A stretch of 63,829 bases of DNA, counting the filler, from Collodictyon triciliatum (Eukaryota), in assembly GCA_043381765.1 (NCBI GenBank). It is 5 parts of 5 records of this genome, joined end to end, with 100 filler letters (N's around TTAATTAATTAA, not from the genome) between each part and the next. Parts side by side here need not be neighbours in the genome. Positions count along the whole stretch, not along the records: positions 15,071 to 30,073 come from JBHJMP010001749.1; 4 more parts are not named here. One strand, written 5' to 3'. Shown here piece after piece: positions 1 to 63,829 of the stretch. The position numbers were made by a program, and so were the translations under genes. A model generated the notes under the pieces. The model worked only from the letters and a program-made list of their open reading frames with translations, had not been told where the DNA came from and searched no databases. The stretch's first letter is position 1; each line of letters opens with the position of its first letter.

Positions 1-81
<81 letters not shown>

Positions 82-175
82 TAATAATAACAATAATAAT
101 AATAACAATAATAATAACAATAACAATAATAATAATAACAATAATAAAAATTATAATAATAATAATGATAATGAT
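1..175. repeat. (AAT)n microsatellite; others at about 2798-2930, 6346-6465, 30174-30257, 31120-31215, 47009-47110, 49075-49173 and 60030-60169
   Basis: Read directly from the sequence; the tracts are intronic or at contig ends. Confidence 0.98.
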
Positions 176-514
176 GAGGGAATGTAGAGATGAAGAGGTG
201 CAATATTCTCGTGCATCGAATCCATCGCCCCAAAAGGCACACCCAGGCAAGTGCAAACATCCAAAGTTGGTCGGCAGGAACCGAGGTTTATGGTTTCGGT
301 AGTGTGTTTAGATGAGAGACGCAGCAGAAAAAGGAAAGAAATAAAAAAAAATAAGAAAAAAAGGAGTAATTGTGGTGGGCTTATAGCAAGGTACGTTTGC
401 TCTCAGTAAAAGGGAAGAAAAGAGTGAAAGAAAAGATGTGGAATAAAAAAAATCCAGAAAATTATTGTGCATTCATGGTTTCAGAACGCAGAGAAAACAA
501 ATGCGATTGCACTA

Positions 515-6748
<6,234 letters not shown>

Positions 6749-7694
6749 TATGTGGAAGGAATGTTCGACGAGAGCAATACAGACAAACAAGAATGGAATA
6801 AAACACACCAACGACAAGTAAACAAGAAAAAGAAAGTAAAAGTAAAAGTAAAAGTAAAAGTAAAAATAAAAAATAAGGAAGAAGAAAAGGGTGGAAGTTG
6901 TGAAACTCGTTTTGCTTCGCCTGAGGATCGTCTGCTCGGCCCCTCCCATGTCCAGAGCTCGGCAAATACCCGAATACTCTTTCTTTGTAAGCTTACTCCT
7001 CTCTTATGTTTTGCGTTACTTTTTCCACTTTTTCTTTTGCTTCTGTCTTGATTGTTCTGTTTGATTGGCGTTTGATCAGCGAGTGGGTCGCGATTATTCC
7101 GGCCGGGAGCCAGTTATGGTGTTCCACATAAGGGCACTCATTATAATTTTTTCGGATTTCACACTAATATGGATATTCATTACAATTTGGACTCATAAAG
7201 GTAGAATTTGCAATTTTCTCGGTAGATGGATATTTATGGTATGAATGAATTTACCAGGGAACAAGACCTACGCGGAGATGGGAACAAGGGTTGCTGCTTC
7301 CTCAAGCGGATGCTCTGTCGGTGGGCATCGTTAGGCCAGGCGCCACCGGAGTTCTCGAGATATGCTGCAGAGAACATCATTTTTTTAAAATATAGAATGA
7401 GCAAACTGCATCAAATGGGTTCTTGGTTACGAGAACTTGGCATTAAATTCGTTTGCACACGGCTGACTTTGCCTAATCTTACGACATAAGCACAAGCCTT
7501 TCACAAGCTGAAGTATTCTCTGTCATAAGGCAGAGTGGTTGCGGGCATATAAGATACACACTCCACTATTTTTTTTTTTTTTGTAAAGGTGGATACTATC
7601 AATTCCAATTTATTATGAGTCGATAGCTCCTCCTTCTCTTTCAAGAGATTGCCAACTTGATTATTTTGTAATAAGCGCGAGCCATGCCGGAAAA

Positions 7695-10600
7695 CTATTG
7701 GACCAAGTTTGACATTTGCTGCTCGCCTTCTTCGCTGTTGATGGCAAATGCATTGACTTCGTTTCTGTGGAAAGCCTCAACCTTGCATATTAATTTTTGT
7801 TAACTTCAGTGAAGGTTGCCAGCGCTAATCGAAAATAGCAGATTTTTATATATACACGGAATATTATACAACAAACTATTCGGGCTGTCAAACCTCCTTT
7901 CTGCCTTGGTCAACATCCACTCGGGCTAACATCCACAGCGGAACTAGGAAAAAGACCACCTGAACAAACAGTCCCCAACGCATGCTACCCGTGGCTATAG
8001 AAGAGCATTCTTTTTTTTTAAAAAAAAAGAATACCAAACGAATCAAGTATGCAAGAAAGGGATTTCAGATGCCGTTATTTTTTTCAAAAAAAATAAAAAA
8101 TAAAAGTTAAAAAATGGTTCAATTCGGAACTTTGCAAAATGATGCTGACAAGCAGAGGCCCAATCCAAGAACTTCCCTTGTCCGTGATCTACAGGAGTGT
8201 TATTTCATTTCAAGTCTTCCTTAACTGAAACATTCGTATAAAGAGCGAAAAAAAAGTGTTGATAGACAGCATGGGAGAGAACAGCATCGACACGTGATTG
8301 TTTTTATAACCTCGTAAAGACCAAAGAACTCAGATTCATATCCTTCAGGAATCAAATCTGAAAAGACTGTGCGTGAATAAGATTGGATGCTTCCTAGATT
8401 GATTCCATATATGACAGCGAACACATATAACTCTGCCAGTGTCACAAGACCTAAAAAAATATGGACATCAGCGCCATGAAATGCAAAAAGAAACTAATCT
8501 ATTGACTCAATTAAGCGTAAAAATGCGATGCAGATGATGAATGTCCTACCAAACGGAGCGAAAAGCCCCAAAATACCATAGAATGGGAGAAAAGTCAAGA
8601 ATAACAGATGAAACTGAATCATCTTCTTCGGGCGCCAACCTAAATATCTTTGCATCCAGAGAAAGGATACATTACCTACAATTATTTTTTTTTTACGGAT
8701 TATAAAGTCAGAAATGGCATGAACTAAAGGACGCTAGAATATATATGTAAAAGTAATCAAATCAGAATTCACACAAAATAGTGTACACATTATTTTCACA
8801 AATGAGGTAAAAGGTCTCAAGTAAAATTGAAGCTTACCAATCAAGGCAGATAGAGGCACTAGTGCTGCGATTATAACAAGACCGATTCCCTCAAGCCCCA
8901 ACTCTTCTGTCCCAAACAGGACACCAACAGAAGCAACAGTTCCAACCCCATCCGAAAAGATAAAGTATGATAAAAGATAAAGAAAAGTGTTTGGAAGCTT
9001 CTTGGCACTGCGGAAAGTCTTGTATACTATCGCGCATGAGGTAACGTCACTATTTATGAGCAAACACCTTCTGATATAGCTGAATTGTAAAAGAGCCATA
9101 ATTACTTGTCGTAAAAAAACATTATGTGATGGGTTTCCATGTAACCTCGTTTCCATCCAAATGTAAGAAAGGACTGGTCTTTCGGGAGCTGCTGTCCCGG
9201 ACGAGGATGAACGTAGTACACGAAGGGAATAGTAAAGGCAAACCACCATGCACCAGAGAGAAAGATGCATATCCTGTATCCCGTAGAGGAAGGATTGGAC
9301 AACACAATACCCGCGCACACAGTAAGTAAAATCAGCGGTGAGGAATACCTATCAGGCGTTTTACAGAATATTTTGGAAAAGTGATAATTTGATATATATG
9401 TGTGTGGATTGCGCGTATGAGTCCCAGTCACAAATAAAAGAAAAAGAAATGTCTTGAGATTCAATAATTAATCTTCTCAATACATATGCACATCTCACTT
9501 TGGAGATGCTGCTTATGATTTTCTAATGCCCAGGTATTTGTTTTTATGATTATAACATGCATCATTACAACTTTACCCAGCTGCAAATCCTCTCGTGGAG
9601 ATGTCATTGGACACTTTTTCTTCCACTTGCACGTAATCGAGCGGGGTAGCTTCAAGGACTTGCGGGTGATTTTTCACTAACAAAGGGAGATAGGCGTTGT
9701 AGAATACTATGGCGCATCCGAAGAATACATTACTCAGAATGGTGAGAATACCACCAATCCACCAGACACCTATTTCAACAACCAAGTAAATTAATGAAGG
9801 AGAAAGAGAAAGGAAGATAAAAATTTTCAATCTCATTTAAAGGCAAACAGATGAAGAAATCGACAATGGGAAATATAAAGGAAATATAAAGGAAATATAA
9901 AGGGAAAGAAAGAGAAAGAAAGAGAAAGAATGGGAAGGAAAAGTACTCTCGTCGATGATAAAGATGTAAAGCATCGTAAGAGTTGACCCCCCAAATGCAA
10001 AAAATAGCATCATAGACTTTCTGAATGTGCCGTAGTCAGCTATTGGGGCGATAGTGATGAAGCATAGAGCCTATGATGAATAAACGTGATAAGGTATTCA
10101 TAAAGGAGACCGATTAAGGCCTTGATGGCTTGCAAGGTACTTGATAGACGATCATCATCGATAGCCGTTCTCCTTCGAGTGGGCAAATATTAAAAAAAAA
10201 ATGTGACTTCTTCACACCTGGAGGAATACAGATATTGTGATGGAGTAGAAGGCAAACGCAGTTGGTAGAACATCAAAAGTCCCAAAGCTAACTGTCCTGT
10301 CACACTCGTCGTCGTCATCCGAGTCGGGGTCGCAGCCGGCAGCCTCCTTTGCAATCGAAACCAGAAAAACAGGACTGTATAAAATAGGCTCATAAACAAA
10401 AATATTAGCATACGTATAAACATAAAAAAAAAACATAAATAAACATAAATAAACATAAATAAACATAAATAAACATAAATAAACATAAATAAACATAAAT
10501 AAACATAAATAAACATAAATAAACATAAATAAACATAAATAAACAAAACAATAATAAACAATAATAAACAATAATAACCAATAATAAACATAAAAATAAA

Positions 10601-10952
10601 CAAAAATAAACAAAAATAAACAAAAATAAACAAAAATAAACAAAAAACATGATCATTAAAGGATAAGAACATAAATAAAAATAATCAGTCAGGTTTTATT
10701 CCGCACGGATATGGAGCATGTGGCAAGCATGGTGAGAATGGTTACTCGAACATATATCTGGGATGAAGCGAATGCTGAAACTACGAGAAGGAAGAATTAC
10801 ATAAAGATGCCGATGGATATGGAGCTGTAGACCGAATTAGCCCAGTCGTAGCAGTACCATGCATAAAGCTCTTTCTGCGTTGTCACGGGATCGTTGGACC
10901 TCTCGTCAGACGGCTGATCAGCGCAGAGTCGCTCTGCCGAATCGTCCATCAT
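7695..10952 (-). CDS. Atg22/UMF1-like MFS transporter (multi-exon)
   Basis: Motifs AWYCYDWANSVYS, IADYG, VFYNAYLP, ISTRGFAAG, FIFSDGVGT, SYSRTVFSDLIPEGYESEFFGLYE and TDKGSSWIGP. The introns traced are GT-AG. Stop TAG at 7695-7697. Confidence 0.88.
10431..10648. repeat. Intronic 10-bp tandem repeat (AAACATAAAT)n decaying into AAACAAAAAT variants
   Basis: Read directly from the sequence. Confidence 0.95.
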
Positions 10953-11329
10953 TTCGCGAGCCTATGCGTTTGGGCTATGGGGCATGATGAAAGCGTGCTT
11001 GTACGTTTTTTTTTTGTTGTTGTTGTTTCGTAGAACACAAAAGAAAACCAAGGCGGAAAGAAAAACAAAGAGGAAAACAAAAAGGAGGGAAAGCAGAATA
11101 AGAGACAGATCGTTCATTCATTTGGTCAGGTTTTACTCGACAGAACTTGTACAAAGAAGCTATTCTGTGCTAGGGAAATCAGAACGAACAACTCCTTGAG
11201 AGCGTCCTAGTATAGCAAGCACACCGAACGCATGTAAGTTATGACGACAACATAAAATAGACAAACTCACACCATTCGGGGAAGCTGCAATCATCAAGGC
11301 GAAAACAAAGGGAGGATATGCACTGTCTC

Positions 11330-12310
11330 GTCTCTTGATGCTCTTTTCGATGGGTCTAAATCGCAACCCCCTGAAAGGAACAAGAAAATCTCTTGTTTGC
11401 AATAGAGTCCAGAGGGGGCCTAACTCATTCAAACAGAATCTCCAAAAACCAGTTGTATTTCAAATTATCGAAAGCTTTCCTGCCATTGTATAACTTCCAA
11501 ACAAAAACTCCGAAACTATAGATGTCACCCATAATGGCCAACTGCTGCCTCGATAGTGCCTGTGCAGTATGAGAAAGGGATGATTACCTTCTTTTTTTTT
11601 TAAAGAAAAAAAAATCGTCCGGTGATTGGTGATTTGTAGCAACCTCCGGGGCGCAAGTGCTCCATCTGGTGTATGAAAGTTGATGCAAGCCTATACTAAA
11701 ATCCATCAACACTTTAAAGAACCCAAGCTTGATTGAATAGGTGTTCGTAATCTAAACAAGAAGAAAAAAATTGTTCCTCTGGCACAATTATCGATTGATG
11801 CGGTTATTCGGTATCCAAACATTTTGAATATCCAAGGCATTAAAGAATAGTAATAGAGTAAAATGGTACAGATAATACAATCAATGAATCACTTACTGAT
11901 ATATGTATCCCTCCTGAATCATGGTATGCGATGATATCAAAACCCAGAAACAGAACAGGCATTCGAGATTTACATTTGCAGCACGAAACGGGGATACTTT
12001 TTTTTTTTTTATTAAAAAAACACTTTATAAGGATTGGTATATCTCGCTTTGTTTCAATCAATGACTCCAGTTATTCAAAATTCTGGTCACATAATAAAAT
12101 ACAAGGGGCTGGAAGAAGGTAGCAGCACACGATTACTTTCGATATGTTTGAGTAATTAAGAACCCTAGAAAAAAGCAAGTCATTTAAAACTGATTCAGTA
12201 AAGGAATATATTTGTGAGGCAACCTAACTGCTGAATAGATATTTCTGCCTTAAAATCTGGAATATCTTCACGGAAACTTTTTGGCATGACGTCTCTGGCC
12301 ATCAGTCTCG
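11330..12310 (-). pseudogene. Degenerate protein kinase (TKL-like) remnant
   Basis: Fragments occur in subdomain order: DFKAEISI, LNYSNISKVIVC, PCILL, FGYR (DFG position), CAPEV, GDIYSFGVFVWKLYNGRKAF, RPPL. They are broken by stops and the catalytic HRD is lost. Confidence 0.6.
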
Positions 12311-12786
12311 TTCTCTTTCAATTTTATTTTAGTGTTAGAGTCAATTTAATTTAAAAGTATCATTTACTTTCAAGCGAACGCGAATAACTGAACCACATAG
12401 TGTTACAGTTATGCTACAGACCGATATTCTTGATTTTGCAATAACTCCTTAGTCAAAAAGAAAAGATTGAATTCGTGCTGCTTTGCGTTGGTTTCATCTG
12501 AAATTTTAATATTTTGTTTTCAAAAATTTATCTAAGAATCCACATATTGTTTGCTCAAACTTTTTAAAATAATAAATACCATGGTAATTCAAAATGAAAG
12601 GCTGCTATGATTAATGTTTTTTTTTTAAAAAAACACAATAAGCATAAATTTTACACACTTTTTCTTAGTATTTCACGAAGTCGCACACGTATAAATTAAT
12701 ACAAAATAAGAGTAGCACACATACCTCATCTCTGTCTGTGATGGAAAAGTGTTTTGACCTAGGTATAATAGATTCCCAACATAACT

Positions 12787-12834
12787 TTAGTGTAAATTAG
12801 TGTAAATTAGTGTAAATTAGTGTAAATTAGTGTA
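12787..12834. repeat. (TTAGTGTAAA) x about 5 minisatellite
   Basis: Read directly from the sequence. Confidence 0.9.
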
Positions 12835-13854
12835 TGATGATGGGCCTTTTTCCATGAAAAGTATTGTCATTTTCTTTAAAATATAAAATGACATATATCA
12901 AACCAAAACCTTCATATCTCCTCCCGCTCAACTATCTTGAGCAGATTCTCTCCTTTCTATTTATAACTGAAATTATATCGCTCTGTTTGCACTCCTATTT
13001 CAGATTCATTTAAAAGGAATCAGAATATAATATTTGTTGAAAGTATAAAGATCCCAAATTTCTCACCTTAAGCAATGATTGCAAACAACAATTAGACCAT
13101 CAAGACAAATTAAGACAAACCAAAACCGATTCTTGACAACTTTTGATTATCTCGATATGCAACATTTTTAATGGAATAAAGGAATAAAACTTAAGATGAA
13201 GTATTGTACTACTCTTTAGTAGTTTTATGTTTCATAGATATAGAACATGCAGTATCCGCCATGGGTTTATTTGAGCAGGTCGTTTCTGCATAAAATGTTA
13301 CAACAGAAATAATCATTTATATTTTTATTTACGTAAAGTAATCAAAAACTTATTTTACATCTTTTTATGTTCTTATCAAAATCATATTATTTTATACCAC
13401 TTAACTCGAAACCTAGTAATAGGGTTTTCACCTAGCCCATAAAATTCTGTCAATCCAGGTAGCTATACATATTTTGGGGTAGATTGAACTTCAAATAAAA
13501 AAGAAATGCAGTTAAAAACATTATATTTAAAATCTATAAGTATTATATTAAATAATTCCCCTGAACTTAAGCTTTCATCAAAAGAGAGAGAGGAGACCTA
13601 TGTGCAATTATAATTACATTCCATAAAAAAATACTTTGGATTTTGAAAACTAATTGAATAAAAATGAAGTTTAATTCAATATTTTTAAAGTCATCTTTCA
13701 ATTACATAATCAATACAAACGTGGATATCCATTTAAATTATGGACATTTTTAATCACCGCTGCGAATTTTTGTCACACGAACCTTTTTTCTCTTATAAAA
13801 TTCTACAGCTTTCCTCCTCTTTAATATCAAAAAGGGCAACAAGTCTCATGCCTG

Positions 13855-14970
13855 ATGGAAAACACGAGCCGCGACCCGTCGGAGGCTTTGCAAGTTGCAG
13901 TTAGTTCTTCTGGTTCGATCAGTGGTGCAAAAACTCCGAGTTGCATGCAAGCCCAGGAAGAGCCGTGTAAGGAGGCTGCCTGCAAGTCTGCATGAGCGGA
14001 CTGTATTTTTGCACGGGGTCGAGCAAGTTGTTTACATTAAGAATAAGGCCCGCAGGCTCACAGATGCGCTTTCCTCCTTCTTGAAAACGTGCAAACTTTG
14101 GGAAGAGTCCATCCAATTGCGCTTATCGGACAGCGAAGGCCTTTGCCTGATTGTCTTCCGCACTGCAGAAAACGCCCGAAAGCTTCTGGAGCTGAAGCAG
14201 GCAAGTTTGATCGATATTATAATCAGCTTCGCCAGAAGTAAACCAACAGAGACCTCGGTGATGATGCTCTACCAACTACCGCTGGAAGTATGGCCGCAAC
14301 CTCTCGTGAGGAGCTGAAACCGTTCAGACCGACCCATGTTGAAATCAAAAAGGACAAAGGCTTCTTCACAGACACGGCCGTGGTGAGGCTTCTTTGTCAC
14401 AAGAACCAACTCCCTGCAAAGTTTACGGTCAAGGGTAAGAAGTGTCCAAAGCGCATCCTCAAAGAGCGTCCGCCAGCCGAGAACAACGAACAACAAGTAA
14501 AAGCCCCGCAAAAGAATACACATGCCAAGCAGACAAGCAGCAACGGGTTCAAGGAAGCCAAGGCCAGGTAACAACTGAGTCCACAAGACTCACAGCAGAT
14601 ACGCACATACAATGACAGCGACGATGACATGGAAGGAAATCTCGGTTCCTCTTCAGAATCCTCGCACTCGAGTCATCCATCATCGCCAACACCAGACAAG
14701 CTCGCACATCGCAAGACCCAAGAGCAGCTCATCCCCAAACCCCGAAAGAAATCCCCCCTTTAAACTACCCATTCAGACTGACGTGAATATGGTTAACATA
14801 GGAGGCATCAAGGCAGTCTTCGTTACTTATCCGAAAGGATACTCCAAATCGAAGGCAACACAAGAACCAGCGCCCACCAAAGATAGTCCGTTTACCCTGC
14901 CCCAGCCCGTCGCACCGAGAACCAAGGAGCAAGAGCAAACACCACAAGTCGAATCCAAGCTTGGAACTTC
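13855..14970 (+). mobile_element. Non-LTR retrotransposon (L1/Tx1-like) ORF1 fragment, frameshifted and truncated by the contig end
   Basis: Intronless block, GC-richer than its flanks. RRM-like segments (TVFLHGV, CLIVFRTAENARKLL; MLYQLPLEVW..KGFFTDTAVVRL..LPAKFTVKG) are followed by a Pro/Ser/Lys-rich linker, as in LINE ORF1p. The reading frame is split across several frames. Confidence 0.55.
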
Positions 14971-15070
14971 NNNNNNNNNNNNNNNNNNNNNNNNNNNNNN
15001 NNNNNNNNNNNNNNTTAATTAATTAANNNNNNNNNNNNNNNNNNNNNNNNNNNNNNNNNNNNNNNNNNNN
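14971..15070. other. Artificial 100-nt contig spacer N44-TTAATTAATTAA-N44
   Basis: The core has stops in all six frames. Identical copies are at 30074-30173, 45125-45224 and 60170-60269. Confidence 0.95.
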
Positions 15071-16775
15071 TATCTTTTTTTCTTCTCTTTTTTTCTTATC
15101 TTTTTTTCTTATCTTTTTTTCTTATCTTTTTTCTTATCTTTTTTTCTTATCTTTTTTCTTATCTTTTTTTCTTATCTTTTTTTCTTATCTTTTTTTCTAT
15201 TCGGTCTCATTCAGCCTGTAAATGGATAAACTTCATTACAAAGGTTGTGACGAACTCGGTTTAATCCCTTTCTAGGCATGACACTTTTTATACATCAAGA
15301 GTGTACTCATATATACCATTTTATTGCACAGATAACCATTAAATTAAATCTGGATTGACAAAAGCAGGAGCTTTGATGAATCCAAGAAGCAACCTGAATA
15401 ATATAATAGTATAATTAGTATATGTAATAAGGTCATAAATACATAATAATATCATTTTATTCCTGTAATCAATTTATGTTTTATTTTGCATTTAGTAATA
15501 TTATCATCAAAAATCCAAAGATTGCAAACAAGCCCTTGCCTTGGCCAGACAGAACCTACCCTATAAACTTGCCACCAAACATGCATTTCAAAAAAGCATA
15601 CTATCCACACTTGCGGCGGTAATCATGTTGTTTGGGGCCGATGTGTTGACTTTCAGTCGCAATGGCTATACAGCCGTCCTTTCGAACTCTCTGAATGGGC
15701 TATCAGCGTTTTGTCTCAAATCACTTATATAAAACTTTGTGCGTTTGATTACCACAATGCGCACATTTTGAGAGACTCGGTAGATGCTTAATTTTACATA
15801 AATTGATTTTGTGCAGTTTTTTTTTAAAAAAAAAAAAATTGACCGGTTGACTAAAGTTTTATTAAAATTGAAATCATCTCTATAGTCGATTGTTAAGAAT
15901 CCGGATGACTATGATAAAATCGACGATACGGTTTTATTGTGTCATAATTTGGTTACCGACACTTATCTGTTTGCAAGATGTTACATATTAAAATCACAAC
16001 AACTCCCCGTAATCAATGAAAAGTTTTTTTTTTTTTGTACGCTTTAAAGACAGTCGGAATAGTTTCACAAGATAGACCCGCAAGATGAAAGCATCTATAT
16101 ATGAGAGAAGACATGATGACTTCTTATCTCAATGATTTTCGATTTCTTTTGTCCAGAGAAGAATGCTTTCCGTTCGTTAGACTGTCTCATTTATTACCGT
16201 ACTTGGCGAAGGTAATGCTAACAGCTTATCATAATAACATTAAGGAGCATTTTGTAAAGAGGTTACTGCGCTTTATAAGTCAAACAGTTCCTTAAGATGA
16301 GAATATTACGGAAGCTATTAAAAAGGCAGAATTACGATAGTTAAAAAAAAAAAAGCAATCCTCATGAAACTCGAAATACTGGAATAATATAAAGAGTGGG
16401 CTGCAATGCATTTGCATCATATCATTCGCAGCGATATTGTAAATAGTATCGAATATGATGTCAAAGTCAATCCAAATAAGTACATAACATGTCTGATTTA
16501 CATGAATCGCATTTTTGAGGACATTGGAACTAAACTGTTTCAACCAATCTATAGAAGAACTAACAATATACCATGTCATATTACTCTAGATACGGCATGT
16601 TTGATAGATCTATTACTATCAACTGGAAAAACATTATTAATGAAGAATATATCAGGATGCAAAGAGAACCTATGGAATAATGTCTTTGAAATAAAGAGGG
16701 TCTTTCATCAGAGATTACAATTTCAAATACATGATACAAACAGACGGCTTGGCGGTGTCATTATTGTTTGAAAAG

Positions 16776-17242
16776 TGGCCCACAATACCAAATGACCCAC
16801 GACTCTAGAATACTCTGGACAGTCACAAGGGGACATATGCTGTGGGCCTTATGGAGTGTGCGTGCATTCTCTCGCTCCGATGATTCACCCGAACGAGAAA
16901 TCAATGTTTACAGGCTTGAAAGCCTCGTGCAATACAGCTTCCTGAACAGTCTGCTGAAACACGCTCGCATTCTTCGCTACTCTGACCGCAAGCGAAGAGA
17001 GATGTGGGAATGTGTCGTAAGGTATCTCCCACAGCATATCCAACCCCTGCTACCCACGCAACCAATCAACCAGTTGGGACGCCCACCTGACCAGCTCGCT
17101 ATCACTGATTTCTTTCCAGTGCTACCCTCTCCACGGTAGTGTCTTCTCCTACTCGCGTTTGCTCTCTCCCATGCGCTCCCATCCCGCCACTTTGTATGGC
17201 ATAACCTCGCTACACTTTGAATCGAATAAAGGAAAAAAAAAA
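16776..17242 (+). mobile_element. 5'-truncated non-LTR retrotransposon insertion with poly(A) tail and 15-bp target-site duplication
   Basis: TTATTGTTTGAAAAG occurs at 16761-16775 and again at 17243-17257. AATAAA at 17225-17230 precedes A10 at 17233-17242. An open frame ends at 17139 (HMLWALWSVR...). The Fanzor frame resumes when the insert is removed. Confidence 0.9.
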
Positions 17243-18190
17243 TTATTGTTTGAAAAGAATGGTTTTTCAAATTCAAAATTCAATTTAATCAAAAACCCAA
17301 GAAAATGTTTATATAGATGAACTTTGCGAAGAGCAGTTATCTTTATAGGCGAAAAAAAAAAAACAATTGGAGTGGGCGCAGACAAGTTTAATTTGGTTTA
17401 AATGGTGGATGAGACGGTAAGAAATTACGTTACACGGCACACCAAACAAGAGATGATAGAAAATCTCTTAAAAATCACAAAATACTCTTGTGCGCGAGAA
17501 AAAAGAAAAGTACAATTACTCAGGGATATGCATGACAACAGATTTACAAAGTGATGTTTCTTTTGGTCACATGACTGTTGAAGAAAATCAGCAGTTTGAG
17601 AGATTAAGAGCATCCTTAATCGATTTAGAGACAGAACTGAGTAGACATATTTCAAGCGCGGTCGATTATGAAAAAAATCGAAAATATGTATCTATGAAAC
17701 CATGATACCAGTAGAATTTTCCAGATTTTATGAACACGTAACTTTTCGAAAGATGAGGTGGAGACAGTGTGTTAATACAAAAAGAAATGTACAATTGTTT
17801 ATGAATCGAATCGAAAAGACATTTGGCAAGGATGTTGTCCTGGCGCATGGAGACTGGAGCAGAAAATGTCCAATGTACCATTTTATTGCAACAATCAGAA
17901 GAGGATTACGAAAAATACTATCCAAACGTTTTGAAACAGTTAGCGTAGATGAACTTAGAACCTTCAAGATATGTCGCAACCGCGAAAAAGAACTGGAATG
18001 TATAACACTGATAGGAAATACAAAAAATTGTATAGATGTCTCATATTTAAAGAATACAATCACTCAGAAAGCAAACAAAGTGTATTCTTGACAAGGGACA
18101 TTAACAGCGATAAAAAAATATATACCCATGAAAGTTATTTTAATCCTCAAAATATGCATACACCTTGCTTTAAAAAAAAAACAGGCTGTT

Positions 18191-18300
18191 GGGTCTTTCC
18201 TGGCACTCTTCACCACTACACGGCCTCTGTGAAAAAAGTGGTGAGACCCTCGATACTAGTGCGCCAGGTTTACCAATCGAAAGATTTTACACCTTTTCTA
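18191..18300 (+). ncRNA. Putative Fanzor omega-RNA scaffold overlapping the 3' end of the ORF
   Basis: Nested complementary segments: TCACCACT 18210-17/AGTGGTGA 18237-44; CCTGGC 18199-204/GCCAGG 18263-68; TCTTTC 18194-99/GAAAGA 18279-84. A crossing pair TCGAT 18250-54/ATCGA 18276-80 is also present. The position matches known TnpB/Fanzor omega-RNAs. Confidence 0.55.
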
Positions 18301-18917
18301 GTGGGAAATATATGAAATTTAGATTTAAGGATATATGTATAATGAGTGTCTCATGTCGAATGACCTGTTATTCTGGAAGGGACAATCTGATCATCGAGTT
18401 GATTTCATCTTTTGCGTGAGGGTGAAAGAGAACGAGCAGACTGGCAGAAAAATTAAGGTAAAGATTATCTTAGAACTGGCCGGCATATTGATTCATTAAA
18501 TTGCAAACTGGCACCATATTTCTGCACGTTTATTTATATCAAATAAAATTCGGGCGTAATTTATCTCCTAGTTATCCTACGGTAGAAATGAACCGTCTTG
18601 TTAGACTTTTCTTTTCTTTTTCCGTTTTGGGTCAAACCCTAGCAATATACATTACTTTGGAAATCCCGTGACTTCTGCCAGGATTTTTTTTTAAACACAA
18701 AGAGACAGTAGACAAAAAGCTGTATTATTATCATAGTTATTGTTATTATTATCATTACGCCCAATTTACATGTACACTCGTACGGTATGCTTGACAAGCT
18801 ATCAATCGTTCTGGTGTGGGTAGCTTTATCGTAGTTCCGTCGCGCATTTCTCAGAAGATAGAGGATGCTATGAGATAAAGCATTCGGAGAAAGACTCACT
18901 CATAGAAAAACAAAAGG

Positions 18918-21900
18918 TTATTCGTCGCCGTCTGGTTCGTCGGTATCCTACATTCAAGGTGGTATTAAAAAAAATAATCAACATCAATAATTTTTTTTAA
19001 AAAATGTTAACTACTATGATAAGCAACTATATAAGCATTACATAGAAAGATAGACGGGTCGTTACAAAGAGGGTTTGCATTAAAGCCCACGCATTCATAA
19101 ATATGAAATATACCTTGCCAAAGTATTCGTCTCTTTCATCTCCGCCACTTTGAGCTTCATCTTTCACACCAGATTCTTCAATTTGAGATTGGTGGGTGCT
19201 GTCGGAGCTTACGGTAGTGACTAGCCCATCCTGAACTGTCTCTGTAGAATAATTGGCATTGGGCACAGTGGCAGAGACATTCTCGTCCCCTTCATGCTGA
19301 CTCTTTCCTCCTGTGTCAGTCTCCATCGCCATCGATTTTGTTTGGCCAGAGTTTGCACTTGTTGAGTGGGGTGAACTTGGGATGTACCATTCCATCTGGA
19401 GTGGTCCAAACTTGCCGTTGGAGCCAAACTTCATCGCCTATGGTAAAAAAACAACAAAAACATATTTAACTTGTCAAATGTATTATTTTTTATATTGGGT
19501 TTTGTTTTTGGTCAGTTTTTTTTTATTCCCTCCTTTTCAATAGATTGGGCGGGTCGTTCAGATTTGCACAATTATTTGTTTTGTGATAGATTTTAAAAAG
19601 AACCTTTTCTGCAAACGGCCTTGCTTGATACTCGATTATTGCAATGTGCCCTTTGTTTACTCGCGAGGTCATGATTCCAAATTTCTACATAATTGAATGG
19701 CATTATGATATACCAACGCTTGTCTTTGTGTTTTTGCATGTCATATAACAAAATATTTGACATTTGAAAGGATATTTAAGTCTCTAAAAGTGTAAAGATA
19801 TTTCTCAAGGGTTACGACACATACCTTGAAATAGTTGAAGAATACAGTGGGGTCCCGGAATTCCTTCGGTGGGTTTCTAATGATGATGGATTTGGGCCTA
19901 TTGTCCAGATTCATGACCTGTCTGCCAAGCATTACTGTTGGAGCCGGTGGGAGTGTCGCTGTCGGTAAGGTAACGCCCTTCATTACTGACGATGTTTTCA
20001 CAGTGTTGGGGGATACTGACGGGTCAGCTTTAGTCAGTGTTGCATCCTTCTTGTCTTCCTTTTCAGACATCTCGGCTGGACCCGCAGCTGCGGCTGAGGG
20101 TGCATTGACTACGGACGGGGTGCTCAGTCTTAATTTTCGGGACAGAATCATGCTGCTAACCTTGGCTTGCGCTTCGATTTCAGCCTTTCTTTTAAGGAGT
20201 TGTTCCACGGTTTCTTTGATTCTCTTGGTGATAACGGTACGATTTTCTATTGAAATGGTTTCTTTCCCCGAGATCGATTTAATGGATGCCTCGTGTTTCT
20301 GGACCTTCTCTTCGATTTCTTTCAGCTCTTCAGTTTGTTTTGCGGTGTATACGATTGTAATGGATTCCTAGAATTCACAAAGTTACTTGCAGTGGAATAA
20401 TTTTAATGTGAAAGCACCTCAAGTTACTATTTGTTGTACATAAAGGATTTTCTATATCATATTGCGAAACATTTACCTCATTTGAATGTGTTTTGGGCTG
20501 CTTTTTCTCATCCTGTGTTATTTGGCAGTTAGTCTATCTGTGCATATATTTATCTATTTTCGATTTAAGGCACTAAAAACGAAGCTTATAAAGGGAGAAA
20601 ATAAAAAGTTTAGAGAAGCTGTTCTATGTCGCTGAATATATAATACCTCATACTAATTCTTTAATATGATAAAAATATGTACAAACCCATCGTCTTTCAC
20701 TATTTTCTTTTTTATTATCCTTGTATGCCCATGTAACATAAATTTTTCGATTCTCAAAGATCGGCTCTGTTGATTGTAGACAAGACAAGGCATTGTCGTG
20801 GCTTTTGTACTGAATAAATGCCTTTTGCTTCGGAGCACATGTCTATATTTCAATTTTTACAACGAAAATATGCATTAGATAAAGTAGAAAAGTAGAAAAT
20901 ACTAATGAAACTGAAGGGGAGTGGGGGGTAGAAAAAAAACTATTAAAATCAATGAACCTGGACTGTCACGATGGGACCAAACTTTGAGAAGTGCTCAGAA
21001 AGGGTCGTGATTTGATTAAGATCATCAGGTATGTTATGTACGCAAAGTTTGGTTTGTGAAAACTCTGGTTTTTGTCTTTGTGTCGGGGTTTGCTGCTCTT
21101 TCTTGTTTGTTCCTTCTATAGAATCTTGATTTGGATTGATTCCTTCCGGATGAAGGGATTCGATATCCTGCGGGAGGTTATCATGTTCATGCTGATGCAG
21201 CTCGCCTTCGTTACTTACATCGCCTGAAGTTATCGGCTGTGATGGATTTCCATGAGCAGGATTTTGCAGATTTTGACGACGTTGTGATTTGGTAGATGGA
21301 TTTCCTTGTAAAAAAAAAGTGTAGAAGTTAGTGTATGTCATCTTCATAATCAGCCAAATATTAATAAGTAGGGGAATGCCATATTCTTGGAATAAAACAA
21401 GCAGATTGTATGAATTCATTTCCTTTGTGTTTCCTTCTGATTATTGATTAGCAATAATAATAAAATACCAAGAAAGCTGTTGGATCTAGAGTTGCGCATG
21501 CGTGAAAGTGCTTGGAAAGGCATTCCAGAAAGAGAACTTCCCTCAGGGTACCCCATTTGATTGTTTGGCACGATAAATTGGCCAGGCAATCCCAGAAGTG
21601 GAGCTGAGCGACGCTCAGACGGTAAGTTAGGATTTTCAGGGTCATACGCTGCTTTCCATTAAAGAATATTCTGGTCAAAATCTCTCTTTTTTCTTCTTTT
21701 TTTTAAAAAAAATAAAATAAAATAAAATATTATGTACTTTTTCATGATAAAGACAAATACCGTCATGTGGATTTGCAGGGGTCATAAATGAGCGATTGAT
21801 GCGCGGGTCGTAGTGCATTTGATCAGCAGGGGACATTTGGATGGGCATTTGCATAGAGAGGGGTACAGGCATGTGCATCGGCATTTGCATTTGCATTTGC

Positions 21901-23719
21901 ATATGAAGGTATCTTTGCCTGTCAACAGACACTGGCAACCCATCCATTCCCACCGTGTATTTAGGTGGGACCCCTATAATCGGTTGATAAAATCCCTTTG
22001 CTTGGCCACCCATTATAGGCGGCTGTTGCAACAAACTTGGACCCGTCATTGGTGCAGGCTGGGCAACATGTGGGCCAGATGACACGGAAGAATGCTGTAG
22101 GGGAAGCAGTCCGGTACGTGATTCTGGTATGGCATCTTGTGGGCCTCGGGTTTGAGGGCGCTCGTCTCCACGGTTTTTGGAGCGTTGACGGTCACGATCT
22201 CTATCTCTATCATTTTCCCGAGTCCTGTCGCGGTCTCTATTTCTATCCCTGTCGCGGTCTCTATCCCTGTCCCTGTCGCGATTCCTGTCCCTGTCGCGGT
22301 CTCTGTCACGGTTTCTCTCCCTGTCATGGTCTCGGTCTCTATCTCTATCTCGGTTTCTCTCCCTGTCACGGTCTCTATCACGCTCTCGGTCTCTGTTTCG
22401 TCGGCTGTCCTTGTCTCGTGTTGATTCTCTTCGAATATGACCATGTCGGCTGTCATTATGGGATGGTGTGCTGCCCAATGGAATAGTAGCTGATGATGGG
22501 GGAATACCAGAGTCTACGACAACATCAGATTGCATAATGGACACGTGTATATCGTCCTCATCATCGTCTTCCTCTTCCTCTTCATCGTCACTAGTGGAAC
22601 CAAGGTCGTGGTAAGAGTGGTTGCCTTCATTTCCGTCTTCATCTCCATGAACAAGTCCTTCCTCATCTCCATCGTTAGTTGCACTTATGTCGGTTGTTCC
22701 TTCATGTGCTGGTTGCCCTTGATTGTCCGATATCTCATTTGCGTCACTTACATCTTCATTATCGATGGGACTTTCATTTGCATCCCCTTCAATCCGAACA
22801 CGCTTTCGATCGAATTCCCTGTCTTCATCGTCTTCGTCTTCAAGATCAAAAGATGTATGAAGTGTGCCTTGATGACCATCAGATTCATCGTTTGCAGACG
22901 CTTCAGCGGCGAGCATATCACCTGAAATGGATGAACGGAACTGCGGAAGCTCTTTGATTAAGCGATCTGCAAAGGTGTCTGTATCTAGTTTCCATTTAGT
23001 TTTTTTTTTTAGTCTACATGCTTTTCGGAAAATAAATACAATCATGAAAAACGATATTGATGTATGCTTAATAAGATCTATATGTATATAACAACAAAAC
23101 AAAAACAAAACAAAAAAAAAGGAAAGAGAAAGAAATTTCCATTATGTAGTCATACACTTTTTTTTTCAGCAATAAATATATTTCACAATTAAGTTGATCT
23201 GAATGTTAGTTTTCATTCTTTTAATGTGGCATCGGAATTCATTCGAAGGGGTGATATACTCGGATATTCGGGTGAATATTACTTGTCTTCAGGAAGGACT
23301 GGATATTTTCCTGAACGTTCTTTTTAATCTGAGGGAAGCTGTCTTCGCACTCGAGAATCGCCAGGATACAGTCCACGAGGGCCGAACGAACGTCTTCGTT
23401 GGTTACGCCACTTTTGTGAAAGAATAAAAAGGCAAGGGAAAGAGATATTAGTCGTTGAAGGATACTCCTTTTTTTAAAAAAAAAAATAGACTTTTTTTTC
23501 GTCTATGAAAGGATATATAATAGAAAGGGGAAAAGAAAAAATACCTGCGAGTAGTATAATCAATAGTCGAAAACGAAAAAAAATAATTAGTGGACGAAAT
23601 ACGTCAGAAAAAAAAAAGTAATAGTATAAGGGGTTTCCTGTCGGATGTACTTACTATTGCACAAGGAGACTGTTGAGCCACTTTTGCATGGAAACGGTAT
23701 CCTGCTTGCTGAACTTCAT
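18918..23719 (-). CDS. RBM26/RBM27-like RNA-binding protein (PWI-like N-terminus, RD-repeat region, two RRMs)
   Basis: N-terminal MQKWLNSLL..ALVDCILAIL..TFADRL, then an RD/RE tract and YDPENP. RRM1 is KLCVHNIPDDLNQITTLSEHFSKFG..KAFIQY..FENRKIYVTW. RRM2 is LDNRPKSIII..LQMEWY. Stop at 18918-18920. Confidence 0.8.
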
Positions 23720-24424
23720 CCGTCCCTGTAGTGTTTTCTGCTCAGTTGTGTTTCCTGGCTTTTTTTTTCTTTTTTTTTTGATTTGATTTGATGGCTTGAT
23801 TTGATTTGACTTGATTTGATTCCGCTCGCCCACAGAATCATGGCAAAACAAAGAGGAAAAAATGGCGGATCTGTTTTTCTAAAATTGGATTTCAAAACTG
23901 GAAATAAACCCGAGGGAGGAGATTGCTGTTCGGGTTTCAGCGCCGATGCCACGGAAAGATTGTCCTTGAATCAAATAAAGGCAGAAAGAAAAATGTTGGG
24001 AAGGATTATGCATCCCAGATGCGCTTCTCATATATCTTTGCTGCCTGCGGTAGACTCGTGCTTCTGACCTGTCAGTCCCATACAACGGCGCTTGCAGGCT
24101 GCTATTTGTATGGCACTCTTCAGTAGTCGTGTGATAGCTAGTTGGAAGAGAAAAGCAACCCACCAGCTTCCTATTAGGTGAGGTTCGTTATTGAATCAAA
24201 GACTTTGTCGGTCACGAAAACATATAGAATTGGTTGGACACAGTTGCATCTTGTATCTTTTTTTTTTTTTCACTTTATTCTGGGATGTGTGAGAGGAACT
24301 GTGGCTTTATCTTTTGTGCTTCTTTTCTGTATCATTTCATCAGGGTTTCTTGCATTTTCTTGTTTATTTTTCTTTTCGCCAACAAAGAACCGGCATGATG
24401 TGTAGAGAGCGCGATGCTTCATCT

Positions 24425-27200
24425 TTACGAGCGTTTGGACTCTTGAAATAACTCTTCTAGTTTTGTTTTCAGATGATTCCAATCATCTTGGGCGATTGAC
24501 TTGTTTGTCATGACATGCTGTTGATAAAAAAAGTCACCATCGTAGGTTGATAATTCGTATAGGGCAGGGAAGAGGAACCCCTCTATTTTTTCCTTGACAA
24601 ACAAAACAGCGAGCCCAAAGAGGCCATTTCCACGTAGCCACGAATAAACTTCGTCAGTGCTCCATTCTTGAACGGCATGGCTTCTCGGAACCGTGGATAC
24701 TTGAGCACCAGCAACTTGTGCGTGGGACAGAGTTCGACTCTTTTGGGAAGAGACGAGCGACAAGCTCTTTTTACGAGAAGAACGTAAATCATTGAGGCTT
24801 TTGTCCACCACCGCTCTATTGACACGTATCATACGAATATGCTCTCCGAAGCTCTCTACTCCAAACTCCTTCCAGTTGGCAGGGTTCAAGATAGGCTCAA
24901 GGTTTTTGCCAGAGACATTCTTCTCCAGCAACAGGTCTCGAGATAAGCGCACTCCTTGCCAGTGGTAGATTTCAAAAATGTCCAAATCACTGAGACTCTC
25001 TACCTCGTTGTTGAATATTTTCATATCGAGATTTCTCCATGAAGTAATATACTCATCAGCAAGAGCTCGACTGCTTTCCGGTTTTCCAGAAAATTTACCC
25101 ATAACAGCTTGGAGTGACTTGATTTCGTTGCTTTGTTTTCGGATAACTTCATGGCACGTTTTTACGTTTTGCTCGTAATCCTCGATGTCGCTGATGATAC
25201 TTTTGGCCTTGGGCCAAAGGATGGCTAATTGTGCGTCTATTTCCTCCGCATCTTTGTTCAATCCTTCCAACTTAATACCAACTTGCTCTTCCGCTTGGCT
25301 GTATGATTGTGATATAACTGTAGACACTTGAACTTGGTGCTCAATGTGAATCGTTTCAATATCCTTATCGGATGGTATTGTAGATAAGGATAACGCAACC
25401 CGACGGGCGTCTTCAACCATACCGTTTTCAGAGTATAACGCTATGTCAACAATACTAGCGGCATAGGTGGGTAGTCGACTCAACTCTCTTGATTTTTTGA
25501 TACATGTCGTCTTTTTCAAAACCTCCGGGATACTTTCGACCTAAAGTCATATGTAAAAGGTTAGTAGAAAAATAGATAGCATTATTTTAATATACTTGAA
25601 TATTTTGATTGTGCCACATACCTTATTTCCGGTCAGGTCTAACACGTCCATGGTGGTGAATTTGCTGATGAATTCAGGCAAGAAACTGACCTAAATAAAT
25701 AAGAGTAAATACTTTCTGAGGAAAATCAATCGCACTTTTTTTTTGAATGAGTGCTAAATATTTATAATATGTTAGACTTTGTTATGGGCCATATGAAGCT
25801 GGTTCAGCTTCGTCAATGACAGCAGGAAGATGGGAATTTCTGACAGCTATAGATGGAGAGATTTTAATCATACAATCATAAATTGCTACATTGGTAGACA
25901 TGAAAAGAAAAAAAAGAGGAAAATTCAAGATGGGTATGCTAAACTGACCTTGTTGCCGGATACGTTTAATTCTGTTATTTTTGTTAGCTTCGACATGTAA
26001 GTGGGCAGTATAACCAACTATTTGAATTGACGGTGAGGGACATGTGTTTCACGATTGAAATTATATCCATGGAATGAATATATATCATAAAAGCACGTTT
26101 AATCATTTGCATAAACCTCATTATTTTGTAAGTGCAATTTTTCAAGGGAAACTAATTCGCCGATTCCTTCGTTGATATATGCAAGCTATGCATAGATAAA
26201 TTAATTGCCATAAAAGAAATTTTAAACACATGAGCTCATATATGCATTGTGATTTACATCGCTCCAAATGCCAGAGAGGATACCTTGTTATCGTTGAAGA
26301 ATATTTCTTGGATTGCAATCAACCGTGAGATGGTGTGAGGAAGGAGTCGGAGCTAAAATGGGATCGAGCTAAATATCAATTTCTAACTACACCTATGATT
26401 GTATATGAAGGAATTACGCTGTTATGACTCAATGACAGTGACATTAGATTCGTGAGTCTCCCAATCGACACTGGAATATCGCTTATCTGTATTTTTAAAT
26501 GATTAACCGATTGGCAAATAAAGTAGATGTTACCCTAGATACGCAAGATTTCATAAAGCCAGCGAACTATTTATCAACTTTTAGAACGTATAATCTAAAC
26601 AAATATCATACGCGATTGTTGGAGAGTCTCAATCTGGATTGTGAAACTATGCGTGCGATGGTCTCTGGGAAGGTCTCAAACTATAGATAAGCTATTGTTA
26701 TCATGTGACAAAAAAAAAATGGAGACACTAAGAACAATATTTTGATACACCACAATTACATTCATTACGTTCTCTTTTTAGTAGTGGCTTTGAAATTTTT
26801 TTTTCCTTTATTCGAAGTAGTGGCTTTGAAATTATTATATTTGGTTGTTTGTAATGTTTTTTATTTTTTTCTGGTGATGCGATGTATTTTTTTAATTTGT
26901 CACGTTTGTTTATCATGATTTTCAAATAATGAGCTCTGGTAGAACCTCGTTATTGGACCCGTCAAAGACCCCCAGTGATGTTAATAAGCTGAAAGATGCT
27001 GGGATACTAGAGATCTGACAAGAAAAGAAAGTGAATGGATCGTATGGTATAATCTATAAGCATGCAGTATGATTGATTATGAAAATATTGGTCACAAAAA
27101 ATGTGGATCACTTTACAAAAAGCATGCATACTTTGTTGCCATTGACCAGTAAAATTGAAAGCCCAAAGAGCTTTCCTATGGACTCTGGCAATGTTGATAA
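24425..27200 (-). CDS. LRR + coiled-coil + two SAM-like domains protein; 5' end lost near or in the N gap
   Basis: Nine 69-nt LRR exons (e.g. LSTLPESIGKLFGLSILLVNGNK, ISDIPVSIGRLTNLMSLSLSHNS) precede a large terminal exon. That exon has a heptad-rich region and SAM-like segments (VSGKNL..WKEFGVESFGEHIRM; EWSTDEVYSWLRGNGL..LFVKEKIEG). Confidence 0.85.
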
Positions 27201-28444
27201 CTATTCAAACAATTCGTATGGATAATAAGAAAATAATATTGCGAACAAATGCCTCCAATAGTCATTACAACTCGAAAGGTTAGTGTTATAATTCCTTTTG
27301 CTATGGTAGGGTAAAATAAATCATATGGACTTCAAGCGTGGCAAAGAGTGGTATGCTTTCTGTCGAAAGTGCACTTGAAACAAAGAGGGATAAACAAATA
27401 GGATGAATACGACAAAGCGGTTGCCTATGCTAAGTACATNNNNNNNNNNNNNNNNNNNNNNNNNNNNNNNNNNNNNNNNNNNNNNNNNNNNNNNNNNNNN
27501 NNNNNNNNNNNNNNNNNNNNNNNNNNNNNNNNNNNNNNNNNNNNNNNNNNNNNNNNNNNNNNNNNNNNNNNNNNNNNNNNNNNNNNNNNNNNNNNNNNNN
27601 NNNNNNNNNNNNNNNNNNNNNNNNNNNNNNNNNNNNNNNNNNNNNNNNNNNNNNNNNNNNNNNNNNNNNNNNNNNNNNNNNNNNNNNNNNNNNNNNNNNN
27701 NNNNNNNNNNNNNNNNNNNNNNNNNNNNNNNNNNNNNNNNNNNNNNNNNNNNNNNNNNNNNNNNNNNNNNNNNNNNNNNNNNNNNNNNNNNNNNNNNNNN
27801 NNNNNNNNNNNNNNNNNNNNNNNNNNNNNNNNNNNNNNNNNNNNNNNNNNNNNNNNNNNNNNNNNNNNNNNNNNNNNNNNNNNNNNNNNNNNNNNNNNNN
27901 NNNNNNNNNNNNNNNNNNNNNNNNNNNNNNNNNNNNNNNNNNNNNNNNNNNNNNNNNNNNNNNNNNNNNNNNNNATTGCCTAACAAGCACGATCACTTGC
28001 GGACAGACTTAGGCCATCCTTTGGGATATTACTTAGGTCGGCGGCCAGAGAAGAGAAATGTGTCTGTCGGCTTATGGCTTTGGCGGAAAAAATATAAATG
28101 GAGACATAATAATTTTGTCCTTATACAGAATTTGAACCTAAAATAAGCAATTTTATTGAATGATGCTTTTGGATATTATCTATTGCTGGAATATATTTCC
28201 TCGAGCCATAGTTTTGTGGTAGTTATATTGGGTTCATGCACCAAACTACGCTACAACATCGAGGAATTCCATCTTATGTCTATAATGAGGCTTTCTTCCC
28301 ACAGTTCCCGCCCTGGTTGAATCGTATGGGAAGCTGTTAGAAAAGCGAGAGGAATGAGCAGCCGCACGAATGACATCCTTTCTTTCCCCTTTTTTCCTTT
28401 TCCTTTTCCTATTTCTTTTCTTTTTTCTTTCCTTTTCTTTCCTT

Positions 28445-28547
28445 TCCTTTTCTTTTCTTTTCTTTTCTTTTCTTTTCTTTTCTTTTCTTTTCTTTTCTTT
28501 TCTTTTCTTTTCTTTTCTTTTCTTTTCTTTTCTTTTCTTTTCTTTTC
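28445..28547. repeat. (TTTTC)n microsatellite
   Basis: Read directly from the sequence. Confidence 0.95.
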
Positions 28548-28579
28548 TGGTCAGCTAATCAGCCTGTCCAAACACTTAG

Positions 28580-30021
28580 ATGGAGAATCTGGACTGCAAT
28601 CTCGACTTGGACGATCTCTTCGCCCATCGCACACCAAAGGTTGTGATCGTCAAGGATCGGTATCTGGGGATGCTCCACTATATCTTCATGGGCGGTATTT
28701 TTGGGTAGGATACACATATCTTACTATATATAATTTACACTGATCTGAATAGAAGGGGTTCTTGGCCATTGGTTGCCTCTTTGCCCTGCCACGGCATGCT
28801 TGTCTTTGTCACCTGTAACTATTTTGCATACCCCATTCTTAGCTACATCGTCATATACGTGATCATCTTGTCGAAAGGCTATCTGGAGGAAGACATTCCT
28901 GTTGTAGCAACCCGCATGACCCTTCGAGAGGTATTATAAGATTTTAATAAGTTTTTTTTTACTGCAAAGAATTTTAAGGTACTGCGGGTAGATAAAAAGA
29001 GAAAGAGATATAACGGAATACAGCTTTGTTTGAAGAACTCCCCTATTGAGATATTATTTAAAGATACCAAATGAAAATTTGTGTTGTCTTTTTAAAAAAT
29101 AACAATAATAAAAGTTTGCGATCATAGCCATCTGCGGGAGGTTTAAGTCGCAGTTTAAACCTGTGTAACTACGATGCCAACAGAACAGATATCCTGGAAA
29201 TGGATTATTGCGCCCAAAATCCATCATCGCCAAGCCCGATACAGTGTGAATATGCTGACTGGCAAGCCGTTGTGTTTGTATTTCATAATCTATAGGAAAA
29301 TATGATAAATTTATCAAATGTAATCCAGATAGACTTTTTTTTTTATTCTTGAGCTATATTTCAATATTCCACTATATATTGTATCGTTCCGCTATTTGTT
29401 ATTGTATCTTATGCATGTGCGTATCTCTTTACATTTGTTCACCAATACATGAATTAGATGTCCAGCCGATCAGCCAGATAGCATGTTTATTACCACATCG
29501 AATACCCGAACCCTGCAGGTGACGATCTAAATTATTTCTTGATGTGCCCTCATCAAACAATATATACCACCAAACTCGGCTAAGACTCTTCCATGACTTG
29601 CGCGCAATTGGAATTATATCTTTCTTATTTTGTTTCGTAAAAAATAAATAAATCAAAACGCCCTATCTCACTTGCATTATATTTAGGAATCACGATGCGA
29701 CCCGCGCACGGACGCTTGCTACTATGAATTTACTACTATTAGCAAGGAGGAAACTTATATAGCGAATATTGAAAACTTTACTGTAAGAAAGCATTCTGCT
29801 TTATTCGAATTTATTTCAATAAAATATTTGTATATTATTTGAATGTATTACGAAGTATTTATGGTATGGGTTACGCAAATGATTTTTTTTCGATATCAAT
29901 CCCAGATTGGGGTTTTTCATTCTGTTAGAGCAAATGCCTTTTACTCAGAAATGGTTGAAAATGGAGACTGGGATTTCAACGGAAACCCATACAAGCAATC
30001 CAATATCGCAGCTAGCAATTA
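28580..30021 (+). CDS. P2X receptor (ATP-gated channel family), N-terminal part; truncated by the contig end
   Basis: Spliced MENLDCNLDLDDLFAHRTPKVVIVKDRYLGMLHYIFMGGIFGYIVIYVIILSKGYLEEDIP..TRMTLRE..SMFITT..YIANIENFT resembles the recalled Dictyostelium P2X N-terminus, TM1 and YIADIESFT motifs. Confidence 0.85.
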
Positions 30022-30073
30022 GTAAAGGAAAAATATTCATAATTATGAGTGCTGGACTATTATCATCAATGAA

Positions 30074-30173
30074 NNNNNNNNNNNNNNNNNNNNNNNNNNN
30101 NNNNNNNNNNNNNNNNNTTAATTAATTAANNNNNNNNNNNNNNNNNNNNNNNNNNNNNNNNNNNNNNNNNNNN
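30074..30173. other. Artificial 100-nt contig spacer
   Basis: Same N44-TTAATTAATTAA-N44 structure. Confidence 0.95.
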
Positions 30174-30259
<86 letters not shown>

Positions 30260-30289
30260 AGGACTGAGTATCATCCTAGTTTGAATTTA

Positions 30290-31118
30290 AAAGGTCGTAG
30301 ATACCCTTCGCCGATGCGAACTCTGTCAGAAAATTGGCTTTTAAATTCAACTAGAGATTAACTCACATTTAGCGAATATAACCGACATCAGGTGTACCCT
30401 CTATTTTTTTTAAGATGGAATAATATAAAGATACGTGGTGCTTCATAAGGTTTTGAGACTGCAGTATAACGGAATGGCAGATCAGTGGCATTTACATCGA
30501 TTCTGATTGATAAGATAGTGTGAACTAATGATTGAAAGGTGGCCATCATAAAATAAACGTGCGAAACTATTCATATTATGTTAGAATCACAATATCCTGA
30601 ATACAATTCAATGAAAATATGCATTTTCCCCTCATTTTGGGATAATTTCACAAAAATATTAATTAGAGATTGTATATGGTTATGCAAAAGAGTTCGGTAC
30701 GCGCGTTTGACTTTCATGCTAAGAATGGCACGGAAGGCTTCGGGGTCTCTCAACGCATCTTCCTTGGATATACCGTATTGCGCTAAAGACTGGTTATAGT
30801 CCACTGGATATCCCTAAATATGTACATCAGCAATCCTAATTTCTTTTATAATACTGTAGATGATAAATGACAGGTTCACAATTTTACGTAGAAATCTAAA
30901 CTGTGGTCACTGTTTCACTTTTTCGCTTATTCTGAAAGCGTCATGGGGGATGGATGCACTCACAGAGATAGACATTTTCCCTTCACCAGCCCCTATGTGA
31001 ACGACGTGGTGGACCCCAAAGGGAGATCCGATGTCCGGTTCGTTGGCTGCATAAAAGCAAAAACGAAATATTATGACTCCCTGTATTAAATACAGCTATT
31101 ATATGGCTTTCTACCTTG

Positions 31119-31215
<97 letters not shown>

Positions 31216-31585
31216 GTCATTGTCATTGTTATCTGACAGTAGCTGCAACAATTTTGAAACCAAATGATATCCCAGCAAAACATATGGCTTACTTTCGAAC
31301 AACGAACGAAGACTCCATCGGGTGCTTCTTCTAGAGGAGCTATTGGATGCACAACACTTCATAAGAAAAAGAAGAAAGGAAAAAGAAGAAAGGAAAAAGA
31401 AGAAAGGAAAAAGGAAAAAGGAAAAAAGAAAAAGGAAAAAAGGAAAAAGGAAAAGAATATCAAACTTACGGGACATTCGAGCGCGGAGAGAGGGCCTCCA
31501 ATTCAACACGGCTGATGGACATGCGTTCACCAGTAACAAGAACATCAGGAAAAGAGTCCGTTTCGGGCGCAGAAGCAGTGTACAT
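30290..31585 (-). CDS. CRIB/PBD (PAK/WASP-type GTPase-binding) domain protein; 3' structure uncertain
   Basis: Exons encode DIGSPFGVHHVVHIG (CRIB) and then GYPVDYNQSLAQYGISKEDALRDPEAFRAIL, which resembles the PAK autoinhibitory segment. Confidence 0.65.
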
Positions 31586-32543
31586 CAGACCTTGGTTCAA
31601 GCAGGACTGTCTTGGGCTGAAGCAACCAGTAATTTTGTCTCTTTTTTTCTCTTCTCTTCTCTTTTTCTTTCCCTTTCCCTTGTCTCCAGAAAGAAAGAAA
31701 AAAGACACCTGCCGCAAGAGAAAACAAATCCTCTAGTTAAAAGGCAACCATTTAAAAACGTAAGAGAAAAAAAAGAATAAAAGAAGCGTCAGAAAATCCT
31801 CGAAGCTGTCATATTAAGTTGATATACTCACAAGTAAACCAAATAATAGAAATAATAATAACACTAATAATGATAATAATACTAATTATACTAATTATGA
31901 TAACTGTAAAGAATCGAAGGGCTTCAATAAAAGAGGGAGGCCAATGGTTGAAACTACTGCGATCTGCCAACGATGCGCTGGCCAAACAAGAATCACGTTT
32001 CGTTCCAGAATAGTCCGACAAATACAGAGAAAATGCGACTATTCGGGTAAAAGCGCGCCGCTACTCTGTTTGTGATTGCACACGTCATCCGGGCATCAGA
32101 TTTGCAAGGAGCAATGGACTGACCAATCGCAGCCATGGTTTGATGCCCAATAGAGTGGCAGGAAACATGCATAGGATAAAGGAAGGAATATACTGGTTGT
32201 GTATGACAGAGAGGCCGCAACTCGCCGCACTGGCTCGGGATGACTCAACTCGCAAAGATATCTAGATATCTTAAAGGTATGTACAAGATGATTTGTTGTA
32301 TGTTCCTATGGTTTTTCTTAGTTTCCATTCGAGTTATTGAATGGGTTTGTGCTCTCCTCCTAAAAGGTTGATTCTATAGCAACGTTTCTTTCTAGCCTTT
32401 CATATAAACAGAATATCTCTTCATGCTATTCCCTCTCTTTTGATTCGTTGTTTTATTTCTTCGTCGGTCGTCCTTTCATTATCGACCCCAGCAATACCCG
32501 ATATACTTTTCACATGAGCAAGAGAGAAAAAAAAGGACATTGC

Positions 32544-34780
32544 TTAATTAAAATCGGCAACCCAAACTTCTTGCATCTGCGGCACAGAAACCATTTCCTG
32601 TGCGGGAGCCTGCTCGGCGTTGAAATCTTTGGGTGGCTTTGGTTGACCCGAAAGCTCCCAACGCTGGTCTATATATGCAATGGCTGCTGCTGCGTCTGGT
32701 CGGCTCTCTGGGTCCATAGCGAAAAGTGACACCAACCTATGAAATATAATGCGCTCAACATAAGAGTGTTGTTTGAAATATCTATCATATCTGTATAAAT
32801 CCAGATATGCAGCTTGTGTAAGTAGAAATCACGGTACTAAAATGGCGCTAAAATATCAAGGGTGTGTATTTTTTTTTCCAGAGATTATGCACAAATTTAA
32901 AATCGTACAAATCTGTAAAAGCTGCAGAGTAAGTATTCTTCGACGGGATAGCGACGTTGCCAGACATGGTGGCCAAAGTGCTCTCAAATGGCAGCTTTTT
33001 GTATGCGATTTGATACATCGTTACACCTTCGGTGTTTGTGGGCCAGGACATATATCAAAGTTGAAATTGGTCGGAATTCACCATGAATATAATAGGAACT
33101 AGTACTAGTCTAAATGACATTCACTAAAAATAATTTTGCATTTTGTAATGTTTGAAAGCATTTTGAATAAATAGGTACCAAGTGCCCAAATATCAACTTT
33201 TCGTGATATCCGCGCCCCGACTTTGATTGCAACTTGCTCAGGAGCCCTATATGCAGGTGTGGTATATCTCTCCAGCTGTAAAAAAAAAAGTAAGGAAAAT
33301 ACTACTACAATATGTTTTGTTTTTTTTTTTTAATCAGATGAGAACCAACATGCCTCAAAAAAAATAACATGAAATATAGGCATTTATGAAGAGTGATAAT
33401 AAACTGAGTCGATTCAATTATTTTGCACAAGAAAAAACAGCACATTTCAATAATATTGACCTCTTCTAATGCAAGATCAATTTCTTTTTTGCTTTGAAAA
33501 GGAACTTCTTGCTCTTCGATTGCACTTCCAAAGTCTAAGAGCGTCCAGATAGGTTGTTGCTGGTCAAGGTCGAGTGCAATATTTTCTGGCTAAGTAGTTT
33601 TTTTTTTTAAAAAAAAAAAAGGAGAGGTTGATAGTTACACTAATCTATTCTTTTTGAAAGTAATGTTAATTTTATCGGACTAGAAAGCATGCATACCTTG
33701 ATATCTCTGTGGACAACTGCAGGCCTGAGGTTATGAATGTTTTGAAGTCCTTGACAAACTTGCCGGATGATAGGAATGAATCTATCCTCTGTCATTATAA
33801 AGTCCTGGCTATATTTTGGGGGAAGTTTTGGTATAAAAATCAAGTGTAGAATATAGAATTTCTTGCTTGCTTGCTTGCTTTTATTCATATCATGCTACCT
33901 ATTTACAAGGTCAACGAGGGTGCCTCCGCGATAGAGCTTCATCATAATGTATATCCTAAGGTTTTCTGTTTTCGATGCTATAATGAAAATAATAATAAAT
34001 ACATGAATCCAGTATAAGAGCGACGATGCGCACTGAATTTAAACAACAACATAGAATGTCTTGGATACGTCAATTTCAAGGGACAGTTCGCGAGGAGTCA
34101 TATAAATAAGCTCTGCAAGTAAAAGACAACATCAGGCGTAATAGAGTGATTCCATTTCTTTTGTTTCGAATAACTACATTTGTCTGAGTAGTCTCTGTGG
34201 ATTTGAGTCACATGCGGAATCCCCGAGATCTTTTTCAAGATCACAACTTCGCGCTCAGCCTCGTGCAAGCGCTCTGGAGGGGCAACAACAATCTTCAGGG
34301 CGAAGTGGGACTTATTCTGGTCTTTGACACGCATCACTTTGGCAAACGCGCCCTCGCCTAGCATTTACAATTCACATTAGTGTACTTTTAAATTCATCGG
34401 TCCAACGTCATGGATACTTTGATATTATGTCAGGAGTCAATGTCCATGTCGAGGGGTGGGAAAAGGTATAATGGCATGTGGGCTCTTTATCCTCTGATTT
34501 ACTTATTTATCGATATCTATTTGCGATGATGAAAAAAAAAAAACAATCGTGGCCATCATAGAATAGAATCAGACATGGCGTGCAAAGTCAAAATAAAGCA
34601 TTCTTGGGAAACGGAATCATTATTGCAAATATATGTTTAAGATAAAATGACAGAAAGTGATATGTGTTTGTTTGATTGCAAATGCATATAGTTTGCTTCT
34701 CAGCAGCACGTACCCAACAACTCGAGGATTTTGTACCTCGACCCGTCAGGCAGCTGCTTCTTTGACTGGCGTGAACCCAT
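32544..34780 (-). CDS. NAK-family Ser/Thr kinase, STK16/MPSK1-like, with an N-myristoylation motif; last exon uncertain
   Basis: MGSRQSK start, then LGEGAFAKV, FALKIV, EAEREV, VVHRDIKPEN, LLDFGSA, the NAK-type insert (..LERYTTPAYRAPE), VDIWALG and DPESRP. Confidence 0.85.
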
Positions 34781-35919
34781 CAGTTGCCTCGGATGTGCCG
34801 TCTTTCTCCCTGCTCTACTTTTTTTAAGTACCAGTGAGCTTTTGTTAAGGAGAAGCAAAAAGAAGAAGAAGAAAAAGCCAGACTCGAAAAAAATCTTCAT
34901 CAGGACCACCAACACTTTACTCTGTTCTGACCTCCTTCGACTCATTGGCGGCTGACTCAACCATCGCAGCCTTGAATCAGGGCTTCGGGTGCGGTTGCTT
35001 CGTCAGATGCAAAAATGACTTGGAACATTTCTGGTTTGACATGCTATAAATGCTTAATCAGTTGTGGAATTTATAGAAGTTGAATGATATCTCGCATGTG
35101 GCTCTCAATGCGCCCATGGAGACTCATTCCTGCACATCATTTCTCATCACTGTGTTGTTTTCAACTTAAAGTTTCGGAAGAAAGGGGTTGGACACGCAGC
35201 TGGCAAATAATCCGCTGACGATGCAGAATACACGAGTGAGGCACAGGGCAACTCAAAACTTTTTTTCCCTCCCATATCTTTGTAAATTGTTTGGTATAAG
35301 TCTTTGTTTATTTGTGCTTATTGATTAAGAGAATGAAGGAAGGGAGGAGCATAATGAAAAATGGGCCCAAGAGCGTGTGGAACTCATATTGCTGGAGCTG
35401 CGCCCTTTCTCTTCTAATTGGCTTTTCTTTTTCTTTTGATTGCTCACTTTTTGTTTTTTGTTTTTTGTTTTTTTTTTGTTAAAAAAAAAAATAGAAATTC
35501 AAGACAAGACAATAGGTGCAACATCGACCCCCCAGCAATAGATTCACGCTGATTGACCGAAGAAAAAGAAATTGAGTGAGCGCGATAAAAAAAAAAAAGA
35601 GAGAGCAAGCTCAAGAGATGAACGGATTTCTTATGGGTCGCTCGTTCGGTTTGTGTATCTCAGAGACAAAGACTGCAGGTAACGTTGAGAGACGAGGAAA
35701 GGGGGAAGATGGAAATTCATGATGAGCACATTAAGCAGGCATCCAAATGTCAGCGCAGTTTATTTAAAGCGACTTGCGTCTCCTGTCATTGTAATTGGTG
35801 GTGAGTTGGATAAGAATAAGCATTCTTCCATAAGCCGCCATGTTTGCAACTCACAAGCAGCCGATCGAATAAAAAAAAAATAATTAATAGTCAAGAGAAG
35901 AGAATATGTCGCTTATAAC

Positions 35920-38903
<2,984 letters not shown>

Positions 38904-39043
38904 TTTGTCTCGAGGATCTGGGAGAAGAAAAAAAGCGATTTTATCTTTGTTCTTGCGTTTGTAGTTCATTTCCTGTGCTCTTCTCCTTCCATATTTCTTG
39001 CTGTGTTTGTTTCTGTTGTGTATCGCCAAAGAGTCGAGCGCGC

Positions 39044-39114
<71 letters not shown>

Positions 39115-39273
39115 CTTTCAGCAAAGTTCGTATTGGTAAAGCTTTCGGAGTGGAAATAACAATGCCTTGAGTGTGTGAGAGCTTAGAGTGCGACCTTTCT
39201 CAGAACCAGAGAAAATGGCGGTGGGTTTTTACCTTCGACTGGATTTCTTCAACTTCCTTTCGTGTTTTTTCTT

Positions 39274-39328
<55 letters not shown>

Positions 39329-39504
39329 TCTTTATTTTTTTTTGTCTTTTTTTTTGTTTTTTTTTCTGATCCTTTTTTGATTCATCTGATCCACTCTCAT
39401 TCTCGAGGACATGTTTGATGTCAAGGGCGGAGGATGCCATCGGCAGAATCTGTCTTTCGTCTTCCACCTTTTTTTTCTTTTTATTCTTTCTTACACGCAT
39501 CTCT

Positions 39505-42500
39505 TCAATCATCGGAATATTGATTGGCATATGAGTCGGACATGGTGAGGAGGCAATTCTCCAACTCCCGGAACTCTTCAGAGTTCATTTGGTATGTGGT
39601 TTGGAGGTGTCTGTGGAACGGATTTGTAGCAGCGTCTTTGAGGGCTTCTGCGTGAGAGTCAATCAGCTTTTGTAAATCATCCGAAGTGCGCAAGTATGTC
39701 ATCACGGATGACCCGCTCCTGTCATTTTCGATGATTAACTCATCAATTATTTTTTAACAAAAAAAAAAAAGAAGGAAGGAGGGCACCAAGCTACGTTCGT
39801 ATCACCTGTAATTCTTTTTAAATATAACGGAGCAAGTTGGTTTGCTTCATTAAAAATAATATTTTTGCTTTTCTTTTACCTCCCTTGGAATTCGTGGGTA
39901 TTGGGGTACGAAGATGGAATACAGAAGGGTAGTTTTGTGATGTGTCTATAATTCAAAGTATTTTTGTGGATTTTAGACTGATGGAAAGAGAAAGAAGGAC
40001 ACGTGCTTATATCGTTAACATTTATATGGGAGTTAACCTCGAAAATCTATGCGAGCGGGACTTTGTTCTTTGCATATCAATTTTTTCCATTAATTTCACT
40101 TTCTCTTGTGACGAAATATCATATCCACGAATATGAATCGACTCTGAAAATACTTGAGTCTAATGTAATGAAAGATGATTCCTAGGAGAATTTATGAGAG
40201 AAAAATATCATCGTTTGGATTCGGATAAAAGTATTGAAATGAACTTGAAAAAAAAAAGTATTTTACGGATTCATTTGCGACGCTTGTGTATTGGTCCAAA
40301 TAATTCGCACAGGAGAAAGATTTAGTCGTATCCATCATGTCGCAGAGTTGGTGTATACTTGTATCTGGAAGATTGTAGCCAATCGAAGAGGACACCATTT
40401 TGTTGGAGGGGCGGAATACTATTTGCTGCAGAAAATCACTCATAGCTTGCGGCCTCTCTGTTTTTCTATATCATAGGGAAGGATAGAGAAATAAATAGAA
40501 GCTAATTTGGATGTTTGACGTCCCTTTCATCCGTTAGTCCCCCCCCCCCCTGCTTTGTAACTTTGTGTCTAGTTGAAAAAATAAATGAAAGGTTTAAATC
40601 GTAGTGAATACCTGTATGTGGTCGATGAAGAATCTATCAATCCAGCCAAGTAAGCACTTGTTTGATAGTAATTCAGAGGCTGTAGAGGAAAGGCTTAATT
40701 TATTTTAAAATAAAGCTTTTAAAAAATCACCCCATATAATGGCTACAGAATAAGTTGAATTTTTTGATGAGAAAAAGGATATACATCGAGCCCGGCAGGT
40801 ATATCACGATACCCAAATCCAATAGGCAGGTATATAGACCCATACTCAGACATGTAGTATGAAGACAGAGCTTCATTCAGTGTCTTCTTCAGTGGACCCC
40901 ACTGGTCCATTGTATTCAGATTAAACGCTGTGAGTTTTATAAACAGAGTCCGTGTCAATTCATAACTATGTCACCTGATTGAGGGTGTCTTCTTCAAAAT
41001 GGCGGACAGGTGAGGTTCCGTAAATAGCTATAGGAATAACTGGATAGTCGTCTCTGAGAAACTCGAGGACCTTTTGGCAGAACCCACCAAACCCTGTATC
41101 TTGGGTACAAAAAATCTGTGCATGTTTCACAGGAAACAGTGTTCATTAATTGGCATGTAGGGGATTGAATAATATAAAGGCACTAAATTATGAAGATACA
41201 GCTTGCTGTCGCGTATTGTTATGATTATGAGATTCAGATATAAGAAAATCAAGAGCTGACTTGCCTGTATCCCTTGCAAGGAGTCGCATTCTTCAGTGAA
41301 GAATCTTATTTGGTCAATGTTATCTTCATACTATGATTTTGAAATATTATTTACTTCTAAAAAAAAATTCGACATTTTCAAGCCATCAACGAATCCAGAC
41401 ATTTTTACTTTTCGATAGGCCAAACAAAATTTAATATTTACTCTCTCTTCTGTTTTAAAAGCGTCATATCCTTCAGTATAAACATCAAATGCATCGATTC
41501 CGCTTTTGAATCCGTTGAGTCCACAAAAAGAACGGGGATGGTACTCTTGCTTCAAAAAGTCAGTCCATGTGGTCACAATAGACTCCAAGTGGTAATCTTT
41601 TCTCATCTCCGACGGAAATGGAGCATTGTAGCTCTACAGCAGATAGAAAACCAGGAAGGGATTAAAAGTGTAATGTGTGTACTAATTTTCGATATATTTG
41701 ACCGTAAAGTGCAAGAGAACAAATTCTCTCTTTTTTTTTTTTTGGTAACCTCTAATACAAATAGACCATACCATGGAAAAGCTCGATGATATTACAAATT
41801 ATTTTTTGAGAATAACAACCTGCTTTCTTAATTCTAGAACTTGTTTCATATATTCGTTCTGGGAATGTCCGTCTGTTTTGAATGACGTGGCTTCGCTGGT
41901 CCTATTCAAGAGAAAACTTCATGCATCGATATATTTGATTCTGGTGGAAAACAGATTGCTAAAATTAAATATAAATTCGAGTAGTGTAAATGACCTACCA
42001 AGCTGACGAAGCCCTAGCTTCTTCTATGTCATCGTCTGTAACAACAGAGCCGTATCCTCCTATTTATTCGACAGGTAAGGGGATTTAGTATCAGTGTTCT
42101 TTTTAACTACAGGAAGGTACAAAGGAGAGGCCAAAAAAATCAAAAGCTTTCTTTATTTTAAGGATAAATAAAAAAATATTTGTTGAATTGATACTACGAC
42201 AGAATTAAAAGCCAAAATGGTACGAAAGAAAAAAGAGAGATAGCATAAAACAATGAGTGATCATAAAGATAGAAAGAGCAAATTAAACCCTTCAACTCAA
42301 ATGCAACAGTTCTTGGAACGTAGTATTGGTGGCCCTACAATTTGTTTTCATACAAAAATATAATCAAAAGAATGAGGACATATGTTTGAAAAATTATTAA
42401 AGAATGAACATATTAGATTCATAGAAGTAAGAATTCCTTTTTAAGCACGAGATGAATCTCAACAACACCTGAAAATCTAGCGTGTTTCTGAAAAGGACAT

Positions 42501-42884
42501 CATGATTCAACTCAGTGGATCCATCAGGGTTCATGTAAACGCATGATTCATCCTATTGATGATTCATCGGAAGGGTAAGTCAAAAAAAAAAAGAAGGCCA
42601 GGTTGCACCTGTAAAAGTGATCGCCAACAAAGATTCCTTCTCGCATATACACACGCACAAATGGGGGAACTGTTTCAGTTATGCAGAAGGTTCTTGTTTG
42701 CATTAGTAATATAGGTAACAAAAAAAATTGATATGACAAGGATATCAAAAAATGCTTAATAAGATAAAGATTAGTGCCAGAGTCTATATATGAAAGAGTA
42801 TGCTACCTGTACATTCCAGTAATGCGAACCAACGTGGTTTGCAAAAGATCCAAATTGAAGCGTGACAACTTCTCGTGAAGCCAT
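39505..42884 (-). CDS. MSTO1: Misato/DML1 (tubulin-like) protein
   Basis: MASREVVTLQFGSFANHVGSHYWNVQ, HDVLFR, YVPRTVAFELKG, WTDFLKQEYHPRS, RFFTEECDSLQG, GFGG and YQTSAYLAGLID. Confidence 0.9.
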
Positions 42885-43057
42885 CTGCGTTTGACCATAG
42901 AACATTAAGATTATTAGACTTTGGCTCTTAATACCACCAGGCTGGGGTCAACCTTCAAAGAAAGGTCAGGATTTAGGGACGACTGTAGGAAGGAAATAGG
43001 ACAGGAGGAAAGTAAAGAGCAGTATAACTCGATCTTGTAGGTGCTTTGTGTCTTTTA

Positions 43058-43139
43058 TGTCTTTGGTGTTCATTGTGTCTTTGGTGTCTTTGGTGTCTTT
43101 GGTGTCTTTGGTGTCTTTGGTGTCTTTGGTGTCTTTGGT
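43058..43139. repeat. (GTCTTTGGT)n 9-bp repeat between Misato and COA6
   Basis: Read directly from the sequence. Confidence 0.9.
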
Positions 43140-43410
43140 ATTTAATGTCTTCCTTGTTATTCTTTTGTTTTTGTACAGATCAACAATCAGAAACACAAAC
43201 ACAAGCACAAAATCCTGAAGTCATAAGGCCAAAAAGCCAATGTTCTCAACGCGCTGAACTCGGACGACAGAGTCTCGCAAACATAGTCACGATCCCTCCC
43301 TTCTTTTTTTTTTTTTTTTTTTTTTACTTGCTGCGCACATGCTTCCTGTCTATTTACACAGAGACACTTGATCCTCGTGACATCGCAGTTGTCTTTTGGG
43401 CGAGTTCAAA

Positions 43411-44131
43411 ATGAGCCAGGCTCAGGTTCAGGCGCACACGCAAACTCCCAACAAGAGCCAGCGAGACGCATGCTGGGACGTCAGAGACGCTTTTCTTGCC
43501 TGCTATGATCGCTGCGATGCGCAGCTTCCGCCCTCATCGGTGGGCGAACGAGAGCGGCAAAAGAAAGTTGACGAGCTGGTTCAGAGCCAGTGTGTGCAGT
43601 TCCGCGAAGCCTTTGAGGCCCAGTGTCCTGCTTCGTGGGTAATTGACAATACAAACCATACATGTTCTGATTTTTGCTGCCTGGTGATGATGAAGGGATT
43701 TTTAATATGGTATTGGTGTTGGAGCCAGATATTTGATTTGGTTCACGTTTTCTTCTCTTTTTTGCACCCGAGATAACTTGACAACATGAAGATATCGCTG
43801 AGAATCTTCTGAGTGATGATTCATCATATGATTTATCCTTTTAAAAAAAATATCCGATGCTGCCGTCTTTTATGAATGAATTATGAAAATAGTAATACGT
43901 CGTTTTAATCATTGTTCCAACAAACGCAGTACCAAATAATCCACCTCGATAACACTTTGTGTTTTGTTAAAAAATAATGATAGTAATAATGGCAATAATA
44001 ATATTCATTATCCACAGGTAAAGCACTTCATCCAGAACCATAAGCAGACAAGAAAAATGGAGCGCTTTCAAAAGATGGTGGACGAGCAGAATGCAAAGAT
44101 TGCGGCTGATGCTGGGCTAAAAAGTAAATAA
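43411..44131 (+). CDS. COA6: Cytochrome c oxidase assembly factor 6 / COX6B-family Cys-motif protein (exons 43411-43638, 44018-44131)
   Basis: PNKSQRDACWDVRDAFLACYD...CVQFREAFEAQCPASW|VKHF, with one GT-AG intron and a stop at 44129-44131. Confidence 0.8.
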
Positions 44132-45124
44132 CATTGAGTGTGGCTCTGAATAAAATTGAAAAGAAAAAGTAAATGCCCAAAGAAGGCTGACGACTGATAT
44201 AAGCCGAGACATCATATGTCTAGTAAGGTTAAGCGCCGGTAATTCTTTGTAGGTATCTGAACAGAAAGACCTCATGATTTCGTTTCCCTTTGACTACTTC
44301 CAAGTTGCTCTGTCACCTCCAGTACTATATCCTACAAAACTGGTGTTCTGGCTGCCGAAACCATGATTTGTAAAGAGCGTTAGTCTTACATGATTATTAG
44401 TGTGTGAATCACATATTGCATTAATTTTTCGCATCGAAATCTTCTTTGTTAAGGGACTGACGATAGTATAAATTATATTCCAGATAAATATAAAGCAATT
44501 TCTTTATTTGGAAATTGTGGAATGCTGTTTTAAAACAAGGCAAAAATATCTTTCCAAATACGGACACGGCTGTTAGGAAAAAAAGGTTTGGGTTGAGGCG
44601 ACCAAAGGCGGGACGAACCGAAGGAACAAACACGGGTTGGGTGCGTGGGGTAGGGCAGCAAAAGGGTTGCGCACAAGCAGAAGGCGCCCGGGCTGGTTGG
44701 CACAGAGATGAATTATCAGGTAAGCCATAAACATGTAAAAGAAAAAGAAAAAAAAAGACTTTCAGGTAGGACCAGAACTGGTGCGTGTGGTCGAGGAGCC
44801 AGCGGTATATTTATCAGTTACGGCGAAGGGTATGAAAGAAGCGCATGGTGGAATACAAAAGGATCAGTCGCTCATAGCATATTGACGAGGAATTCGGCCA
44901 GCAAACCATAGATGCACCTATCTTCTGTCACTGAAGGAATTGAAAAAATAAAACAGAAAGGGAAAAGCAGGAGGAAAAGAGGCCATGAGCAGCAAGCAAA
45001 AACATATTCTAGATGCTTTTGTGGGCTACGAAACTGGTTAAGATGAATCCTTGCACATTCTTCATCAACAGATAAAAGATTTTGTTAATCGATGAACAAA
45101 AAAAAAAAAAAAAAAAAAAAAAAA

Positions 45125-45224
45125 NNNNNNNNNNNNNNNNNNNNNNNNNNNNNNNNNNNNNNNNNNNNTTAATTAATTAANNNNNNNNNNNNNNNNNNNN
45201 NNNNNNNNNNNNNNNNNNNNNNNN
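45125..45224. other. Artificial 100-nt contig spacer
   Basis: Same N44-TTAATTAATTAA-N44 structure. Confidence 0.95.
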
Positions 45225-45330
45225 ACAAAGAACAAAGAACAAAGAACAAAGAACAAAGAACAAAGAACAAAGAACAAAGAACAAAGAACAAAGAACAAAG
45301 AACAAAGAACAAAGAACAAAGAACAAAGAG
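45225..45330. repeat. (ACAAAGA)n 7-bp repeat
   Basis: Read directly from the sequence. Confidence 0.95.
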
Positions 45331-45347
45331 CAAAAGCAACGGAGGAC

Positions 45348-52896
<7,549 letters not shown>

Positions 52897-53107
52897 GATG
52901 CACTGTTTTATGCTTTCCTTCCACTGTGTCACAAAAAGTTGTTTTTTTTAAAAAAAAAAAATAATAAACAGTTAGATAAAAGATGACTTATGTTCACATT
53001 TTGTAAGTTAGGGACGAGGCTTATATGCGACTCGTTTCTTGTGATCAAAAGTAAAAGTCTGATGGGCTCCAAATGAGTTAACCGCACGGTTTATGAACAC
53101 CTCGGAT

Positions 53108-53222
53108 ACAAACAAACAAACAATAAAAGAAACAAACAAACAATAAAAGAAACAAACAAACAATAAAAGAAACAAACAAACAATAAAAGAAACAAACAAA
53201 CAATAAAAGAAACAAACAAACA
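53108..53222. repeat. 20-bp tandem repeat (CAATAAAAGAAACAAACAAA) x5; (TTTG)n nearby at 53834-53950
   Basis: Read directly from the sequence. Confidence 0.95.
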
Positions 53223-54140
53223 AAAATATTAAACAAAAACAAATAAAGGCTGTGATCGACCAAACTGAAACAAGACACTTGGTCGCCAGTTACGTCAGAT
53301 TCCAGCACGATTGTTGATAGTGCCAGATCTTTTGTTGCATCATTCTATTTTACAGGTGGCTTGAAAATAGTAACAACGCTGCATATTATCCTTTATTCAT
53401 TCGCTTGTTTGTTCATTTATTTCGTCTCGTGAGGGTGTTTCTTGTGCCTCTTTCGCATCAAAATCAGATTCAAACTCCAACTTTGACTGTATTTTTCGTG
53501 ACTTTGTTTTTGCGTGGTGCTTGTGATTCCAGAGATATTTTGGCTTCGATGCGTTTTCTAAGAATATGAATAATTTTGGATAATTTTTTGTATTATATAT
53601 TATTAATGTGGGTTGATTTTTACTGCTATATAAAGTAATAAATCGAATAAATTGCGTCCGTATTATTTGCTACTTTATACATGTATGGAATTAAGCGGAT
53701 AGGGTAAATCACGCCTTTGATATCCATCTATTTTCCATTTGTTTTTTTTGCACCTTCTAGCAAAAGGCTGACCTGTCACCACCATAGCAGCTGGGTGAGT
53801 GGTGCTCTGCTGAAGGGCTTTTATAAGAAGTGCCTAATTAAATCAAGGTTTTCTGTTTGTTTGTTTGTTTGTTTGTTTGTTTGTTTGTTTGTTTGTTTGT
53901 TTGTTTGTTTGTTTGTTTGTTTGTTTGTTTGTTTGTTTGTTTGTTTGTTTTTCTTTATTTCAGTTTTTTGAGTTGAATTTAGCTTGTTTAATTCCACTCT
54001 GTGATTCCAACTTGGTCAAGGTATCAAAATATATAGAGCGGGGTATAAACACTCTGAGAGACGAGGAGTGGGTGCGGCAGCGACTTTGATCGGATTGACT
54101 CTTTAGTGAACATATTGGTCACTTGGGCTTCATGAGTAAA

Positions 54141-63829: not shown

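What the first reader, a model, noticed from the sequence alone, without database searches (positions are those of the whole stretch)
15845..18315. Fanzor1-like RNA-guided nuclease element in a protist genome
Seen: an intronless 2.5-kb broken ORF in an otherwise intron-dense genome. It has all three RuvC acidic positions (VGAD, VDELRT, RDIN), FRKMRW/GDWS, a decayed Zn-finger region and a long N-terminus (NNIKEHF, IQTDG). No transposase is adjacent. Established: Fanzors are eukaryotic TnpB-derived, omega-RNA-guided DNA endonucleases carried by transposons and large DNA viruses. Inference: a dead copy of a non-autonomous family whose intact relatives or consensus could give a new programmable nuclease. 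This copy is inactive: it has stops, an apparent PG deletion after the RuvC-I Asp, and a LINE insertion.
Basis: partly seen in the sequence, partly recalled or inferred. Interest (0 to 1): 0.85.

Follow-up and report, generated by a model that had tools for sequence, protein, structure and literature searches.

The report
Dead Fanzor1 nuclease gene copy
This is a decayed, retroposon-interrupted copy of a Fanzor1 gene (a transposon-borne RNA-guided DNA cutter already known from eukaryotes and giant viruses), so it is a real but ordinary relic rather than a new kind of system.

Summary
Window 15826-18257 (+) is colinear with about 98% of a 634-aa intact relative (P0003) at about 45% identity. 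Its best fragment matches solved Fanzor1 structures (PpFz1 E 2.4e-8). P0003 models as a Fanzor1 fold (TM 0.79-0.85 to SpuFz1).

The copy is dead. It has 6 in-frame stops, about 9 frameshifts, and a 466-bp poly(A) retroposon at 16776-17241 flanked by a perfect 16-bp target duplication.

One point is wrong: there is no "PG deletion". So only 2 of 3 catalytic acids sit in place here.

Contigs from public runs show many 85-99% similar copies. Some lack the insertion, and they carry an Asp codon at the RuvC-I position and sense codons at three of this copy's stops.

The closest intact relatives lie in giant-virus contigs, inside 3.3-kb TA-flanked Tc1/mariner elements. Bao & Jurka described that arrangement in 2013. 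No transposase or terminal repeat is present in the window.

Verdict: new member of a known kind, low-to-moderate interest. The host taxon was not established.

The parts
15826..18257 (+). Fanzor1 pseudogene. It is colinear with aa 2-627 of the 634-aa relative P0003 and is interrupted at 16776-17241.
   Evidence: Frameshift-aware alignments, tblastn, PDB sequence hits to Fanzor1.
16776..17241 (+). Secondary insertion of a 5'-truncated poly(A) retroposon, either a LINE 3' piece or a SINE. It is absent from other copies of the family.
   Evidence: Poly(A) end and flanking duplication. Joints 16775->17291 in X1 and X4, deeper coverage over the insert, and contigs running on at least 255 nt 5' of 16776 in X1, X2, X4 and X19. 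No Pfam, Rfam or longer-protein match.
16760..16775 (+). Target-site duplication, left copy (ATTATTGTTTGAAAAG).
   Evidence: Read directly from the sequence.
17242..17257 (+). Target-site duplication, right copy (identical 16 nt).
   Evidence: Read directly from the sequence.
17375..17377 (+). RuvC-I catalytic Asp position (SpuFz1 D383, P0003 D372). It is a Gly codon in this copy.
   Evidence: Gap-free alignment. This column is Asp in at least 90% of 54 relatives. Other copies read A at 17376 (X2 6 contigs, all depth), which makes an Asp codon.
17381..17383 (+). It aligns with the Gly of the DPGK motif, not with the catalytic Asp.
   Evidence: Other copies read G at 17382 (X2 7 contigs, all depth), which makes a Gly codon.
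17849..17860 (+). GDWS motif. Gly sits at the canonical RuvC-II Glu position, which is the rearranged Fanzor active site.
   Evidence: G496 is invariant and W498 at least 90% conserved in 54 relatives. Passages of PMC10530073 read.
17951..17953 (+). Alternative RuvC-II Glu, in VDELRT (SpuFz1 E541, P0003 E530). It is retained. The following [TS][TS] pair reads T-F.
   Evidence: E530 is invariant in 54 relatives.
18094..18099 (+). RuvC-III Arg-Asp, in TRDIN (SpuFz1 D606, P0003 R580-D581). It is retained.
17969..18054 (+). Decayed C4 zinc-finger region. CRNR and CLIF replace two CxxC pairs, and a frameshift falls between them.
   Evidence: Relatives match the PF07282 Cas12f1-like TNB domain.
14971..15070 (.). 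Scaffold join (44 N, then TTAATTAATTAA, then 44 N) 755 bp upstream of the pseudogene. Upstream contiguity is therefore not assured.

Best explanation
This is a pseudogene copy of a Fanzor1 element.

Shown in published work: Fanzor1 is the eukaryotic and giant-virus descendant of the bacterial TnpB nuclease. An active Fanzor1 binds an omega-RNA transcribed from the 3' end of its own element. It uses the RNA's guide to find a matching DNA site next to a short transposon-adjacent motif. It then cuts both strands with a single RuvC site.

Inferred for the family's biology, by analogy with TnpB (recalled, not read here): this helps the carrier transposon persist or home.

Shown here for this copy: it belongs to a dispersed, multi-copy, Fanzor-only family about 2.4 kb long in an unidentified eukaryote. 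It stopped being functional and has since collected:
- 6 stops and about 9 frameshifts
- loss of the RuvC-I Asp
- loss of half the zinc-finger cysteines
- a retroposon insertion

It therefore encodes no nuclease now. Its nearest intact relatives ride in TA-flanked Tc1/mariner-type transposons inside giant-virus genomes from freshwater metagenomes. This fits the published idea that viruses move Fanzors between eukaryotes. The direction of transfer was not determined here.
For: Homology and fold:
- PDB sequence hits are to Fanzor1 only. For P0003: SpuFz1 E 9.2e-37 over aa 14-607, PpFz1 7.2e-34, GtFz1 7e-16.
- The AlphaFold model of P0003, built with 54 relatives, has pLDDT 88.1 and pTM 0.86.
- Foldseek gives TM 0.79-0.85 to SpuFz1, 0.72-0.73 (query-normalised) to PpFz1 and 0.67 to GtFz1. 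The next tier (Cas12o, ApmFz2, TnpB) has E about 1e-5 and TM 0.22-0.24.

Colinearity and lesions.

Family signature:
- G496 and E530 are invariant, and D372, R580 and D581 are at least 90% conserved, in 54 relatives.
- The window keeps G, E and RD but has Gly at the D372 column.

Multi-copy family:
- 216, 571, 28 and 13 contigs were laid from 4 of 4 runs at 85-99% likeness.
- Joints skip the insert.
- At 16087, 16293 and 17401 the other copies carry sense codons where this copy has stops.
- At 16709 and 17415 most of them differ in length where this copy is frameshifted.
- Metagenome ORFs P0006 and P0007 follow the window's shifted frames, so they come from decayed copies too.

Viral relatives:
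- L003, L006 and L009 are dense, intronless contigs of 254, 173 and 67 kb. They carry mRNA-capping enzyme, ribonucleotide reductase, MutS and helicases.
- The same contigs are in IMG/VR, and one record name carries a GVMAG tag.
- The element is 3.3 kb with a DDE_3 transposase, a conserved TIR of about 26 nt, and TA flanks.
- A Fanzor-only 2.03-kb version sits in L008.

Tree: the window is sister (SH-aLRT 86) to the clade holding those viral copies, inside a 22-row clade supported at 98.
Against: - No terminal inverted repeat, transposase or significant omega-RNA relic was found in the window. The mobile-element context of this copy is therefore inferred from other copies and relatives.
- The host genome is not held, so copy number, element ends and the existence of intact copies rest on short Logan contigs from four runs.
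- Those contigs could come from related species rather than the window's own organism.
- Three frameshifts (about 16039, 16338, 17346) lie in homopolymer runs of 12-13 nt and could be assembly errors.
- The sister grouping with the viral clade is only moderately supported, and the window's branch is long (1.07).
Confidence: 0.92

Rival explanations
1. The copy is a remnant of an integrated giant-virus fragment rather than a member of a cellular transposon family.
For: - The closest intact full-length relatives are all on giant-virus-like or IMG/VR contigs.
- The tree nests the window inside a clade with them.
- Bao & Jurka report virus-integrated Fanzor elements in algal and Hydra contigs (passages of PMC3627910).
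Against: - Hundreds of 85-99% similar short contigs in four runs indicate a dispersed repeat family.
- No contig runs past either end of the 2.5-kb stretch.
- Flanking ORFs of at least 110 aa show no viral hallmark domains. Other genes in the window are cellular and split by introns (MAPK, USP7-like, ATG22).
- Identity to the viral proteins is only about 45%.
Confidence: 0.06
2. The gene is functional, and the apparent damage comes from assembly errors or unrecognised introns.
For: - Three frameshifts coincide with 12-13-nt homopolymers.
- Fanzor genes in eukaryotes can carry introns (passage of PMC10530073).
- The scaffold contains gaps.
Against: - Six stops lie inside well-aligned blocks, away from any gap in the alignment.
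- The insert has a 16-bp duplication and a poly(A) tail, and it has no GT..AG ends (the skipped piece reads TG..TC).
- Gly replaces the catalytic Asp, and two zinc-finger Cys are lost.
- Independent metagenome ORFs from the same family are frameshifted too.
Confidence: 0.02
3. It is a Fanzor2 / IS607-type TnpB or other Cas12-like relic rather than Fanzor1.
For: - The RuvC and zinc-ribbon core is shared across the superfamily.
- Relatives give weak to modest PF07282 matches; 2 of 7 reach the curated cut-off.
Against: - For P0003, no Fanzor2, TnpB or Cas12 chain appears in the PDB sequence search at E<=1, while three Fanzor1 proteins do.
- Fold match to ApmFz2 is TM 0.23 and to TnpB 0.22, against 0.79-0.85 for SpuFz1.
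- The long N-terminal REC/WED half (NNIKxHF, TDG) is conserved with Fanzor1-length proteins of 590-800 aa.
Confidence: 0.01

Closest known systems
Fanzor1 of Spizellomyces punctatus (SpuFz1; PDB 8gkh, 9ceu-9cez)
   Same: - The whole-length fold matches (TM 0.79-0.85 for the intact relative P0003).
- The active-site layout matches: Asp in DPxK, Gly at the canonical RuvC-II site with a downstream Glu, then RD.
- It has the C4 zinc finger.
- The carrier unit is Fanzor-only and about 2 kb. SpuFz1 sits in a roughly 2.1-kb locus with 30-nt inverted repeats (passage of PMC10432273).
   Different: - P0003 shares only about 22% identity with SpuFz1.
- The window copy is dead: Asp to Gly, half of the zinc-finger cysteines lost, stops, frameshifts and an insertion.
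- No inverted repeats or omega-RNA were found in the window.
Mariner/Tc1-borne Fanzor1 elements of giant viruses and protists (PGv-1, PUl-1, PUl-4; Bao & Jurka 2013)
   Same: - The closest intact relatives (L001-L006) are TA-flanked, TIR-bounded elements with a DDE_3 transposase plus Fanzor1, inside giant-virus contigs.
- L008 is a Fanzor-only version with the same TIRs. This mirrors the published autonomous and Fanzor-only pairs (passages of PMC3627910).
   Different: - The window copy shows neither the TIR (0 matches at up to 3 mismatches) nor a transposase.
- It lies in a cellular, intron-bearing genome and is about 45% identical to the viral proteins.
- I did not compare sequences with PGv-1 or PUl elements, which were not available here.
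TnpB of IS200/IS605 (ISDra2; PDB 8h1j) and Fanzor2 (ApmFz2; PDB 9b0l)
   Same: - They share the RuvC plus zinc-ribbon core and an omega-RNA-guided mechanism.
- The omega-RNA overlaps the 3' end of the gene. Relatives here show a strongly conserved, structured 3' block.
   Different: - They are much shorter proteins, with only a distant fold match (TM 0.22-0.23).
- Canonical TnpB keeps the RuvC-II Glu where this family has Gly (passage of PMC10530073).

Membership tests
Fanzor1 | Significant sequence similarity along the whole protein to established Fanzor1 proteins | tested here: met
   - The window fragment hits 9cf0 (E 2.4e-8) and 8gkh (E 2.7e-3).
- The window is colinear with aa 2-627 of P0003 at about 45% identity.
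- P0003 hits SpuFz1 at 9.2e-37 over aa 14-607.
Fanzor1 | Fanzor1 fold (WED/REC N-terminal half plus RuvC/NUC) | tested here: met
   Tested on the nearest intact relative, not on the broken copy. The model has pLDDT 88.1 and TM 0.79-0.85 to SpuFz1, against 0.22-0.24 to Cas12o, Fanzor2 and TnpB.
Fanzor1 | RuvC-I catalytic Asp (SpuFz1 D383) | tested here: not met
   - This copy has a Gly codon at 17375-17377 in a gap-free alignment.
- Other copies of the family in run contigs carry an Asp codon there.
Fanzor1 | Rearranged RuvC-II: Gly or Pro at the canonical Glu site and a conserved Glu downstream (G500/E536 of Bao & Jurka; SpuFz1 E541) | tested here: met
   HGDWS lies at 17846-17860, and the Glu lies 34 residues downstream at 17951-17953. 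G496 and E530 are invariant in 54 relatives. Passages read in PMC10530073 and PMC3627910.
Fanzor1 | RuvC-III 'RD' (SpuFz1 D606) | tested here: met
   TRDIN, with Arg-Asp at 18094-18099.
Fanzor1 | [TS]-[TS]-x-x-C4 zinc finger between the Glu and RD | tested here: not met
   The pair reads T-F instead of [TS][TS]. Two of four Cys are kept (CRNR, CLIF), and a frameshift falls between the halves.
Fanzor1 | Open reading frame able to encode the protein | tested here: not met
   - Stops at 15883, 16086, 16293, 16385, 17399 and 17703.
- Frameshifts near 16039, 16338, 16715, 17346, 17414, 17491, 17712, 18000-18020 and 18187.
- A 466-bp insertion.
Fanzor1 | Cognate omega-RNA at or overlapping the 3' end | tested here: inconclusive
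   - Relatives have a conserved, structured 3' block: 43 predicted pairs, 10 with compensatory change among 6 sequences.
- A covariance model built from it scores only 5.2 bits (E 0.43) at window 18225-18339.
- Rfam finds nothing.
Fanzor1 | Carried by a transposon (ends and/or transposase) | tested here: inconclusive
   - No TIR, transposase or convincing inverted repeat was found in the window.
- The dispersed multi-copy nature is seen in run contigs.
- Relatives sit in Tc1/mariner elements.
Fanzor1 | RNA-guided, TAM-dependent dsDNA cleavage | not testable with these tools
   This needs biochemistry. The activity cannot be expected from this copy.
Fanzor2 / IS607-type TnpB | Close similarity to TnpB; compact protein of about 400-500 aa | tested here: not met
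   No Fanzor2 or TnpB chain appears at E<=1 for P0003. TM is 0.23 to ApmFz2 and 0.22 to TnpB. Relatives are 585-798 aa.
Non-LTR (poly(A)) retroposon, for the 466-bp insert | 3' poly(A), target-site duplication, 5' truncation, many genomic copies | tested here: met
   - Poly(A) tail plus a 16-bp perfect duplication.
- Contigs run on 5' of 16776 and diverge after the poly(A).
- Depth over the insert exceeds that of its flanks in all 4 runs: about 2- to 5-fold in X1, X4 and X19, and up to about 10-fold in X2.
Non-LTR (poly(A)) retroposon, for the 466-bp insert | Reverse transcriptase / endonuclease ORF (LINE proper) | tested here: inconclusive
   The insert holds only the 3' 466 bp. It gives no Pfam match and no longer homologous protein.

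The most novel reading that the evidence does not exclude
The host family may still include intact, active Fanzor1 copies. These would use a DAGK rather than DPGK RuvC-I motif and an omega-RNA overlapping the ORF's 3' end.

The family's nesting among Tc1/mariner-borne Fanzor1 genes of freshwater giant viruses may record virus-host exchange. If so, the shared element could link uncultured giant-virus genomes to this eukaryote as host.
Probability: 0.2. Interest if true: 0.5.

Novelty: new member of a known kind. Interest (0 to 1): 0.3.

Why it matters
The finding adds one more eukaryotic genome, apparently from a freshwater organism, to the list of Fanzor1 carriers. It also shows how such elements decay: point lesions, loss of the catalytic Asp, and a retroposon hit.

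Its practical value is indirect:
- Intact relatives at about 45% identity already exist in public giant-virus contigs, complete with transposase, terminal repeats and a conserved 3' RNA-like block. These would be the natural candidates for nuclease testing.
- The virus-borne and cellular copies share ancestry. This supports the published view that viruses spread Fanzors.

Tried and rejected
- Whole-genome search for other copies: no genome is held for this window.
- Pfam on seven window fragments: no relevant family. The only matches were two chance-level ones, E 0.019 and 0.18.
- Word-indexed protein search with the 139-aa fragment, longer proteins only: 0 of 120 candidates scored E<=1e-3. 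The exhaustive HMMER search then found the family.
- Second copy in the window: none. blastn of both halves and of the insert gave only low-complexity matches of 20-36 nt.
- Transposase remnants: tblastn with two viral DDE_3 transposases and a neighbouring 126-aa ORF gave nothing below E 1.4.
- TIR of the viral family: 0 matches at up to 3 mismatches. The best ungapped match near the locus was 15 of 26.
- Inverted repeats around the locus: 75 pairs, all AT-rich, low-complexity or inside the ORF. None is credible as an element end.
- Omega-RNA model from relatives:
  - The window-wide best hit (13734-13871, minus strand, E 0.15) is unrelated to the locus.
  - With filters off, the best local hit scored 5.2 bits, E 0.43.
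- Closer viral relatives: IMG/VR scans with the window fragment and with P0002 found none. An alignment query was unsuitable for that tool.
- Host taxon:
  - The Atlas search with the 1153-aa ORF gave one hit at 0.79 with no taxa recorded.
  - Cluster look-ups of 10 relatives gave metagenome sources only.
  - Run organism names are coded.
- Reading the RuvC-I stretch as "Asp plus a two-residue deletion": rejected in favour of the gap-free alignment, which the other copies support.
Full report
**What is there**

On the + strand between about 15826 and 18257 lies a broken reading frame. Read across three frames, it is colinear with almost the whole of a 634-aa protein (P0003) found by an exhaustive HMMER search.

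- Window 15826-16769 matches aa 2-327, with 135/302 identical.
- Window 17310-18257 matches aa 351-627, with 123/269 identical.
- tblastn group E-values are 2.9e-38 and 3.0e-31.
- No intron-like gap is needed.
- The largest open piece (17672-18091, 139 aa) directly matches solved Fanzor1 chains: Parasitella PpFz1 9cf0 at E 2.4e-8 and Spizellomyces SpuFz1 8gkh at E 2.7e-3.
- A stops-as-X read-through of 17321-18091 (P0001) finds 671 proteins at E<=1e-3 and 84 at E<=1e-10 among 1.84 billion representatives.

The resemblance is not chance.

**Which family**

- P0003 matches only Fanzor1 chains in the PDB sequence search: SpuFz1 9.2e-37 over aa 14-607, PpFz1 7.2e-34, GtFz1 7e-16. No Fanzor2, TnpB or Cas12 chain appears at E<=1.
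- An AlphaFold2 model of P0003, built with 54 full-length relatives (alignment A1), has mean pLDDT 88.1 and pTM 0.86.
- Foldseek against the PDB gives SpuFz1 at E 8e-32 to 2e-30 and TM 0.79-0.85, PpFz1 at TM 0.72-0.73 (query-normalised) and GtFz1 at TM 0.67.
- The next tier has E about 1e-5 and TM 0.22-0.24: Cas12o, mimivirus Fanzor2 9b0l, TnpB 8h1j.
- Pfam sees only the Cas12f1-like TNB zinc ribbon (PF07282) in all 7 relatives scanned, and only 2 of them reach the curated cut-off. It sees nothing relevant in the window fragments.

**Active-site reading**

In A1, P373, G496 and E530 are invariant. D372, G374, W498, T533, S534, R580, D581 and N583 are at least 90% conserved. These columns map onto the SpuFz1 magnesium ligands D383, N385, E541 and D606 (passage of PMC10432273; alignment).

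They also match the published Fanzor signatures:
- D-X(125,275)-[TS][TS]-x-x-C4-X(5,50)-RD, with Fanzor1-specific G500 and E536 (passages of PMC3627910).
- The "rearranged" RuvC-II: the canonical Glu is replaced by Gly or Pro, and an alternative Glu lies downstream (passages of PMC10530073).

What the window keeps and loses:
- It keeps the Gly of HGDWS (17849-17851).
- It keeps the alternative Glu of VDELRT (17951-17953), 34 residues downstream of that Gly.
- It keeps the Arg-Asp of TRDIN (18094-18099).
- It does not keep the RuvC-I Asp.

The stretch KTIGVGADKFNLV*MVDE aligns without any gap to relatives such as KIIGCDPGKKNLVYMVDE. The Asp column is therefore a Gly codon (17375-17377). There is no two-residue deletion.

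Contigs from public runs agree. Every contig of run X2 that covers these places reads A at 17376 (6 contigs) and G at 17382 (7 contigs). The family at large therefore reads V-D-A-G-K.

The zinc finger is half gone (CRNR and CLIF where relatives have CxxC), and the [TS][TS] pair reads T-F.

**Damage**

- In-frame stops in confidently aligned parts: 15883, 16086, 16293, 16385, 17399, 17703.
- Frameshifts: near 16039, 16338, 16715, 17346, 17414, 17491, 17712, 18000-18020 and 18187.
- Three of the frameshifts sit in 12-13-nt homopolymers and could be assembly errors.

The largest lesion is a 466-bp insert at 16776-17241.
- It ends in poly(A).
- It is flanked by a perfect 16-nt duplication, ATTATTGTTTGAAAAG (16760-16775 and 17242-17257).
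- Two runs (X1, X4) hold contigs that pass from 16775 to about 17291 without the insert.
- Contigs in all four laid runs continue at least 209-255 nt 5' of 16776.
- Flanks after the poly(A) differ between contigs.
- Depth over the insert exceeds that of its flanks in all 4 runs: about 2- to 5-fold in X1, X4 and X19, and up to about 10-fold in X2.

This is a 5'-truncated copy of an abundant poly(A) retroposon. "LINE" is probable but not shown: the piece has no Pfam match, no longer protein homologue and no Rfam match.

**A multi-copy family**

No whole genome is held, and no second copy lies in the window. Laying Logan contigs of four runs on 15845-18315 placed 216, 571, 28 and 13 contigs at 85-99% likeness.
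- They cover all 30 bins in two of the runs.
- None runs over either end of the stretch.
- Depth falls in the first and last bins.

At three of this copy's stops (16087, 16293, 17401) the other copies carry sense codons. At two frameshifts (16709, 17415) most of them differ in length. Much of the damage is thus private to this copy.

Other copies are also decayed. The metagenome ORFs P0006 and P0007 follow the window's shifted frames, and P0002 has Asp where the invariant Gly should be.

Three of the four laid runs are labelled freshwater metagenome or metatranscriptome. The fourth carries a coded organism name.

**Closest intact relatives and their context**

A metagenome scan with P0003 returned 10 loci.
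- L003, L006 and L009 come from contigs of 254, 173 and 67 kb with densely packed, intronless ORFs. These include an mRNA-capping enzyme/methyltransferase, a ribonucleotide reductase small chain, a MutS domain V protein and DEAD helicases.
- L008 sits among ankyrin-repeat paralogues. L004 lies next to a Mre11/Rad50-like fusion.
- The same contigs are in IMG/VR, and one record name carries a GVMAG tag.

In L001, L003, L005 and L006 (and, cut by the contig end, L002 and L010) the Fanzor gene lies in a 3.3-kb unit.
- The unit carries a divergent 343-346-aa DDE_3 (Tc1/mariner-type) transposase, checked by Pfam in L003 and L006.
- It has a conserved terminal inverted repeat of about 26 nt.
- It has TA at both flanks.

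L008 carries a 2.03-kb Fanzor-only unit with the same repeats.

Bao & Jurka described exactly this arrangement in 2013: Mariner plus Fanzor1 in giant viruses, alongside Fanzor-only derivatives.

In a 66-row tree the window read-through (X at every break) is sister to the clade holding these viral copies, with SH-aLRT 86. It sits inside a 22-row clade supported at 98, on a long terminal branch. No rows were dropped. The provenance of most other rows is unknown.

**Omega-RNA**

In the relatives, the last roughly 150 nt of the ORF up to the right terminal repeat are far more conserved at the nucleotide level than a coding constraint alone requires. They fold into a consensus structure of 43 pairs, 10 of which show compensatory change among 6 sequences. 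That is what an omega-RNA overlapping the gene's 3' end would look like, but it is a prediction only.

A covariance model of this block recovers an unused relative (L002, 172 bits). In the window it gives nothing significant: 5.2 bits, E 0.43 at 18225-18339 with filters off.

**Surroundings and host**

- Tests for a transposase found none.
- A scaffold join (44 N, a TTAATTAATTAA linker, 44 N) lies 755 bp upstream, so what precedes the locus is uncertain.
- Elsewhere the window carries intron-split cellular genes (MAPK, USP7-like, ATG22) and a 1153-aa WD40 plus ephrin-receptor-like repeat protein.
- The MAPK exon scores best against PDB chains named MAPK 4 and MAPK 6. From memory these are plant entries. 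They rank above ERK5, ERK1 and ERK2 chains. This is a weak hint against an animal host.
- The taxon was not established.

**Verdict**

This is a real Fanzor1 pseudogene and a new member of a well-described kind. Its RuvC-I reading is wrong, and its interest score is too high.

Noticed in passing
L003:6802-6950 (and the same region of L001, L002, L004, L005, L006, L008): The 3' end of the giant-virus-borne Fanzor1 genes up to the right terminal repeat is nearly invariant at the nucleotide level. It folds into a conserved multi-stem structure (43 pairs, 10 with compensatory change). It is a candidate omega-RNA scaffold.
   Followed up: partly
L008:3609-5643: A 2.03-kb Fanzor-only element carries the same terminal inverted repeats as the 3.3-kb transposase-bearing elements. 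It is inserted among ankyrin-repeat paralogues on a dense, intronless contig.
   Followed up: partly
window 16776-17241: The inserted retroposon is abundant in the laid runs. A 521-nt contig of a freshwater metatranscriptome run (X19) covers 16776-17087 with 8 differences and continues 5', so the retroelement family is probably transcribed.
   Followed up: partly
window 54141-57602 (-): A 1153-aa uninterrupted ORF combines a WD40 beta-propeller, at least 9 ephrin-receptor-like cysteine-rich repeats and a hydrophobic C-terminal region that reads as multi-pass membrane (read by eye, no predictor run). This is an unusual architecture in an otherwise intron-split neighbourhood.
   Followed up: partly
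window 14971-15070, 30074-30173, 45125-45224, 60170-60269: Four scaffold joins share one pattern of two 44-N runs 12 bases apart. At the first join, the only one read, the 12 bases are the six-frame stop linker TTAATTAATTAA. Longer N runs lie at 27440-27974 and 61857-62719.
   Followed up: yes
window 15071-15198: A tandem array of 10 copies of a 13-nt unit (TATCTTTTTTTCT) lies directly after the scaffold join, upstream of the pseudogene.
   Followed up: yes
window 21675-23141 (-): A 488-aa open frame has a long acidic stretch and an Arg/Asp (RD/RE/RN) dipeptide-repeat region. It has no Pfam match and is probably an exon of a larger gene spanning about 19.7-25.5 kb.
   Followed up: no
window 2583-3252, 6162-6747, 59864-60217: Very long trinucleotide microsatellites translate as runs of I, Y or L of 50 residues or more. 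Simple repeats are frequent across the window.
   Followed up: no
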